Virus record (IMG/VR): IMGVR_UViG_3300046499_000422
Location: 4,060-68,059 of that record
Strand: one strand, 5' to 3'
Origin: a virus
Length of the DNA: 64,000 bases
Shown: positions 1-64,000 of the stretch, piece after piece
Layout: each line of letters opens with the position of its first letter
Position numbering within the stretch: the stretch's first letter is position 1
Notes under the pieces: model-generated
Seen by the model: the letters and a program-made list of their open reading frames with translations, nothing else
The model's database searches: none
Told to the model about the DNA's origin: nothing
Position numbers and translations under genes: made by a program

Positions 1-486
1 ATTTGGCGAGTTGGGCCTGGCGTTCGTCGTCGATGTCCTCGGCGAAGGCGGCGAGGCCGGGGGTGGTGAAGAGGGTGGGGTACATGTCGTGTCCGTTCTG
101 GGTGGGTTCGGGCAGTAGTTGGTGCACCTGGTTCGGGTCGCGTGGGCCTCGCTGGCCCCGTCCGGGGTCAGCAGCGGCTCCCCGGCGGCCTCTACGGGCT
201 TCGGTGGACCCTTGGGAGCTTCGTGGGTCTGCGCGGGGCGTAGACGGGCGCTCAGCCGCTCCGGCACGTGGATCTCACCCGGCCGCAGCAAACCCACCCG
301 CAGAGCCACCGCCACCGCATGCGCCCTATCGCCGACACCCAGCGCCCGGTAGACGAGTCGCAGAGAGCTGTTCACCGTGTCCGGCGCGATCCGCAACCGG
401 GCTGCGATCTGGGCGGCGGTGTTGCCGTTGGCCACAAGGCGCAAGATCTCCAGCTGCCGAGGCGTCAGCAGCGCCTGACCGCTCAC
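1..486 (-). CDS. LuxR-type HTH regulator (cut by window edge; full copy 57298-57966)
   Basis: LLTPRQLEILRLVANGNTAAQIAARLRIAPDTVNSSLRLVYRALGVGDRAHAVAVALRVGLL is a LuxR HTH pattern. GTG start overlaps the upstream stop. Confidence 0.8.
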   Translation of the reverse strand, partial: MSGQALLTPRQLEILRLVANGNTAAQIAARLRIAPDTVNSSLRLVYRALGVGDRAHAVAVALRVGLLRPGEIHVPERLSARLRPAQTHEAPKGPPKPVEAAGEPLLTPDGASEAHATRTRCTNYCPNPPRTDTTCTPPSSPPPASPPSPRTSTTNARPNSPN

Positions 487-803
487 CGCTGCGCCTCCCG
501 CGTCCGGGCCGCCACGTCGTCGGTCGTCGCGAGCACACACCGCGACGGCACGGCGACCAGCCAGCCCGTCCCCGGCATGTCGCAGGCGACGGCCGCCGGA
601 TGCCGGTCGACGTACACCAGGCCGCGCCGCACGGTGGCCATGTGCTCGTCGCAGAGCAGGGAGAAGTCGGCTTTGGGCGTCAGCCACCAAGCGACGTGCC
701 AGGTGGCGGCCCTCCCGCAGGGTGCGGCGTCGTGGGTGGGCCGGGACCCGCATCGGGGGTCGCCGCGCCGTGGGGTCGGCGTGAGGTCGGGGAAGGCACT
801 CAC
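483..803 (-). CDS. Hypothetical Cys/His-containing phage protein
   Basis: 106 aa ORF with GTGA overlaps to both neighbours. Confidence 0.7.
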   Translation of the reverse strand: MSAFPDLTPTPRRGDPRCGSRPTHDAAPCGRAATWHVAWWLTPKADFSLLCDEHMATVRRGLVYVDRHPAAVACDMPGTGWLVAVPSRCVLATTDDVAARTREAQR

Positions 804-1105
804 CGCTGCTCACCTCGTCGCTGCGCCCAGTCGGGATCGAACGCGGGCGCGGGACCACGGGGTGGCGGCGGGTCGTTGCGGTGCCGCCAGGCGCGGACCG
901 TGGCCCGGGGGCGGAGCAGCAGCATGCGGGCGATCTCCGCCGCGTACACGGGCTGCGCGAGCCACCAGCGCCAGTCGCGGCGGGTGACGCGCGGTGTCCG
1001 GTACATGAGCCGGTGGGCCCAGTCCGAGGCGCGGTGAGCGGGACGCCAGCGGCCGATGAGGTATCCAGCGAGGATGCCGCCGAGTGCGACCACGATCGCG
1101 GTCAC
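800..1105 (-). CDS. Hypothetical membrane-anchored protein
   Basis: N-terminal hydrophobic TAIVVALGGILAGYLIG; coupled GTGA start. Confidence 0.7.
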   Translation of the reverse strand: MTAIVVALGGILAGYLIGRWRPAHRASDWAHRLMYRTPRVTRRDWRWWLAQPVYAAEIARMLLLRPRATVRAWRHRNDPPPPRGPAPAFDPDWAQRRGEQR

Positions 1106-1332
1106 CGCTGCGCCCCGCTGCCCAGCGCGGCCCGCTCGGCCTGGTGCTTGGCGCTGTCGACCGGGCACACGACGCGGTCGTCCGCCGTCATCAGCCAGCC
1201 ATCGCGGAGCAGCTCCGCACGGGCCTGCCCCAGGTTGGCGAAGTGCACGTCGCCCCCGCCGTACTGGTCCCTGAACGGGTAGCGGCAGACGTCGCAGGCG
1301 ACCGTGACGCAGTCGTGGCGGCGGACGCTCAT
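1102..1332 (-). CDS. Small Zn-finger-like hypothetical protein
   Basis: MSVRRHDCVTVACDVC...VVCP; ATGA coupling. Confidence 0.7.
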   Translation of the reverse strand: MSVRRHDCVTVACDVCRYPFRDQYGGGDVHFANLGQARAELLRDGWLMTADDRVVCPVDSAKHQAERAALGSGAQR

Positions 1333-1586
1333 CGCCGCGCCCCCTCGACGACGGGCCACGCCTGGCGGCAGCCGTTGCTGCGGCAGCGAATGTGCTCGGG
1401 CACGTCCTCCGGGATCCACGTCAGTCCGTCGTCCAGGACGCTGCGCCCGCAGCGCGACACCGTGCCCTCGCGGATCTTGCGGCCAGCCATGTGGACGGCC
1501 TTGTGGGAATGGACGTCGGGCCGGGAGTACCAGGACGCGTCACGGCCGGCGGCCCACGGCTCCTCGGCCGGCGTCTCGGTGCTCAT
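1329..1586 (-). CDS. Hypothetical protein
   Basis: 85 aa coupled ORF with CRSNGC motif. Confidence 0.7.
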   Translation of the reverse strand: MSTETPAEEPWAAGRDASWYSRPDVHSHKAVHMAGRKIREGTVSRCGRSVLDDGLTWIPEDVPEHIRCRSNGCRQAWPVVEGARR

Positions 1587-2293
1587 CGCTGCACCCCCTC
1601 AGCGGCCTCAGGCTGCTGTTCGGCCTCGATCGCGTAGGTCGCCGTCTGCCGGACCAGGCGCTGCGCCCGCGCTCCGGGCCGGGTGATCGCCGACTCGTAG
1701 CGGCTGGCGGCGTCCTCGCGCTGCTCCCAGGCGGGGCCGTCGGGTCGCCACTCGCCTCGCCAGTGGAACTCGATCTGCCACTCGGTGCGCGGCGGGTGGG
1801 CCACGGCCTCGGGCTGGGGTGCCTCGTCGGCCAGGCGGCGCAGCTCGGCACGGGCGGCGGCCAGACGCCTGGCGGGGCTCAGCAGTTCATGGCCCGGCAC
1901 GTACCGCTGGCAGGCGCGCTCATGCAGCCCCTGCGAACGGGCGCAGGTGCACGGGAACTTGGCCCGCACCTGCGTGAGTACGTCGTGCAGGGCGAGTGCC
2001 CGGGTGTCGTCCGGCTCAGCGGCCAGCATCTGCTGGACCTCGTCGGCGGCCCAGCGGAGCACCGAGGCCCGGTCCACGGGCACGGCGGCAGGCAGCGCGG
2101 CCACCGTCTCCGAGATCCACTTCACCCAGTCCCGGATCCGCTCCGCACCCTGGGCGCCCGCCAGTTCGGCGTCCTGAAGGCTGAGGAGCATGGTGGGGCC
2201 GATGGCTGCGGCAATGGCTGCGGCGCGGTCGGCGGGTGCAGGCGGCACGACGGCCGGTGTTCCATAGTGGGTGGTTTTGTTGGTTTCTGACAT
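1583..2293 (-). CDS. Hypothetical phage protein
   Basis: 236 aa ORF, GGAG RBS upstream, high GC3. Confidence 0.75.
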   Translation of the reverse strand: MSETNKTTHYGTPAVVPPAPADRAAAIAAAIGPTMLLSLQDAELAGAQGAERIRDWVKWISETVAALPAAVPVDRASVLRWAADEVQQMLAAEPDDTRALALHDVLTQVRAKFPCTCARSQGLHERACQRYVPGHELLSPARRLAAARAELRRLADEAPQPEAVAHPPRTEWQIEFHWRGEWRPDGPAWEQREDAASRYESAITRPGARAQRLVRQTATYAIEAEQQPEAAEGVQR

Positions 2294-2375
2294 CAGGTCA
2301 CTCCGGTCTGTCCCGGTATCGCCGGGTTGGCGTGCCGGTCGGGTTGGCGGGTTTCGTCGTCTGGATGGGCGGAAG

Positions 2376-2588
2376 TCAGGCGGCAGGCACGGCCCGGAGG
2401 TGTCGGGCGGGTTTCTCGTCGAGTGCGGCTTCGAGGACTCGGCGGTGTTCGGCGGCTTCGAGGGCGGTGGTCTCGCGTCTCGGCCGGGCGGGGTGCTGCT
2501 CGGGGGCGGGTTCGGGGTCGCGGTGGTGTGGTCCGCCGAACTGGCCGGTGGGGATGGTCTCGGCGAGGAGCCGTTCGAGCGGGGTCAC
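2376..2588 (-). CDS. Hypothetical protein
   Basis: VTPLERLLAETIPTG...; GTGA coupling with the upstream gene. Confidence 0.65.
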   Translation of the reverse strand: MTPLERLLAETIPTGQFGGPHHRDPEPAPEQHPARPRRETTALEAAEHRRVLEAALDEKPARHLRAVPAA

Positions 2589-2974
2589 GGGGTGGCTCGC
2601 TTGGAGGCGTCGTGCATGATCTGGGCGCTGTCCGGGTGGGCGTGCACGGCGGCGACGATCGCGTCGTGCCAGTGCTGGTGTCCGGCCTGGTGGCGGCGCA
2701 GGGTGGCGAGTTCCTGGCGGGCGGCGTCGAGCTGGCGGGCGGTGGACGGGCAGTCGCATTCGTCGGTGTCGGGGTTGTTGATGCGGGTCATGCAGCCGGG
2801 GATGAGGTGGCGGGTGCCGTCGGCGTCCTGGTGCCAGTAGCAGGGCAGCGGCGGGCAGCGGTGCGGCTGGTCCTCGGGCGGGAGGCCCTGCTCGGCGCGG
2901 AGGCGGTCGGCTTTCTCGGCGAGGGTCTCGACGCTGTAGGCGTGGTCGTGGGCGGTCGGCCGAGTAGGGCTCAT
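2585..2974 (-). CDS. Hypothetical protein (Cys-rich)
   Basis: 129 aa coupled ORF. Confidence 0.7.
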   Translation of the reverse strand: MSPTRPTAHDHAYSVETLAEKADRLRAEQGLPPEDQPHRCPPLPCYWHQDADGTRHLIPGCMTRINNPDTDECDCPSTARQLDAARQELATLRRHQAGHQHWHDAIVAAVHAHPDSAQIMHDASKRATP

Positions 2975-3294
2975 GACGCCTGCCTCTCGATGGCGGGCCG
3001 GGTTTCGCGCTGTTCGGCGGCCTGGAGGAGGTCGAGGAGGGCGGGTCGTACGGGGCTGGTGTTGATGGCGCCGGAGGCGAGTAGGGCCGGCGGGATGAAG
3101 CCGGTCCAGTTCTCGGGGGTGGCGAACTTCATGGGCGGTTCGGTGAGCTTGGCGGCGAGGTCGGGGTGGGCCAGGACGGTGGCGCGGCGGCGGGTGTTGC
3201 GGGTGGCGGCGGCGCGGGTCTGGTCCTTGATGAAGGCGGTGAGGTCGTTCTGCTGGCGGAGCGCGCGGATGTCGTCTTCGCTGATGTCGGTCAT
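2971..3294 (-). CDS. Hypothetical protein
   Basis: MTDISEDDIRALR...; ATGA overlap with the ATPase stop. Confidence 0.75.
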   Translation of the reverse strand: MTDISEDDIRALRQQNDLTAFIKDQTRAAATRNTRRRATVLAHPDLAAKLTEPPMKFATPENWTGFIPPALLASGAINTSPVRPALLDLLQAAEQRETRPAIERQAS

Positions 3295-3989
3295 GCGGCG
3301 GCCTGGCGGCGGCGGTCGTCGCCGGTGATGACGACGCGGTCGCACATTTCGATGAGGCGGGATGCGACGCGGTCTCCGACGCGGTCGGCGAGCTGTTTGG
3401 GCAGCACGTTGGAGGTCATGAGGGTGGGGAGCTGGTTCTCGTAGCGGTGGTTCACCAAGCGGAAGTTGATCTCTTCGGTCCACTCGCTGGTTTTGGCGGC
3501 GCCGAGGTCGTCGACGAGGAGCAGCGGGGCGTGGGCGTACTTGCGGAACTCGGTCTCGGAGTCGATGCCGGCGCGGGGGCGGAGGGCGGCGTACATGTCG
3601 GCGCTGGAGGTGGCGGTCCAGCGGAGGCTGATGCCGGTGGGGGCGAGGTGCCGCAGCGCGCCGTACGCCTGGTAGGTCTTCCCGACGCCGGTCGGCCCGA
3701 GGAGGAGGAGGGAGCGGCCGGTGGTGATGGCGGGGACGATGCGGCGGCCAGAGTGGGCGCGGGTGGTGGCGATGAGGTTGTCGGCCCAGTGCTGGACGTC
3801 GGGGTGGTCGGCGTTGGCTCGCTGGTAGATGAACGGGATGTCGTGGTTGGCGTGGTCGATTTCGCGGCGGGCGGTGGCGGGGCGGTCGTAGGGGTCGCCG
3901 GTGATGTCGTTGATCGCGTCGGGGGTGAGCTGGTGGGCGGTGAGGATGGCCTGCCAGTTGGTGAGGTCGACGGGGGTGAGGTGGTCCAT
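3291..3989 (-). CDS. DnaC/IstB-like AAA+ ATPase (helicase loader)
   Basis: Walker A GPTGVGKT, Walker B LLLVDDLG, TSN and RVASRL motifs; directly downstream of the initiator. Confidence 0.9.
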   Translation of the reverse strand: MDHLTPVDLTNWQAILTAHQLTPDAINDITGDPYDRPATARREIDHANHDIPFIYQRANADHPDVQHWADNLIATTRAHSGRRIVPAITTGRSLLLLGPTGVGKTYQAYGALRHLAPTGISLRWTATSSADMYAALRPRAGIDSETEFRKYAHAPLLLVDDLGAAKTSEWTEEINFRLVNHRYENQLPTLMTSNVLPKQLADRVGDRVASRLIEMCDRVVITGDDRRRQAAA

Positions 3990-3997
3990 GGGTGCTC

Positions 3998-4864
3998 CTA
4001 CAGGCTTTCGAAGTAGGCGGACTGGTCGGTGGGGTTGGTCCACGGCTGGTAGTTGCCGCTGGCCACGGCCTTGAGCTGTGGCGCCGACCCGGCGGGGACT
4101 TCAGGCAGGCCGCCCCAGCCCGGAAGGAAGTAGCGGGCGGAGTAGGGCGGGTTCTTCGAGCTGCGCCAGACGCGCTCGGCGTGATCGACGAGGACGGGCA
4201 CGCTGCGGGTGGCGACGAGGCCGGCGAGCTTCTTCCAGTCGGCTGCCTGGAGCTGCCAGCTGATGCGCATGCCGCGCAGGGTCATCTCGTCGATGAGCGG
4301 CTGGACGATCTTGAGTGCATCGACCTCTCCCGCTGCCGGCTGATCAACGGCGCGGGGGGGATGTGGTTGAACATCTACATCGTGGTTTAGCTGGTCTTGG
4401 TAGTGGGGTCCGGTTTCCGGACCCCTAGGGGTCTCGTTTTCGGACCCCTGGGGTCCGGTTTCCGGACCCCTAGCGTTTTCGCTACCGGTCCGGTTTCCGG
4501 ACCCCTGCGCGGCGCTAGGGGTCTCGTTTCCGTACCCCTGCGATACGGCTAGAGGTCCGGTTTTCGGACCCCTAGAGCCACGCTCCGGGCGGACATAACC
4601 GACGGCGCCGGGCACCCGGTAGAGCGCCGAGCGGGTGCCGCGCGCCTCCTCCAGGAGCTCCAGCTCGCCGGACTTCACGAGTGCATCGACGGACTTGATC
4701 ACCGAGGAGCGCGCGGCGTTGCTGAAGTGCGTCAGCTCGGCCGTGCTTGCCCGGACCGTGCAGTCCGGCCCCGTGATCCAGTTGGCGACGGCCAGCATGA
4801 TGTGTCGGCCGGTCCCCTTGGACTGGGAGTGGTTCCACACCCAGTACATAGCGTCGATGCTCAC
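3998..4864 (-). CDS. Phage replication initiator (N-terminal HTH, internal iterons)
   Basis: MSIDAMYWVW... HTH-type N-terminus, central low-complexity linker encoded by the iteron array, paired with a DnaC-like gene. Confidence 0.8.
   Translation of the reverse strand: MSIDAMYWVWNHSQSKGTGRHIMLAVANWITGPDCTVRASTAELTHFSNAARSSVIKSVDALVKSGELELLEEARGTRSALYRVPGAVGYVRPERGSRGPKTGPLAVSQGYGNETPSAAQGSGNRTGSENARGPETGPQGSENETPRGPETGPHYQDQLNHDVDVQPHPPRAVDQPAAGEVDALKIVQPLIDEMTLRGMRISWQLQAADWKKLAGLVATRSVPVLVDHAERVWRSSKNPPYSARYFLPGWGGLPEVPAGSAPQLKAVASGNYQPWTNPTDQSAYFESL
4405..4573. repeat. Six 22-bp quasi-palindromic iterons (GGGGTCCGGTTTCCGGACCCCT); probable replication origin
   Basis: Copies start at 4405, 4428, 4450, 4485, 4518 and 4552, inside the initiator gene as in lambda O. 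Confidence 0.85.
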
Positions 4865-4974
4865 GTGCTCTTCTCTCGCCGTCGTTGCTGGTCATCGCCT
4901 GTTTTCTGGCATGGCTCATGGCGGCTTCATCCGGGCGCGACTTGTGCGCCGGGCGTGCTTCAATCCTACCCCGG

Positions 4975-5046
4975 GGTGACCGGTCACCTGCCAGTCAAAT
5001 GAAAGTCGATTACCGGTCAGGGGGTGAACGGTCACAGGGCGGTCAG
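4975..5046. promoter_or_regulatory. Array of TGACCGGTCA-like operator sites between the initiator and the small DNA-binding gene
   Basis: ggtgaccggtcacc (4975-4988, perfect palindrome), ttaccggtca (~5010), ggtgaacggtcac (5023-5035), gcggtca (~5039). Confidence 0.55.
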
Positions 5047-5059
5047 CTACATTGGCTGT

Positions 5060-5254
5060 ATGACCACGAAGGGAACTACCGGCCGCGTCGTACGCATCGA
5101 GGACGACGTGTGGGCTGACTTCGAACAGGTCTGTAAGGAGAAGGGGCTCGCTCGAGCCACGGACATCCGCATGTACGTCGTTCGCGAGGTCACCGCGTGG
5201 CGCCGACAGCAGGCTGCTGACCGTCGCGCCGCCCGCAACATCGCCGAGTCCTGA
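5060..5254 (+). CDS. Ribbon-helix-helix (CopG/Arc-like) DNA-binding protein
   Basis: GRVVRIEDDVWADFEQVCKEKGLARATDIRMYV gives a beta strand plus two helices; only + strand gene in the early region. Confidence 0.7.
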   Translation: MTTKGTTGRVVRIEDDVWADFEQVCKEKGLARATDIRMYVVREVTAWRRQQAADRRAARNIAES

Positions 5255-5256
5255 CT

Positions 5257-5550
5257 TCATCGCCGCACCGCCCCCGCCGGGCAGACGTGGCAGATGACGT
5301 GCTCTCTGCCGCACACCGCGCCGGCCGGGCACCGCCACCGCAGGTCGACCACCCCGCCGTGCAGCCGGGCCACGCACCACAGCAACCGCCACGGGCCGGG
5401 TGTCCGTACATCCCCCGCGACGTACGGCGTCACCTCCGCCATGACCGTGAGCGCCGCACGGTGGCCCACCGTCTGCCGGTAGCAGGGCAGCCCGCACCGG
5501 GCGCAGGCCGTAACGACCGCGCCCGGAACGGACTTGACGGGCCTGCTCAA
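5257..5550 (-). CDS. Hypothetical Zn-binding protein
   Basis: CARC...HVCP motifs. Confidence 0.55.
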   Translation of the reverse strand: MSRPVKSVPGAVVTACARCGLPCYRQTVGHRAALTVMAEVTPYVAGDVRTPGPWRLLWCVARLHGGVVDLRWRCPAGAVCGREHVICHVCPAGAVRR

Positions 5551-5750
5551 CGGCCAGCCCGGGGACTGACGCGTGCGCCGCCGCGGGGCCGCAGCTGGAC
5601 GCGGGCCTGGATCAGCAGTGACCGCATCGCCCCGTACGACATGTGATGCCGGGCCATGAGGCCACGGATGGAGTCGCCGGCGCGGTATTTGGCGGCGGCC
5701 TGCTTCTGGAGCCGGATGCGGGCGTCGCCGACGATGTGGGTGCGGGTCAT
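5547..5750 (-). CDS. Small HTH DNA-binding protein
   Basis: KYRAGDSIRGLMARHHMSYGAMRSLLIQARVQLRPRGG, an actinobacterial small-HTH pattern. Confidence 0.75.
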   Translation of the reverse strand: MTRTHIVGDARIRLQKQAAAKYRAGDSIRGLMARHHMSYGAMRSLLIQARVQLRPRGGARVSPRAGR

Positions 5751-5998
5751 CAGATGGCCTTCCAGGTGACGGTGCCCTGCTCGACGTGGCCGTGGGCGCG
5801 GCTGGTGCCGGTCTTCTCGCCGGTCTCGTCGTCCACGTCGGCGAGGTAGTTGGTCCAGAACGAGACGCGGGCGCGGGCGGCGCCGATGGCCCCGTACGGG
5901 CCCTCGTGGGTGGTGCGGGTCTTGCCGTCTCGGTCCGTCTTGGTGATGACGGCGCGGAACACGGTGGCGTCGGCCGCCATGCCGATCGAGCGGGCCAT
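5750..5998 (-). CDS. Hypothetical protein
   Basis: MARSIGMAADATVFRAVITK; TGATG coupling. Confidence 0.75.
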   Translation of the reverse strand: MARSIGMAADATVFRAVITKTDRDGKTRTTHEGPYGAIGAARARVSFWTNYLADVDDETGEKTGTSRAHGHVEQGTVTWKAI

Positions 5999-6438
5999 CA
6001 GGCACCTGCCTGCGGGCGGAGCCGGAGGATCGCGGCGATGGTGAGGTTGAGGTCGCGCAGGAGGCTGCTGCGGGTCTCGGGCGGCATGTCGGGGCTGTAG
6101 GCGACGTGGATGCGCATGCGGGGCCCGGCGGGGTCCTGAATGTCGAGGTGTTCGGCGAACGGCTCCAGGCCGTCGGCGCCGAGCTGGACGGCCCACGTGC
6201 TGGTGTCGGCGGCCTTGCTGAGCAGGTCGTCGATGGCCCGCTGGGCGTCACCGAACGCGTCGCCGTCAAGGTCGTCCAGGTCGTGCCAGCAGGCGCGGGG
6301 CTCACCGGCGCGGCTCGGGATGACGGTGCCGGTCATCTGCTCGCCGATGCCCACGAAGTCGGCGTCCTCGGTGGTGTTCTTCAGCTGGCGGGCGGCTTCG
6401 TGGCGGAGGTCGGCGTCGGTGTACGGGAGGTCAGTCAC
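5998..6438 (-). CDS. Hypothetical acidic protein
   Basis: 146 aa, AAGGAG RBS. Confidence 0.8.
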   Translation of the reverse strand: MTDLPYTDADLRHEAARQLKNTTEDADFVGIGEQMTGTVIPSRAGEPRACWHDLDDLDGDAFGDAQRAIDDLLSKAADTSTWAVQLGADGLEPFAEHLDIQDPAGPRMRIHVAYSPDMPPETRSSLLRDLNLTIAAILRLRPQAGA

Positions 6439-6494
6439 GGTGTTCTCCTTGGGGTTGGGTGCCGCGCCGGATTCCGCCCGGCGCGGCGCTCGCG

Positions 6495-6896
6495 TCAGAC
6501 GGGGCGGTCGCCGAGGGGAAGTTCGTCCTGCTGCCCAGTGCGGGCGCTCTCGATTTCGATGCAGCGGCGGCAGACCTCCGGGTAGTGGATGGAGAGCGAC
6601 CCGAGAGCCACCGCGCGCTGGACCTTGACGTGGGCGGCGAGGGTGCCGTGCGCGGCCATGTCGTCGATCGCCTCGGGGGTCATCAGCGGCTCATCGAGCG
6701 GGACATGGCAGCCACACGGGCAGCCGGGTTCTCCGCCGATACCGAGCGCGGCCATGTGGGCCCAGCAGGCGTGGTGTTTGTGCCGCTGGCAGGCCAGGCA
6801 GATGGTGGTCGCGCCGGGGAAGGCGACGAGCTTGCCGGGGCGGAGCTCGGAGTCCTGGCCTCGGTAGCCGCGGGTGCGGCCTGCTCCTCGGGTCAC
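6495..6896 (-). CDS. Hypothetical Cys/His-rich protein
   Basis: CLAC..H..C, CPCGCH and CRRC motifs. Confidence 0.7.
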   Translation of the reverse strand: MTRGAGRTRGYRGQDSELRPGKLVAFPGATTICLACQRHKHHACWAHMAALGIGGEPGCPCGCHVPLDEPLMTPEAIDDMAAHGTLAAHVKVQRAVALGSLSIHYPEVCRRCIEIESARTGQQDELPLGDRPV

Positions 6897-7198
6897 GGTC
6901 GTTCCTTTCGGGTGGCGGCGACGGCCGCGCGGTAGTCCTGCGGGTTGGCCCGGCGTTTCCCGGAGGCGATAGCCCGCTCGTCGATCACGTGGGCGACCGC
7001 ATCAGGTGTGGGCGTCGTCCACGCCCCGGGGAGGCGTCCGGGGCCGGGCGGGGGTTCGGGGCGCCCGGCGAGCGCCGACGGGGTGTGGGCCGGGCAGCAC
7101 CAGCCGGTGAGGAAGAACCGCACCCCGGCCGCACTCCGGCAGTGGCGGCCGGCGGGGCCGTCCCAGTGCTCGCAGGGGGCCGGGGTGCGGGCGGTCAT
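6893..7198 (-). CDS. Hypothetical protein
   Basis: MTARTPAPCEHW...CPAH; coupled. Confidence 0.7.
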   Translation of the reverse strand: MTARTPAPCEHWDGPAGRHCRSAAGVRFFLTGWCCPAHTPSALAGRPEPPPGPGRLPGAWTTPTPDAVAHVIDERAIASGKRRANPQDYRAAVAATRKERP

Positions 7199-7548
7199 GC
7201 GGCGGCCAGGTCGGCGTCGTGCTGCGCGGCTCGGCAGGACGGGCAGATCCGCTCCTTGCGGGTGCGGTGCTGCCTGTGCGCGGTGGTGGTGCCGCACGGC
7301 GCCGGGGCCGGGATGGTTCCGGCGGTCGGGTCGAGCGCGGCCCGCTGCTCGCCGTCCATGGCGGCCCAGACGCCGTGCCGGTCGATGGCCGGCCAACCCC
7401 GCTCCACGCCCAGCACCGCGGCCTGGCAGGCGAGACGTGTCGGGCAAGCGAGGCACACCGCGCGGGCCTCAGCCTGCTCCTCCGGGTCACGGCTGTGCCA
7501 CGTGTCGGGGTGCCGGGCGCCGGACTGGCACGCGGGCAGGCGGATCAT
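7195..7548 (-). CDS. WhiB-family protein with C-terminal Zn-ribbon
   Basis: C...CLACPTRLAC...HGVWAA WhiB motif, then CGT..H..ICPSC. Confidence 0.8.
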   Translation of the reverse strand: MIRLPACQSGARHPDTWHSRDPEEQAEARAVCLACPTRLACQAAVLGVERGWPAIDRHGVWAAMDGEQRAALDPTAGTIPAPAPCGTTTAHRQHRTRKERICPSCRAAQHDADLAAA

Positions 7549-7994
7549 GAGACGGCCCGCCCTTCACCGACGAGAGCGTGGACGGTCCACCAGGTCAGGC
7601 CCTCAGCCGCGGCGATCGCGTTGATGGTCTCGCCGGCCCGGTGCCGCTCGTGCAGGGCGCGGCCGATCTCCTCACGGCGGCCGTCGAAGTCCTGCGGCTT
7701 CGCGCCTGCGCCCCGCTGGCGGGTCTTGCGGCGCAGGTGCGCGGCGCGTTCGTTCTCGTCGATGCCGCCCCAGATCCCGGCGGGCTGCCGGGTCTGGATG
7801 GCCCAGGTGCCGCAATCCATGACGACGGGGCAGGTGACGCAGATGGCCTTGGCCTTCTTGGCGGCGGTGACGGCGTCGGGGTTTTCACCGATGGGGAACC
7901 AGAGTTCGCCGTCCATGCCGCGACAGGCCGCAGAGTGTCGCCAGTCGGTGGTGGCGGTGCTGCCGGTGGTGGTGTCGGGCGCGTAACCAGGCAT
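7545..7994 (-). CDS. WhiB-family regulator with C-terminal HTH
   Basis: WRHSAAC...WFP...AKAICVTCPVVMDC...GIWGG. Confidence 0.92.
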   Translation of the reverse strand: MPGYAPDTTTGSTATTDWRHSAACRGMDGELWFPIGENPDAVTAAKKAKAICVTCPVVMDCGTWAIQTRQPAGIWGGIDENERAAHLRRKTRQRGAGAKPQDFDGRREEIGRALHERHRAGETINAIAAAEGLTWWTVHALVGEGRAVS

Positions 7995-8440
7995 CAGGCG
8001 GTCAGCCCCTTCCTGCGCCTTTTCCAGCGGGCGCTAGCTGCTCTTCTGCACGTTCGGCAGCGTCGGCAGTTACCGGGCATGTAGGTGTTCGCCTCGGTGA
8101 ATTCGTGACCGCGTACGCAGTGGGTCCGGGGGTCGTAAGCGGACGTGAGCTCGCGAGCTCGGGCCGAGTTCTCGAAAGGCGTCACCGGTTCCAAGTGCGC
8201 GACGTTCACGCACGCCCGGTTGCGGCACCGGTGGTCCAGTTGCAACCCATCGGGGATGGGGCCCACCTTGGCCTCGTAGGCCGCGCGGTGGACTTGCACG
8301 TAGCGGCCCTGCTCGGCGTCTGCGATACGTCCGTATCCCCATCTGTCTTTCTTGCCGGTCCAGATGAGGCATTCGCCTTGCGGCTGGGTGCGATTCTGGA
8401 TGCGGGTCAGGATCGGGATGCGTTGGCCTTTGATGGGCAT
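7994..8440 (-). CDS. HNH endonuclease
   Basis: CLIWTG...GYG...HRAAYE...LDHRCRNRACVNVAHLEPVT..EN. Confidence 0.9.
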   Translation of the reverse strand: MPIKGQRIPILTRIQNRTQPQGECLIWTGKKDRWGYGRIADAEQGRYVQVHRAAYEAKVGPIPDGLQLDHRCRNRACVNVAHLEPVTPFENSARARELTSAYDPRTHCVRGHEFTEANTYMPGNCRRCRTCRRAASARWKRRRKGLTA

Positions 8441-9006
8441 CAGTGCGCCACCGCCTGGCGTTCGGCGTGCTTCCGGTCGGCCTTGCAGGCGTGGCAGTAG
8501 GCGCGGCCGTCGGTCTCGTACCGGCCCCATTTGGCCTGGTCGTGGCCGTGGGCGCACTGCGGGGGTCGCTCCTTGCCGCCGGTGAGGTACCGGAGCTGCT
8601 CGCGGGTCCGGGTCCGGCCGGCCTCGTCATCGACGTGGTCCGGGGCGACGCAGTGCTTGAGGCCGCACTCGGCGTACGCGTAGCCGGCGGGCTCGCGCTG
8701 GTGCTTGATGCGGAACGCGATGGCGGCGGGACTGTGCGGCTTCTCGCGGTAGCGCAGGACGGGCGTGCCGCTGTCGGACTGTCGTTCGCCGGTCCATTCG
8801 AGGTGCCCGCCGTCGACCGGCCGGGTGTTGGCCTCCCACTTCTCTTCGAGGGTGAGGGGCTGGCGGGGAGCGTTGGGCAGGCCGAGGGCGCGGCGGATGT
8901 GGCCGGCAGTCTGCCGTTCGATGTGGAGGGTGCGGCCGATCTCGGTGTTGTTGAGGCCCTCGGCGATGAGGCGCTGGACGGCGTCGGTCTTCGGGTGCAG
9001 TCGCAT
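8440..9006 (-). CDS. HTH plus degenerate HNH-like protein
   Basis: N-terminal HTH (GLNNTEIGRTLHI), then HLEWTG...CGLKHCVAPDHV and CAHGH...CHAC; lacks the canonical DH and N residues. Confidence 0.7.
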   Translation of the reverse strand: MRLHPKTDAVQRLIAEGLNNTEIGRTLHIERQTAGHIRRALGLPNAPRQPLTLEEKWEANTRPVDGGHLEWTGERQSDSGTPVLRYREKPHSPAAIAFRIKHQREPAGYAYAECGLKHCVAPDHVDDEAGRTRTREQLRYLTGGKERPPQCAHGHDQAKWGRYETDGRAYCHACKADRKHAERQAVAH

Positions 9007-9407
9007 CAGCGCACCGCCCCGAGGTCGGGCCACTGCTCGCCAAGGTCCAGCTCGCGGACGACGAGGACGAGCTGTCCGCCCTTGACGATGTCGCCGAGCC
9101 GCATGTCCGGGCCGAGGACGTGGATGTGGTCGTCGTCGTCCAGGACCCCGGCGTCAACGATGCCGTCGACGGCGGCCTTCACGGACGGGTACCAGTTCGC
9201 AGGGTCACGGCGACGCCTGTCATGCGGGTGAAGGACAGCCGTGATGTGGGCGCGCTGGAGTTCGGGGACGCCGAACGCGGCTTCCATGGCCGCGCCGCGG
9301 ATGCCCTTGGTGACCTTCGCGCGGGTGCGCCAGTGGAGGCGCTGGTTCGACGTCATCAGGCGCAGCCCGGCGGGCAACACAATCGAGAAGGTACGAAGTT
9401 CCTGCAT
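9006..9407 (-). CDS. rusA: RusA-like Holliday junction resolvase
   Basis: RRDPANWYPSVKAAVDGIVDAGVLDDD catalytic motif. Confidence 0.85.
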   Translation of the reverse strand: MQELRTFSIVLPAGLRLMTSNQRLHWRTRAKVTKGIRGAAMEAAFGVPELQRAHITAVLHPHDRRRRDPANWYPSVKAAVDGIVDAGVLDDDDHIHVLGPDMRLGDIVKGGQLVLVVRELDLGEQWPDLGAVR

Positions 9408-9410
9408 CGC

Positions 9411-9953
9411 TCACGCGTCCTTTCCGGCGGCGTTGTAGCGCGCCTGCCGTTCGCGGTGGCAGACCTTGCAGCGGCGCTTGAGCGGCGAGAGCCGGATGAC
9501 CGTGACGTTCTCGTCGGTGAGCGGGTGTCCCTTGGCGCAGACGCCCGTTCGGGCTGCAATGGCCGATGGGCTGTTGCCTCGGCGGACGTTCTCGCCAGGC
9601 GTCACCGGCTCCAAGTGGGCGGGGTTGACGCAGCGCCGGACGCGGCACAGGTGGTCGAGGTGCAGTCCCTCGGGGATCGGGCCGACGAGCAGCACGTAGG
9701 CGAATACGTGAGCGCCGCGAACCCGCTGTCCGTCCCACACAAGGCCGTACCCAGCGCTGGTGACGGCTCCCTGCCACACCCAGCAGGGCCCGAGGTCGGG
9801 GCGGTCTACGGGGAGCGGGGCCTCTTCCTGGACCTTGGAACGGAAGCGGGGCGGAAGGCCGGCGGGGAGGGTGATGGTGTGGAGGCGGCGGGTGGGGCCC
9901 GCCCCCGCGTGGGGGGAGCACGCGGGGGCGGGGGTCTCGATGGCGGCGGTCAT
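9411..9953 (-). CDS. HNH homing endonuclease
   Basis: CWVWQG...GYG...AHVFAY...LDHLCRVRRCVNPAHLEPVT..EN. Confidence 0.9.
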   Translation of the reverse strand: MTAAIETPAPACSPHAGAGPTRRLHTITLPAGLPPRFRSKVQEEAPLPVDRPDLGPCWVWQGAVTSAGYGLVWDGQRVRGAHVFAYVLLVGPIPEGLHLDHLCRVRRCVNPAHLEPVTPGENVRRGNSPSAIAARTGVCAKGHPLTDENVTVIRLSPLKRRCKVCHRERQARYNAAGKDA

Positions 9954-10588
9954 GCTGCGGCTCCCAGAATGTGAGTGGTGAACTGCTCGCCGATCCACTG
10001 GCTGTACGACGGCGGCACCGCCTGACGGCCCTCCTTGGCGCTCATCCACGTGCACCCCATGGCGTCGGCGTACGCCCGCTCGCCCTTGTGCTCGAAGGCC
10101 AGAAGGGTCCGCGGGTGCCAGCACGGCGGGAGCAGGTCGCCCCCCCCGTGCCACGACGTCTCGAAGGCGCGGTGCCGCTTGACATTGAGTCCGAACTGGC
10201 TGCCGCACAGCAGGTAGTCGGGGCGTAGCGGTGCCTCGGGGACGTTCTCGATGACCCAGGGGCGGCCGGTGGCCTGCATGGCGGCGCGGCCGGGGGTGAG
10301 GAGGTCCTCGTGGTCGGCCTGGTCGCCGCGCCACAGGGTGACGTTGGCGAAGTACTGGCACGGCCAGGAGGCGTGGATGAAGTCGTACTCGTGGCCGTGC
10401 TCGCGTACGTACTCGACGGCGTCGCTCTGGTGGAAGGTGAACGGATAGTTGGGCATGGGGTGCTTGTCGACGCCGGTCACCTCGAATCCTGCGAGGTGGT
10501 AGCCCATGGACAGGCCGCCGGCGCCGCAGCAGACATCGAGGAGCCGGAGGCCGTTGGCCTCGCGCTCGGGCGCCTGGAAGGCGGTCAC
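9950..10588 (-). CDS. Short C5-cytosine DNA methyltransferase-like protein
   Basis: LDVCCGAGG (motif I), SWPCQ (motif IV), VIENV (motif VI), RHR.F (motif VIII). Confidence 0.85.
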   Translation of the reverse strand: MTAFQAPEREANGLRLLDVCCGAGGLSMGYHLAGFEVTGVDKHPMPNYPFTFHQSDAVEYVREHGHEYDFIHASWPCQYFANVTLWRGDQADHEDLLTPGRAAMQATGRPWVIENVPEAPLRPDYLLCGSQFGLNVKRHRAFETSWHGGGDLLPPCWHPRTLLAFEHKGERAYADAMGCTWMSAKEGRQAVPPSYSQWIGEQFTTHILGAAA

Positions 10589-10899
10589 AGCGCGCCTTCC
10601 TGGGTGGTGCCCGCCCCGGTGCCGGTGTGCGGCACGGGGGCGGGGGTCTCGGTGGTGATCGCGCCCGTGATGGGCGTGTAGTGGCCGGCCGGGCACGTGA
10701 AGCCGCCGTTGAGGTGCACTCGCCCGTACCGGACGCCGGTGCAGTCCACGCACCAGCCGCGGTCCAGGGCCACGGTCTCCAGGCCGGTCGCGTACGGCAG
10801 TGGTGGCAGCGGGCGGGGCGTGATCCGCTGGCCCCGGACCACACAGAGCAGGGCGATGATGGCGAAACCAGCCAGGCCGCCGAGGACCATGGAGATCAC
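10585..10899 (-). CDS. Membrane-anchored Zn-finger hypothetical protein
   Basis: N-terminal TM segment; CVDC...CPAGH. Confidence 0.7.
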   Translation of the reverse strand: MISMVLGGLAGFAIIALLCVVRGQRITPRPLPPLPYATGLETVALDRGWCVDCTGVRYGRVHLNGGFTCPAGHYTPITGAITTETPAPVPHTGTGAGTTQEGAL

Positions 10900-11267
10900 G
10901 AGGTCACCTCGCCATCCGGACGGTGGGCCTCACGCCACGCCTGGTCCGCGACCGCCGCGCTCTCGGCGTTCAGTGACTCGTTGACCTTCTGCAACGTTTC
11001 CAACTGGCCCTGAAGCGCGGTCCGGGCCTCTTCCGACCGGGCCAGACGGTGCAGCAACTCGGTGTCGCTGCTTTTTCGGAGGCGTTGCACCTCGGCGTCG
11101 AGGCGCTCGTTCTCGTCGTGCAGGCGGGTGTACTCGCCCGACGCGCGGCGCAGGTCGAAGCGGAGGGTCTTCACCTCGTCGCGGGCCGCATCGCGCTCTT
11201 CCACGACGCGCTCATACCTGTCCGCATCGACCGGCGGCCGGGCCGAAACCCGACGGCGCCGCCTCAC
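10896..11267 (-). CDS. Coiled-coil hypothetical protein
   Basis: Heptad-rich ORF coupled to the RecT-like gene; start uncertain. Confidence 0.65.
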   Translation of the reverse strand: MRRRRRVSARPPVDADRYERVVEERDAARDEVKTLRFDLRRASGEYTRLHDENERLDAEVQRLRKSSDTELLHRLARSEEARTALQGQLETLQKVNESLNAESAAVADQAWREAHRPDGEVTS

Positions 11268-12295
11268 TCCGCACCCCCGGCGGCGCGCACCCTGCTGTCG
11301 CGCGTGACCATCTCGCTGGCCAACTCCTGAGTCAGCGAACGGATCTGCGCCTCCGACGCATCGGACAGCGGGCCGCCCGTCACGCCATGGCAGCGCTCCT
11401 CCAGGTCGCCGGGACTCATGCCGAGGGACGCCGCAATCTGGTGGATGTCCCACGTGTGCAGGTCATCGCGCGCCTTCTGTGCGGTCCGCGGCGTCGCCTG
11501 CTGCCTGATCTCCTCGACCGTCACACGCGGCAGCGGGAACTCGTCATCCGCCGTGACCTCACCCTGCGAGATCGACTTCCCGATCGTGACCAGCTGCGCC
11601 ACGTCGTGCTCGGTCCACTTCCCCGACAGCCGGCCAAGCTTCGTCTCGATGCGGTCCAGCGTCACGCCGATGTTCTCGAACGCCTTGATGGTGTCCGCGA
11701 TCCGCAGGTTCAGCGGCTTGCCGCCGCCGTCGCGCAGGGTCTTCGCGCACAGTTCCTTGGCCTCTTCGACGAACCAGGGCGGCAGGATGGCGAAGATCGC
11801 CTCGCGGACGCGGCGGGCGCCGTTGTTGGCGTTGTTCTCGTAGATGTCCCGCATGTCGTCGAGCTTCTTCGGGCCGCCCTTCTGGTCCCTCTTGTGCGGC
11901 ACGATGAACGTGGAGGAGTTGCGGCTGTTCTTCTGGACGTCCCAGGCGAAGGCCTGCATCTCCGACTCGCCGTACTCGTCGTCGCGGCGCATCTCGACGA
12001 GCCCGTACTGAATGTTGCCCCAGCAGCGGGCCAGTTCCCGGGCGAGGTGGACGGACGGGCCGGACACCTGCTGCCCGCCGCGCGGGAATCGGAACGACGC
12101 CTTCTCGGCGAGGTACATCTGCGAGCAGGACTGGCGCATCTCGGCGATGGCGGCGTTGATGTCGCGGGGGCACTGCTGGGCGACGACGATCGCGGCCTGG
12201 ACCTCGGCGACGGCGCGCGACTGTTCTACGGCGGTGCCCTGCCCAAGGCGGGTCGGGGACGGCGCGGGTGCCATGCGCTCGGCGGGGTAGTTCAT
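11264..12295 (-). CDS. Putative ssDNA-annealing (RecT-like) protein
   Basis: 343 aa gene directly downstream of the RecE-like exonuclease; GPSVHLARELARCWGN pattern seen in actinophage annealing proteins. Confidence 0.65.
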   Translation of the reverse strand: MNYPAERMAPAPSPTRLGQGTAVEQSRAVAEVQAAIVVAQQCPRDINAAIAEMRQSCSQMYLAEKASFRFPRGGQQVSGPSVHLARELARCWGNIQYGLVEMRRDDEYGESEMQAFAWDVQKNSRNSSTFIVPHKRDQKGGPKKLDDMRDIYENNANNGARRVREAIFAILPPWFVEEAKELCAKTLRDGGGKPLNLRIADTIKAFENIGVTLDRIETKLGRLSGKWTEHDVAQLVTIGKSISQGEVTADDEFPLPRVTVEEIRQQATPRTAQKARDDLHTWDIHQIAASLGMSPGDLEERCHGVTGGPLSDASEAQIRSLTQELASEMVTRDSRVRAAGGAE

Positions 12296-13185
12296 GCGAG
12301 GTACTCCTCGGTGTCACGGATGGCGGCCCATGTGGGCAGGGAGAGGTAGGCGATGTCGTCGCTGTAGCCGGGCCACACGCCCGACTCGGTGCACTCGGCG
12401 AAGACTTCGAGGGCACGCCGGTTGCGGGCGGCGCCGATACGGCGGGCGGTGGCGTCCATTTCGACGACGGTCACGAGGTACGGGGCGGTCTTCTCCTGGC
12501 AGACGAAGACGAACGCGGCACTGTCGTCGGCGAGGTCGAGGGCGCGGGCGGCGGCGCGGTACCAGTCGTCTTGCTGGTGGTAGCCGAACTCCTGAACAGC
12601 CCGTTCCAGGGCGGCGGGTTCGGCGGAGCGGCACGTCTTGTAGTCGGGGATGATCAGCCGCCCGGAGCGGGCGTCAGGCAGCCAGTCGAACCGCGCCCGA
12701 CGCATCACGCCCGTCGGCCGGTCTCGCCAGAACAGCGACTGCTCCGGCCGGCCGCGCGCGGGGTCGAACAGGGCTGCGGCGATGGGGTGGCGGCGCAGGG
12801 CGTCGGCCATCGCGTGGACCTGCTCGTACTCGGCGGGCTTGAGGGGGATGCCGCCCTCGTCGCGGATCGCGGCGACCTCGGCCTTGACGGCGTTCGTCGT
12901 CCACTTCTCCGCGTCGACCTGGACGAGGTCGGGGCCTTCGCCGAGTACGAGCTTGTGGGCGGCGGTGCCGAGCTCGAACGTCTTCTTGGGCTCGGCCGGG
13001 GTGTCCTGTGCGTGCCGGAACAGGGCGGGGCAGGACGGGGGGAGGAGGAGGCGGGCGCCGGACGAGGAGAGGGAGCCTCGGTCGGCGTGGTACTCCTCGT
13101 TGGTCATCTGGTAGATGCCGGGCTCCGTGATGCCGGGGCCGGCGGCCGGGGCGGTGGTCGCCCCGGCCAGCTCGGTGTTCGTCAT
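12292..13185 (-). CDS. RecE/ExoVIII-like PD-(D/E)XK exonuclease
   Basis: YHAD..LSSSG, GTAAH, RARFDW...DYKT, YHQQDDWY, QEK.APY motifs. Confidence 0.88.
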   Translation of the reverse strand: MTNTELAGATTAPAAGPGITEPGIYQMTNEEYHADRGSLSSSGARLLLPPSCPALFRHAQDTPAEPKKTFELGTAAHKLVLGEGPDLVQVDAEKWTTNAVKAEVAAIRDEGGIPLKPAEYEQVHAMADALRRHPIAAALFDPARGRPEQSLFWRDRPTGVMRRARFDWLPDARSGRLIIPDYKTCRSAEPAALERAVQEFGYHQQDDWYRAAARALDLADDSAAFVFVCQEKTAPYLVTVVEMDATARRIGAARNRRALEVFAECTESGVWPGYSDDIAYLSLPTWAAIRDTEEYLA

Positions 13186-13685
13186 CAGGCATCGCCGCCC
13201 TCGACGCGCGGCAGGCATTCGTGCCGGGACGCCATTGCCATCAGGTCGAGGAGCGTCTTCGGGCCTTCGCCCTGCGCCCCGATCGCACCGCAGGTGCGGC
13301 AGCGGTACTCCTCGGCGGCGCCGTAGCTGCCGTCGCTGGTACTGATGACGGCCTCGAAGGTGTCGAGGATGAAGCCGTCAGCCCCGGCGTGCATGCGGCC
13401 GGTGGCGTAGGCGTTGCGGTACACGAGGTCGGTGAACGGGTTGACGGCAACGCCGCCGCCCGACGGGACCTCGCCGGGGAAGTCCCTGGCTCCCATCAGG
13501 GCGCCGACAGAGAACGCAAGCTGGCCAGCGCGCAGTCCGTTCGGGTTGAGGCCGAGCAGCCCTTGCAGGGAGGCGATGGCCTCGTTGAACACGTCGGTCC
13601 TGTAGGCGTCGAGGAGGTGGTCGGCTTTGTGGTCGAGCCGGCCGCCGTCTTCGAGGGCGCTGATCAGGTCGTCGCGGGCGGTCAT
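13185..13685 (-). CDS. Hypothetical protein
   Basis: MTARDDLISALE...; coupled on both sides. Confidence 0.7.
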   Translation of the reverse strand: MTARDDLISALEDGGRLDHKADHLLDAYRTDVFNEAIASLQGLLGLNPNGLRAGQLAFSVGALMGARDFPGEVPSGGGVAVNPFTDLVYRNAYATGRMHAGADGFILDTFEAVISTSDGSYGAAEEYRCRTCGAIGAQGEGPKTLLDLMAMASRHECLPRVEGGDA

Positions 13686-13933
13686 GCGGCACCTCGGATC
13701 TGTGCGGGCAGCAGCCGCTGTACGGCGCGCTGCTGGGCGGCGCGGGACGGGTGCGGGGAGCACGCCGCGCAGCCGGAGCGGTCGGTGTGCGGCCGGTGGA
13801 GGGGGCAGCAGCCGGTGTCCTCCAGGGATGTGGTGAGCTGCATGTCCTCGGGGATGCCGCAGTCGGTGTCGTGGACCACGTAGGTGTCGCTGTAGTCGCA
13901 GGTGTCCGAGCAGTCCGGGTCGCGGGGCCTCAT
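13682..13933 (-). CDS. Cys-rich hypothetical protein
   Basis: MRPRDPDCSDTC...; ATGA coupling. Confidence 0.65.
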   Translation of the reverse strand: MRPRDPDCSDTCDYSDTYVVHDTDCGIPEDMQLTTSLEDTGCCPLHRPHTDRSGCAACSPHPSRAAQQRAVQRLLPAQIRGAA

Positions 13934-14325
13934 GCGTCCACCTCGCTGTCCGCCTCGGGGGCGTCGTCGTGGCGGTCGTCGGCGTTCCGGCAGAGCGTCG
14001 AGCAGTACGTCCGCCCCGGCCTCACCTCGCGCGGGCACTGGGAGCAGGTCAGCTGCTCCGTGCCCTGCTGTCCCTCCAGTTCGATGGCGACCAGCCACTC
14101 GTCGTAGTCCTCCTGCGAGAGGCTCGGCGAGTCGTCCTGGCCTTCGAGCGGCATGGAGAGGGCGGTAAGGGCGACCTGCGCGAGCGTCGCGTGGACGTGC
14201 GCGGCCAGAAGGTCCATCTGGCTCGGCGGGATGTGGTGTGCCCCGATGCCCAGTTCGTTGTCTGCCGGGACATCGTCACCGGCGAGCAGCTGCTCGGCCT
14301 CACGGAAGTGCTCGGGTCCGGTCAT
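13930..14325 (-). CDS. Hypothetical protein with C-terminal Zn finger
   Basis: MTGPEHFREAEQLL...CSQC...YCSTLC. Confidence 0.75.
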   Translation of the reverse strand: MTGPEHFREAEQLLAGDDVPADNELGIGAHHIPPSQMDLLAAHVHATLAQVALTALSMPLEGQDDSPSLSQEDYDEWLVAIELEGQQGTEQLTCSQCPREVRPGRTYCSTLCRNADDRHDDAPEADSEVDA

Positions 14326-14777
14326 GAGTGGGTGTCCCCGTTCGTGGTGGTGGTGCGGGAGGACCGGCGGGCGGTCAACCGCATGGCTTCGTCGCCGGAG
14401 AGCGGCGTCATCCACAGGCCAAGCAGGTGGTCGTGCATGCAGCAGTCATCCGCCTCGCACCGCCACGGGTTGACGCGGGGCGCGAGCGGCATCTGCTGCC
14501 ACGGCTCGACGCAGCGGCACACGGCCTTGTAGGCGTTCCGCCGGGCCCGCATGCGGGCGAGGATCTGGCGGTCAGTCGGCTCGGCCCACGGGTGGATGCC
14601 GCGTCCGGGCATCCACTGCCGCCCGTGGTGGCCGTGCTCGGCGCCGCACCAGCGGCAGCCGTACGGCGTCGGCGGGGTGCCGTCGGGCCAGCGGATGTGG
14701 CCGTGCAGCATGCCCGTGGCCGCGTCGCGGCGGCCGTAGCCGAGCAGGTGCTTCGTCGGGTCGTTGACCGTGGTCAT
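14322..14777 (-). CDS. Hypothetical protein
   Basis: GCRWCG..HG..W..H.W..P..QILARMRARR pattern. Confidence 0.75.
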   Translation of the reverse strand: MTTVNDPTKHLLGYGRRDAATGMLHGHIRWPDGTPPTPYGCRWCGAEHGHHGRQWMPGRGIHPWAEPTDRQILARMRARRNAYKAVCRCVEPWQQMPLAPRVNPWRCEADDCCMHDHLLGLWMTPLSGDEAMRLTARRSSRTTTTNGDTHS

Positions 14778-14992
14778 CGACGCTCACCCCCAGCGCGGCG
14801 GTTGGCCAGCCGCTCCGTCTCAGTCGTGGCGACGATGAACATCAGCGCGGCCAGCAACGGCGCGGCGAGCGTGTGCAACAGGCCGGGCGGCAGGTGCGGG
14901 AGGTGGTGGCCGTCGATGACCCACACCAACGCCACCAGCACAGCGACGGTCAGGGCGGCGGTACGCCACGGGCTGGAGAGGAACACGATCAC
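14774..14992 (-). CDS. Small two-TM membrane protein
   Basis: Two hydrophobic segments; coupled. Confidence 0.7.
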   Translation of the reverse strand: MIVFLSSPWRTAALTVAVLVALVWVIDGHHLPHLPPGLLHTLAAPLLAALMFIVATTETERLANRRAGGERR

Positions 14993-15105
14993 CGGGACTC
15001 ACCCCCACGGACCCAGTCCCACAGGCGGCACGCGACCCACAGACCGCCACCCACCAGCACCGACGGGCCGAGCATGATCGCGGCGACGACCAGGAAGGTG
15101 CTCAC
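14989..15105 (-). CDS. 38-aa single-TM peptide (absent from the ORF track)
   Basis: MSTFLVVAAIMLGPSVLVAGGLWVACRLWDWVRGGESR, with GTGA overlaps at both ends. Confidence 0.6.
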   Translation of the reverse strand: MSTFLVVAAIMLGPSVLVGGGLWVACRLWDWVRGGESR

Positions 15106-15719
15106 TTCGCCTCACCCCTGGCAGGCAGGTCCCGGGCCACCCGGTACGCGTGGTCCAGCGGTGAATCGTGCGGGTCCTCAACGGGGCGCACGTCACGGGC
15201 CGCCGGAATGGCCTCAGTGCGCGACGTCCCGCCGGCCATGCCCTCCAACGCGGTCCGCAGCGCCCCGTACTGTCCGCTGGCCAGCAGCTCCAGCGCACTT
15301 GCAGCCGTCGCACGGCCCTGCTCTACCTGCACCTGCAAGCGGCCGGCCTTGACGGACTGCTCGAAGAGCGCGTTCTCGGCCGGGGCGGCCTCCAGCTCGG
15401 CGACCCGCTCGCGCAGCTTCTTGGCCTCCACCTGCACGTCGTTCAGCACGATGTTCCGCTCGGCCCGCTCCGACTCCAGCACGTCGACCCGGACCCGCAG
15501 TCGCGCCCCGTACTCCGCGCGGCCCCGCGCCTCCGCCTGAAGCCCCTTGATATTCCGCTGCTGCCGGACAGCCACCGACGACCACAACGACCGCAGCCGG
15601 TCCACCTCGGCCAGCAACTCCCGCAGGGCCCGCGCCCACGTACCCGGAGCCGGATGCGGAGCCGCAGCCACCGACGCACGGATCTCAGCGAGGCGCTCCT
15701 CGCCCATGGGGGCGTTCAC
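15102..15719 (-). CDS. Coiled-coil hypothetical protein
   Basis: 205 aa; coupled. Confidence 0.75.
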   Translation of the reverse strand: MNAPMGEERLAEIRASVAAAPHPAPGTWARALRELLAEVDRLRSLWSSVAVRQQRNIKGLQAEARGRAEYGARLRVRVDVLESERAERNIVLNDVQVEAKKLRERVAELEAAPAENALFEQSVKAGRLQVQVEQGRATAASALELLASGQYGALRTALEGMAGGTSRTEAIPAARDVRPVEDPHDSPLDHAYRVARDLPARGEAK

Positions 15720-16273
15720 GCCGCACCGCCAAGGACCGCACCGAACCGGTGAGCCAACTCGCCCAACTCGGCGAACACACCCGGAGGAGCACCCTCCACG
15801 CCGGCCAGCAGATACTGCGGATCACCCACAGCCGGGATCGACGACAACTCCCACTCGGTACCGTCCGACGTCACCAGCCGCACCGGCACCAACGCCGCGT
15901 GCTCGGCCTCGGCACTCTCGGCCGCGTACAGCAGCTGCTCCACGACCTCCGCCGGCGTCCGGCCCCGAACGTCACCCCACGCCGCGACGTGGCACTCCAG
16001 CGACATCTCGTCCGTCCAGAACGGCGGCTCGTCGTTCACCGGCAGCCGGTCCGCGAGGAACGCGATGGCCCGCGTCGAGACCGGCCCGAACTTCTGCGGG
16101 CTCCCGGTCTCCGCGCACCGCAGTGCAGCCACGGCCGACATGGGCCGCTCGGCGGGGAGCGCCTTCAGGACCCGGTTGAACGGGTCGGGGATGTAGTCAC
16201 CCTGGTGGTGGCCCTGGGCGGCGATGATCTGCGCGGCCAGACGGAAGACGCCAGCCAACTCGGAGGAGGTCAT
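15716..16273 (-). CDS. Hypothetical actinophage protein
   Basis: 185 aa; AAQII...G...AW.D..GRT..EV...L pattern. Confidence 0.75.
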   Translation of the reverse strand: MTSSELAGVFRLAAQIIAAQGHHQGDYIPDPFNRVLKALPAERPMSAVAALRCAETGSPQKFGPVSTRAIAFLADRLPVNDEPPFWTDEMSLECHVAAWGDVRGRTPAEVVEQLLYAAESAEAEHAALVPVRLVTSDGTEWELSSIPAVGDPQYLLAGVEGAPPGVFAELGELAHRFGAVLGGAA

Positions 16274-16623
16274 CGCGCACCGCCCGCAGCAACGATCTCC
16301 AGGCCCCTGCCGTCAGCCCATTTGCGGGCCGTGCGCTCGTCGATACGGTCCGCATTGACCGTGAAGTCGACGTAGCCGTACACGTGGTAGACGACCGAGC
16401 CGCCGAAGTCGACGTTGCAGAAGGCGTTTCCTTCGTCGTCGTGCTGGAGCGGCAGTCCGTTCGCCTCGGCGAACGCCTCAGCCTCCGCGTTCACGGTCAT
16501 GGGCACGTTGAAAGGTGAGATCGGGGCGGGGGCGTCCGGGTTGGCGTCGAGCCAGTCCGCCAGGGCGCGGAGGCCGGTGATGTACGCGGCGCGGGAGTCA
16601 CTGGGTGCGATGATGTTCGACAA
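16270..16623 (-). CDS. Hypothetical protein
   Basis: TTG start after a GAAAGTGAGG RBS; AYITGLRALADWLDANP. Confidence 0.7.
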   Translation of the reverse strand: MSNIIAPSDSRAAYITGLRALADWLDANPDAPAPISPFNVPMTVNAEAEAFAEANGLPLQHDDEGNAFCNVDFGGSVVYHVYGYVDFTVNADRIDERTARKWADGRGLEIVAAGGAR

Positions 16624-16709
16624 GGCGATCGCCTCACTTTCGGGTTGGTGTTGCGGTTGCTGGTGGGTCGCTCCGGGCCGGGCAGGTTGGGAGCGGCCCG
16701 CATTCGTTC

Positions 16710-16979
16710 TCAGGCGGCGTCGGAGGCCGGCTTCGCCTTGAGTCGCCGGGCCTTGCCCGAGGCGAGACCGAGGCGGGCGTAGTGCGCCTTGCGGAGGTGC
16801 TCGGCAACCCGCTCGATGCGCTCGTCGCTGGCGTTCGGGTGCAGCTCGCGGGCCTGCGTCACGAACTTGTTGTTCATGGCGGCCCTGGCCTTGGCGGTGC
16901 GGCCGGCGGGGTCGGGTTCCTTGGCCCACTGGGTGTGGGCGGCGAGGCGGGCGCGGAGTGTGCGCTCAACGGGGTCCAC
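16710..16979 (-). CDS. Basic hypothetical protein following the Cro-like gene
   Basis: RARLAAHTQWAK..D..RTAKARAA; AAGGAG RBS; start could extend to 17006. Confidence 0.75.
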   Translation of the reverse strand: MDPVERTLRARLAAHTQWAKEPDPAGRTAKARAAMNNKFVTQARELHPNASDERIERVAEHLRKAHYARLGLASGKARRLKAKPASDAA

Positions 16980-17256
16980 TGGGGTTCTCCTTCTCTTCAT
17001 ACCCATCCTCGAATGGGGATGGAGTTGGCGAAAAAAGAGCCTTGCGTCGGACCTGGACGGCCTCCGCGATGCGGTCGGCGTCGACCTGGTCGACGTAGGG
17101 GCGTTCTTCCGAAACGAGCTTTTGGATCTTGCTGTATGACAGCCCGGTCACGCTCGCCAGGCTGCGCACGGTATAGCTGGTGCCGCCTGGCAACGGCTGT
17201 TGCATGAGTCGCTTCAGCAGTGGTCCGTCGTGCAGGCGATATCTGGCGTCGGGCAC
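16966..17256 (-). CDS. Cro-like XRE HTH protein, first gene of the early lytic operon
   Basis: YTVRSLASVTGLSYSKIQKLVSE HTH; GGAGG RBS; divergent from the repressor-like gene. Confidence 0.8.
   Translation of the reverse strand: MPDARYRLHDGPLLKRLMQQPLPGGTSYTVRSLASVTGLSYSKIQKLVSEERPYVDQVDADRIAEAVQVRRKALFSPTPSPFEDGYEEKENPSGPR
16999..17023. promoter_or_regulatory. Palindromic operator copy 1 (ATACCCATCCTCGAATGGGGATGGA)
   Basis: Reverse complement matches 17274-17298 at 24/25 positions. Confidence 0.7.
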
Positions 17257-17273
17257 GTGCTGTCCTCCGGTAG

Positions 17274-17298
17274 TCCATCCCCATTCGGGGATGGGTAT
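17274..17298. promoter_or_regulatory. Palindromic operator copy 2 (TCCATCCCCATTCGGGGATGGGTAT)
   Basis: CCATCCCC-N4-GGGGATGG dyad just upstream of the Cro-like start. Confidence 0.75.
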
Positions 17299-17504
17299 AG
17301 CTAAGCGCAGTGTTCGCGAAAAGTCCAGCGCCCACACGCACAACCTTTTTACGTACACAAGCCGGATCATTTCCAGCCTATTTGCGCAGGCCCGGTGGCC
17401 ATACCCATTCGCGTCTGTGGACAATGGGTGTGCGCAAGCGTGGCCCCCCACTGGATGCGCCGACACATCCGGACACGCGAGCCGTAGACCTGGAGATCGA
17501 ACAC

Positions 17505-17921
17505 ATGACGACTCGGGACACCGAGACGCTCACCCAGCTCATTGCTGAGCGTGCGGGGAAGCGTGGCTCCGGCCTGCCCACCTTCGAGCAGCTCTCCGAG
17601 CGAAGCGTCGACCCCAAAGGCAGCTATCGCCCTAGCGGCAATCTCCTCTGGAAGATCGCGAGCGGTGGGCAGGGGGTGAAGATCAACCCGCCATTGGTCC
17701 GTGCAATCGCGGAGGGCCTGGGGCTGTCGTACGCCCGAGTGCACGCAGCCGCCACTCGGCAGTTCGTCGGCGCGTGGGAGGCTTCCGATCCGTTCGACAC
17801 CGATCCTGGCGACAACGACGAGGTGATCAGCGTTGGCCATCGCCCTGGCCTAACTGCCCGGGACATGCCCCGAGTTGGGGATGCCATCGAGGACGCACGC
17901 GGCCTCGACGCGCCGGAGTGA
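17505..17921 (+). CDS. Putative immunity repressor (divergent XRE-like HTH)
   Basis: TFEQLSERS...PSGNLLWKIASG...LVRAIAEGLGL; lies between cro and int; GGAG RBS. Confidence 0.7.
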   Translation: MTTRDTETLTQLIAERAGKRGSGLPTFEQLSERSVDPKGSYRPSGNLLWKIASGGQGVKINPPLVRAIAEGLGLSYARVHAAATRQFVGAWEASDPFDTDPGDNDEVISVGHRPGLTARDMPRVGDAIEDARGLDAPE

Positions 17922-18079
17922 CGCGGTTGAACGCATGGTCAGGGTGCGTTTCGGGTTTTAAATGCACTCGTTTGGGTGACTACACAGCTACGGTTTGCGC
18001 GTATCGTGATCAGACCTCGCGCACTTCGAACGCACGTGCGATTGGTTAACGCTGTCCACGTGCGGGATTAGGGGGTCGG

Positions 18080-18310
18080 ATGATAGAGGTGCGAGTCCGC
18101 GCAACCCGCCTGGACGATGGAGCACCCGTGGTGGTCCGCGACACCATGGACGTCTACGACCTACAGATCGATTTCGACCAGCCGGCCGCCGACATCGTCG
18201 GCGCACTCAAGGCCGTCTTCCAAGAGGCCGTCGACAGCAAGCGCTGGCAGCGCCACCGCAGTACCGACCCCGACGAGGCCGGCCCCGACGGGACCGACCT
18301 CGACGACTGA
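18080..18310 (+). CDS. Small acidic hypothetical protein in the immunity region
   Basis: 76 aa, high GC3, convergent with int. Confidence 0.7.
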   Translation: MIEVRVRATRLDDGAPVVVRDTMDVYDLQIDFDQPAADIVGALKAVFQEAVDSKRWQRHRSTDPDEAGPDGTDLDD

Positions 18311-18332
18311 GCGGCACGCGCCCCGGGTCCGA

Positions 18333-19325
18333 CTATCCCAGCCGGTCGCCGGGGCTCAGCTCTGTGTGCTGCTGCCTGGCCCGCGCCTCGCCCGCCGATG
18401 ACCCGTACCGGCTCAGCATCTCGCGGGACTTCCAGCCCATGATCCGCATCAGGGCGTCCTCGTTGCCGTTGTGGAGTTTCCACAGGTGGGCAAACGTGTG
18501 ACGGAACTGGTGCGGGTGGATCGGCTCTATGCCAGCCTCGGCGCAACGACGCTTGAGCATCGTCCCCATGCCCCAGATCGTCAGCGCCCGCTTCCCCTTG
18601 ATGGAGAACCACAGGGGGTCTGTCTTCTGAATCGGCCGCCCGACGTGCTTCTGTGCCGCCCGCAGGTACCGGTCCATCGCGACTGCGGTTGCCCGGCCGA
18701 ACGGCGCCGGCCGCTCACGATTGCCCTTGCCGAGGACGTGCAGGACGTTGATGTCCAGGTCGAGCTTCTCGTTCGTCCGCTCGGTCACCTCCGATAGCCG
18801 GGCGCCTGTGTCGAGGAACATCATGATGATCGCCGTGTCGCGGCGTTCGGCGTAGCCCTTCCCGGCGCACGTCTTCAGCAGTTTCTTGATGTCCTCGTCG
18901 GGGATGATCGGCACCTCGACCTCGCCGAGCTCGGGCGCCTTCATGGTGCGCATGGGGGAGCGGTCCATCTCCTCCTCGTCGACCAGCCAGGTGAACCAGG
19001 TGCGGAGCGTGCGGAAGTGCTGGTGCGCGTTCCCGGCGCTGTCGGGCTTGATGAGGGTGCTGATGTACGCCTCGATGTGCTCGCGGTGCAGCCCGGTGTC
19101 CTTGCCCTCCAGGGTCGTGGGCGCCGGCCGGGCGTCGGGGTCGTCCGGGTCGGGGGAGTAGTTGAGGATGAAGGCGGTCAGGCCTTCGGCGGCGGTGCGG
19201 TAGATCCGCTGCGTGTTCAGGCTCAGGTTCCGGGCGCGCAGGGAGCGCAGCCATGAGGTCGCCAGCGGGGCGAGGTCGAGCGGGGCGGGGCTGTTGGAGA
19301 ACGTTGCTGCGGGCGGCTTGGCCAT
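18333..19325 (-). CDS. int: Tyrosine integrase
   Basis: Catalytic R (TGARLSE), K (GKG), HxxR (HQFRH), GW and Y (SRY); next to attP. Confidence 0.95.
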   Translation of the reverse strand: MAKPPAATFSNSPAPLDLAPLATSWLRSLRARNLSLNTQRIYRTAAEGLTAFILNYSPDPDDPDARPAPTTLEGKDTGLHREHIEAYISTLIKPDSAGNAHQHFRTLRTWFTWLVDEEEMDRSPMRTMKAPELGEVEVPIIPDEDIKKLLKTCAGKGYAERRDTAIIMMFLDTGARLSEVTERTNEKLDLDINVLHVLGKGNRERPAPFGRATAVAMDRYLRAAQKHVGRPIQKTDPLWFSIKGKRALTIWGMGTMLKRRCAEAGIEPIHPHQFRHTFAHLWKLHNGNEDALMRIMGWKSREMLSRYGSSAGEARARQQHTELSPGDRLG

Positions 19326-19513
19326 GGATGTCCTCTCATACCCGTTCGCGTACGCGAACGATCGCCCCCTGTGGAGATGGGTGGTGGTTGTTTGGGGGCA
19401 TGGGAAGGACGTTACGCCGAAATCGGATTTTGCGGGAGCGCTTGGCCGGTAACCGCTGCGCTTGCGTCGGGGCGAGAGGCCTGACGGGCGAACCCGCTGG
19501 TGGGAGTGTGTTT

Positions 19514-19557
19514 GTGCCCCGGGCAGGACTCGAACCTGCGGCCAAGCGCTTAGAAGG
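19514..19557 (-). other. attP core: 3' half of tRNA-Arg(UCU)
   Basis: Minus strand reads CTTCTAA-GCGCT-TGGCC-GCAGG-TTCGAGT-CCTGC-CCGGGGC-A (anticodon loop, T arm, acceptor 3' strand). The 5' half is missing. Confidence 0.85.
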
Positions 19558-19681
19558 TGTGCGGGCCTGAACGCTACGCTCACCTGCTGTTTTGCCAGGT
19601 GGCGCGAGACCAAACTAGGCGGGAGCGCTTGGCCTATTCTCGGGCCCATTTTGGCGCGATCCGTTCAGCGTGAACACGATA

Positions 19682-19713
19682 CCGCCCCGGACCTGTTGCC
19701 AGGGCCGGGGCGG
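19682..19713. terminator. GC-rich hairpin near attP
   Basis: ccgccccgg...ccggggcgg stem. Confidence 0.5.
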
Positions 19714-19982
19714 CTCTAGGACCAGAGCTCCGCCATCTGGGCGGACGTGACCTCGCGCGAGAGCACAACCCCGGTCCCGCTGGTGCCGCCCAGCGAGGGG
19801 CGGCGGTCATGCGATGCCGGAGCAGCGATGCTGCTCCGGCACCAATCTTTGCTGTCACTGCCGTCGGCAGCCGGGCTGCATATATGCACGGCGGGCGTCC
19901 CTCGCCTCTACCCTCCTAGCCAACGAGGTAAGCGACCGTTTGGGCACTGACAAGATGATCTTTGCACCACAGCGTGTGTCGG

Positions 19983-20228
19983 GTGCCACTCCGCCGCAGC
20001 CCCTACCCCGACTGGATCCGCCCCCGCCAGCAAGCCCTCGGCCGCCGTATCGCCGACCTCCGCAAGGCCGCCGACCTGTCACAGGACCAACTCGCCGACC
20101 GGGCCGGCATGGAACGCAGGTCGATCCAGCGGTACGAGAACGCCGTGCGGACGCCGCGCATCACGGACCTGTGGCTCATCGCGGAGGCCCTGGACGTGCC
20201 AGTCGCCGACCTGCTCGCGGAGGAGTGA
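19983..20228 (+). CDS. XRE-family HTH regulator
   Basis: LGRRIADLRKAADLSQDQLADRAGMERRSIQRYENA. Confidence 0.9.
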   Translation: MPLRRSPYPDWIRPRQQALGRRIADLRKAADLSQDQLADRAGMERRSIQRYENAVRTPRITDLWLIAEALDVPVADLLAEE

Positions 20229-20265
20229 GGACGGCCGCCGCCGGGGGAAACGGCGACCGCCCAGC

Positions 20266-20442
20266 TCATCGCGCCACCACCGAGTGGCACAAGCAGCGAC
20301 ACGACGCCCTGGCCAGCAGCACGCCCATGCCATGCGGCAGCGGCACGTCGTGGGCCTTGCGGCAGTACGCATGCAGCTCCTCGACGCCCCGGTCGCCAGC
20401 CATACGGCACTCGTCCGACAGCACCACCGTGGGCGCGGTCAT
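20266..20442 (-). CDS. 58-aa Cys/His peptide (absent from the ORF track)
   Basis: MTAPTVVLSDECRM...HAYC...CRCLCH; ATGA coupling. Confidence 0.6.
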   Translation of the reverse strand: MTAPTVVLSDECRMAGDRGVEELHAYCRKAHDVPLPHGMGVLLARASCRCLCHSVVAR

Positions 20443-20600
20443 GCGGTATAGCGGCGGACGCAGGCGGGACAGGCATACAACATGCCGCCGGCACCCGAGC
20501 CGGTCTCGACGACACGGACGAGCGTCGGGGCATCAGTGATGCGACCGCAGCCGATACACGGCAGGGCGCGCCGGCGCTTGGGCTTCGTCTTGGTACTCAC
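20439..20600 (-). CDS. 53-aa Zn-ribbon peptide (absent from the ORF track)
   Basis: MSTKTKPKRRRALPCIGC...YACPAC; GTGA coupling. Confidence 0.65.
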   Translation of the reverse strand: MSTKTKPKRRRALPCIGCGRITDAPTLVRVVETGSGAGGMLYACPACVRRYTA

Positions 20601-21022
20601 CGGTCATCGCCCCAGAACGCGGCCAGGGCCTTCGTCAACAGCGGATCCAGCGCCCCCGGGCGAGTCGACTCCCCGACGGCGGTCTCCGTCCAGCCGCCCG
20701 CCGCCTGCACCCTGCGCGCGTACGCCTGCTGCCGCGCCGGCTCCGAGTGGAGACGGTCCCAGTCGTTGACCAGGCACAGTACCGGCCGGCGCTCAGCGTG
20801 GACGCGAAGCACGGACAGCATCGCCTGGAACCGCGGCCTGCGTTCGTTGGCGTCTTCCTCGACCCATTCGCCAGCCAGCTCGTAGCTGTGATCCTCAGCC
20901 CACAGGCGGCAGGCGGCGACGCGTACGGCGATGAGGGCGCGGGCCGTGGTGGCTGTGCTGCCGGTCGGCCGGTCGTAGATGAACGCCAGTGGTCTGAGCT
21001 CTGGCTGCTGCTCGGTGCCCAT
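20597..21022 (-). CDS. Stand-alone serine-resolvase-like N-terminal domain, apparently non-catalytic
   Basis: LAFIYDRP...W.E...RP.FQAML...LV.DWDRL resolvase-fold motifs; no YxRVS serine and no DNA-binding domain. Confidence 0.7.
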   Translation of the reverse strand: MGTEQQPELRPLAFIYDRPTGSTATTARALIAVRVAACRLWAEDHSYELAGEWVEEDANERRPRFQAMLSVLRVHAERRPVLCLVNDWDRLHSEPARQQAYARRVQAAGGWTETAVGESTRPGALDPLLTKALAAFWGDDR

Positions 21023-21124
21023 CGGTGCCCCCGAGGCGTCGATGATCAGGTCACCATCGACCGTAAGAGCACTGTGACCTGCACATCAATGGTACTTTTC
21101 CCGGCCCGCGAGCAGAAGTACCAA

Positions 21125-22300
21125 TCACATGGGCAGGCCCACCGCATCCGCCAGCTCACGCATCTGCGGCGTCAGCGTCCTCCTCCGGCTCACCACCTCG
21201 CCCAAGATGTCCCGCGCGTACCGCTGCTGCGCCAGCCATTCCGGGGCCCGCTCGCGCACGTCGGCCAGGACCTCCACGGCCTCGCCGTGCTGGCGCAGCA
21301 TCACATACGCTTTCGCGACGTCCAGCCGGTGACGGTGATACTCCGTCCCCGGGGCAGCGCCCGGCGCCGCCTTGAGACCAGGGGCCGTCGCCAGCACCGC
21401 CTCCGGCCGGTCCTGCACAACCCCCCGCTCCGCGCACTTGTACGCCACCGTGACCGGCCCCCACGACGCCAGCCGACTGGACCCGATCGGCAACTCCCGC
21501 CCAGTCAGCACAGCAGCAGACCGGGCCAGGCGCATCGCGTCCCCTGCCTCACCGTCGCGGGCGTCCCGCAGCCCAGCAGCAGCCACCTGCAACAGCAGCC
21601 ACCCCCACGCCGCCAACTCCTCCGGCGTTGCCTTCGACATGCGGGGCTCGAGGTCGTCCGCCCATCGGACTGCCATGTCGCGGCCTTCTTCGACGCGGCC
21701 CTGACGGACCAGCAGCCACGTCCAGGTCGTGACGATGCTCGCCGCGCGCAGGCGGTCCGTCGCGGCGTCCAGGGCGCGGGTGAGGGCGGTCTCGGCGGCG
21801 GCGAACTGGCGCGCCTGCGTGAGGGTAGAGCCGGCGAGTTGCAGCAGGTGCGCGCGGACGGCGCGGGCCTCGGGGTCATCGCCGAGAGCCTCGGCGTCGC
21901 GCAGTAGAGAGGGCAGGAGGGCTGTGACGTCCGTCATTCGGCTCTCGAAGAACGCAGCGCGCGCCTCGGCGAGGACGGTGCGGAGGCCGTCGACGGTGGG
22001 CTCCGTGTCCAGTTGGACGGCCGGGGCCTCGACCGCATCCCTCAGGACCCTCCAGGGCTCGGAGTGGTCGGGTTCTTCGTGGGTGTCGTGGCGTAGCAGG
22101 GTGCTGGTGGTGACTCGCAGGGCGACGGCGAGTTTCCGGGCGGTTTCCATCCGTGTGCCGTGGAGATTCTGCTGCTCCAGCTGACGGATGAGAGAGAGGG
22201 AGACTCCGGAGGCCGTTGCGAGGTCTCGCTGGCTCAATCCACGGCGCCGGCGGATGTCGCGGAGGCGGGTACCGATGTGGTCGTCGGTGGGCTGTGGCAT
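21125..22300 (-). CDS. XRE HTH regulator with large helical (TPR-like) C-terminal region
   Basis: IGTRLRDIRRRRGLSQRDLATASGVSLSLIRQLEQ followed by ~300 aa of helical sequence. Confidence 0.88.
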   Translation of the reverse strand: MPQPTDDHIGTRLRDIRRRRGLSQRDLATASGVSLSLIRQLEQQNLHGTRMETARKLAVALRVTTSTLLRHDTHEEPDHSEPWRVLRDAVEAPAVQLDTEPTVDGLRTVLAEARAAFFESRMTDVTALLPSLLRDAEALGDDPEARAVRAHLLQLAGSTLTQARQFAAAETALTRALDAATDRLRAASIVTTWTWLLVRQGRVEEGRDMAVRWADDLEPRMSKATPEELAAWGWLLLQVAAAGLRDARDGEAGDAMRLARSAAVLTGRELPIGSSRLASWGPVTVAYKCAERGVVQDRPEAVLATAPGLKAAPGAAPGTEYHRHRLDVAKAYVMLRQHGEAVEVLADVRERAPEWLAQQRYARDILGEVVSRRRTLTPQMRELADAVGLPM

Positions 22301-22308
22301 GCTGAACT

Positions 22309-22335
22309 CCGTTCTGACTTCGACACTCAGAACGG
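22309..22335. promoter_or_regulatory. Inverted repeat CCGTTCTGA-N9-TCAGAACGG upstream of the XRE gene
   Basis: Perfect 9-bp dyad in a divergent intergenic region. Confidence 0.55.
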
Positions 22336-22396
22336 TACTCCGGCCCTCATCTTTGGTGGGGGCCGTTGCCGTTGGGGTCGCCCGTAGGATTGCCGC

Positions 22397-22576
22397 ATGC
22401 CCCCGCTCCCCGCCTGTGATGGCGCGCGCCTGCCCACGGCCGCTGAGGCGAACGCGGCGGTGAGGCGGTACAGCGCGGGCCGGACGTCATGGACCCGCGA
22501 GGAGTTGGCGGAGTTGGCGCGGCTGCGTGGGGTGTGGCTGGCGGCATGGCGAGCCGAACTGGTGCGGGCCGCATAA
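22397..22576 (+). CDS. 59-aa helical peptide divergent from the XRE regulator (absent from the ORF track)
   Basis: MPPLPACDGARLPTAAEANAAVRRYSAGRTSWTREELAELARLRGVWLAAWRAELVRAA; AGGA upstream. Confidence 0.6.
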   Translation: MPPLPACDGARLPTAAEANAAVRRYSAGRTSWTREELAELARLRGVWLAAWRAELVRAA

Positions 22577-22583
22577 CGAAGGC

Positions 22584-22609
22584 GCCCCGCCTCCCGAAGG
22601 AAGCGGGGC
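22584..22609. terminator. Hairpin between convergent genes (end of late/lysis operon)
   Basis: gccccgc...gcggggc stem. Confidence 0.6.
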
Positions 22610-22626
22610 ACAGTAAGAGGGCGCGG

Positions 22627-22887
22627 TCAGCGCTGGAAGAGAGCCACAGCGGCAGCTGCGGCCCCAGCCATGCCAGTGATCGCGCCGAGCGTGGGCAACG
22701 GCCAGCGGGCGCGTTCCAGGACGCGGATCCGGTTCTCGTGGTCGGAGAGATCGTCGGCCATTGCTTTGGCGGTGCCGTTGAAAGCATCGAGCTTGGTCTC
22801 AACCCGGGTGACGGCGTCGTGCAGCGCTCTCATCTCCGTGTACATCTGCGCCGAACTGATGTAGACCCCGGGGTCTTGCGGTGTCAC
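22627..22887 (-). CDS. Lysis-cassette protein (coiled coil plus C-terminal TM)
   Basis: DHENRIRVLERARWPLPTLGAITG; last gene of the lysis block. Confidence 0.75.
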   Translation of the reverse strand: MTPQDPGVYISSAQMYTEMRALHDAVTRVETKLDAFNGTAKAMADDLSDHENRIRVLERARWPLPTLGAITGMAGAAAAAVALFQR

Positions 22888-22890
22888 AGG

Positions 22891-23211
22891 TCACGCGCCC
22901 CGGGCCGAGCCGGAGGTGATGAGGGAGTCCTGCGCCTTCCCGGACAGCCCGACCGGCTTGTACAGGCCGAAGTGGCTGAGGACGCCGATCGCGAAGCTGA
23001 CGCCCCACAGGACCACAGCCGTGCCCACGCTGTAGCCGTCCGACGCCTGCGACAACTCCACGAGGAAGCCGTTCAGCGCGGTGAGCAGCAGGAGCAACAC
23101 CGCCTTCGCGCCGGCCGAGGTGACCCGGGTCGTGACCAGACCGACCAGGACCGGCAGGGCCACGCTGATCGCCAGGCCCAGCCAGTACGCGCCATCGAGA
23201 TGAATGCTCAT
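22891..23211 (-). CDS. Putative holin
   Basis: 106 aa, three hydrophobic helices, downstream of the endolysin. Confidence 0.75.
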   Translation of the reverse strand: MSIHLDGAYWLGLAISVALPVLVGLVTTRVTSAGAKAVLLLLLTALNGFLVELSQASDGYSVGTAVVLWGVSFAIGVLSHFGLYKPVGLSGKAQDSLITSGSARGA

Positions 23212-23238
23212 GAGGTACTCCAGTTCGGTGAGAAGGGG

Positions 23239-24213
23239 TCAGGATGCGAGGCGGGCGGCGAGCTTGGCCGCGACCTGCTCAGCGATCGCCGCCGCCAGCC
23301 CCGGGCTCGACGCGATCGCCTGGACCTGCGCATCCGACAGGACGGGCTGGAGAGCGTCGAGCTTGGCCGCGATCGTGTTAAGCACGATGTTCTGTGCGGT
23401 CTGGGAGGACACCATCGAGGCGGTGGCCGTCTCCAGGCCGCGCACCCGGCTGTTGGTGTCCTTGAGGTACGACTGGGGCTGCCATGTCGGGTTGGTCGCA
23501 GCCTCGCTGGCGGGGGCGGTGATGTCGTCGATCTTCCACACGGCGTCGTGGGTTTCCTGGGCGGTGAGTGTCATGGTGTCCTCCTGGTTGGCCCACGTCC
23601 GGAGTTCGGCGGGGCTGAGGTAGCAGATGGTTCGGTCCAACGGTGTGCTGGTGAACTGCCAGAACAGCGGCGACCAGCCAGACGGCTTCGGCCTCGTCGC
23701 GGCCTCCGCCTTCGGGTAGGACACGGCGGTGTAGCCCCACGTGTAGGCCGGGTACCAGACCGTCGTGCCCTCAGGAACGTGGCCGGCTTCGAGGTCGGAC
23801 GCGGAGGTGTACACCCCGACGCGCTGTCCCGGAAACGCCGCCTGCACCGCGCTGATCCACGTCGTGGCCCACGCCCGGATCTGCGCGGCGCTCCGCCCGG
23901 CGTAGTTCGCGCCGTCCGACCGGCGTTCCAGGTCGAGCCAGTGCAGGAACCCTGCGGTCGCGTACGGCTTCACGGCGGCCACATAGTTCGCCGCCTCCAC
24001 CGCAGCGTCCTGCGTCGGCCACCCGAAGTGGTACGCGCCCGGGACGAGCCCGGCCTTGACGATGCCGGTGATGTGCTTGGCGAACGCGTCGTCCCGCGAG
24101 CGCTGGCCCTCAGACGCCTTGGCGAACGCGAACGTGACGCCGTCGGCCTTGTGACCAGCCCAATCCTGGGGGTTCTGGTAGGCGGAGACGTCGATACCCC
24201 GGGACGTGGCCAT
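23239..24213 (-). CDS. Endolysin, GH25 muramidase
   Basis: GIDVSAYQ, FAKASEG, GAYHF, LDLE and WQFTS motifs. Confidence 0.92.
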   Translation of the reverse strand: MATSRGIDVSAYQNPQDWAGHKADGVTFAFAKASEGQRSRDDAFAKHITGIVKAGLVPGAYHFGWPTQDAAVEAANYVAAVKPYATAGFLHWLDLERRSDGANYAGRSAAQIRAWATTWISAVQAAFPGQRVGVYTSASDLEAGHVPEGTTVWYPAYTWGYTAVSYPKAEAATRPKPSGWSPLFWQFTSTPLDRTICYLSPAELRTWANQEDTMTLTAQETHDAVWKIDDITAPASEAATNPTWQPQSYLKDTNSRVRGLETATASMVSSQTAQNIVLNTIAAKLDALQPVLSDAQVQAIASSPGLAAAIAEQVAAKLAARLAS

Positions 24214-25046
24214 CACACGCCTACCTCAACGAGAGCGGCCCGCACCTTCGCCGCAACCTCAGCGCCCGTCAGGACTGCCGGGGCCGGCACCGGCGCCGGA
24301 GCGGCCACCAGCTGCGGGACCGTCACGTCACCGTCCTGCGCGAGCAGCCACCCCATGTCCGCCTCGGCCACATAGCAGCTGCCGGCATCGCCCCATGAGG
24401 ACGCCCACGAGTTGTCCAGGCGGAACACCCGGGCCGTCGCGTCGTACGCGGACACCACCAGCTCGTGGCCGCCCGCGATACCGCTGGTGCGGTCGACGTT
24501 GAGGGTGCCGTCGCTCTTCGGGTCGAACATTGAGTTGAGCCACACGATGCCGACCAGCGCCGGGCCCGTCTGGAGCGCAGCCTTCAGCGCGTCCAGGCCA
24601 AACGCGTGCGAGTACGACGTGGCCAGCCCCAGCGCCTTCGCGGTCTTCCCGCACGCGATGCCCGACGACCCGGTGTCGTCCGGCGGATACGAGCCGGGGA
24701 CGCTGTCCAGCAGCGTGTTCAGGCGGTACGCCCGCACCGCGAACGCCTCGTCCAACACGTACGTCCCTGCGGTGAACACGCCCTTCGGGTCGGCCTTCAC
24801 CGCGGCCTCAGTAGCGCCCGGGCGGCCGGCGGAATCCGTGCCGAGCAGACCCGTCAGGGCGTTCGCCGTGCACGAGCCCAGCCGGCCCTGATCGAGGATC
24901 GGGATCCGCCGCGCCCACACCGCCGTCTTGACGGCCGCCTTGGGTAGCACACCGACCGCGTAGGCGTAGCTGCGAGGGTCGTGCTCAACGTGCCGGCCGA
25001 GACGGTACGCGGCGCCGGTCTCGTCTATCCTCTGGGTTTTCGTCAT
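24213..25046 (-). CDS. Papain-like (C1) cysteine peptidase
   Basis: DQGRLGSC (Q and C), GGHE (H) and NSWASSWG (N) catalytic motifs. Confidence 0.85.
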   Translation of the reverse strand: MTKTQRIDETGAAYRLGRHVEHDPRSYAYAVGVLPKAAVKTAVWARRIPILDQGRLGSCTANALTGLLGTDSAGRPGATEAAVKADPKGVFTAGTYVLDEAFAVRAYRLNTLLDSVPGSYPPDDTGSSGIACGKTAKALGLATSYSHAFGLDALKAALQTGPALVGIVWLNSMFDPKSDGTLNVDRTSGIAGGHELVVSAYDATARVFRLDNSWASSWGDAGSCYVAEADMGWLLAQDGDVTVPQLVAAPAPVPAPAVLTGAEVAAKVRAALVEVGV

Positions 25047-25068
25047 AGCGTCCTCTTCGCGGTGCGGT

Positions 25069-25314
25069 TCAGGCGGTGGGGGTTATGGCCTCGGTGCGGG
25101 TGTGCTTCCGCTGAGCGGAGTCCAAGATGAAATGCGCCGAGCCCGACAGCAGATCAACCATCTGCTGCACTATCGGCACCACATCGGGCGAGCTCGTGTC
25201 GTCGGTCGTCAGCGTCATGGCGAATTGCATGTGGTAGTCACCGACCATGTCCACGCTGCGGCCGGTGATGCTGAACACGTAATCGGATGCATCCTGCGCG
25301 CTTCCCAGTGCCAT
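25069..25314 (-). CDS. Small tail-region protein
   Basis: MALGSAQDASDY..., 81 aa, AAGGGG RBS. Confidence 0.65.
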   Translation of the reverse strand: MALGSAQDASDYVFSITGRSVDMVGDYHMQFAMTLTTDDTSSPDVVPIVQQMVDLLSGSAHFILDSAQRKHTRTEAITPTA

Positions 25315-25325
25315 GAGGTCCCCTT

Positions 25326-25739
25326 TTAGCTTTCGACGATGAAGCTTGCATATACGCGGACCGTCGCCAGGTTGGCGACGCTCGCGTTTCCGGAGATGGA
25401 CCTCAGCGTGATCAGCCCGGCCGAGGTGATGGTGCATTCGCCGTCCACTGTTCCCGTGCCATAGACGGTGTTGATGCTCTCGACGGGGCACCACCCTGCG
25501 GGCAATGTCGCCAGCGGGGTGTCAGTAATGTTGCCCGTGTTCGTGGCGAGTTCAGTGATATCAGCCCCTGTGCGGGACATGATGACCTGCACGGTGACAA
25601 CCCCGAAAATCTTGCGGGCGGAGAACGAGCTGACGCTGAATCCGGCGGACGCCACGAGACCCGAAGTGGTGCTGTCGTCCAACGTGCGGTCATTGAGGCG
25701 CGCTGCGGTGATGCGCATGCCCGCAGTCCACGTAGTCAT
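25326..25739 (-). CDS. Minor tail / receptor-binding-like protein
   Basis: WTAGMRITAARLN N-terminus and LATLPAGWCP beta motif. Confidence 0.7.
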   Translation of the reverse strand: MTTWTAGMRITAARLNDRTLDDSTTSGLVASAGFSVSSFSARKIFGVVTVQVIMSRTGADITELATNTGNITDTPLATLPAGWCPVESINTVYGTGTVDGECTITSAGLITLRSISGNASVANLATVRVYASFIVES

Positions 25740-25750
25740 GACCTGTCTCC

Positions 25751-27976
25751 CTAGAGTGCGACGATCGCGGGGGCGGCGAGACGGATGTCTTCGCCTGCGG
25801 TGTGGGCTTTCACAATGCCGTTGATGCTGCGGGCCATCGTGAATGTCTGGGGGTCCGAGGATCCGGTCACGGCGCTCACTGTCATAACCTCGCCGCCCAT
25901 GGCGATATCGAAGGGCGGGTCGGTTACATCGGTGGTCCACAGGCCGCCGTCGCCGGTTGGCGAGACGAGCATGCTGGTGGCGCTGCTGCTGATATCAGCG
26001 GCCAGAATGGAGCCGTCGGTATCGACAAAATCGGTATCGGTGACCGCAATGTGATAGGGCGATTCGGGTACGCAGTTGTAGGTGATGACGTGCTGGAACT
26101 GGTCGATGGTTTCGGACATGCCGACAGTCAGGACGCTGATGGGGCCGGGTGGCAGCCACGACGGCGGATCATTAATCGTGATGCGGTGGCCGGGCCGGAT
26201 GGCGAGGGCCTGCCCGCGCAGCGTCGTTGACCCGGTGAAGCTCGGATGGGCGAGGTTCACGGTGATCTGCGGGTAGCGGGCCTCATCAACGGTGCCGAGG
26301 TGGACGCGCCATGCGGCCTGATCGGGGAGGTCCCCGTCGGCTTGCACGTTGACGGTCACGCTCGTGTCGTACAGGCCCACCCCGTTCGGCGGATCCATGG
26401 TTGACAGGGCCCCCGTGTCCAGGTCCGCCACGGCAGACGAGCCTCCCGTACGGCTGGCGGTGACCTGGTTGGTGACGAGCTGGTCGTCATCCACCGGTTC
26501 CGGGATGGCCGCCAGTTGCGGGCCGTAGTCCAGGGCCAGGCCGGCGTCCTGGTTTTCCAGGCTGACGCGGGTGCGGTAGCCGAGACCGAATGTCGTCCAG
26601 CGCTCGTAGAGCAGCCCCATGTCGGCAGTGGCACATTCGGCGATCAGGTCGAGGAGCTTGTCCCGGCCCTGGGCCCCCATGGCGACGGTGTCCGACAGCG
26701 TCCCGAGCTGCCCGAACGCAATGCCCTCTTCGCCTTCGAGACGCTGGATGCGGGCCCCGGCGGTTTCCCCCGCGAATGCGACCATGGCGGGGCTGGTGGC
26801 GGCGTATGCGTCGGTGGCGGACGCGACCGCGATGTGGCCGATAGCGGTGTCACCCAGCGCCCCGTCCTCGCCGACGGTGACACGCGTGGCGAGATTGGTG
26901 TCGTTCACCAGCAGGGAGCCGCCGAGGACGGTAGCGGGGATGCTGTTTAGGGTGCCGTCGGTGATGCTGTAGGTGGTGAGCGTGTAGGTGACGCTGATAG
27001 CCAAGAGGTCGACGAGTTCCAGGCCGATTTGCGTGAGGTCGCCGTTGACGAACGTTGAATAGGTCGCGAATCCTGTGGCGAGGATTTGTGTTCCGTCTAC
27101 GTCATAGGCCCGCAAGTCGAGCTGCCCGGTGGAATTGACGTAGACGCTCCAGCGGCGTGCGCTGCCTGTGCAGTCGAGGCTGATGAGGCGTTGGGTGGAG
27201 GACACGCCTGCGGCCGGGGTTTGTACGAAGAACCGCAGCGAGATCGAGCTGAAGGTGTCCAGCGGGTAGGTGGGGATGGTGCCGGTGAATTTCCCGGTCG
27301 CCATGAGGGGCAGCAAATCCGACGCGGGCCACGTGGAGGATCCAGTGAGCGTCACACTGCCGGTGATGGCCATCGCCGGCGCACCAGGCAGACCGGAAGC
27401 AACCGACGTGGAACCTGTGGCATCCTCGCAGGGCCAGTAGGCGACGAGGCGGGCGGCCCTGGATGGCTTGGTGAACTCGCGGAGCATCGCCGATTTCAGC
27501 GGCGTGGAGCCCTGGGTGAGCCTGCGGAGGATCCCGGCTGCTTCGATGTCCACCCAGACGTCGGCGCCGGTCGGGTCCCATTTCACTGGCCATGCGGGGA
27601 TCTCACCTTGGAAGCGGTATTCCTTGGCGTTGCCGTTGGGGACGCTGACCCGCATTTTGGTGTTGCGGCCGATCTTCCCGTAGTAGGGGGAGTTCGGGTT
27701 CCTCGGCGAGAATAGGCCGTCCCTATTGTTGAGCTGGAAAGCACAGCGCCCCGGATCGAGGGAGGCGCCCTCACCGCTGCGGCCGGTGGTGATCGTGACG
27801 TTCTGATTACCGTCGCGGGTCATGACTCGCGAGGTGATGTCCGTCCACAGGCCGTCCACGAGGATCTCGACGGTGACCGGGTCGCCGGTAGGTACCTCGC
27901 CAGTGGCGCGCGTCTGGGCCGGGAGCCCGCCAGAGCGGAGCCACCAGCCTGCGAGGAGAGGAGCGACACGGGTCAC
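25751..27976 (-). CDS. Minor tail (baseplate hub-like) protein
   Basis: 741 aa after the tape measure; WTDIT...LNNRDGLFSPRNP and LVAYWP.ED motifs. Confidence 0.8.
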   Translation of the reverse strand: MTRVAPLLAGWWLRSGGLPAQTRATGEVPTGDPVTVEILVDGLWTDITSRVMTRDGNQNVTITTGRSGEGASLDPGRCAFQLNNRDGLFSPRNPNSPYYGKIGRNTKMRVSVPNGNAKEYRFQGEIPAWPVKWDPTGADVWVDIEAAGILRRLTQGSTPLKSAMLREFTKPSRAARLVAYWPCEDATGSTSVASGLPGAPAMAITGSVTLTGSSTWPASDLLPLMATGKFTGTIPTYPLDTFSSISLRFFVQTPAAGVSSTQRLISLDCTGSARRWSVYVNSTGQLDLRAYDVDGTQILATGFATYSTFVNGDLTQIGLELVDLLAISVTYTLTTYSITDGTLNSIPATVLGGSLLVNDTNLATRVTVGEDGALGDTAIGHIAVASATDAYAATSPAMVAFAGETAGARIQRLEGEEGIAFGQLGTLSDTVAMGAQGRDKLLDLIAECATADMGLLYERWTTFGLGYRTRVSLENQDAGLALDYGPQLAAIPEPVDDDQLVTNQVTASRTGGSSAVADLDTGALSTMDPPNGVGLYDTSVTVNVQADGDLPDQAAWRVHLGTVDEARYPQITVNLAHPSFTGSTTLRGQALAIRPGHRITINDPPSWLPPGPISVLTVGMSETIDQFQHVITYNCVPESPYHIAVTDTDFVDTDGSILAADISSSATSMLVSPTGDGGLWTTDVTDPPFDIAMGGEVMTVSAVTGSSDPQTFTMARSINGIVKAHTAGEDIRLAAPAIVAL

Positions 27977-27979
27977 GGA

Positions 27980-28489
27980 TCAGGACTCCGACCAGCAGAC
28001 CCAGCAGCGGAGATCCATTGCCGTGGTGGGGGTCGTCGCCCTGACGCGGAGGAATCGGCTGGACGCCACCACGGGGCGCTCATCGGGCATGAACTGGTAG
28101 GAGTAGACGAGCGGGGACTCGCCGGATACGGAGCTGAGGCTCACCGTGTCGAAGGTGCGCGTCGCGGTGATCGCGCCCTCGACGGTGGCCGTATAGCCGG
28201 TCGCCGAGACTCCGCCTACGCAGAAGGACGCGGGGGCGCCCGGGTCGAGAGGCTGGATGCCTGCGGTGACGGCGGCGGTGACGGTGGCCGCGACATCGGT
28301 CTGGATCAGCTCGATCACCGCGTCCGCGCCCGGCGGGTCGTCCGAGGAGAAGCCCCACGAGATGATCGTGGCCCGGACCGTTGCGGGCGCGGCCACCTGA
28401 AGCATCGTCTTGATAGCCGTGCCCGTGGTCACGGCCGCCTGTGCGGCCGTGGTTGGCATGACCGCGTTCCAGGTCTTGAAGACCGCCAT
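27980..28489 (-). CDS. Putative tail protein
   Basis: 169 aa beta-rich ORF directly after the tape measure. Confidence 0.7.
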   Translation of the reverse strand: MAVFKTWNAVMPTTAAQAAVTTGTAIKTMLQVAAPATVRATIISWGFSSDDPPGADAVIELIQTDVAATVTAAVTAGIQPLDPGAPASFCVGGVSATGYTATVEGAITATRTFDTVSLSSVSGESPLVYSYQFMPDERPVVASSRFLRVRATTPTTAMDLRCWVCWSES

Positions 28490-28499
28490 CGTCTGTCCC

Positions 28500-31400
28500 C
28501 TATCCGTTTCCGCGCCCGAAGGCTTTCTGAACCGACCCGCCCGCAATGTTGTTGACGACCCCACGAATCGGGTCCACCAGGGCGCGGGCGACGACCTTGC
28601 CGTCGAGCACGAGGTTCACCTGGATGGGCTGACCGCCCCCGCCGCCGGCCATGGCCATCTGCCGCGACTGCCCCGCCGGGTACACCGTGGACCCGTACGG
28701 CAGGCGGGCCAGCTCCGGGCCCTGCTCACCCACCCACGTCAGACCGCCCCGCGCCCCACCCGTAGCGGCGCCGATGATGCCGCCCGTGGCCTTGCCGCCG
28801 AAGCCCTTCTTGATGGCGTTCTCCATCACCTTCGCCAGGTGATCCATCGACTTCGAAAGCTTCTCCTGCTGCTTCTTCAGCGAGTCCACGAGATGGTCGG
28901 TGGCCTTGATCTGCTTGGCGTACATCGCATCCGCCGTCGTCTTCCCCGCAGCGCCGGCCGCCTTCGTGAGCTGCTTCTCCAGGGTGTTGATCTGCTTGAT
29001 GTCCGCCGACGACGAGCCCAGCAGCCGGGTTGCGGTCTCCAGGCCACCGCCCTCCACCCCGGCCTGTGCGATCTCACTGAGGGACTGGGCGTTGAGGCCG
29101 CGCTTCTTCAACTGCGCGAGCGCCGACGCGAGGGACTGGGCGTCTGCGACCTTGGAGCCCATCTGCTGGATCAGGCCCTGCCCGCCCGTCCACGCCCCGG
29201 TGTTCTGCGCCCCGTTGACGATGCTGCCGCCGGACACGATCCCCGACTTGATGCCGGACGCGAGCTGAGCCGCCGCGTCCTTCAGGGATGACAGCTTGTC
29301 CTTCGCCTTGTCGAGTGCGCTGTTCACCTTCGACAAGGCCTTCTCCTGCCGGATCAAGGCTGCCCCGGTCGAGCTGAGGGACTTCAGCAGCCCGCGCTCC
29401 GTCGCGCCGGACGTGGCGGCCTTGATGATGCCCTTCCACTTGTTCAGGGCATCCACAAGGCCACTCAGGGAATCGGGCGACCCCAGCGCCGCTCCGAGTT
29501 CGGAGCGGCGGTATCCGGCCATCTGCCCGAACGCGCTGATCGTCAGGTCCGGCCACGCCTGCGACCGGGCCTGCGCCTGGGCCTTGTTCCGCGCCTGCTG
29601 CGCCTTGGTGACCTTGCCGCCCTTGGCGTACGCCTGGTACGGCTCGCCGTCGTCCATCATCCGCCGCGACTGACCAGCCGGGTACACAGTCGAGCCGACC
29701 GGGAGACGCACCAACTCGGGGCCCTGCTCGCCGACCAGGGACAGTGAGCCGCGGGTGACGCCTCCATCGGCGTACGCGCCGATCACGCCGCCGGTAGCCT
29801 TGCCCGGGGCCAGGACCGTTCCCTCCCCAGGCCGCTTGCCGACCGACACGTACTTCGAGTACGTGGTGATCGTCACCGACTTGCCCTTCAGCGAGGCGAT
29901 AGCCGCCTTCGCCGCCCTGATCTGGGCCTTCAGCTGGTCGATGCTCGCCTGAAGCTTCGTCCTCTTAGATGCCGGAACCGTCTTGAGATCTGCCTTCGCG
30001 GCGGCCAGCTTCGACTTGAGGTCATCGAGGTTGCCCTTCAGCCGGGCCGTCTTGTCCGGTGCCTTCAAGATCTGGCCGGCAAGCTTCTGCGCCTCAGCCC
30101 GCGTCAGACCCATCGCCTCGGCAGCCGCAATGAGCTTGCCCCGGCCCCGGTCGTAAATCTTGTTCACCGCAGACCACGATGCCCCCGACTCCCGTGCCGA
30201 AGCCGTTGCCGAGTCTGTCTTCGCCGCCAGATCCGACAGGGCCTGAGCCTCGTTGCGGGCTTTCTCCGACCCCAGGTCGAGCTGACCGTGGACCATGCGC
30301 AGCGCCTGGCCGTTGTCCTTCGCTGCCTTCGACGCCGCATCGATCGCCGCCTCAAAGCCGATCATCCCGCCGAGGCCCTGCCGGTTCACGTCGTTGAGCG
30401 CCTGGATGCTCTGTCGCAGGCCGTCGGCGCTCTGCTTCTGCGCGGCGAGCTTGGCCTGTACGTCCATGGCCTGCTGTCCGAACAGGCCCATCGAGTCGGC
30501 GGCGAGCTGCTGCTCGAACGCGGCATCGGCGAGCGCGCTCTTGTAGTCGTCGAGCTGGCCTTTCAGGCCCTTCGTGGAATGCCCCGCCTTGGCCGTGGCC
30601 TCCACCGCCCGGTTGAACGCCGCGTTCGCCAGATCCGCGTTGCCGCCCTTGACGAGGCTGGCCAGGGACTTGTCGAACGCGTCGACGTCCTTCTTGGCGT
30701 CGGCGACCGGGGTGGAGTCCATGCCGATCAGACCGACGAGGAACTGCTGCACCCGGTCCGCGTTGCTGGGGTTGGCCAGTGTGTTGATGGAGTCGGCCAG
30801 GCCGCCGAGGTCCGCGCCGTACGACCGCAGCGCCTCACCGCTGGCCTTGCCCGTACGGCCGAGGTTGCCGATTGCCGTCGCCATCTTGTCGACGTCCGGC
30901 GGCGCCTTCTTCCCGATCGCGCTGAGCCTGGTCAAGACCACCGCAACCGCGGCGATCCCCGCCACGATCACCGACGCCTTCGCCGCCGTCCCCAGCGTGG
31001 CGAACGCCGCCCGCAGGCCCGCCACGCCACCACCAGCCGCGACCGAAGCCGCCCGCAGCGCCACGATCCGCGTCGTCAACGTCGTCACACCGCCGGCCGC
31101 CGCACCCACCCCGGCCCCCGCCAACTTGATCAGCTTGAACGCCGTGTACACCTGCATCAGATTCGCCAGGAGCGACGCCGGCACCGCTGCCACGAGCTTC
31201 GCGAAAGCGTTCACGAGCGTCAGCAGCCCCGGCCCCGCCTGCGACGCCGCATCCAGCAGGTGCACCACGGCCGTACTGAGGTTGCTGAGGGTGTCCTTGA
31301 CGGCGGGCCCGTTGGCCTTGGCGTAGGCGAAGAACGAGGCGATCGGCCCACTCATCTTCCCCTCGGACAGGACCCGGGAGAAGTGCAGCGTTCCATCGAC

Positions 31401-32411
31401 GGCGCTCTTCAGCGAGTTGTTCGCGAAGTCGGAGACCTTCTGCGACAACTCGTCGAAGGCCGTCGAGTTGATGCCGCCGCCGGCCGCTGTCACCAGCCGG
31501 GACAGCTGGAGCGACGACTCCTCAACCATCGGGGTCAGCTTCGGCAAGATCCCCTGAAGCACCGCAAAGGACCGGGTGACCGGGACCATCGTGAAGCCAG
31601 CCAGGCCATCCGACCAGCCCTTGTACTTCTCGCCCAATACCTGGAACGCGATCGCCGCCTTGTACGTCGCCGGAGGCATCCCGGCCACGCTCGCCTGATA
31701 CGCCTTCTGCGATGTCATGGCTGCCTGCGACATGGCGCCGGTCTTGCCCACGTTGTCCTGGTAGGTCTTCTGTGCCTTCGCCGCGTCCGCAAAGCTCTGG
31801 ATCTGCGGGATGATCGCTGCGCCGAACGCGGCCATCGCGGTCGTTGCCGCGCCAGCCTGGACGGCGATCGGGGCCAGCGCTGCCGCTACGGGGATCGCTG
31901 CTGGCGCGAGTGAGATCAGCGCCGCCTTCAGGTCACCGAATGCCCCCGCGCCATCGCCACCCCCACCTCCCCCGCCGAGGCCGCCTCGCAGGTCGCCCAG
32001 CCCGGCGCCAGCCCGGCGTGCCGAGGTGTCCAGCCCGTCCAGCTCCGTACGCAGCGTCCGCGTGCGGTCCGACAGGTCACCGAGGCGGCCGTGTGCTGCC
32101 TCGGTGCGGGTGCCCATGGTTCGCAAGCCGTTGCTGACGCCGGTCGCCCGCGTGCGGAGCTCCGCCAATGCGAGGGAGGACTCGACGGCGCGGTCGCGCA
32201 GCGTCCGCAGGGCGCGGCTGGCGGACTCCGCGCCGTCGTGGAGGCTCCGCAGTGCCACGCTGGCGGCGGTGGCTCGGGTGGTGAGGGTGGTGAGGGCCTG
32301 CCCGGCATTCTGCGCGTTCTGCTTGAGCTGGCGGAGGGAGGTATTGACAGCGGTGAGTCCAGAGCCAGTGTCGTTGCCGACACGGACGCGGATCTCAATG
32401 TCATTCGCCAT
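28500..32411 (-). CDS. Tape measure protein
   Basis: ~1300 aa Ala/Gly-rich helical protein after the tail chaperone; VGEQGPEL motifs. Confidence 0.92.
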   Translation of the reverse strand: MANDIEIRVRVGNDTGSGLTAVNTSLRQLKQNAQNAGQALTTLTTRATAASVALRSLHDGAESASRALRTLRDRAVESSLALAELRTRATGVSNGLRTMGTRTEAAHGRLGDLSDRTRTLRTELDGLDTSARRAGAGLGDLRGGLGGGGGGGDGAGAFGDLKAALISLAPAAIPVAAALAPIAVQAGAATTAMAAFGAAIIPQIQSFADAAKAQKTYQDNVGKTGAMSQAAMTSQKAYQASVAGMPPATYKAAIAFQVLGEKYKGWSDGLAGFTMVPVTRSFAVLQGILPKLTPMVEESSLQLSRLVTAAGGGINSTAFDELSQKVSDFANNSLKSAVDGTLHFSRVLSEGKMSGPIASFFAYAKANGPAVKDTLSNLSTAVVHLLDAASQAGPGLLTLVNAFAKLVAAVPASLLANLMQVYTAFKLIKLAGAGVGAAAGGVTTLTTRIVALRAASVAAGGGVAGLRAAFATLGTAAKASVIVAGIAAVAVVLTRLSAIGKKAPPDVDKMATAIGNLGRTGKASGEALRSYGADLGGLADSINTLANPSNADRVQQFLVGLIGMDSTPVADAKKDVDAFDKSLASLVKGGNADLANAAFNRAVEATAKAGHSTKGLKGQLDDYKSALADAAFEQQLAADSMGLFGQQAMDVQAKLAAQKQSADGLRQSIQALNDVNRQGLGGMIGFEAAIDAASKAAKDNGQALRMVHGQLDLGSEKARNEAQALSDLAAKTDSATASARESGASWSAVNKIYDRGRGKLIAAAEAMGLTRAEAQKLAGQILKAPDKTARLKGNLDDLKSKLAAAKADLKTVPASKRTKLQASIDQLKAQIRAAKAAIASLKGKSVTITTYSKYVSVGKRPGEGTVLAPGKATGGVIGAYADGGVTRGSLSLVGEQGPELVRLPVGSTVYPAGQSRRMMDDGEPYQAYAKGGKVTKAQQARNKAQAQARSQAWPDLTISAFGQMAGYRRSELGAALGSPDSLSGLVDALNKWKGIIKAATSGATERGLLKSLSSTGAALIRQEKALSKVNSALDKAKDKLSSLKDAAAQLASGIKSGIVSGGSIVNGAQNTGAWTGGQGLIQQMGSKVADAQSLASALAQLKKRGLNAQSLSEIAQAGVEGGGLETATRLLGSSSADIKQINTLEKQLTKAAGAAGKTTADAMYAKQIKATDHLVDSLKKQQEKLSKSMDHLAKVMENAIKKGFGGKATGGIIGAATGGARGGLTWVGEQGPELARLPYGSTVYPAGQSRQMAMAGGGGGQPIQVNLVLDGKVVARALVDPIRGVVNNIAGGSVQKAFGRGNG

Positions 32412-32634
32412 CGTCGTCACCTCCCTCCGGTGTGCCAAGTCGTTCGATTGCGTACATGCGCAGGAGGTCGGCGTCCTCCTGGTACAGGGTGGTCAGGGTG
32501 TAGCCGGGGAACTCGCGGAGCATGCCGAGGATCAGGCGGGCACGCTTGAGCTCTCCGGGCTCGGCGACAGGGTCTCCATCGGAATCGATGCCACCAGGGA
32601 CGGCCCGCCAGAGGGCGAGCTCTGCGGCAAAGGG
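32401..32634 (-). CDS. Tail assembly chaperone -1 frameshift extension (T)
   Basis: Slippery C-CCT-TTG at 32634-32628 leads into PFAAELALWR...DDGE, ending at the TMP start. Confidence 0.7.
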   Translation of the reverse strand, partial: PFAAELALWRAVPGGIDSDGDPVAEPGELKRARLILGMLREFPGYTLTTLYQEDADLLRMYAIERLGTPEGGDDDGE

Positions 32635-32951
32635 TCGGCATCGTGGACCCCGTTCAGGGCGTCGATCCATGCGGAGGCGAGGTCGATGCCGTCGTCGCGG
32701 TCGAGGTCGTTGAACTCTTCGACAGTGGGGGGGATGGGGGTGCCGTCGGGGCGCTCGTAGGTCCAGGAGATCAGCGAGTTGGCGAGACGCTGGGCGACTT
32801 CGGCGACGGATTCGCCGTCGCTGCCGTCGAGGCCGACAACCTTGAAGTAGTCGCCGATGTTCATGCCCTTGCAGGTCACTTCGAGGCCGTGAAGGCGGTG
32901 GCCTTCCTTGAACTTCAGGGTGACGATGCGGGGCTGCTTGGTGAATCCCAC
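32532..32951 (-). CDS. Tail assembly chaperone (G)
   Basis: Lies between the tail tube gene and TMP; overlaps a -1 frame ORF. Confidence 0.8.
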   Translation of the reverse strand: MGFTKQPRIVTLKFKEGHRLHGLEVTCKGMNIGDYFKVVGLDGSDGESVAEVAQRLANSLISWTYERPDGTPIPPTVEEFNDLDRDDGIDLASAWIDALNGVHDADPLPQSSPSGGPSLVASIPMETLSPSPESSSVPA

Positions 32952-32975
32952 GTCAGGGCCTTTCCGGGAGTCTGG

Positions 32976-33383
32976 TCATGCCCAGGTGGGGGCAGCGCCG
33001 TCGGCGAGGACGCCAGGCACGGCAAAGGTGAGCGCGCCGTCGTCCGCCCGGTTCAGCGGGTAGTCGGTGAAGAGCATCTCCATGGCCAGCACCTTCGCGG
33101 ACACGGTGAGCGTGACGGTGCGGTTGACCGACGTGGAGGGCACGGTCTTGAACACGTCGTGCGACATGTTCGACGCCGGGTTGAACACGCCGTTCCCGGT
33201 GAACGAGCCGTCAGCGAGCAGCAGCAGCCGCTCCATCGCGCTCTTGTCGATGCCGGTGATGTCCTGCACCGCTCGCGGGGTCGCGAACTGGATGGACGTG
33301 AAGTCGTTCTTGATGGCCTGCGCCGATCCCGCACTGTCGTCGACAGAGCAGGTAGTCCAGCCGAGGCCCGAGCTCTTGGCCAT
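32976..33383 (-). CDS. Tail tube-like protein (short paralog)
   Basis: MAKSSGLG...ITGIDKSAMERL...DG...FNP; directly upstream of the chaperone. Confidence 0.75.
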   Translation of the reverse strand: MAKSSGLGWTTCSVDDSAGSAQAIKNDFTSIQFATPRAVQDITGIDKSAMERLLLLADGSFTGNGVFNPASNMSHDVFKTVPSTSVNRTVTLTVSAKVLAMEMLFTDYPLNRADDGALTFAVPGVLADGAAPTWA

Positions 33384-33385
33384 GG

Positions 33386-33817
33386 TCAGCCCCTCTCGTG
33401 TTGTTCCTTGACGGCCAGCTGGTGCTCGCCGAAGTCATCCACCCAGTCGGTCGGCCGGGTGTGCTGCCGCTGCCGGCCGGTCGGGTTACCGCGCCAGTCG
33501 CCGTCGCGGACGATGTACAGCTCCGGCTTGTCCAGGCGGATGCGGTGCTCCGATGCGGCGAAGCACGCCTGTCCGGGCTCGAACAACAGCCACGTCTCGC
33601 CCTCGGCGATGTGCTGCTCGGTGTACCGCCGGCCGCTGTTCTTCGCCGCGTGGAGCAGGTCCGGGGTGAGGGATTCGACGCGGGTGCGCCAGCCCTCCAC
33701 GTAGTGCGGGCACGCGACTTCGGCGCAGGTCGCTTTCCGGAAGTGGGTGCTGCGCGGGGCGCGGATCTGGAAGGTCTTGTAGGCCTGGATGGGCAGGGCC
33801 GGGTCGATGCGGAACAT
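33386..33817 (-). CDS. Hypothetical tail-region protein
   Basis: 143 aa; CAEVAC and CF..H motifs. Confidence 0.75.
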   Translation of the reverse strand: MFRIDPALPIQAYKTFQIRAPRSTHFRKATCAEVACPHYVEGWRTRVESLTPDLLHAAKNSGRRYTEQHIAEGETWLLFEPGQACFAASEHRIRLDKPELYIVRDGDWRGNPTGRQRQHTRPTDWVDDFGEHQLAVKEQHERG

Positions 33818-34566
33818 CAGAAGGTCACCGCCGTGTCATTCCGGGCCACCGAGACGGCGAAGGTGGCGTTGGAGAAGGTGCCGGTGGTGACGATCCGGAG
33901 GTACCGCTCGACGGTCTGCCCGGATGCGGTCGCGATGCGCTGCGAGGTGATGCCGGTGGCGGCGGTGAAGGCGCCGCCGGTGACGTCAGCGAAGGCGTCG
34001 CCCGCGCCGTTGTCGCTGGACTCCTGGAGCTTGACGGTGACCGATGTGCCGGTGAACGCGAAGACGTGCAGGTACGCCTGCAACCCGAACGCCGTCGAGC
34101 CGGTGCCGAAGTCCACGCTGGTGCCGTTCGTGGCCGTGGTGTCGGTCCGCTGGCCGGCCGTGAGGGACTTGCCCCACTCCAGGCCGTAGCCGTTGGCCTG
34201 AGCCTCCACCGCGAGCGTGAACGCCCCGTCGTCCGCCCGGTTGCCGTCGTACCCAATCTGCTTGGCCACGATGCTCGCCGACGGATCCCCGAGCGACGTG
34301 CCCCGAAAGTACGAGGCGACGATGTCGGTAGTCGGCAGCGTGGAGTAGCGGGCGTGTGCGCCGGTGAGCAGTGTCGGGTTGAAGTACGACGTCCACGACA
34401 TGGCCCCGTCGCGCCGGCCGCCGATCCGCTCCATCGCACTCTTGTTGATGCCCGTCACGACGATCGGTGAGTTGCCGCCGCTGACGCTGCTCAGGCTGTT
34501 GGTGTCGCCGGACAGGTCGTATCCGTCGACGTAGAAGTTGTCGCCGAGCCCGCTGGTCTTGGCCAC
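33817..34566 (-). CDS. Tail tube-like protein with C-terminal beta extension (long paralog)
   Basis: MAKTSGLG...VTGINKSAMERI...DG...YFNP plus a Thr-rich beta domain. Confidence 0.75.
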   Translation of the reverse strand: MAKTSGLGDNFYVDGYDLSGDTNSLSSVSGGNSPIVVTGINKSAMERIGGRRDGAMSWTSYFNPTLLTGAHARYSTLPTTDIVASYFRGTSLGDPSASIVAKQIGYDGNRADDGAFTLAVEAQANGYGLEWGKSLTAGQRTDTTATNGTSVDFGTGSTAFGLQAYLHVFAFTGTSVTVKLQESSDNGAGDAFADVTGGAFTAATGITSQRIATASGQTVERYLRIVTTGTFSNATFAVSVARNDTAVTF

Positions 34567-35028
34567 CTACGCCACCTCGTCCCAAAGATCGTTGATGATG
34601 ACCGGCAGGCTGATCGTCATGACCCGCAGCGTCACGCCGGACAGCGGCAGATATCCGGCCCGCGCGGCCAGGGCGGGCCCGTGCGCGCCGAGGACATCGA
34701 TGAATCGGACGTCGTCGGTGCCGCCGAGCTGGAAGTCACCGACGTACGCGCGCACGAGGGCATCCGTCGCGAGGGTGACGTTCGGGTCGATCGCATCGGT
34801 CGGCAGCTGTTCAGCCGAGGTGTAGATCCGCACCGCCAGCCCGAGCCGGGCCGACGCCGAGCCCAGGCCGGAGCCGCGAATGGGGTCGATCGCCTCCACC
34901 CACACGGCCGCCGTCAGCCCCGGCACCGCAGGGCTCAACGGTTCGCCGCCGTTGACCTGCTCGAACCAGCCGGACGCGGCAGCGTGGGAGATGACCGCGT
35001 CGAGGATGCTGTCGATACCAATCGGCAT
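34567..35028 (-). CDS. Putative tail terminator / neck protein
   Basis: 153 aa; position before the tail tube gene. Confidence 0.65.
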   Translation of the reverse strand: MPIGIDSILDAVISHAAASGWFEQVNGGEPLSPAVPGLTAAVWVEAIDPIRGSGLGSASARLGLAVRIYTSAEQLPTDAIDPNVTLATDALVRAYVGDFQLGGTDDVRFIDVLGAHGPALAARAGYLPLSGVTLRVMTISLPVIINDLWDEVA

Positions 35029-35033
35029 GCTGG

Positions 35034-35423
35034 TCACCTCATCTCCGGCAAGTGGCTGGCGACGGCCCGCTCGGCGATCTGCGGGGCGCGGGCCTGCGTG
35101 AGTTCCTTGGTGCGCCGCCAGTGCGAGTAGCCCCGGAAGCGGGTGACGGGGAAGTTGCGGCTGCCGACGCCTTCCAGCCACGGCCCGTAGACGACGCCGC
35201 TGTCCCACACGCGGTCGGTGTCGGCGGCGGCCCGGGTGGTCTTCACCTGCGACTCGTAGTAGCCCGTCGGGTGCTTGAAAGCCGCGCCCATCAGCGTCAG
35301 CGCGTGCTCCTCGGCGAACTCGGCGATGTCGTCACGGGCGTCCTCGCAGGCCCGTGCGATGGCACGCTCGGCACGCCCGTCGAACCAGGGCCCGGTCATG
35401 CGGATCTCGATGCTGTCGCTCAT
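35034..35423 (-). CDS. Putative neck / tail completion protein
   Basis: PTG.YESQV...VYGPWLEG motif of HK97 gp10-like proteins. Confidence 0.65.
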   Translation of the reverse strand: MSDSIEIRMTGPWFDGRAERAIARACEDARDDIAEFAEEHALTLMGAAFKHPTGYYESQVKTTRAAADTDRVWDSGVVYGPWLEGVGSRNFPVTRFRGYSHWRRTKELTQARAPQIAERAVASHLPEMR

Positions 35424-36478
35424 ACCGCCCTCACCCGGCCCTTGCGACCGTGGGAGGTGCACACCTGGTCCCGCAGCGTGCCGAGCGCACCAGCCTCCGC
35501 CGCCACGCTCCGGCCGCCGGCGGTCTTCACTGTGCGCCCGTATCCGGCCTGTTCCTGGAGGAGGGTGTTCATGGCCTCGGCGATGGTCAATGCCTTGACG
35601 GGGCCGGGCGCGTCCCATCGGTACACCGGCGCCGCGTTGGAGTGGGTGGCTGCGGTGGTGCCCAGCGCACCGCGCTGCACGGTGAGGGTGCGGGCCGCGT
35701 AGATGGTGGGCGCGGTGTGCGCGGCGAGCGTGCTGCCGTCCCAGCTGCGCTTGACGGTGAGGACGCTGGAGACGTCGGCGATGAGCATGCGCTCGGAGTC
35801 CAGCAGTAGCACCTCATCCGGGGCGTACGCGCCCGGGGTGGTGACCTGGAGGGTCTCCTCGGCCTTGCCCGCGCCGACCGGCGTCAGGAGGGCCTGGCCG
35901 GTGGTGACTTGCGCCCGGCCGGTGACGAGCATCCGTTCGGAGTCGACCCGCAGTACGGAGCCGACGCCGAGAGCGGCCGAAGCGGGGCCGTCGACTGTGA
36001 TGGTGGTGGCGGTCGTCGTGGTGACAGCGGCGGCGAGGGCGCCAGCGGTGGTCTCGTTGTTGCTGTGCCCGTACAGGCCGGTGATGGCGATGTCGCGCTG
36101 GCTGGTGCTGGACCCGCCGAACGCGGCGCTGCTGTCGAGGTCGAGTTCGAGGAGGTTGTACGGGGCCTCGTCGAGCTGGTCGGAGCGGCGGAGGAAGTAG
36201 TCGCTGCTGGCGATGGTGGTGCCGCCGGTGACGAGGGTGGTGATGCTGATGAGCTCGTTGCTGTCGAGCCACAGCCGCCACGGGCGCGCGTACTGGCCGC
36301 CGGGCCAGTCGAAGTAGCGGGTGGCCTGCTGCGGGTAGAAGCGGCGGTGCGTGAGCCCCTCCACCGACCGCGAGGCGGAGTCGAGGGCGCGGTCGATCTG
36401 CGCGGCGGCCCGCGCGGTCTCCATCACGCTGAGGCCCCGCTGAACCTCCTCGCGGGTGGCGTATACCGGCTGTGTCAT
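35420..36478 (-). CDS. Head-to-tail adaptor with internal beta repeats
   Basis: YATREEV...ASRSVEGLTHRRF; two similar DSERML..G...AAH repeats. Confidence 0.7.
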   Translation of the reverse strand: MTQPVYATREEVQRGLSVMETARAAAQIDRALDSASRSVEGLTHRRFYPQQATRYFDWPGGQYARPWRLWLDSNELISITTLVTGGTTIASSDYFLRRSDQLDEAPYNLLELDLDSSAAFGGSSTSQRDIAITGLYGHSNNETTAGALAAAVTTTTATTITVDGPASAALGVGSVLRVDSERMLVTGRAQVTTGQALLTPVGAGKAEETLQVTTPGAYAPDEVLLLDSERMLIADVSSVLTVKRSWDGSTLAAHTAPTIYAARTLTVQRGALGTTAATHSNAAPVYRWDAPGPVKALTIAEAMNTLLQEQAGYGRTVKTAGGRSVAAEAGALGTLRDQVCTSHGRKGRVRAV

Positions 36479-36482
36479 CGGG

Positions 36483-38054
36483 TCACACCGCCATCAGCTT
36501 GCGGAGGGCGGTGGCCATCCACAGGCCCTTGAGTTTGTGGCCGATGTCGTTGGGGTGGATGACGTCCGCTGCGCCGTCGCCGAGGAACCGGTCCGCCGAC
36601 CCGTATCCGGTGGTGGTGCCGACGCGGCCGGAGCCGGTCATCCATGGGCCGATGGTGTCCACGAGCGTCCACGAGGCGTCACGGATCTCCCCGGTGAGCT
36701 GGCTGATGTAGGGGATGCCCTGCGCTTGGAACACCGTCCTCTGCCACGAGTCTTTGGTGACCGAGCCGGCGGCGGGTGTAGCGACGGGGCTGGCCGCGTA
36801 CGGCGGCCAGTTCCCGGACGTGGAGTAGCAGCCGACCCCGATGACCCACGCCCGGGGCAGGCCGGCCTTGATGGCTGCGATCGTTGAGGTGACGGCCGTC
36901 TGGAACGCGGTCTGGTCGGTCGTCGCGTCGTTGTAGCCGCCGTCAACGATCACGATGTCGAAACCCTTGGCGACGATGTCGAGCGCCACCCTGTTCGGGA
37001 ACGTGGTGTACGGGCTGTTGACTGTGATGAACCCAGTGCCGCCTCTGCTCTGATTCCACCGGTTTTCCCAGCCGAAGGCGTCGCACATGAAGGGGAACCA
37101 GGTACCCGCCGAGCCGCCCGTGTTCACGGCCGAACCGCCGGAGGTGGAGTCGCCGAGCACCGCGATCTTCGGGCCGTGGAGGCCGATCTCCCAGAAGTCG
37201 AACGTGGGCCCTTGGAAGACCCCGCCGAACCGGGAGGTGGAGATCTCCATGCGGATCCGGCGCGGCGCGCTGCTGCCCAGGTTCACGGTCAGCAGGTGGC
37301 TGTTGCCGAGGGAGCCCTCGGTGGCGATCGACGACAGCGGGATGGGTTTGTCCTGCACCGGGACGCCGTCGATGAAGATCCTGATCGCATCCGTGGTGGC
37401 CTGCGGGAGCAGCCGCACCTGGAAGATGTCGGCGTCGGTACCCCACGCGACGTTGAGGACGCCAGCGGGGTTCGCTGCCGTGTGGGGGTCGATGCTCATG
37501 CTGACCACGAAGTTGACGCTGGACGAGGACAGGGCGATCTCGTCCGCCGCGTAGGTGTACGGGCCGGTCGTGTCGGCGCTGTTGCCGCTGCCGCTGAGCG
37601 CCACGGGGGACGGCGTGTACTTCACGAACCCGGCCGTGGGAGTTGAGGTCTGCGCCAACGTCAAGTTGCAGGTGCCACCCACCGCCGCCGAGGTGTACAG
37701 GGCCTTCTGCGTGATCAGCGGCGGCATGTGCCGGCGCCGCCACGCCGTGTCCTGAACATCGACGTACGCCGTGGTCGGCAGCGCGGCGCCAGCCGCCGTG
37801 ACCGCGCCACCCTGCGACACCGAGAGCTTGGTCGCGCCGGTGGCGTCCCGCAGGTCGAGGAGCGTTCCCGGGCCCTGGACCACAGCCGCCGGGGCGGACG
37901 CGTTCAGGGAGAGGGCCTGAAGGGCGGAGGCGCGTCCGCTGGTCGCGGCGAGCGTGACGGCCACGCCGTGGCAGTCCGTGGCGCCGCCGTCGGGCTGGTC
38001 CTGGACGGTGAGCCCGGAGGATCCCGGGTCACGGTTGCGGATGGTCTCGCCCAT
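36483..38054 (-). CDS. SGNH/GDSL hydrolase-domain protein within the head genes
   Basis: VLGDS (block I), GGTG (II), GGYND (III), DVIHPN (V). Confidence 0.85.
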   Translation of the reverse strand: MGETIRNRDPGSSGLTVQDQPDGGATDCHGVAVTLAATSGRASALQALSLNASAPAAVVQGPGTLLDLRDATGATKLSVSQGGAVTAAGAALPTTAYVDVQDTAWRRRHMPPLITQKALYTSAAVGGTCNLTLAQTSTPTAGFVKYTPSPVALSGSGNSADTTGPYTYAADEIALSSSSVNFVVSMSIDPHTAANPAGVLNVAWGTDADIFQVRLLPQATTDAIRIFIDGVPVQDKPIPLSSIATEGSLGNSHLLTVNLGSSAPRRIRMEISTSRFGGVFQGPTFDFWEIGLHGPKIAVLGDSTSGGSAVNTGGSAGTWFPFMCDAFGWENRWNQSRGGTGFITVNSPYTTFPNRVALDIVAKGFDIVIVDGGYNDATTDQTAFQTAVTSTIAAIKAGLPRAWVIGVGCYSTSGNWPPYAASPVATPAAGSVTKDSWQRTVFQAQGIPYISQLTGEIRDASWTLVDTIGPWMTGSGRVGTTTGYGSADRFLGDGAADVIHPNDIGHKLKGLWMATALRKLMAV

Positions 38055-38093
38055 CGGTACCTCCTCTCGGGCGTCGGGTGGGGCAGGAAGCAG

Positions 38094-38462
38094 TTACTCG
38101 TCACTGGCCGACGTATCGGCCTCCGGGTCGCCATCCGTCCCAGCGGCAGAAGAGCTGCCCGTCCGGGCCTTCTTGGAGCGGCTCGCCGTCGTGCGGGCAG
38201 GCGATGGGTCCGGCGTCCCGCTCGGCTCGGGCGAGGGCTGCGGCCTCTCGGTAGATGTCTGCGAGCTGTCGCCAGCTGATGGCTGCTCACTCCCCTCGGC
38301 CTGCTCCGCTTCGGCAGCCGCGTTCGTGGGGCCGCCGTGCACGGTGTTCTTCGCCATGGGCTGCTGTCCTTCCTCGACGTACTCCGTGGACTGGCAGTGC
38401 GGGCAGCGCGGGGCGCCCACCGAGTAGGTGGTCGAGCACTCCATGCACGCCCACAGCGCCAT
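38094..38462 (-). CDS. Hypothetical protein (Zn ribbon plus disordered tail)
   Basis: CMEC...CPHC followed by S/P/E-rich low-complexity sequence. Confidence 0.65.
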   Translation of the reverse strand: MALWACMECSTTYSVGAPRCPHCQSTEYVEEGQQPMAKNTVHGGPTNAAAEAEQAEGSEQPSAGDSSQTSTERPQPSPEPSGTPDPSPARTTASRSKKARTGSSSAAGTDGDPEADTSASDE

Positions 38463-38463
38463 G

Positions 38464-38931
38464 TCAGGCCGCCGTCACAGTCGCGCCGTCATCCAGCGGC
38501 ACGTACGTCAGCGTCCACTGGATTGCCCCCGTGGCATCCGCCGCTGAGACGTTGACGCCGACGGTCCCGACCGGGATCTGGATCGCCGACGGCAGCGCCG
38601 CGCCAGCGCCCGCGTTCTGCACGTTCAGCGCTGTGCCGACCGTGCCGGCCAGCGCGAGCAGGGCGCCGACTTCCTTGCCGGTGATGGCTGTCGCCGAGGA
38701 CACGTCCACGGCGGTGCCGGTCGTCGGCGTCGACACGATCTTCGCGCTGGGGGTGGTACCGGCGATCACCGTGGTGACCTTGCCGTACAGGCCGGTGACC
38801 AGAACGCGGCCACCCGTCACCGTGAAGATCACGCTGGTGGCATTCTGCGGGACTGTCTTGCCCGCAGCGTTGGAGACGGCCGTGCCGTACAGCAGCTTCC
38901 GCAGCTGGCTCCCCTGGATGATCGTCGTCAT
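38464..38931 (-). CDS. Putative capsid decoration / structural protein
   Basis: 155 aa Thr/Ala/Val beta-rich ORF after the capsid gene. Confidence 0.7.
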   Translation of the reverse strand: MTTIIQGSQLRKLLYGTAVSNAAGKTVPQNATSVIFTVTGGRVLVTGLYGKVTTVIAGTTPSAKIVSTPTTGTAVDVSSATAITGKEVGALLALAGTVGTALNVQNAGAGAALPSAIQIPVGTVGVNVSAADATGAIQWTLTYVPLDDGATVTAA

Positions 38932-38932
38932 G

Positions 38933-39370
38933 TCAGGCTCCCATCGCGGGCAGGTTCGCCGGGCCGCGCTGCGTCATCAGGTCGCGGGTGACCGCGTTGA
39001 CGGTGCCGGCGCCGGTGCTGGTGAGCTTGACGAACTTGTAGGTGTCGGACAGCTGGGTGTTCTCGACCTCGCACACCATGGCGTTCTGCGTTGCAGCCGC
39101 AGCTGTGACCACGGTCGCCGCGGCGGCCTGGGTGCGCCGCGTCCACGCGTCGGAGGCGTTGCCGGTGTTGGTGAAGTACTCCGAGATCGCGGCGAGGTTC
39201 TGCGCGCCGGTCCCCGCAGAGTCCTTGGCTTCCTGGAGGGTGTACGTGTCGCCGGCGGCGCCGCCGAGGTAGCACAGGAACGCGATGCCCCCGGCTTCCC
39301 GCAGGTTGATCCATACGCCGTCGGAGGCAGGCGAGGTGTTGAACAGCCTGCCGAGTGCCTTCTGAGCCAT
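38933..39370 (-). CDS. Putative capsid decoration / structural protein
   Basis: 145 aa directly after the capsid gene; GGAAGG RBS. Confidence 0.75.
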   Translation of the reverse strand: MAQKALGRLFNTSPASDGVWINLREAGGIAFLCYLGGAAGDTYTLQEAKDSAGTGAQNLAAISEYFTNTGNASDAWTRRTQAAAATVVTAAAATQNAMVCEVENTQLSDTYKFVKLTSTGAGTVNAVTRDLMTQRGPANLPAMGA

Positions 39371-39428
39371 CTCGGGTTCCTTCCGTCTGGGGGTCCTGTC
39401 GGGGCGACACTGCCGACCCGGGTGGAAG

Positions 39429-39458
39429 CCGGCGGCGGGGGTTGAATGCCGCCGCCGG
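39429..39458 (-). terminator. Hairpin after the major capsid gene
   Basis: ccggcggcgg...ccgccgccgg 10-bp stem. Confidence 0.6.
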
Positions 39459-39466
39459 CCGGTGGG

Positions 39467-40846
39467 TTACCGTGCGGCGAGCTCGACGAACGGGCTGAGG
39501 CTGTTGCCGCCGTTCTTCGGGGTGATCGCGGACTTGATCCAGGGGCGGCCGTCGACGCGCTGGATGATGCGGAACGCGGTCTGGTCGTTGCCGAACTTCC
39601 AGTCCGTGCTGGAGGAGGCGGACATGGACTGGCGGTCGCCGACCAGGTAGTAGTTCATGTCGATGAACGCGATGTCGCCGCGCGAGCCGAGGACGTTGGC
39701 CTTCTCCGAGATGATGATCGGACGGCCGAACAGGGTGGCCGGGCCGGGGCCCGAGGCGTTGACGACGAACACCGAGTTGCCGCCGGTGCCCACCGACAGG
39801 GCCATGGTGTACAGCTGCGGGATCGTGTCGGGGGAGACGAGCCACACCGCGCTGCCCAGCGAGCTCGGCAGCATGCGGGCGTACATGTTGACCACGTTCT
39901 CGTACACGATCGTCGCGGCCGGCTGGCCCGCCTCGGCAGCCACCGCGACCGACGCGGTGTTGCCGGAGCCGAGGAACCCCAGCGGCTCGCCGACGCCGGT
40001 GCCGGTCATGAACTTGGCGTCCTCTTCGAACGCCAGGGTCAGCGGCCACAGCCGCTCGATCAGCGCACTGAAGGAGATCGGCGAGTCCTGGAGCAGCTCG
40101 TTCGGCACCACCGACAGGCCGGTGAGCTTCTTGGCGTCCAGCTCGATCCGCAGGAACTTGGGGTTGGCGTCGGTCAGGGCCGCCGACTCCTCGCCCCAGT
40201 ACGCAACCATCCCGCCGAACACCGAGCTGGCGTTGGAGGTGACGTCGATCGCGGGGAACGGCACCCGGGCCGAGTCCATCGGGACCACGGTCGCGTTCGG
40301 CCGGACGACGGCCTTCTCCAGCGCGATCTCCAGCAGCTGCGAGCGCATCGTCTCGGGCACCAGGAACCCGCCGTCGGCCGGGCTCACCGACGAGGCGGCG
40401 TTGCGGAGCTCGGCGAGCCGGGCCTGGTTGTCGGGGGTGGTGTTGAGGTGCCAGATGGTGTTGAGGTAGTCGACGGCGCTGTTGAACTGGCCGTCGATCT
40501 TCGCGCCGGGGGCGTTGGCGTTGTGCGTGGCGCCCTGGCCGTAGGAGGTGAGCATGTTGGTCCGGCCGCCGCCCCGGCGGTTCTGCGGGTCGAGGGGGAG
40601 GCGCTTGATGCGGTCGGCGTTGTCGCCGTCGACGTCCTTCTCCTTGAGGTACGCGGCGAGCTGGCGCTGCGTTTCCTCGGCGATCTGCCGGTTCAGGTCG
40701 GTGCCGTCGCCCTGCTGCTTGTTCGCGTACTCGGTGATGAAGCTCGTGAGCGCCTGCGGCGAGTGCACGACCTCCTTCGCCCGGGTGGGGTCCGCGAGCA
40801 TCTCCGCCAGTTCCTCGGCGTTGCGCGGCGTGGTCAGTGTGGTCAC
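39467..40846 (-). CDS. Major capsid protein (HK97 fold)
   Basis: DGGFLVPE, WGEE, ELLQDS, G.G.GEPLG, LFGRPI and RVDGRP motifs; GAAGGAGG RBS. Confidence 0.93.
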   Translation of the reverse strand: MTTLTTPRNAEELAEMLADPTRAKEVVHSPQALTSFITEYANKQQGDGTDLNRQIAEETQRQLAAYLKEKDVDGDNADRIKRLPLDPQNRRGGGRTNMLTSYGQGATHNANAPGAKIDGQFNSAVDYLNTIWHLNTTPDNQARLAELRNAASSVSPADGGFLVPETMRSQLLEIALEKAVVRPNATVVPMDSARVPFPAIDVTSNASSVFGGMVAYWGEESAALTDANPKFLRIELDAKKLTGLSVVPNELLQDSPISFSALIERLWPLTLAFEEDAKFMTGTGVGEPLGFLGSGNTASVAVAAEAGQPAATIVYENVVNMYARMLPSSLGSAVWLVSPDTIPQLYTMALSVGTGGNSVFVVNASGPGPATLFGRPIIISEKANVLGSRGDIAFIDMNYYLVGDRQSMSASSSTDWKFGNDQTAFRIIQRVDGRPWIKSAITPKNGGNSLSPFVELAAR

Positions 40847-41946
40847 GATGCCTCCTTCAGAGGACTGTCGCCGCGCTGGGGCGACGCTTGGGGTTCGGTG
40901 AGGTGGGCGGTCAGGACGGCCCACGGATCGGCGGCGGCATCGGTGAGGTGGGCGGTGATCTGGGCCCACACGATGTCCTCGTCGACTGCGGCCTCGGGCT
41001 GCGGCTCGGGCTCAACGATGGGCTCGGGCGCGAGGGCTTCGACCACGGCCTCAGCGGTCGCAACCGCCTCGGTCGCAGCGGCCACCGGGTCGACACCGTG
41101 CTGCTCGACGGCTGCGCGGAGCAGCGCGACGGTCTTCTCGTCGAGCGCTGCGCCGATGTTGATGGTGAGTGTCGTCGCAGGCGCGGCAGGTTCGGCCGGC
41201 GTCGGCTCGGCCGGGGCGGGTCCGGTGTAGCCGTACGCGGTGAGGTCGAACGTCTTCCGCATCTCCGGTTCGGGCTCGTCCTCGCCGGGCTCGGTGACAG
41301 GCTCGCCGCGCTTCGGCATGGATGTGGCCTCGTCCGCGAGACCAGCCTTCACGGCGTCCTCGGGCAGGTACCAGGTTTCGGCGCGCATCTGCTCGCGCCA
41401 CTGCTCGCGGGTGCCGCCAGCACGCGCGGCGTAGGCGTCGGCGATGTTGTCGGAGATGAGGTCGAGGAGTTCGGCCATCTCCTCCATGTCGGAAGCGTCC
41501 CCGAGGCAGACTCCGGAAGCCTCGTGGATCATGAGCATCGTGTTCGGGGCCATCTCCACCCGGTCGCCAGCCATCGCGATGACGGAGGCGATCGATGCGG
41601 CGATCCCGTCAACCTGGATCGTGACGTTCGCCGGGTGGCTCCTGAGCGCGTTGGCGATGGCGATGCCCTCGAAGACACTGCCGCCAGGGGAGTTGACCCG
41701 GACCCGCAGGTTCGGGGAGGTCACCCCGCGCAGGTCGGCGATGAACTGGTCGGCCGTCGCCCCGTACCAGCCGCCGATCTCGTCGTACAGCATCACCTCG
41801 GCCTCGTCCGCCGTCTGGTTGGTGATGCGGTACCAGGACTGCGCCTCGATGCCGTGCTGTGCGCGCAGCTTGTCGGCCTGCTCCCGCTGGCGTGCGGTGA
41901 ATGCGCTGGCCTTGGCGGGAAGCGTGAGGCCCTGAATCCGGCTCAT
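40843..41946 (-). CDS. ClpP-like head maturation protease
   Basis: NSPGGSVFEG, GIAASIAS, MIHEAS and ETWY..EDAVKAGLAD motifs. Confidence 0.92.
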   Translation of the reverse strand: MSRIQGLTLPAKASAFTARQREQADKLRAQHGIEAQSWYRITNQTADEAEVMLYDEIGGWYGATADQFIADLRGVTSPNLRVRVNSPGGSVFEGIAIANALRSHPANVTIQVDGIAASIASVIAMAGDRVEMAPNTMLMIHEASGVCLGDASDMEEMAELLDLISDNIADAYAARAGGTREQWREQMRAETWYLPEDAVKAGLADEATSMPKRGEPVTEPGEDEPEPEMRKTFDLTAYGYTGPAPAEPTPAEPAAPATTLTINIGAALDEKTVALLRAAVEQHGVDPVAAATEAVATAEAVVEALAPEPIVEPEPQPEAAVDEDIVWAQITAHLTDAAADPWAVLTAHLTEPQASPQRGDSPLKEAS

Positions 41947-43490
41947 TCGTCGTCTCCCGTCTTGCGTCGCTTGATGACCTTGCAGCGGCAGTCGTTGCCG
42001 TACTCCGCGCCGACGCAGTGCACGTAGCCGGAACCGCCCGGGTAGTCCTCGTAGGCCGCGCGGCGGTTGCGGTACGTCCGGCCGTCGTTATCCCGGCACG
42101 GGGTGCAGACGCTGTCGTCCTCGTGAGCAACCACGACCCACCGCATAGCGGCCTCGATGTCCTCACCGGTCAGCCCGGCCACCGCCTCGGACCAGTCGTC
42201 CGGCGCGGCCGGCAGCGCCAGGCGCTCCACCGTGTGGACAGCCGCCGGCCCGAGCTGGGCCACCAGGCCTCGGGCCGACGGCAGCGCAGGGGCACCCGCA
42301 TAGGCGATCTCCGGCAGGCCGACCGCCGACAGCGTGCCCGCCGAGTCCATGCCCACAGCGATGAGCGCGGCAGCCGCGTTGGCGCGGGCCGTGAGCAGCA
42401 GCGCCTCGGTCTCCGCGTCCGGGGGCACCGGGTCGCAGTAGTCGAACTCCAGGCCCTTGCCAAGCGCCCCGTACATGGGCAGCAGCTCGTAGTTGAGGGC
42501 GGCCTTGATGCGTTCCAGGCGGGGCACGGTCATCTGCTCGGCGAACCATGCCTTGGCCGCGAGGGCGGTGGCGCGGTTGATGTCCTCGAAGTCGCCGATC
42601 GCGGTCTTGCTGATGCCGTATGCCTCGCGGATCGCGTCGCGGGTAGCGCCGCGCAGCTCGACGAACTGCATGTCCCGCTGGGAGATGGTGCGGTCTTTCC
42701 AGGTGCCGTGTTCGAGGATGGCGACGCGGTGGGCGTTGCCGACGCCGCGGTGCTGTTCGTTCCAGCGCTCGCGCAACTGGTTGAACTCGTTGTCCTGAAG
42801 GGTGGTGGGGATCTCGATGATGCCGCCGGGCTGCGCCGAGTTGCGGAAGAACGCGGTGGCCCACTCGGCTGCGTATCGGGAGGTGTCCAGGTCCGGGAGG
42901 ATCGACAGCACGGGCGACAGGCCCCGGTACGGATCCAGCGGGTTGGGCCGGCGGATCTGGATGACCTGGCCGAGCTCCAGGGCGATCTGCTCGCCGTCCG
43001 GGCTGGTGTACATGTAGCCGAGGAGGAACTTGTCGCGGTCCGGGACGGGCATCATACGGTCGGGGCGGACGGGCCACATCTCCAGCGGCAGGGAGCCAGC
43101 GGTGGAGATGACCCACCAGGCTTCGCCGGTGAGGTCGTAGTGCTGGCCCTGTGCCTCGACGAACTCCTGGCGGGGCATGAAGGGGTTGGGGCGGTTCCAC
43201 AGGTCGAGTGCGGCGTGCGAGGTGACTTCGACGCGGTCCTCTTCGCGGCCGGACTTGGCGGTACGCCACAGCTTCCAGTCGACGAGGGCGGTGGCGTTGC
43301 TGGTGCGGTCGACGATCGCAAAGAGCGTGGGGACCGCCGACATGGCGCGCATCTGGCCCTCGGCGTCGGCGCGGCGCCCGAAGGTGTAGCGGCTGGCGGA
43401 GCGCCCAACCATGGGGACGGGCGGTGCGGCGGGGCGTTGGGTGAGGCTGGTGGCGGCGTTGGCGAGGGAGCCGAGGAGGGACTTGCCCAC
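41943..43490 (-). CDS. Portal protein with C-terminal MuF-like Cys domain
   Basis: RPNP, G.AWW, GLSP, FFRNSAQPGG, DMQF portal motifs; ends with D..VCTPC...HC..NDCRC. Confidence 0.92.
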   Translation of the reverse strand: MGKSLLGSLANAATSLTQRPAAPPVPMVGRSASRYTFGRRADAEGQMRAMSAVPTLFAIVDRTSNATALVDWKLWRTAKSGREEDRVEVTSHAALDLWNRPNPFMPRQEFVEAQGQHYDLTGEAWWVISTAGSLPLEMWPVRPDRMMPVPDRDKFLLGYMYTSPDGEQIALELGQVIQIRRPNPLDPYRGLSPVLSILPDLDTSRYAAEWATAFFRNSAQPGGIIEIPTTLQDNEFNQLRERWNEQHRGVGNAHRVAILEHGTWKDRTISQRDMQFVELRGATRDAIREAYGISKTAIGDFEDINRATALAAKAWFAEQMTVPRLERIKAALNYELLPMYGALGKGLEFDYCDPVPPDAETEALLLTARANAAAALIAVGMDSAGTLSAVGLPEIAYAGAPALPSARGLVAQLGPAAVHTVERLALPAAPDDWSEAVAGLTGEDIEAAMRWVVVAHEDDSVCTPCRDNDGRTYRNRRAAYEDYPGGSGYVHCVGAEYGNDCRCKVIKRRKTGDDE

Positions 43491-43509
43491 GGGCCCCTCC
43501 CCTCTGCGC

Positions 43510-43683
43510 TTAGCCGTCCTTGGCGGTGTGCCAGTCGAGGACGACGGTGAGGACTCCGGCGATGGTCAGCCCGAGCCACAGGCCGAACTTTAGCCCAAGC
43601 CCGGTTGAGATAAGTGTAAATCCTCCTGTCAAGATGAGTTCTGACCGCAAATTCTTCAGACGGATGGCGAACTTCTTCCACAT
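43510..43683 (-). CDS. Small two-TM protein between terL and portal
   Basis: MWKKFAIRLKNLRSELILTGGFTLISTGLGLKFGLWLGLTIAGVLTVV; GGAGG RBS. Confidence 0.7.
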   Translation of the reverse strand: MWKKFAIRLKNLRSELILTGGFTLISTGLGLKFGLWLGLTIAGVLTVVLDWHTAKDG

Positions 43684-43709
43684 AACCGCAAATCCTCCAG
43701 ATTCAGGGG

Positions 43710-45050
43710 TTAGAGCCAGCGCACGTTCGGCCGGCCGCCGAGGTCCCGCTGCGCCACCATGTACCGCATCGCATCCATCGAGTGGTCGTTCTCCTTCACC
43801 GGCTCTTCCTTCAAGCCGCCCGCGCCCGGCTTCACCGCCCACACGTAGCCGGTGACTTCCTCCGTCGCGCACGTCGGCAACGACGCCTCCTCCAGCGCCG
43901 GATCCCGCGCCACCAGAGCGCCCCGCACGACGAATAGCCGTGGCCGTCCGTCCTCCTGGACCTTCAAGCGCGACTGCACATGCTGGATACCGTCGCTGAC
44001 CGTCTTCTTCGCCGCGACCGTCGACAGCCCGAGATGCCGCTCCAGCGTCGCCCGGTCCTCCGCGTCGTGGTCGCAGATCACCGCCCGAGGCGGCGGCCCC
44101 TTCCACTGGCCCGACGGGTACTTCGCCACGGCGAGAATGTCCTTCGCGTGGTCCTCGACCAGGCGCCGGGTGCGGTAGATCTCGTTGACCAGGTACAGGC
44201 GGCCGTCGCCGTCCTCACGCCAGTCCTGCCAGACGAACGGGTTGGTGAACCCGAAGTCCACCGTCCACCAGCGCGTCCATATACCGGGTACCTGGAACGG
44301 GTCGATGAGGTGGATCCCGTCGTCCCAGCCCTCATAGATCAAGCCCTCGGCGGCGGCCCACTTGCCGTCCTTGAGCCGGAGCCGGCGCACGCCGGTGAGT
44401 CGTCCGAGCTTGTCGAAGTAGTCCACGCCTGCCGGGGTGGGGGTGCCATCGGCGTTCATGTACGCGGGGTTGTCCTGGTGGCGGGAGACCAGCATGCGGG
44501 CTGCGCCCTGGTCGCAGCGTTGTTTGATCCAGTGCGTGGGGTGGGCGGGGTTGCAGGCGGCGATCTGTTGCTGCCAGGAGAGGACGCCGTTGCGGAGGCG
44601 GGTGGCGATGGACTCCCAGTCCTTCACCGTGAGTTCGGTGGCCTCGTCGGCGAAGACGAGGTCGTACTCCGCGCTCATGATTTTTTCGGGCTTGTCCATG
44701 CCTCCGACGACGATGACGGAGCCGTTGCTGTACCGGTAGCAGGGTGCCTCTCGGGGGCTGCCGCCGAACCAGCGGACGATTCCACGAGCGATCACGTCGG
44801 CGGCCACCTTCTTCTCGTACGTCACGAGGGTGGTGGAGCCGAGACTGACGGCGGTCTTGCGGACGATGAGGCAGCGGATGCCAGGGTTGTGGAGCGCGGC
44901 GAGGTGCACGCGGAACAGACACGACAAGGACTTGCCCGTGCCGGCGGGACCGGCGATGACCAACTCGGAGTCGCGCGACTTGAAGACCTCCAACGCGGCG
45001 CCGCGCGGCTCGTACCGGACGATGGCGTCCTGGTCGGCCGCTGTGGTCAC
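43710..45050 (-). CDS. terL: Terminase large subunit
   Basis: GPAGTGKS Walker A, FADEATE Walker B, CNP, DFGFTNP and NDHSMDAMRY nuclease motifs. Confidence 0.95.
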   Translation of the reverse strand: MTTAADQDAIVRYEPRGAALEVFKSRDSELVIAGPAGTGKSLSCLFRVHLAALHNPGIRCLIVRKTAVSLGSTTLVTYEKKVAADVIARGIVRWFGGSPREAPCYRYSNGSVIVVGGMDKPEKIMSAEYDLVFADEATELTVKDWESIATRLRNGVLSWQQQIAACNPAHPTHWIKQRCDQGAARMLVSRHQDNPAYMNADGTPTPAGVDYFDKLGRLTGVRRLRLKDGKWAAAEGLIYEGWDDGIHLIDPFQVPGIWTRWWTVDFGFTNPFVWQDWREDGDGRLYLVNEIYRTRRLVEDHAKDILAVAKYPSGQWKGPPPRAVICDHDAEDRATLERHLGLSTVAAKKTVSDGIQHVQSRLKVQEDGRPRLFVVRGALVARDPALEEASLPTCATEEVTGYVWAVKPGAGGLKEEPVKENDHSMDAMRYMVAQRDLGGRPNVRWL

Positions 45051-45592
45051 GCCAGGTCCGCCGGGTCTACGCCGACGACTTCGTAGCGGACCGCCCCGGA
45101 GACGCTGACCTTCTGCTCGGAGTCGAGCCCGAGGAGCTTGGCCCGGCGTTCGGCGTTGCGCCGGCGGGCGTCTTCGATACGGATGAGGCGATCAGCAGCC
45201 TGAAGGACGGGGTTGTCGTCTTCGAGGGGGACGTTGGTGCCGGGGTTGAGGACGACCTGGCCGTTGGAGACGGTGATGTGGTCGCGGTCGACGACGGCGT
45301 AGACGAGCTCTTCGAGTTCAGCGAGGCGTACAAGTTCGGCGTCGAGGCGCGCGACCTCGGTGGCGACGAGTTCGGTGGCGGGTTCGCGTTCGGCGGCGTT
45401 GAAGACCTTCCGTACGCCTTCTTTGGCGGCGTTGATGCTGGGGTAGCCGAGGCGTTGGGCGATCATGCCGTAGGTGTAGCCGTGGGTGTGGAGGTAGGCG
45501 GCTTCGGTGTCGCGTTCGGCTGTTCCGAGGGTGCGGACGTAGCGGCCTCGGCTGTTGCGGGCGTCTTGGTTGGGGTTGGCCACTGCCGTCAC
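45047..45592 (-). CDS. terS: Terminase small subunit
   Basis: HTH (GYTYGMIAQRLGY), ERRAKLLGLD; coupled to terL. Confidence 0.8.
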   Translation of the reverse strand: MTAVANPNQDARNSRGRYVRTLGTAERDTEAAYLHTHGYTYGMIAQRLGYPSINAAKEGVRKVFNAAEREPATELVATEVARLDAELVRLAELEELVYAVVDRDHITVSNGQVVLNPGTNVPLEDDNPVLQAADRLIRIEDARRRNAERRAKLLGLDSEQKVSVSGAVRYEVVGVDPADLA

Positions 45593-45648
45593 CTCCCGTT
45601 GTTACCTGTAGTCGTGCTTTGATGGTAACGGTGAGGCGTGGTGTGGGT

Positions 45649-45686
45649 AGGGGCCCTGACTGGTGGCGGTACCGGTCAGGGCCCCT
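45649..45686. terminator. Strong hairpin upstream of terS
   Basis: aggggccctgactggt...accggtcagggcccct, ~16-bp stem. Confidence 0.7.
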
Positions 45687-45705
45687 CGGCGTGTGTGGCG
45701 GTCGG

Positions 45706-45846
45706 TCAGGTGGCGCGGCGGTTGAGGTGGTCGGCGAGCTGGCGGGCGCCGAGCCGGGTGAGGCCGGGCCACATGGCGCCGGTGCGGGTGTCGAGGACGT
45801 ACCAGCCTCGGTCGTGGCGGATCTGGTAGCGGGCGGTGGCGGCCAT
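45706..45846 (-). CDS. 46-aa hypothetical peptide (absent from the ORF track)
   Basis: MATARYQIRHDRGWYVLDTRTGAMWPGLTRLGARQLADHLNRRAT; AGGAG RBS. Confidence 0.65.
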   Translation of the reverse strand: MAATARYQIRHDRGWYVLDTRTGAMWPGLTRLGARQLADHLNRRAT

Positions 45847-46024
45847 GGCGGGCTCCTATGCGGCTTCGTCGTAGCGGGTGGGCTCGGGCTCGCGGTCAGT
45901 CGGGGTCGTCCTCGTCGCCCTGGTCGCGGTCGAACCATGCGCGGTCCCAGGCGGCCTCCTCCTCGACGGTGGGCTCCCACGGGGCCAGGGCGGCGGTGCT
46001 CGTCTGCTGCGCCGTGACGTTGGT

Positions 46025-46411
46025 TCAGGCAGCCTCCGCGTACGAGCCGGCCAGGAGGTGCCGGGTGCCCTTGTAGGACCGGAGGCCCTCGTACAGGGCG
46101 AGGTCGATGGGGCCGTAGACGCACACGTGGATGTAGCGACCGGTAGTGCGGTGGCGGGCCCAGACCATGAGGGGCTGCTGGCCGGTGGCGGCGATATATG
46201 CCTTCTTGGCGTGTCGGCCGAACCACGCCTGCTTGCCGTCGGGGAGGTCGCCTCCGCCGATGCGGTCCAGGAAGTCTCCGGTGCGGATCAGGTGGCCGGC
46301 CGCGACTGCGGGGGCGACTCGCTCCGAGAGGATCCAGTAGGCAACGGCCTTGGTGACGCTGCGGGCGGTGCGGGTGAGGCGAGCGGTGGTCTTGCGGTAG
46401 CGAGCGATCAT
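46025..46411 (-). CDS. Hypothetical basic protein
   Basis: MIARYRKTT...; GAGGGG RBS; divergent from the HTH gene. Confidence 0.75.
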   Translation of the reverse strand: MIARYRKTTARLTRTARSVTKAVAYWILSERVAPAVAAGHLIRTGDFLDRIGGGDLPDGKQAWFGRHAKKAYIAATGQQPLMVWARHRTTGRYIHVCVYGPIDLALYEGLRSYKGTRHLLAGSYAEAA

Positions 46412-46450
46412 CGGGTCCCCCTCGGTGCGGTGCTTACGTAACTCATGATG

Positions 46451-46483
46451 GCCAACTCTGTTGGCATTGTCAACCGTGTTGGC
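46451..46483. promoter_or_regulatory. Tandem palindromic operators G(C/T)CAAC-N3-GTTGGC
   Basis: GCCAACTCTGTTGGC (46451-46465) and GTCAACCGTGTTGGC (46469-46483) between divergent genes. Confidence 0.7.
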
Positions 46484-46520
46484 ATTGGCCACTGCATACG
46501 CCATGTGGAATCATGTAGCC

Positions 46521-47117
46521 ATGAAGCAGACACCCGACCTCGAAGCCGTCGTCCGGCGCTACAACGAGGCGAGCGAAGCCCTCGAAGCCGCCCGCGCCGA
46601 CCTCCAGACCGCAGCCGTCGCAGCCCTCCAGGGCGGCGCTAAGCAGGCTGACATCGCACGCGCCACCGGATGGAGCCGCGAACACCTGCGGCGACTCAGG
46701 GAGAAGGCCGAGGCCGAGGCACAGAAGACGGAGATGGAGGCGCTCCGCAAGAAGGTGGAGGAGCTGAGCGCGCCCGCCAGCGCTCCGCCGAAGGAGACGC
46801 GCCCCGCTGTCGCTGCGCCCCGGCAGCAGGTCACGCAGGCAGTGCCCGAGCCGCCGGAGGACGACCGGCCCGTGCTCACCGACAACGAGGCTCGTGACCT
46901 CGTCGCCACGGCCCGCAGGCGCGGCAACGACGATCAGCGGCAGCGACTTCACCGCACGTCGATCGCGGCCGAAGCGAAGGGCACTGACCCGGACCTTGAT
47001 GTGATCGAGGCCGCGTTCGAGATGGGCCTGTTGACGGACGCGGACATCGTCGCGGTCCGGGAGCAGCTCGCCGCCGAACAGCCTCGCCCGGCCGTCGACG
47101 CCACCGAGGAGAGCTGA
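46521..47117 (+). CDS. HTH regulator
   Basis: GAKQADIARATGWSREHLRRL HTH. Confidence 0.8.
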   Translation: MKQTPDLEAVVRRYNEASEALEAARADLQTAAVAALQGGAKQADIARATGWSREHLRRLREKAEAEAQKTEMEALRKKVEELSAPASAPPKETRPAVAAPRQQVTQAVPEPPEDDRPVLTDNEARDLVATARRRGNDDQRQRLHRTSIAAEAKGTDPDLDVIEAAFEMGLLTDADIVAVREQLAAEQPRPAVDATEES

Positions 47118-47120
47118 CCC

Positions 47121-47390
47121 ATGCTGGCGCGCCCGCCGCTGATTACTGCCCACTGGTTCCGCGAAGGCCCGGTACAACCCGAGGGCTACTGGATCTGCGG
47201 CTACAACGACTGCGGGCAGCACCGCGCCGACCACGCCCAGGCCGAAGGCCAGTGGATCGCCCCGCTACACCCGTTCGTGGCGCAGCGGATCAATCCGTCT
47301 CGCTGTCGGCCGTGCGGTAAGCACCGGAGGAACACGGTGCACACGCCGTGGATGATGCCCGAGCAGCCCGGCCCGAGGAACACACCGTGA
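47121..47390 (+). CDS. His/Cys-rich small protein
   Basis: Two H..C..C..H repeats. Confidence 0.65.
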   Translation: MLARPPLITAHWFREGPVQPEGYWICGYNDCGQHRADHAQAEGQWIAPLHPFVAQRINPSRCRPCGKHRRNTVHTPWMMPEQPGPRNTP

Positions 47391-47620
47391 CCGACACCGC
47401 GCCGTACTGCACCGGCGACCGCTGCGACGAATGCACCCCCGACGACGAGTGCTGCGAAGCCACCTGCGGCTGCTGCCCCCGCGTCGACGAGCATGGCCAC
47501 TGCTTCCTCTACCCCGGTAGCGAGGAGGACTCGAAGTACTGCGACCAGCACGGCGAAGGCTGGCTGATTGAGCGCTCGCCGCAGGCGCAGGCCAAGTACG
47601 AGATGCTCCGCCGCGCCTGA
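47387..47620 (+). CDS. Cys-rich acidic small protein
   Basis: CTGDRCDECTPDDECCEATCGCCP; GTGA coupling. Confidence 0.6.
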   Translation: MTDTAPYCTGDRCDECTPDDECCEATCGCCPRVDEHGHCFLYPGSEEDSKYCDQHGEGWLIERSPQAQAKYEMLRRA

Positions 47621-47695
47621 CCGCGCCCGGACATAGCAGAGGCCCCGCCGACGGGGGAAGCGGCGGGACCCAGCTGTGTCCAGTGTCGCAGGCGG

Positions 47696-48301
47696 TCAGG
47701 TGTACGCGGGCAGGATCCGCTCCACCCGGGCAGCCAGCCTCGCCGCACCCGCCCGGTCCGGGCTACCCGTCGCCGCGTGAGCCCGGAGCAGGTTCATCAA
47801 CCGCTCCGGGTCGGCCACGGTCACCGCGCCCACGGTCACCTTCCCGCCGGCCACCGGGGCGGAGTGCATCACGATCATCGGATAGGCCGGGACGCGGAGC
47901 AGGGCGCTCGCACGGTCCGCCTGCCACTTCACGCCGGTGATGGCCTTGTGTCGGTCGGCGCAGCCGTGGACGAGCCGGCCGTCCGAGGCGACGTTGAGCG
48001 TGCCCCGGTGCCGGGACCAGAGCTTCGTGTCCAGGGCGATAACGGACAGGCCGTCCGGCGGAACGAGTACGTGATCGACCTGACCGCCGGGGATGGCCCG
48101 GTCGTGCAGCACGTGCCAGCCCTCCCGCACGAGCGGGGCGAGGAGTTCGGCGGTCCGCCGTTCACCCTCGGCGCCGGCGTCGTAGTTGGCGGCGGCCTGC
48201 GGTTCGTCGAGGAGGCCGAGGGCGACGAGGAGGCGGCGCCACCACGGTTGGGCGCGGCGCAGCTGGCGGGCGCGGACGGTAGCGGATCGGCCGGCGGTCA
48301 C
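47696..48301 (-). CDS. NERD-domain (PD-(D/E)XK-like) nuclease-related protein
   Basis: GAEGERRTA.LL...WHVLHDR...VDHVLV...DTKLW. Confidence 0.85.
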   Translation of the reverse strand: MTAGRSATVRARQLRRAQPWWRRLLVALGLLDEPQAAANYDAGAEGERRTAELLAPLVREGWHVLHDRAIPGGQVDHVLVPPDGLSVIALDTKLWSRHRGTLNVASDGRLVHGCADRHKAITGVKWQADRASALLRVPAYPMIVMHSAPVAGGKVTVGAVTVADPERLMNLLRAHAATGSPDRAGAARLAARVERILPAYT

Positions 48302-48417
48302 TTGGTGCCGTCCTTGGCCGTGGCCGGCGGCTGCGGCGGGCGCTTCGCCCGGTCGGACAGCTCCTGCTGCTTGCGGCGCTGCTCCTCGGTCCAGCCACCC
48401 GGGGTGGATGTGGGCAT
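48298..48417 (-). CDS. 39-aa peptide
   Basis: MPTSTPGGWTEEQRRKQQELSDRAK...; GGAG RBS; GTGA overlap with the NERD gene. Confidence 0.45.
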   Translation of the reverse strand: MPTSTPGGWTEEQRRKQQELSDRAKRPPQPPATAKDGTK

Positions 48418-48510
48418 GATGATGTCTCCGTCCTGCGCGTTGGGATGGGGCCCGGGGCGGTCGTCGGCCGGCAAGCAAGGCGACCGCCCCGGGAGTTACG
48501 TTTCGTGTTC

Positions 48511-48600
48511 GTACCGGGTAGTGGGTACTGGGCGCCGGGCCCGGAAAGGGCCCTGTGGGGCGGTCTACTGGGTACTGGGGTGGTCCCCACTACCCAGTGA
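48511..48600. repeat. Array of 7-bp GTA(C/G)TGG-like repeats directly downstream of traB; candidate clt
   Basis: GTACCGG-GTAGTGG-GTACTGG (48511-48531), CTACTGG-GTACTGG (48565-48578), inverted copies CCACTAC-CCAGTGA (48587-48600). Confidence 0.55.
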
Positions 48601-48620
48601 CTGGTAGCTGACGGTGACGG

Positions 48621-50651
48621 TCACGTGTGGTCGGGGTGGACGTACGCGGAGTGCGGGCCGTTGTCGCGGTAGATCAGGGCGCCGCGGTCTACGGCCGGGC
48701 GGAGGCCGGAGCGGACTGCCTTGCGGTCGCGGCCGACGGCCTCGGCGACAGCGCCGGGTTTCATCCCGGCGGGGCCTGCGGCGTGGATGGAGCGGATGGC
48801 GTCGGGGAGCCAGTCGGGCCCGCTGCGGCTGGGTGTGGGTTCGTCGGTGGTGCCGTAGTGCTGGTCGATCTCGTCGAGGAGTTCCTCGGCGAGCGCGTCG
48901 GCGTCGGGGCCGGGCTTCTTCTTGGCGAACAGGCGCTCCCATCCGGGCACCCACTGTCCGGCCGAGTAGGAGGCTTCGATTTCACGGATGTGAGCCTCGG
49001 TGATCCAGGGCGCGGGCTGGCCGGCGTCGAACCATCCGGGCCCGTCCGGCAGCTGGCGCAGCATTGCGTTCGCCTGAGCCTGCGGCAGGTAGGGGACCTG
49101 CACGACGGTCGGTGTCGCACCGAGTGCCCCGTACACGCCGCGGCCCTTGACCGTGCCGTCCCAGGTCGGTTTCTTGATGCGGCCGTAGGTGGTGACCCAC
49201 TTCTCCGCCGAGCAGTCGCCGATGACGAGGCGCCCGGAGAACAGGTCGCGGGCGTCGCTGCCGCCGAACAGGTCGAGGGCCATCTGGTGGGCGCCGACGG
49301 CGAGCCGGTGGTCGAGGGCGCGGCCTTGCATGAGGCAGACGTGCATCCAGAACGGGATGACGTTGGGGGTCTTCTGCTGGCCGGGGCCCTTCCACCAGGC
49401 TTTCACCGCTCCGGCGAACGAGCCGTATTCGTCGATGAGGAGGAGGCGCGGGGGGATGTGGCTGGTGTCCTGTCCGGCCTGCTGCATGAGGGCGACGGCG
49501 GTGGCGGAGGCGAGGAACTCGGCCAGGGCGGCCACGGCTTCACGGAGGGTCGTGGCGATGCGGACGCCGGACACGGTCCCGGAGGGGCGGGTGGGGTCGC
49601 CTGCGATGCCGTCGGGGTGCTCGGCGTCCCGTTCGGTGTACGACATGCGCTTGAGGTCGATGACCGTGGCCAGGGCGCCGTGCTGCCGGGCGTGGACCAG
49701 CGGCAGCGTCAGCGCGGTGGTTTTGCCGGAGCCGGAGCCGCCGACGTAGGCGGCGTGGGGGTTGTCGGTGAGGGTGCGGAGGTAGTGGTCGACGCCGTTG
49801 GCTTCGGTTCCGATGTGCATGACGTACGGGTCGTTGGAGGGTTTCCAGGTGACGGCGGCCGGGGGCTGCGCCTCGGGCGCGGCGGTGGCCGGCGCGGGCT
49901 CGGCGGGCGGGGTGGCCGGCGTTGTCGGGTCCGGTGCTGCCGTGTCTGCCGGCTCCGGGGTGGTGGTCGCGGGCGCCGGGTGGAGGGCGGCCGGGTCGAT
50001 GCCGGGGCGTAGCGCGGGCGGGGCGGGGTGGAGGGTGGTGGGCCAGCGGCCCTGCACCCACGCGGTCACCGCGGTGAGGCCGGTCGCGGCGAGGCCGAGG
50101 TCGAGGAGGGCGCCGGTCTGCCAGGAGGCGACTGCCGCGCAGGACACGACGAGGGCGGTACGGACACGGCGGGTGCGGACGCGCCGCTTACGGGCGGCAT
50201 CCACGGAGCCGGGGCCGGGCGGGACGGTGATGAACGCGGAGGCGGCGATCTGCTGCGCCTCGGCCTTGAGCTTCCATGCCTCGTGGTGGCCGTCGTCGCC
50301 CTTGGCCTGCTCGACGGCCTTGGCCTGCTCGTTGAGCGTGTCGGCGTGCGCGGTCTGCCTGGCCTTCCACGTGTCGTACTGGTGGTTGAGGTGGGCGGCG
50401 GCGCAGTAGGCGGTGTCGAGGTCGCGCCCGGTCCACCAGGCGGCGGCCTGTCGGGCGGTGTGGGTGGCGCCGTGGCGGGTGACGGCGAGTTCCCGCAGGC
50501 CGGTCGCGCGGGCCAGAGCGAGGGCGATCTGTCGGCGGCTGGTCTCGCGGCGCGGCGTGTCATCGGCCGGGCGCGGCCCGGGGCTGTCCTCATCGAGGAG
50601 CTCGCCGTCGAGGACGGGGCCTTCGTACGGGACGGGTTCGGTACTGGTCAC
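48621..50651 (-). CDS. traB: TraB-like FtsK/SpoIIIE DNA translocase
   Basis: Two N-terminal TM helices, Pro-rich linker, Walker A GGSGSGKT, IDLK, Walker B LLLIDEY, QGRA, HQ, GRG, and a C-terminal winged-helix-like segment (MKPGAVAEAVGRDRKAVRSGL). Confidence 0.8.
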   Translation of the reverse strand: MTSTEPVPYEGPVLDGELLDEDSPGPRPADDTPRRETSRRQIALALARATGLRELAVTRHGATHTARQAAAWWTGRDLDTAYCAAAHLNHQYDTWKARQTAHADTLNEQAKAVEQAKGDDGHHEAWKLKAEAQQIAASAFITVPPGPGSVDAARKRRVRTRRVRTALVVSCAAVASWQTGALLDLGLAATGLTAVTAWVQGRWPTTLHPAPPALRPGIDPAALHPAPATTTPEPADTAAPDPTTPATPPAEPAPATAAPEAQPPAAVTWKPSNDPYVMHIGTEANGVDHYLRTLTDNPHAAYVGGSGSGKTTALTLPLVHARQHGALATVIDLKRMSYTERDAEHPDGIAGDPTRPSGTVSGVRIATTLREAVAALAEFLASATAVALMQQAGQDTSHIPPRLLLIDEYGSFAGAVKAWWKGPGQQKTPNVIPFWMHVCLMQGRALDHRLAVGAHQMALDLFGGSDARDLFSGRLVIGDCSAEKWVTTYGRIKKPTWDGTVKGRGVYGALGATPTVVQVPYLPQAQANAMLRQLPDGPGWFDAGQPAPWITEAHIREIEASYSAGQWVPGWERLFAKKKPGPDADALAEELLDEIDQHYGTTDEPTPSRSGPDWLPDAIRSIHAAGPAGMKPGAVAEAVGRDRKAVRSGLRPAVDRGALIYRDNGPHSAYVHPDHT

Positions 50652-50662
50652 GGTGGGCCTCC

Positions 50663-51148
50663 CTAGAACCAGCGGCCGATGGCGGCGGTGCCGAGGTTGT
50701 TCACCAGCGGGACGAGGGCGACGGCGCCGAGGAACGGACCGAGGGTGATCCCTGCGGCCCCGGCCCAGCCCATCTCGCGCTTCAGCCGGTCCTTGGCGCT
50801 CTTGACGGCCACGGCCAGGACGGCGACGGCGCCGAGCATGATGACCGCCCCGAACGGGTTGAGGACACCGAAGTCGGCCGAGCGGGTCACGGCGACGTGC
50901 TGCGCACCGGTGCCGTGGATGAGGAGGTAGTCGCCGGCGCCGCCGAGGAGGTTCCGGGCCCAGGTCACGACGGTGCCGACGAGGCCGCCCGCGCAGGCCC
51001 CGGCGAGGGCGAATGCGGATGCGCTGCCGAGGAACGGGAGGAGGTCTTTCCAGTTCTTGCTCTTGCCGCCTTTGATCCACCAGTGGGCGATGCGGACCAC
51101 GGTGATGAGGAATCCGACGGCGAACATGCCGAGGGTCACGACTTTCAC
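50663..51148 (-). CDS. Multi-TM membrane protein (Spd-like)
   Basis: About four hydrophobic helices; directly upstream of traB. Confidence 0.75.
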   Translation of the reverse strand: MKVVTLGMFAVGFLITVVRIAHWWIKGGKSKNWKDLLPFLGSASAFALAGACAGGLVGTVVTWARNLLGGAGDYLLIHGTGAQHVAVTRSADFGVLNPFGAVIMLGAVAVLAVAVKSAKDRLKREMGWAGAAGITLGPFLGAVALVPLVNNLGTAAIGRWF

Positions 51149-51573
51149 AGCTGGGCTCCGGTGAGGGTGTGGACGATGGCGGTGAGGGCGGGGATGAACA
51201 TGAGGGCGCCACAGGCGGCGGAGAAGACGGCGACGCGGACGGTCCACGCCCAGGCGGCGGTGACGGCCTGCGGGGCGCGGGCGTGGTGCGCGGCGCCGTG
51301 GGCCTTGACCGCCAGCCACGCCCCGCCGACACCCGCGGCGGCGTACTGCCCCGGGTCCTGCCAGGCGGCGGCGTAGGTGATGGCGCACCACACGGCGGGC
51401 GGGGCGGGGCCGAGGGGGATGAGGAGTGCGGCGGCGAGGGCGGTGCCGTTGTAGGCGGGGCGCAGCCACCGGAAGTCGAAGCCGCGTTCCCGGGCGGGCG
51501 GCTGGGGCGCAGTCGGGGGTGCGGGGATCAGCGGCGGGTAGTTCGGGGGCTGCGGTACCAGGTGCTGGGTCAT
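51145..51573 (-). CDS. Multi-TM membrane protein (Spd-like)
   Basis: Three to four hydrophobic segments; coupled. Confidence 0.7.
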   Translation of the reverse strand: MTQHLVPQPPNYPPLIPAPPTAPQPPARERGFDFRWLRPAYNGTALAAALLIPLGPAPPAVWCAITYAAAWQDPGQYAAAGVGGAWLAVKAHGAAHHARAPQAVTAAWAWTVRVAVFSAACGALMFIPALTAIVHTLTGAQL

Positions 51574-51779
51574 GAGTGATGCCTTCCTGCGGGGTGGACG
51601 CCGAACTGGAGGAGGAGGGCCTGGACGCGAAGCTCGTCCGGGCCGGGAGGCGCGGCGGCCAGCGGTGGGGCCGTATCGGCCGGCCATGTGCCGTGGGGCG
51701 GGAGCAGGGTGCGGGTCTCGGTGGCGGGTGAGGCGTGGCGGCGTCGGCGCCAGGGCCAGCGGCGGCGGCGCCGGGTCAC
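51570..51779 (-). CDS. Small hypothetical protein in the transfer operon
   Basis: Coupled at both ends. Confidence 0.55.
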   Translation of the reverse strand: MTRRRRRWPWRRRRHASPATETRTLLPPHGTWPADTAPPLAAAPPGPDELRVQALLLQFGVHPAGRHHS

Positions 51780-52753
51780 AGGTAGCCGCCGGTGTCGTAT
51801 CCGTGGTCCGGGCCGTCGGTGCGCTTCTTCGCCTGCTCGCGATGGAGGACGGTGTAGACGTACTTGGTGCTGACCTCGATGCCCTGCTCGGTCAGAAGGC
51901 GGGCGATTTCCGCCGGCGCTGCGTCCGGCGGGAGGGTCAGCGACGCGGCAAGGATGGCGTTCTTCTTGTTGACGCCCTGAGGAGTCTTCATTTCGTTCTT
52001 CATGCCAGTGAGCTGCGTCTTCATCGAGTCGTCAGCCGGGATCACGTCGGCTTCATCCGGCGTCACGCGCTGCGCCGGGCGCCCGGTGGCGTTGCGGGTG
52101 ACCGTGTATGCGGGGGCCTGCGAGGCGGCCCGTGAAGCCGCCTGGAGAGCGGCGTACGCGGCGAGCTCTTCCCGGGTGCGGGCTTCACGGCGCTGGAGGT
52201 GCGCGAGGACCTCGCGGGCGCCGACTTCCTGCGCGCGCTGGTCCACCCACGCCTGGGTCTTCTTGTCGAGGCGCAGATCGTGGTGGTGGATGACGATGGT
52301 CCACAGGCCCTTGGCGAGCAGTGAGATGAAGGCGCCGATGATGCCGGTGGCGAGCGAGTCGGTGAGCTTGCCGTGGTAGGTGACGGCGGTCATGGCGATG
52401 AGGAGCGCGATGTGGCCGCCCCAGCGGGGCAGTGCGGCCTTTTGGCGGTTGTGGCGGGCCATCCACTCGACGGCCATGCAGGTGATCCACGTGAGGTCGA
52501 AGACCGCGGCGGCGCAGTAGGCGGCGAACGCCGGCGCGGTCCGGTTGAGGAGGTCGCCGATGCTGGTCGTGGTCCAGGCGACGGACGCGATGATGGCGAT
52601 GACCGTGAAGGTGTTGACGACGTGCGAGGTGACCAGGTCCCAGTCCCGAGGGGGTACGGGGATGGTGATGTCGTATTCGTCGGGGACGGGGTAGGTGGTG
52701 CCTTCGATGGTGTGGGGGATGGGGCGGCTGCGGGTTTCGCGGCGGGTCTTCAC
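51776..52753 (-). CDS. SpdB2-like spread protein (4 TM, coiled coil, C-terminal HTH-like region)
   Basis: Four TM helices (FTVIAIIASVAW, AAAVFDLTWITCM, GGHIALLIAMTAV, GIIGAFISLLAKGLW), coiled coil, PAEIARLL..QG. Confidence 0.7.
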   Translation of the reverse strand: MKTRRETRSRPIPHTIEGTTYPVPDEYDITIPVPPRDWDLVTSHVVNTFTVIAIIASVAWTTTSIGDLLNRTAPAFAAYCAAAVFDLTWITCMAVEWMARHNRQKAALPRWGGHIALLIAMTAVTYHGKLTDSLATGIIGAFISLLAKGLWTIVIHHHDLRLDKKTQAWVDQRAQEVGAREVLAHLQRREARTREELAAYAALQAASRAASQAPAYTVTRNATGRPAQRVTPDEADVIPADDSMKTQLTGMKNEMKTPQGVNKKNAILAASLTLPPDAAPAEIARLLTEQGIEVSTKYVYTVLHREQAKKRTDGPDHGYDTGGYL

Positions 52754-52942
52754 CGGGGTCTCCTGGGGCGGGCTGGTGGGTGTGGGGGCTGGTGGATTTC
52801 CGCGCCGCAGGCGGTTGGGGTCCTGCGGCGTGGGCTACCGGTCAGCTCTCGGGTTGGGTGGCCGCACCCCGCGGGTGGTGGGGTGCGGCCGTGCCGGGCG
52901 TCGCGCCGTGGGGGAACGCCACGAGACCCGGCTGTCTGGGGG

Positions 52943-53047
52943 TCAGTGGCAGTCGGGGCAGTCGGGGCCGGTGCACTGGTCGGCGTGGCGGCAGGCGTCG
53001 TTGCAGTAGGGGTGGCCGCCGGGTGCGCCGCAGAGAATGCACTCCAT
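52943..53047 (-). CDS. 34-aa Cys-rich peptide
   Basis: MECILCGAPGGHPYCNDACRHADQCTGPDCPDCH; TGATG coupling. Confidence 0.55.
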   Translation of the reverse strand: MECILCGAPGGHPYCNDACRHADQCTGPDCPDCH

Positions 53048-53184
53048 CAGGACGCCTTCCCGGTGCCTCGGCAGGTGCTGCAGGTCTGCCAGTTCTGACG
53101 CGTGACGCCGTCGCTGGAGGTGTCGACGGTTTTGCCGCCGGTGCCGGCGCAGGTGGTGCAGGTCTGGGGCTGGGCGTAGGTCAC
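53047..53184 (-). CDS. DnaJ-type zinc-finger micro-protein
   Basis: CTTCAGTG...CSTCRGTG (two CxxCxGxG). Confidence 0.7.
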   Translation of the reverse strand: MTYAQPQTCTTCAGTGGKTVDTSSDGVTRQNWQTCSTCRGTGKAS

Positions 53185-53534
53185 AGGGCACCGCCGGCGC
53201 GGAGGGTGGCGTGGGCGGAGGCGGCGCGGAGGCGGAGGCGCCAGGCCCGCGTGTAGCCGAGCGGGCGACGGCGGTGGAGGAGCTGCTGGGCGGTGGAGAG
53301 GGTGGCCTTCGCGGCGTGGATGGTGCCGGCGGGGATGCGGCGGACGGGGTGGCCGCAGTGGCGGAGGATCGCCTCGGCGGCGGCCGGGTCGCCGCACCGG
53401 ACGTGGGGGGTGGTGTAGGTGCAGGCGGTGCAGGTGTAGTGCATGCCGGTGGTGTCGGCGTGGAGGTGGGGGGCGTGCGTCGGCACGGGGCTGTGCTGGC
53501 GGATGGGCTGATCGGTACGATCGGTCACGGTCAT
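53181..53534 (-). CDS. First gene of the transfer operon (CxxC hypothetical)
   Basis: MTVTDRTD...CTAC; AGGAG RBS. Confidence 0.65.
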   Translation of the reverse strand: MTVTDRTDQPIRQHSPVPTHAPHLHADTTGMHYTCTACTYTTPHVRCGDPAAAEAILRHCGHPVRRIPAGTIHAAKATLSTAQQLLHRRRPLGYTRAWRLRLRAASAHATLRAGGAL

Positions 53535-53642
53535 CTCCTGGTGAAGCAGGTGGATGGCTGGCCCCGGACGGTGTGTGAGAAGCCCGTCCGGGGCGTTCCT
53601 ATTGGTGGAGAGATGCGGGTGTGCCGCTTCCCTCTGAGTCAA

Positions 53643-53660
53643 GTAGAGCATACGCTCTAC
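53643..53660. promoter_or_regulatory. Palindromic operator GTAGAGC-ATAC-GCTCTAC
   Basis: Perfect 7-bp dyad between the transfer operon and the divergent HTH gene. Confidence 0.7.
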
Positions 53661-53697
53661 AGCATGGGAAGCGTGCGCGCCCACGAAGGGAGCGGCG

Positions 53698-54006
53698 TTG
53701 GATGACGAGGAGGTGCAGCCGGAAGTGGAAGCGGTACGCGAAGCGCTCCGAGCGCTGGAGCAGATCCCCGACCGACTGGACCGGGCCAAGGCCCTTGCCG
53801 TCCTGCTAGGTGAGTGGCCGGATCATCACGCTTTCCTGCGGGAGGAGCGGCAGCGAATCGTGCAAGAGATGCGCGCCGAGAAGATGACGTATCGGCAGAT
53901 CGGCGATGCATTGGGGATGCACTTCACTCGGGTCCGTCAGATCGAGGCTGGGCAGCGTGGAGCGAAGAACCGCCCGGCGAAGAAGCCGCCGACCGACGAG
54001 GAGTAG
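53698..54006 (+). CDS. HTH regulator divergent from the transfer operon (Kor-like role)
   Basis: MTYRQIGDALGMHFTRVRQIEAG HTH. Confidence 0.85.
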   Translation: MDDEEVQPEVEAVREALRALEQIPDRLDRAKALAVLLGEWPDHHAFLREERQRIVQEMRAEKMTYRQIGDALGMHFTRVRQIEAGQRGAKNRPAKKPPTDEE

Positions 54007-54017
54007 CCGGGCACGAC

Positions 54018-54050
54018 GACGGCCCGCCCCGGGCTTAGGGGCGGGCCGTC
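54018..54050. terminator. Intrinsic terminator-like hairpin after the regulator
   Basis: gacggcccgcccc...ggggcgggccgtc, followed by ctgttcttctt. Confidence 0.75.
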
Positions 54051-54148
54051 CTGTTCTTCTTCGCCAACCAGCGTACGCCCCGCCTTGTCGGTCACGGACG
54101 GGTTACACCCGATGCGCCCGACCCGTCCGGTACACCACACTCCGGGGC

Positions 54149-54370
54149 ATGTCTGACACCCGCACACCCCGCCTGTCCCGCCGCGCCAAGTACATGATCG
54201 CCATCGTCGCGCTCATCATCTGGACCGCCCTGGCCAACACTTGGACGTCCCGGGGCTGTGACCTGGTCCCGTCGTACGGGTACGTGGTTGGGCACTGGAC
54301 GCCGGCCGCGAACCAGGGCTGTGAGTCGGAGCCGGGCGGGGCGCAGTACACGGACCACTACGACGGCTGA
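54149..54370 (+). CDS. Small membrane-anchored or exported protein
   Basis: Basic N-terminus, TM YMIAIVALIIWTALA, two Cys in the predicted outside part. Confidence 0.65.
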   Translation: MSDTRTPRLSRRAKYMIAIVALIIWTALANTWTSRGCDLVPSYGYVVGHWTPAANQGCESEPGGAQYTDHYDG

Positions 54371-54654
54371 GCGGCGGGCGGACAGTGCGGGATGGCTCCC
54401 TGCGCGCTTTCGTTCCACACGGTGCGGCCGAGCGGGCCGCGCGCGCTGACGTGGTAGTCGCCATACTCGCCGTGCCCGCGCCGGTGCCAAGCGCGGAGCA
54501 CGCAGGCGAGGGTGCCGTCCGTGTGCTCATTGTCGAGGGTCGCGGTGCAGGGCGAGATGTCGGCGTGGGCGGTAGCGATGTGGTCGTCGGTCTGATCGGG
54601 CGACTGGGGCTGGTCGCAGTGGGGGCACACCTCGGAAGGGAAGTTGTCAGGCAC
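54358..54654 (-). CDS. Zn-finger hypothetical protein
   Basis: CPHC...HIATAH; GAGGAG RBS. Confidence 0.6.
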   Translation of the reverse strand: MPDNFPSEVCPHCDQPQSPDQTDDHIATAHADISPCTATLDNEHTDGTLACVLRAWHRRGHGEYGDYHVSARGPLGRTVWNESAQGAIPHCPPAAQPS

Positions 54655-54775
54655 GGGGCTGCTCCTCAATCCATGCAGCGTGAACGAGCGCCAGCCGCCC
54701 GCTGGGAAGCCGGTCCCACCAGTACGGCCGACCGAACAGCCAGACGACGCGGAGCGCGTCGGGATCACGGATCAC
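54647..54775 (-). CDS. 42-aa peptide
   Basis: VIRDPDALRVVWLFGRPYWWDRLP...; GTGA coupling. Confidence 0.5.
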   Translation of the reverse strand: MIRDPDALRVVWLFGRPYWWDRLPSGRLALVHAAWIEEQPRA

Positions 54776-54987
54776 GGCCGCTCCCCGTCGAGCGCACGGA
54801 TCGTCGGGCACGGGAACGGGACGCTGGACTCGTGAGTGCACTCGGCGCAGGACCCGCACCCGTACTCGTCCCGGTGCAGAGCACGGACGCGCTTGATCCG
54901 CGCGCTCGCGGCGGCGTGCATCTCGGCGAGCTGGACCTCGTCGAAGGCGACGAGCAGGGCCTGCGCGGCGGTGGTGATGTCTGCCAT
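54772..54987 (-). CDS. Hypothetical protein
   Basis: RVRALH...CAEC...PCPTIRALD, a common actinophage micro-domain pattern. Confidence 0.75.
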   Translation of the reverse strand: MADITTAAQALLVAFDEVQLAEMHAAASARIKRVRALHRDEYGCGSCAECTHESSVPFPCPTIRALDGERP

Positions 54988-54990
54988 CGG

Positions 54991-56268
54991 TCAGGCCCCC
55001 TTCGCGGTGGTGGCGCCGTCGCCCCAGTCGTCGATGTCCTCCGCCGGGTCCTGGCCGGTCGGCCGGTCGAGGGCGGCGAGCAGCTCGGTGGGGTCGATGA
55101 GACCGAGGCGCCCACCGAGGTCGCGGATGGCGGCGAGGGTGGCCTCGGCGGTCTCGGCGCGCTGCTGCCACCCGTGCCGTTCGGCAGCCATCTCCTGCCG
55201 CTGGGCGAGGAAACGGCGGGCAGTCTCGTCCAACTGGTCGCGGTGGGCTTCGATCTCGGCAGCCTTGGCCTTCCAGGTGGCGCGTCCGGCGGTGAGCTGC
55301 TCCATGTGGCGGTCCCGGACGGCCATCACCGCGTCGGCATCAGCTTCCGCGTCGGCACGCCATCGGTACTCGCAGTCGGCCCACTGGCGGCCGGGGTTCT
55401 GGCGTTCCCAGATCGCCGCCGCGTACTGCTCGCGCAGCCCGTCGTCGCTGGCGGTTGTACCGGGTTCTGTTGGCTCCGACGCGCGTTCGACTGCGGCCCG
55501 GTCGGCGGCGAGCTGCCTGCCGCACCTCGCGCCCTTCAGCCACGTCCGCACGTCAGCGGTCGTGATGGGCAGCTGCTTGCGGTCGGTGAGGTCGCACCAC
55601 TCGGCGACGTAGTCGAGGGCGTCCTGTGCGAGGTACAGCTCGCGGGCGAGGCGGTCGACTTCGGCGCGGGCCTCGTCGGCGGTGAGCAGCATGTCGTCGC
55701 AGGCCGGGGACGGTTCCCGGCGCCGGGAACCGTCCGTCCCGATCGCGTCGAGCACCGCTTCCGCGTCGGCCGCCCGGACGTTGAGCGGCAGCCACTGGCC
55801 GTTGCGGCGGAGGACGGGGCCGATGGCGTTGAACGCCAGCGCGCGCCAGCCAGCGCCGGTGGCCGCCGACGTTTCGGGGCGCTCCGAAGCGTGGGGCGGC
55901 GCGGGGTGTCCGGGGCAGAGCCCATCCCTGTCGGGGCGTTCGGGCCACAGGTGGTAGCCGTGCCGGTCGGTACGCGGGCACGTACTCACGGGCAGCGGGT
56001 CTGCCCCGTCGTGCAGCTGGTGCTCGGTGGCCGGGTGCCCGCACGTCTCGCCGAAGCGGCTGGTGTTGCACGCCTCGCGGGGTCCGGTGTGGGTGTGGTC
56101 GGTGACGCGGGTGAGGGGTCCGGGTGCGCCGTCGGCGGGCGGCACCTCCGCCAGACCGAGGGCGTACAGCACCCCCGAAGCGGCGTGGTCGATGAGCGGG
56201 CCGGCGTTGATGGTGACGGCGTCGGCGATGGCGGCGCGGATCCGGTCGGCGGTGGGCTGGTCGGTCAC
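54991..56268 (-). CDS. Mosaic hypothetical phage protein
   Basis: 425 aa; coupled start; high GC3. Confidence 0.7.
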   Translation of the reverse strand: MTDQPTADRIRAAIADAVTINAGPLIDHAASGVLYALGLAEVPPADGAPGPLTRVTDHTHTGPREACNTSRFGETCGHPATEHQLHDGADPLPVSTCPRTDRHGYHLWPERPDRDGLCPGHPAPPHASERPETSAATGAGWRALAFNAIGPVLRRNGQWLPLNVRAADAEAVLDAIGTDGSRRREPSPACDDMLLTADEARAEVDRLARELYLAQDALDYVAEWCDLTDRKQLPITTADVRTWLKGARCGRQLAADRAAVERASEPTEPGTTASDDGLREQYAAAIWERQNPGRQWADCEYRWRADAEADADAVMAVRDRHMEQLTAGRATWKAKAAEIEAHRDQLDETARRFLAQRQEMAAERHGWQQRAETAEATLAAIRDLGGRLGLIDPTELLAALDRPTGQDPAEDIDDWGDGATTAKGA

Positions 56269-56567
56269 GGGGTCGGCTCCTCGGCGTCGATGATGGGCGG
56301 CTCGTTGTCGACGAGGATCCACAGCGGCCCGTAGCTGCCCGGTTCGTGGCGCGCAGGCTTCTCGTCGAGGGCGTAGAACGCGCCGGTCTGGCCGTGCCAG
56401 CCGATCTGCCGCCACGTCTGCTGGGCGTCGAGGGTGTGGGTGCGCATCTCGGCGCCGGTGAGTTCGGACGCGCGGCGGTACGGACGGGTGTCGGTCGGCG
56501 GCGCGGTCGGTCGGAATCCGGCACCGTCGCCGCGTCGGATGTGTCGGTCTCGGGGCTGCTGGGTCAC
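56265..56567 (-). CDS. Hypothetical protein
   Basis: 100 aa; GAAAG RBS. Confidence 0.7.
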   Translation of the reverse strand: MTQQPRDRHIRRGDGAGFRPTAPPTDTRPYRRASELTGAEMRTHTLDAQQTWRQIGWHGQTGAFYALDEKPARHEPGSYGPLWILVDNEPPIIDAEEPTP

Positions 56568-56626
56568 GTTGGTGTCTTTCGGTTGGGCCCGGCCGGGGCG
56601 ACCGGCCGGGCAACAGGCAGGGGCGG

Positions 56627-57028
56627 TCAGACGTGGCGGAACGTGATCTCAGCCAGCTCGGCACGGGCCTCAGCGATCGACGTGCGGCCGTTCGCGAGGT
56701 CGCCGATCAGCACGGCCGCCTGGTACTCGCCCTCGTCGGTGGCGTCCGTGAGGCGGCTGGCGATCTCGGAGATCAGCTCGAACACCGCGCTGTCGGCGTC
56801 GGCCTGCTGCTCCTCGGTGAGGTGCACGCCGTTGTTGGCGAACGCCTGGACGATGGCGGGGTCATTGACGAACCGCTCCAGGGATTCGTCTTCGGTGTCC
56901 CAGTCGCCGTCCTGGAGGCCGTTGATGAGGTCGCCGAGGACGCGGGTCTTGGTCTCGTTGTCGGCTCCGGCGTCGATGAGGGCGCGGGCTACGGGGTCGA
57001 AGATGCTGTTGGCGCTGCTCCAGCCCAT
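56627..57028 (-). CDS. Hypothetical acidic protein
   Basis: MGWSSANSIF...DGDWDTEDES; AAGGA RBS. Confidence 0.8.
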   Translation of the reverse strand: MGWSSANSIFDPVARALIDAGADNETKTRVLGDLINGLQDGDWDTEDESLERFVNDPAIVQAFANNGVHLTEEQQADADSAVFELISEIASRLTDATDEGEYQAAVLIGDLANGRTSIAEARAELAEITFRHV

Positions 57029-57065
57029 GGCGGGGTCCTTTCGGGTGGTGGGTGGTGGGTGGTGG

Positions 57066-57230
57066 TCAGGTCTGGTCGCGGCAGGTGCAGGTACCGGGTC
57101 CGAACACGGGGTCGTCCCGGTGGGCGCACAGCGCGGGCGGGGTCCAGTGGCCGGCGGCGGCGCTGTGGTGCCACATCGGGTTGTCGGGCCACGGGCGGGG
57201 CGGGATCACGGGCGCGGTGGGGGCGGTCAC
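57066..57230 (-). CDS. Small hypothetical protein
   Basis: GTGA coupling to the MazG-like gene. Confidence 0.5.
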   Translation of the reverse strand: MTAPTAPVIPPRPWPDNPMWHHSAAAGHWTPPALCAHRDDPVFGPGTCTCRDQT

Positions 57231-57565
57231 TGCTGCTCGCCTCCGACGCGCCGGTCGAGGTCGTAGACCCAAGCCGCGATCACGGCGGCGGCCTGGATCA
57301 GCTCGGCGCGGAGCTTGGCCGGGTCGGACTCGGCGAAGGCTTCGGCGACTTCCTCGCGCAGGATGTGCAGCCAGTCGAGGTACCCGCCTTCGGCCGCCGA
57401 CTGGCAGGCCATGCGTGCCACGTCGGCGTCGATGGTCTCGGGGTACTGGCCGGTGCCGTTGGGGTGGTGCTGGTCGCCCCATTTGGCGAGTTGGGCCTGG
57501 CGTTCGTCGTCGATGTCCTCGGCGAAGGCGGCGAGGCCGGGGGTGGTGAAGAGGGTGGGGTACAT
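57227..57565 (-). CDS. MazG-like all-alpha NTP pyrophosphohydrolase
   Basis: ERQAQLAKWG...ILREEVAEA...LRAELIQAAAV EExxE/ELxQ pattern. Confidence 0.7.
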   Translation of the reverse strand: MYPTLFTTPGLAAFAEDIDDERQAQLAKWGDQHHPNGTGQYPETIDADVARMACQSAAEGGYLDWLHILREEVAEAFAESDPAKLRAELIQAAAVIAAWVYDLDRRVGGEQQ

Positions 57566-57966
57566 GTCGTGTCCGTTCTGGGTGGGTTCGGGCAGTAGTT
57601 GGTGCACCTGGTTCGGGTCGCGTGGGCCTCGCTGGCCCCGTCCGGGGTCAGCAGCGGCTCCCCGGCGGCCTCTACGGGCTTCGGTGGACCCTTGGGAGCT
57701 TCGTGGGTCTGCGCGGGGCGTAGACGGGCGCTCAGCCGCTCCGGCACGTGGATCTCACCCGGCCGCAGCAAACCCACCCGCAGAGCCACCGCCACCGCAT
57801 GCGCCCTATCGCCGACACCCAGCGCCCGGTAGACGAGTCGCAGAGAGCTGTTCACCGTGTCCGGCGCGATCCGCAACCGGGCTGCGATCTGGGCGGCGGT
57901 GTTGCCGTTGGCCACAAGGCGCAAGATCTCCAGCTGCCGAGGCGTCAGCAGCGCCTGACCGCTCAC
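57298..57966 (-). CDS. LuxR-type HTH regulator (full copy)
   Basis: Same as 1-486; the frame stays open far into the MazG-like gene. Confidence 0.75.
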   Translation of the reverse strand: MSGQALLTPRQLEILRLVANGNTAAQIAARLRIAPDTVNSSLRLVYRALGVGDRAHAVAVALRVGLLRPGEIHVPERLSARLRPAQTHEAPKGPPKPVEAAGEPLLTPDGASEAHATRTRCTNYCPNPPRTDTTCTPPSSPPPASPPSPRTSTTNARPNSPNGATSTTPTAPASTPRPSTPTWHAWPASRRPKAGTSTGCTSCARKSPKPSPSPTRPSSAPS

Positions 57967-60770
57967 CGCTGCGCCTCCCGCGTCCGGGCCGCCACGTCGT
58001 CGGTCGTCGCGAGCACACACCGCGACGGCACGGCGACCAGCCAGCCCGTCCCCGGCATGTCGCAGGCGACGGCCGCCGGATGCCGGTCGACGTACACCAG
58101 GCCGCGCCGCACGGTGGCCATGTGCTCGTCGCAGAGCAGGGAGAAGTCGGCTTTGGGCGTCAGCCACCAAGCGACGTGCCAGGTGGCGGCCCTCCCGCAG
58201 GGTGCGGCGTCGTGGGTGGGCCGGGACCCGCATCGGGGGTCGCCGCGCCGTGGGGTCGGCGTGAGGTCGGGGAAGGCACTCACCGCTGCTCACCTCGTCG
58301 CTGCGCCCAGTCGGGATCGAACGCGGGCGCGGGACCACGGGGTGGCGGCGGGTCGTTGCGGTGCCGCCAGGCGCGGACCGTGGCCCGGGGGCGGAGCAGC
58401 AGCATGCGGGCGATCTCCGCCGCGTACACGGGCTGCGCGAGCCACCAGCGCCAGTCGCGGCGGGTGACGCGCGGTGTCCGGTACATGAGCCGGTGGGCCC
58501 AGTCCGAGGCGCGGTGAGCGGGACGCCAGCGGCCGATGAGGTATCCAGCGAGGATGCCGCCGAGTGCGACCACGATCGCGGTCACCGCTGCGCCCCGCTG
58601 CCCAGCGCGGCCCGCTCGGCCTGGTGCTTGGCGCTGTCGACCGGGCACACGACGCGGTCGTCCGCCGTCATCAGCCAGCCATCGCGGAGCAGCTCCGCAC
58701 GGGCCTGCCCCAGGTTGGCGAAGTGCACGTCGCCCCCGCCGTACTGGTCCCTGAACGGGTAGCGGCAGACGTCGCAGGCGACCGTGACGCAGTCGTGGCG
58801 GCGGACGCTCATCGCCGCGCCCCCTCGACGACGGGCCACGCCTGGCGGCAGCCGTTGCTGCGGCAGCGAATGTGCTCGGGCACGTCCTCCGGGATCCACG
58901 TCAGTCCGTCGTCCAGGACGCTGCGCCCGCAGCGCGACACCGTGCCCTCGCGGATCTTGCGGCCAGCCATGTGGACGGCCTTGTGGGAATGGACGTCGGG
59001 CCGGGAGTACCAGGACGCGTCACGGCCGGCGGCCCACGGCTCCTCGGCCGGCGTCTCGGTGCTCATCGCTGCACCCCCTCAGCGGCCTCAGGCTGCTGTT
59101 CGGCCTCGATCGCGTAGGTCGCCGTCTGCCGGACCAGGCGCTGCGCCCGCGCTCCGGGCCGGGTGATCGCCGACTCGTAGCGGCTGGCGGCGTCCTCGCG
59201 CTGCTCCCAGGCGGGGCCGTCGGGTCGCCACTCGCCTCGCCAGTGGAACTCGATCTGCCACTCGGTGCGCGGCGGGTGGGCCACGGCCTCGGGCTGGGGT
59301 GCCTCGTCGGCCAGGCGGCGCAGCTCGGCACGGGCGGCGGCCAGACGCCTGGCGGGGCTCAGCAGTTCATGGCCCGGCACGTACCGCTGGCAGGCGCGCT
59401 CATGCAGCCCCTGCGAACGGGCGCAGGTGCACGGGAACTTGGCCCGCACCTGCGTGAGTACGTCGTGCAGGGCGAGTGCCCGGGTGTCGTCCGGCTCAGC
59501 GGCCAGCATCTGCTGGACCTCGTCGGCGGCCCAGCGGAGCACCGAGGCCCGGTCCACGGGCACGGCGGCAGGCAGCGCGGCCACCGTCTCCGAGATCCAC
59601 TTCACCCAGTCCCGGATCCGCTCCGCACCCTGGGCGCCCGCCAGTTCGGCGTCCTGAAGGCTGAGGAGCATGGTGGGGCCGATGGCTGCGGCAATGGCTG
59701 CGGCGCGGTCGGCGGGTGCAGGCGGCACGACGGCCGGTGTTCCATAGTGGGTGGTTTTGTTGGTTTCTGACATCAGGTCACTCCGGTCTGTCCCGGTATC
59801 GCCGGGTTGGCGTGCCGGTCGGGTTGGCGGGTTTCGTCGTCTGGATGGGCGGAAGTCAGGCGGCAGGCACGGCCCGGAGGTGTCGGGCGGGTTTCTCGTC
59901 GAGTGCGGCTTCGAGGACTCGGCGGTGTTCGGCGGCTTCGAGGGCGGTGGTCTCGCGTCTCGGCCGGGCGGGGTGCTGCTCGGGGGCGGGTTCGGGGTCG
60001 CGGTGGTGTGGTCCGCCGAACTGGCCGGTGGGGATGGTCTCGGCGAGGAGCCGTTCGAGCGGGGTCACGGGGTGGCTCGCTTGGAGGCGTCGTGCATGAT
60101 CTGGGCGCTGTCCGGGTGGGCGTGCACGGCGGCGACGATCGCGTCGTGCCAGTGCTGGTGTCCGGCCTGGTGGCGGCGCAGGGTGGCGAGTTCCTGGCGG
60201 GCGGCGTCGAGCTGGCGGGCGGTGGACGGGCAGTCGCATTCGTCGGTGTCGGGGTTGTTGATGCGGGTCATGCAGCCGGGGATGAGGTGGCGGGTGCCGT
60301 CGGCGTCCTGGTGCCAGTAGCAGGGCAGCGGCGGGCAGCGGTGCGGCTGGTCCTCGGGCGGGAGGCCCTGCTCGGCGCGGAGGCGGTCGGCTTTCTCGGC
60401 GAGGGTCTCGACGCTGTAGGCGTGGTCGTGGGCGGTCGGCCGAGTAGGGCTCATGACGCCTGCCTCTCGATGGCGGGCCGGGTTTCGCGCTGTTCGGCGG
60501 CCTGGAGGAGGTCGAGGAGGGCGGGTCGTACGGGGCTGGTGTTGATGGCGCCGGAGGCGAGTAGGGCCGGCGGGATGAAGCCGGTCCAGTTCTCGGGGGT
60601 GGCGAACTTCATGGGCGGTTCGGTGAGCTTGGCGGCGAGGTCGGGGTGGGCCAGGACGGTGGCGCGGCGGCGGGTGTTGCGGGTGGCGGCGGCGCGGGTC
60701 TGGTCCTTGATGAAGGCGGTGAGGTCGTTCTGCTGGCGGAGCGCGCGGATGTCGTCTTCGCTGATGTCGG

Positions 60771-61469
60771 TCATGCGGCGGCCTGGCGGCGGCGGTCGTC
60801 GCCGGTGATGACGACGCGGTCGCACATTTCGATGAGGCGGGATGCGACGCGGTCTCCGACGCGGTCGGCGAGCTGTTTGGGCAGCACGTTGGAGGTCATG
60901 AGGGTGGGGAGCTGGTTCTCGTAGCGGTGGTTCACCAAGCGGAAGTTGATCTCTTCGGTCCACTCGCTGGTTTTGGCGGCGCCGAGGTCGTCGACGAGGA
61001 GCAGCGGGGCGTGGGCGTACTTGCGGAACTCGGTCTCGGAGTCGATGCCGGCGCGGGGGCGGAGGGCGGCGTACATGTCGGCGCTGGAGGTGGCGGTCCA
61101 GCGGAGGCTGATGCCGGTGGGGGCGAGGTGCCGCAGCGCGCCGTACGCCTGGTAGGTCTTCCCGACGCCGGTCGGCCCGAGGAGGAGGAGGGAGCGGCCG
61201 GTGGTGATGGCGGGGACGATGCGGCGGCCAGAGTGGGCGCGGGTGGTGGCGATGAGGTTGTCGGCCCAGTGCTGGACGTCGGGGTGGTCGGCGTTGGCTC
61301 GCTGGTAGATGAACGGGATGTCGTGGTTGGCGTGGTCGATTTCGCGGCGGGCGGTGGCGGGGCGGTCGTAGGGGTCGCCGGTGATGTCGTTGATCGCGTC
61401 GGGGGTGAGCTGGTGGGCGGTGAGGATGGCCTGCCAGTTGGTGAGGTCGACGGGGGTGAGGTGGTCCAT
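60771..61469 (-). CDS. DnaC/IstB-like ATPase (second copy)
   Basis: Same sequence as 3291-3989. Confidence 0.9.
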   Translation of the reverse strand: MDHLTPVDLTNWQAILTAHQLTPDAINDITGDPYDRPATARREIDHANHDIPFIYQRANADHPDVQHWADNLIATTRAHSGRRIVPAITTGRSLLLLGPTGVGKTYQAYGALRHLAPTGISLRWTATSSADMYAALRPRAGIDSETEFRKYAHAPLLLVDDLGAAKTSEWTEEINFRLVNHRYENQLPTLMTSNVLPKQLADRVGDRVASRLIEMCDRVVITGDDRRRQAAA

Positions 61470-61477
61470 GGGTGCTC

Positions 61478-62344
61478 CTACAGGCTTTCGAAGTAGGCGG
61501 ACTGGTCGGTGGGGTTGGTCCACGGCTGGTAGTTGCCGCTGGCCACGGCCTTGAGCTGTGGCGCCGACCCGGCGGGGACTTCAGGCAGGCCGCCCCAGCC
61601 CGGAAGGAAGTAGCGGGCGGAGTAGGGCGGGTTCTTCGAGCTGCGCCAGACGCGCTCGGCGTGATCGACGAGGACGGGCACGCTGCGGGTGGCGACGAGG
61701 CCGGCGAGCTTCTTCCAGTCGGCTGCCTGGAGCTGCCAGCTGATGCGCATGCCGCGCAGGGTCATCTCGTCGATGAGCGGCTGGACGATCTTGAGTGCAT
61801 CGACCTCTCCCGCTGCCGGCTGATCAACGGCGCGGGGGGGATGTGGTTGAACATCTACATCGTGGTTTAGCTGGTCTTGGTAGTGGGGTCCGGTTTCCGG
61901 ACCCCTAGGGGTCTCGTTTTCGGACCCCTGGGGTCCGGTTTCCGGACCCCTAGCGTTTTCGCTACCGGTCCGGTTTCCGGACCCCTGCGCGGCGCTAGGG
62001 GTCTCGTTTCCGTACCCCTGCGATACGGCTAGAGGTCCGGTTTTCGGACCCCTAGAGCCACGCTCCGGGCGGACATAACCGACGGCGCCGGGCACCCGGT
62101 AGAGCGCCGAGCGGGTGCCGCGCGCCTCCTCCAGGAGCTCCAGCTCGCCGGACTTCACGAGTGCATCGACGGACTTGATCACCGAGGAGCGCGCGGCGTT
62201 GCTGAAGTGCGTCAGCTCGGCCGTGCTTGCCCGGACCGTGCAGTCCGGCCCCGTGATCCAGTTGGCGACGGCCAGCATGATGTGTCGGCCGGTCCCCTTG
62301 GACTGGGAGTGGTTCCACACCCAGTACATAGCGTCGATGCTCAC
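61478..62344 (-). CDS. Replication initiator (second copy)
   Basis: Same sequence as 3998-4864. Confidence 0.8.
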   Translation of the reverse strand: MSIDAMYWVWNHSQSKGTGRHIMLAVANWITGPDCTVRASTAELTHFSNAARSSVIKSVDALVKSGELELLEEARGTRSALYRVPGAVGYVRPERGSRGPKTGPLAVSQGYGNETPSAAQGSGNRTGSENARGPETGPQGSENETPRGPETGPHYQDQLNHDVDVQPHPPRAVDQPAAGEVDALKIVQPLIDEMTLRGMRISWQLQAADWKKLAGLVATRSVPVLVDHAERVWRSSKNPPYSARYFLPGWGGLPEVPAGSAPQLKAVASGNYQPWTNPTDQSAYFESL

Positions 62345-64000
62345 GTGCTCTTCTCTCGCCGTCGTTGCTGGTCATCGCCTGTTTTCTGGCATGGCTCATG
62401 GCGGCTTCATCCGGGCGCGACTTGTGCGCCGGGCGTGCTTCAATCCTACCCCGGGGTGACCGGTCACCTGCCAGTCAAATGAAAGTCGATTACCGGTCAG
62501 GGGGTGAACGGTCACAGGGCGGTCAGCTACATTGGCTGTATGACCACGAAGGGAACTACCGGCCGCGTCGTACGCATCGAGGACGACGTGTGGGCTGACT
62601 TCGAACAGGTCTGTAAGGAGAAGGGGCTCGCTCGAGCCACGGACATCCGCATGTACGTCGTTCGCGAGGTCACCGCGTGGCGCCGACAGCAGGCTGCTGA
62701 CCGTCGCGCCGCCCGCAACATCGCCGAGTCCTGACTTCATCGCCGCACCGCCCCCGCCGGGCAGACGTGGCAGATGACGTGCTCTCTGCCGCACACCGCG
62801 CCGGCCGGGCACCGCCACCGCAGGTCGACCACCCCGCCGTGCAGCCGGGCCACGCACCACAGCAACCGCCACGGGCCGGGTGTCCGTACATCCCCCGCGA
62901 CGTACGGCGTCACCTCCGCCATGACCGTGAGCGCCGCACGGTGGCCCACCGTCTGCCGGTAGCAGGGCAGCCCGCACCGGGCGCAGGCCGTAACGACCGC
63001 GCCCGGAACGGACTTGACGGGCCTGCTCAACGGCCAGCCCGGGGACTGACGCGTGCGCCGCCGCGGGGCCGCAGCTGGACGCGGGCCTGGATCAGCAGTG
63101 ACCGCATCGCCCCGTACGACATGTGATGCCGGGCCATGAGGCCACGGATGGAGTCGCCGGCGCGGTATTTGGCGGCGGCCTGCTTCTGGAGCCGGATGCG
63201 GGCGTCGCCGACGATGTGGGTGCGGGTCATCAGATGGCCTTCCAGGTGACGGTGCCCTGCTCGACGTGGCCGTGGGCGCGGCTGGTGCCGGTCTTCTCGC
63301 CGGTCTCGTCGTCCACGTCGGCGAGGTAGTTGGTCCAGAACGAGACGCGGGCGCGGGCGGCGCCGATGGCCCCGTACGGGCCCTCGTGGGTGGTGCGGGT
63401 CTTGCCGTCTCGGTCCGTCTTGGTGATGACGGCGCGGAACACGGTGGCGTCGGCCGCCATGCCGATCGAGCGGGCCATCAGGCACCTGCCTGCGGGCGGA
63501 GCCGGAGGATCGCGGCGATGGTGAGGTTGAGGTCGCGCAGGAGGCTGCTGCGGGTCTCGGGCGGCATGTCGGGGCTGTAGGCGACGTGGATGCGCATGCG
63601 GGGCCCGGCGGGGTCCTGAATGTCGAGGTGTTCGGCGAACGGCTCCAGGCCGTCGGCGCCGAGCTGGACGGCCCACGTGCTGGTGTCGGCGGCCTTGCTG
63701 AGCAGGTCGTCGATGGCCCGCTGGGCGTCACCGAACGCGTCGCCGTCAAGGTCGTCCAGGTCGTGCCAGCAGGCGCGGGGCTCACCGGCGCGGCTCGGGA
63801 TGACGGTGCCGGTCATCTGCTCGCCGATGCCCACGAAGTCGGCGTCCTCGGTGGTGTTCTTCAGCTGGCGGGCGGCTTCGTGGCGGAGGTCGGCGTCGGT
63901 GTACGGGAGGTCAGTCACGGTGTTCTCCTTGGGGTTGGGTGCCGCGCCGGATTCCGCCCGGCGCGGCGCTCGCGTCAGACGGGGCGGTCGCCGAGGGGAA

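Follow-up and report, generated by a model that had tools for sequence, protein, structure and literature searches.

Capture of a rusA start by an HNH endonuclease ORF, followed by a mosaic rusA, in a virus related to Streptomyces phages

In the 64,000-nt stretch of viral DNA analysed here (the window), the start codon and N-terminal leader of a rusA gene were found fused in frame to an HNH endonuclease, and the complete rusA gene that follows immediately downstream is a mosaic of two RusA types. We consider that this arrangement probably arose through intron-less homing, or through recombination with an illegitimate left joint, accompanied by co-conversion of the flanking rusA.

Gene order at the rusA locus

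The window makes up most of an IMG/VR record of 68 kb, which CheckV rated as 100% complete; its GC content is 70%, and its nearest annotated relatives are Streptomyces phages, for example OnionKnight. On the minus strand, a DNA methyltransferase gene is followed by the HNH ORF, rusA, two further HNH-family genes and a WhiB gene (Table 1), with three HNH genes lying within 2 kb here, and HNH genes are scattered throughout such phages. As read from the sequence, neighbouring genes overlap or almost touch: the TGA of the methyltransferase gene (9952-9950) overlaps the ATG of the HNH ORF (9953-9951) as ATGA, the HNH ORF and rusA are joined as TGA-gcg-ATG, which places the rusA ATG 3 nt past the HNH stop, and rusA runs into the next gene as TGATG. 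A preliminary description of this DNA, made from its letters alone, had given coordinates for this region, the 3-nt gap between the HNH ORF and rusA and two different codings of a shared LPAGL peptide, all of which were confirmed on the sequence. A consensus scan of 8800-10900 returned no promoter-like or terminator-like site, which is weak evidence in an actinophage of high GC content, and a DNA search of the phage collection returned no record spanning at least 80% of 8400-10800. RusA is also in the reading frame of the HNH ORF, with one TGA between the two, which looks coincidental given that two comparable loci described below (L143 and L019) use other frames.

Table 1. Positions of genes, gene parts and signals at the rusA locus, numbered along the window
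Feature	Position	Strand	Remarks
DNA methyltransferase gene	9950..10753	-	phrog_363 E 9.6e-34; weak Pfam DNA_methylase match
Fused ORF P0001, 180 aa: rusA leader and HNH endonuclease	9411..9953	-	ATG 9953-9951, TGA 9413-9411
33 codons captured from the 5′ end of the resident long-type rusA (start codon, 24-aa leader, first strand ...ITLPAGL)	9855..9953	-	
HNH_3 endonuclease body, residues 34-180 and stop, without a start codon of its own	9411..9854	-	PF13392
Shine-Dalgarno-like GGAAAGGA in the last HNH codons	9418..9425	-	10 nt 5′ of the rusA ATG
Chimeric rusA, complete, 133 aa (P0002)	9006..9407	-	ATG 9407-9405, TGA 9008-9006
rusA codons 1-67, imported from a short-type gene without leader	9207..9407	-	GC3 0.84
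Putative right-hand homologous crossover interval, codons 68-105	9093..9206	-	informative residues flank the interval
Resident long-type rusA 3′ part, codons 106-133 and stop	9006..9092	-	GC3 0.955
HNH-family gene, further downstream	9007-8440	-	family scan
Second further HNH-family gene	8557-7994	-	family scan
WhiB gene	7994-7545	-	family scan

The HNH ORF begins with the 5′ end of a long-type rusA

Residues 1-33 of the fused ORF (P0001) are identical at 31 of 33 positions to the N-terminus of an uninterrupted RusA (P0007), and a search with residues 1-40 against 5.8 billion proteins returned three matches, all of them RusA proteins (P0018, E 1.3e-9; P0007, E 3e-9; P0006, E 9.5). At the DNA level, window positions 9952-9856 match the 5′ end of rusA in the relative L050 (3987-4086) with 94% identity over 100 nt (blastn), the two sequences being separated by 2 substitutions and an indel of one codon over the stretch that begins at the rusA start and ends at ...GGCCT. 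Past ...CCCGCCGGCCT (9855) the homology ends abruptly, with the window continuing into HNH sequence and L050 into RLLNANQR, and there is no homology between them 5′ of the rusA start codon either. In the HNH-free relatives (L050, P0007 and P0018), a single rusA reads (V/M)TA..IETP..ACSPHAGAGPT.RLHTITLPAGL straight into RLLNANQR, just as the preliminary description had predicted for them, and its proposal that the HNH ORF had taken over an ancestral rusA start is borne out by these alignments. A six-frame translation of the window (127,996 residues) contains LPAGL at two sites only, coded ctc ccc gcc ggc ctt in the HNH ORF (9869-9855) and ttg ccc gcc ggg ctg in rusA (9377-9363); judged on sequence, the duplication of this region between the two genes is far beyond chance.

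The remainder of P0001 is an endonuclease of the HNH_3 family, whose genes are very abundant in actinophages, with matches to Pfam HNH_3 (PF13392; residues 80-124, E 1.1e-11, 44.6 bits at a cut-off of 24.8) and to phrog_826 (E 2.6e-48). Across 16 aligned HNH sequences (alignment A1), H101, C103, C108, H113, C139, H143, C162 and C165 are invariant, and N110 and N122 are at least 90% conserved; aligning over its full length and keeping these His, Cys and Asn positions, the HNH endonuclease appears intact. The seven closest HNH homologues (P0124-P0130, 61-69% identity) all begin M-xx-LPxRF, with 2-3 residues before LPxRF, and the conserved N-terminal segment of the HNH family begins at residue 33 of P0001. 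ITLPAGL was found in none of these seven, so the segment is not native to them, a possibility that the preliminary description had named as one that would tell against start capture.

An AF2 model of P0001 has a pLDDT of 85.5, with values >85 from residue 31 on and low confidence over the first ~20 residues, a pattern that would fit a floppy N-terminal tag in front of the HNH body. Foldseek with this model gave weak matches to I-PpoI (E 0.013) and I-HmuI (E 0.068), and the HNH sequence profile returned no match in a search of the PDB.

The downstream rusA is a mosaic of two RusA types

P0002 matches phrog_34 (E 3e-23), and the RusA family profile (alignment A2) matches E. coli RusA (PDB 1q8r) with E 0.0029. 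No Pfam-A family matched P0002 at E up to 1, which points to a divergent actinobacterial branch of RusA. Residues D68, D81, D85 and D91-D93 do not vary within the family, and P0002 retains every residue that is invariant there; in the HMM alignment to 1q8r, whose acidic residues we take to be catalytic, an Ala follows RRRRD-x where the E. coli protein has Asp.

Most of the 541 homologues collected in the RusA search are ~164 aa long and have a conserved leader of ~24 aa, then the strand ...TITLPAGL and then RLLNANQR. Proteins with the leader (P0007) were defined as the long type, and leaderless ones of 126-130 aa (P0004 and P0005) as the short type. In alignment A2, residues 5-76 of the window RusA agree with the short type (P0004/P0005) at 62-63 of 72 positions and with the long type at 43-47 of 72; residues 77-89 are identical in both types; and residues 90-133 agree with P0007 at 42 of 44 positions and with the short type at 17-18 of 44. 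An insertion of ~13 columns that marks the long type between residues 50 and 51 is absent from the window RusA. Since the sequence is P0007-like at both ends and of the short type between them, both ends of one resident gene survive, the 5′ end on the HNH ORF and the 3′ end in rusA, where the resident part has 85-86% DNA identity to L005 and L050. The switch between the types most likely lies in the block DPANWYP..KAAVDGIVDAGVL, which is common to both. The base composition of third codon positions also differs between the parts, with a GC3 of 0.97 in the captured leader (9855..9953) and, overall, 74 of 77 codons in the resident parts against 191 of 223 in the imported parts (Fisher p 0.013).

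The foreign tract is accordingly 649-762 nt long, extending from 9854 down to a point in 9206-9093, and consists of the HNH gene minus its first few codons, the stop, 3 nt, and a short-type rusA start with ~67-105 codons. A tandem duplication of rusA followed by decay was rejected, since both ends are of one allele type and the middle is of another lineage. The ribosome-binding site that had been proposed inside the HNH 3′ end is present as a Shine-Dalgarno-like GAAAGG in the last HNH codons.

Alleles with and without the HNH in related phages and public runs

Logan contigs of four public rhizosphere metagenome runs (X1-X4) were compared with 8900-10200, the covered parts alone being used as evidence; X1 is possibly the source sample, and X2 comes from an independent study. 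X1 covers the whole interval with 0 differences, and its assembly graph branches at 9856, where the loose end, read on the coding strand, gives the HNH-free continuation of L050. In X2, one contig (9711-9909, 0 differences) spans the left joint and a further one covers 9157-9358 with 1 difference, and in X3 and X4 contigs cover the HNH stop and the rusA start with 0 differences. A 475-nt contig of X3 runs from 9916-9856 (0 differences) through 196 other letters into 9206-9054 (13 differences in 153). The length so obtained equals that of the uninterrupted long-type gene of L050, and this HNH-free contig represents a relative and not the exact parent (91.5% identity on the 3′ side). The HNH is thus polymorphic, present or absent between close relatives at one site, and both alleles occur in related phages of the same kind of habitat. 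Another joint in X3, from 9041 to 9887 (side 30), had too little support for an interpretation.

Other HNH genes beside rusA and the search for parent and donor

Among 133 loci with >600 nt upstream of rusA, some of which duplicate one contig, a P0001-like HNH lies at most 100 nt upstream of rusA in three. The closest HNH with genomic context, which was found via its rusA, is that of L143 (65% identity to P0001): it is free-standing, has its own GTG and an AAGGAG, and stands directly before a leaderless rusA. Its 3′ junction is like that of the window, where GAAAGG falls in the final codons of the HNH and is followed by a stop, 2-3 nt and ATG. L019 carries an in-frame fusion of a rusA leader, VTTLFTPEVPAATT, to another HNH (44% identity); the start of the fused ORF overlaps the upstream stop as GTGA, and rusA restarts as MTEIRSYTIALAAGL behind GAAAGG. 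When the N-terminus of this HNH was searched against a set of 120 RusA and 119 HNH proteins, the 15 best matches were all RusA N-termini, aligned from positions 1-2 (best E 4.7e-7), and L019 is, to judge from these letters, a second and independent capture of a rusA start, at another junction. L162 has an HNH directly before rusA with no recognisable leader.

A tblastn search of the loci with 66 RusA leaders, at a threshold too high for the 14-aa leader of L019, returned 54 matches, all of which continue into the rusA body, and hence no further leader-HNH fusion. Twenty rusA loci (P0005 match with E up to 1e-20) were obtained from 401 Streptomyces genomes, at a best full-length identity to P0005 of ~60%, and none of the 20 has a P0001-like HNH beside rusA. 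The rarity of an HNH directly upstream of rusA (3/133, and 0/20 in the Streptomyces-genome loci) was counted against the homing reading.

With regard to parent and donor, a P0007 search of metagenomes gave 51 loci, among which the contig of P0007 itself was not included. P0001 searched against genome contigs gave no HNH of >54% identity among 80 of 184 loci, and searches of IMG/VR with P0001 and the clade alignment A3 gave, among the matches listed, nothing closer than about 55-60%. The searches run returned no contig in which a P0001-type HNH with its own start stands directly before a P0004-type rusA.

Proposed origin of the locus and alternative explanations

In the origin that we favour, the donor state would have been a free-standing HNH homing-endonuclease gene directly 5′ of a leaderless rusA, and the HNH would have been copied, along with the beginning of the donor rusA (its start and ~67-105 codons), into a phage whose rusA was of the long type with the 24-aa leader. 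The initiating break would have been made by the HNH in the HNH-free rusA and repaired from the donor. On the right, the repair may have ended in a homologous crossover within the conserved catalytic block DPANWYP..DGIVDAGVL, between 9206 and 9093. On the left, where the donor had no leader, the ends would for that reason have been joined illegitimately, by a non-homologous joint or through microhomology of a few bases, with the joint falling in frame and immediately behind ...CCCGCCGGCCT (9855); in-frame joints would presumably have been selected later, because the HNH could then be expressed.

By such an event the HNH would have lost its own start, to be read from the ATG of the resident rusA, which is coupled to the stop of the methyltransferase gene, and to carry a 33-aa RusA tag, while rusA would have been rebuilt as a complete chimera, read from the imported ATG with a Shine-Dalgarno-like site in the HNH end. 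At the joint, the resident sequence would have been destroyed upstream and replaced by a diverged allele downstream, and this diverged rusA copy may be immune to cutting by the HNH. The resident sequence around the joint differs from the imported copy at many positions, which makes target-site immunity through divergence plausible. The rusA mosaic (62-63/72, then 42/44) contains donor sequence next to the HNH, a tract such as co-conversion during homing would leave.

A broader reading, which we put forward tentatively, is that an actinophage clade of HNH homing endonucleases has specialised in the rusA 5′ end and moves between phages as a 'self-repairing' cassette. Such a cassette would have neither promoter nor start, would take the start of the invaded gene, coupled to the gene upstream, and would deliver an ATG, a Shine-Dalgarno sequence within its own final codons and a 5′ segment of the gene that is diverged and resists cleavage, with the result that the host would lose nothing and the element would enjoy both expression and immunity. 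On this view, the window and L019 would be independent captures, and L143 the unfused, donor-like state.

Classical homing depends on homology at both joints; as the left one lacks it, some of the exchange was presumably by illegitimate recombination, and the HNH may have come along as a passenger. This alternative, ordinary phage mosaicism with one homologous and one illegitimate exchange and no break by the HNH, the homologous one lying inside rusA, is for this reason kept in consideration, though we regard it as unlikely. In its favour, modules in this region often end where a gene begins: L050 and the window agree in rusA and towards WhiB (86%) and differ in the genes on either side of rusA. 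HNH genes are also scattered in such phages, three of them in 2 kb here. Against it stand the further, independent case of a leader joined to an unrelated HNH in L019, the related HNH at the same position with a conserved junction in L143, and the occurrence of both alleles in related samples, which together fit an element directed at the rusA 5′ end.

The homing reading supposes that the captured start is in use, and we consider it improbable that the leader is an untranslated relic, with the HNH made from an internal GTG or no longer made at all. Beyond codon 1, P0001 offers in-frame starts only as GTG at codons 59 and 72; with no in-frame start between codons 1 and 59, the full-length HNH could be produced only from the old rusA ATG. 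Initiation at codon 59 or 72 would drop the segment LPxRFxxK...RPxLGPCW(x)W, which is kept in 7/7 of the closest homologues, and neither GTG has a Shine-Dalgarno-like purine run in the 18 bases upstream; L019 is likewise fused in frame, with its start overlapping the upstream stop (GTGA). On the other side, a joint would be in frame by chance in 1 of 3 cases, and the gene caller of the source record called an HNH of 109 aa only (P0123), so that translation from the rusA ATG stands as a prediction. The shortening of the fused ORF to 109 aa is an annotation trap, and fusions of this kind are probably under-reported.

The preliminary description had proposed a compact element of ~490 bp, inserted after LPAGL, with a short N-terminus deliberately recoded to protect its own target from cleavage. 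The insertion point right after LPAGL and the supply of a start and a ribosome-binding site by the element agree with this, and the capture of the start, the rebuilding of the gene and the mobile HNH stand; the size and the nature of the replacement do not, and as a whole we consider the compact cassette very improbable. The foreign tract of 649-762 nt takes in the 5′ part of a short-type rusA, and the short-type character extends to at least codon 67, including the missing ~13-column insertion. The supposedly recoded N-terminus is a native short-type start (62-63/72 to P0004/P0005 over residues 5-76): the starts of leaderless short-type RusA proteins resemble MQELRTFSIV (e.g. MTQPRVYTIELPAGM and MTEPREYTLELPAGL), which reduces the 'recoding' to ordinary divergence between two alleles. 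HNH-free relatives with a rusA start of MQELRTFSIV, which had been named in advance as evidence against start capture, were not encountered in the sense meant. The atypical codons read as a sign of recoding are A/T-ending codons that sit at the native start region, as they do in L019.

An assembly chimera of two co-occurring metagenome phages, for which one could cite the two allele types in the same kind of sample and the branching of the assembly graph at 9856, is hardly credible, as contigs of the independent study (X2) span the left joint with 0 differences and cover the crossover zone, contigs of X3 and X4 show 0 differences across the HNH stop and the start of rusA, and both ORFs are intact and in frame. 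As to other kinds of insertion, no Rfam family of group I or II introns was matched at E up to 1 in 8800-10200, and an intron or intein was also rejected because the HNH ORF ends in a stop and rusA has its own ATG.

Comparison with known systems

The nearest likeness is to the mORFs of fungal mitochondria, described in Allomyces macrogynus atp6 and in Glomus atp6, atp9, cox2 and nad3, which bring a foreign C-terminal piece of the host gene and thereby form a hybrid gene, with the native C-terminus displaced beside it (PMC3630166). Both systems combine an endonuclease gene with a foreign piece of host gene, an in-phase insertion and a hybrid host gene, and in both the displaced native end is retained and near-identical to close relatives, while the inserted piece is diverged (PMC3630166). 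The window differs in being the mirror image, with the 5′ end replaced instead of the 3′ end, in reusing the displaced native piece as the translation start of the endonuclease itself, and in having an HNH in a dsDNA actinophage where the mORFs have LAGLIDADG or GIY-YIG enzymes in a mitochondrion (PMC3630166). On the features given there, the window element works like the mORF class and is no member of it by enzyme family, host or replaced gene end.

Free-standing seg and mob endonucleases of T-even phages are associated with intron-less homing, marker exclusion and co-conversion of flanking genes (PMC2988022). The window shares with them a free-standing endonuclease gene beside a gene of DNA metabolism, a presence that varies between close relatives, and the replacement of flanking gene sequence by that of the donor, which leaves a mosaic gene (PMC2988022). 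In T4, the endonuclease keeps its own start between genes or splits a gene into two polypeptides, as mobE does with nrdA and mobA with the topoisomerase gene, whereas in the window rusA is rebuilt whole and the endonuclease is fused to its old N-terminus; the non-homologous left joint also departs from the T-even scheme set out there (PMC2988022).

A hidden HNH insertion of the ShiLan type, reported in 2025 in actinophage DNA methylase genes, is similar in that an HNH sits in an unorthodox way inside an actinophage gene and its mode of translation is in question (PMC11855218). In the ShiLan type, the HNH is out of frame within an insertion that itself stays in frame with the host protein, whereas the window HNH is in frame with the host N-terminus and ends in a stop, after which the host gene restarts (PMC11855218). 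We found no description of an HNH fused to a rusA start in the open-access literature.

With both parental allele types represented, the locus suggests how a selfish endonuclease may invade a phage gene of essential type without ribozyme or intein, the invaded gene being rebuilt from a foreign allele and its old start being borrowed by the endonuclease. It would carry the mechanism of 'endonuclease plus replacement gene end', so far one of fungal mitochondria, over to dsDNA phages and to a gene's 5′ end, and would account for one source of the mosaic rusA alleles of Streptomyces phages. Alleles with and without the HNH, occurring together in rhizosphere samples, also offer a simple system for the target specificity of actinophage HNH_3 enzymes. 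The closest annotated phage RusA, the RusA-like resolvase gp42 of OnionKnight (57.6% identity), has the leader and the ...FVIALPAGLKLLNSNQRLH motif, and the HNH gene of that phage (gp43) abuts rusA as well, but lies downstream of an uninterrupted rusA and is unfused.

Apparent translational coupling of rusA and the inserted HNH gene

The start of rusA, or of the HNH gene in its place, overlaps the upstream stop codon as GTGA or ATGA, and although the upstream genes vary between loci, this overlap persists. Translational coupling at this start position seems to be kept throughout the mosaic. At the other end of the HNH gene, a C-terminal A-A-(R/G)-K is conserved in the group typified by P0001, the leader-HNH fusion of the window, and is coded by ...GAAAGG.... 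In each of the window, L143 and L019, this stretch also serves as the Shine-Dalgarno sequence of the rusA that follows.

Coordinates of junctions and HNH-family genes
Feature	Locus	Position	Strand	Remark
GTGA/ATGA start-stop overlap	L050 (HNH-free rusA)	3986-3989
GTGA/ATGA start-stop overlap	L019 (second leader-HNH fusion)	3505-3511
GTGA/ATGA start-stop overlap	L143 (free-standing HNH)	3558-3561
GAAAGG/rusA junction	window	9405-9425		HNH C-terminal codons
GAAAGG/rusA junction	L143	3985-4006		HNH C-terminal codons
GAAAGG/rusA junction	L019	3975-3995		HNH C-terminal codons
HNH-family gene, HTH-like N-terminus	window	9007-8440	-	phrog_826, E 1.1e-34
Standard HNH_3 gene	window	8557-7994	-	Pfam, E 3.4e-13

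In the window (9006-9953), rusA and the leader-HNH ORF share one frame with TGA-GCG alone between them, and read-through at this single stop would yield a leader-HNH-RusA polyprotein. The common frame is probably a coincidence, because HNH and rusA are arranged in other frames in L143 and L019.

The HNH call of the source record (P0123, window 9411-9740, 109 aa) starts at a GTG at codon 72 and omits the conserved N-terminal part of the HNH, thereby concealing the fusion to the rusA leader; comparable fusions elsewhere may be routinely overlooked.

The RusA branch and flanking regions

This actinobacterial RusA branch, not recognised by any Pfam-A family, carries the motif RRRRDPAN, with Ala at the second Asp of RRRRDLDN in E. 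coli RusA (family alignment A2 compared with structure 1q8r). Directly after rusA lie two extra HNH-family genes (window 7994-9033, minus strand), bringing these genes to three within 2 kb of window sequence, whereas in L050 the rusA-WhiB interval holds 1.8 kb of unrelated sequence. The conserved Asn positions are apparently absent from the product with the HTH-like N-terminus (HNH alignment A1), and the standard HNH_3 product is 47% identical to P0001 across residues 54-175.

Upstream of the methylase, window 11481-13000 is a recombination module, with DNA identities of 73.6% to the gp39-gp40 region of Streptomyces phage OnionKnight, where gp39 is annotated as a Cas4 exonuclease, and 87% to L020. 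When contigs of the rhizosphere metagenome X3 were compared with the window, a second, weakly supported joint was found from 9041 to 9887 (845 nt skipped, side 30), which may represent a further rusA-region variant of a related phage.
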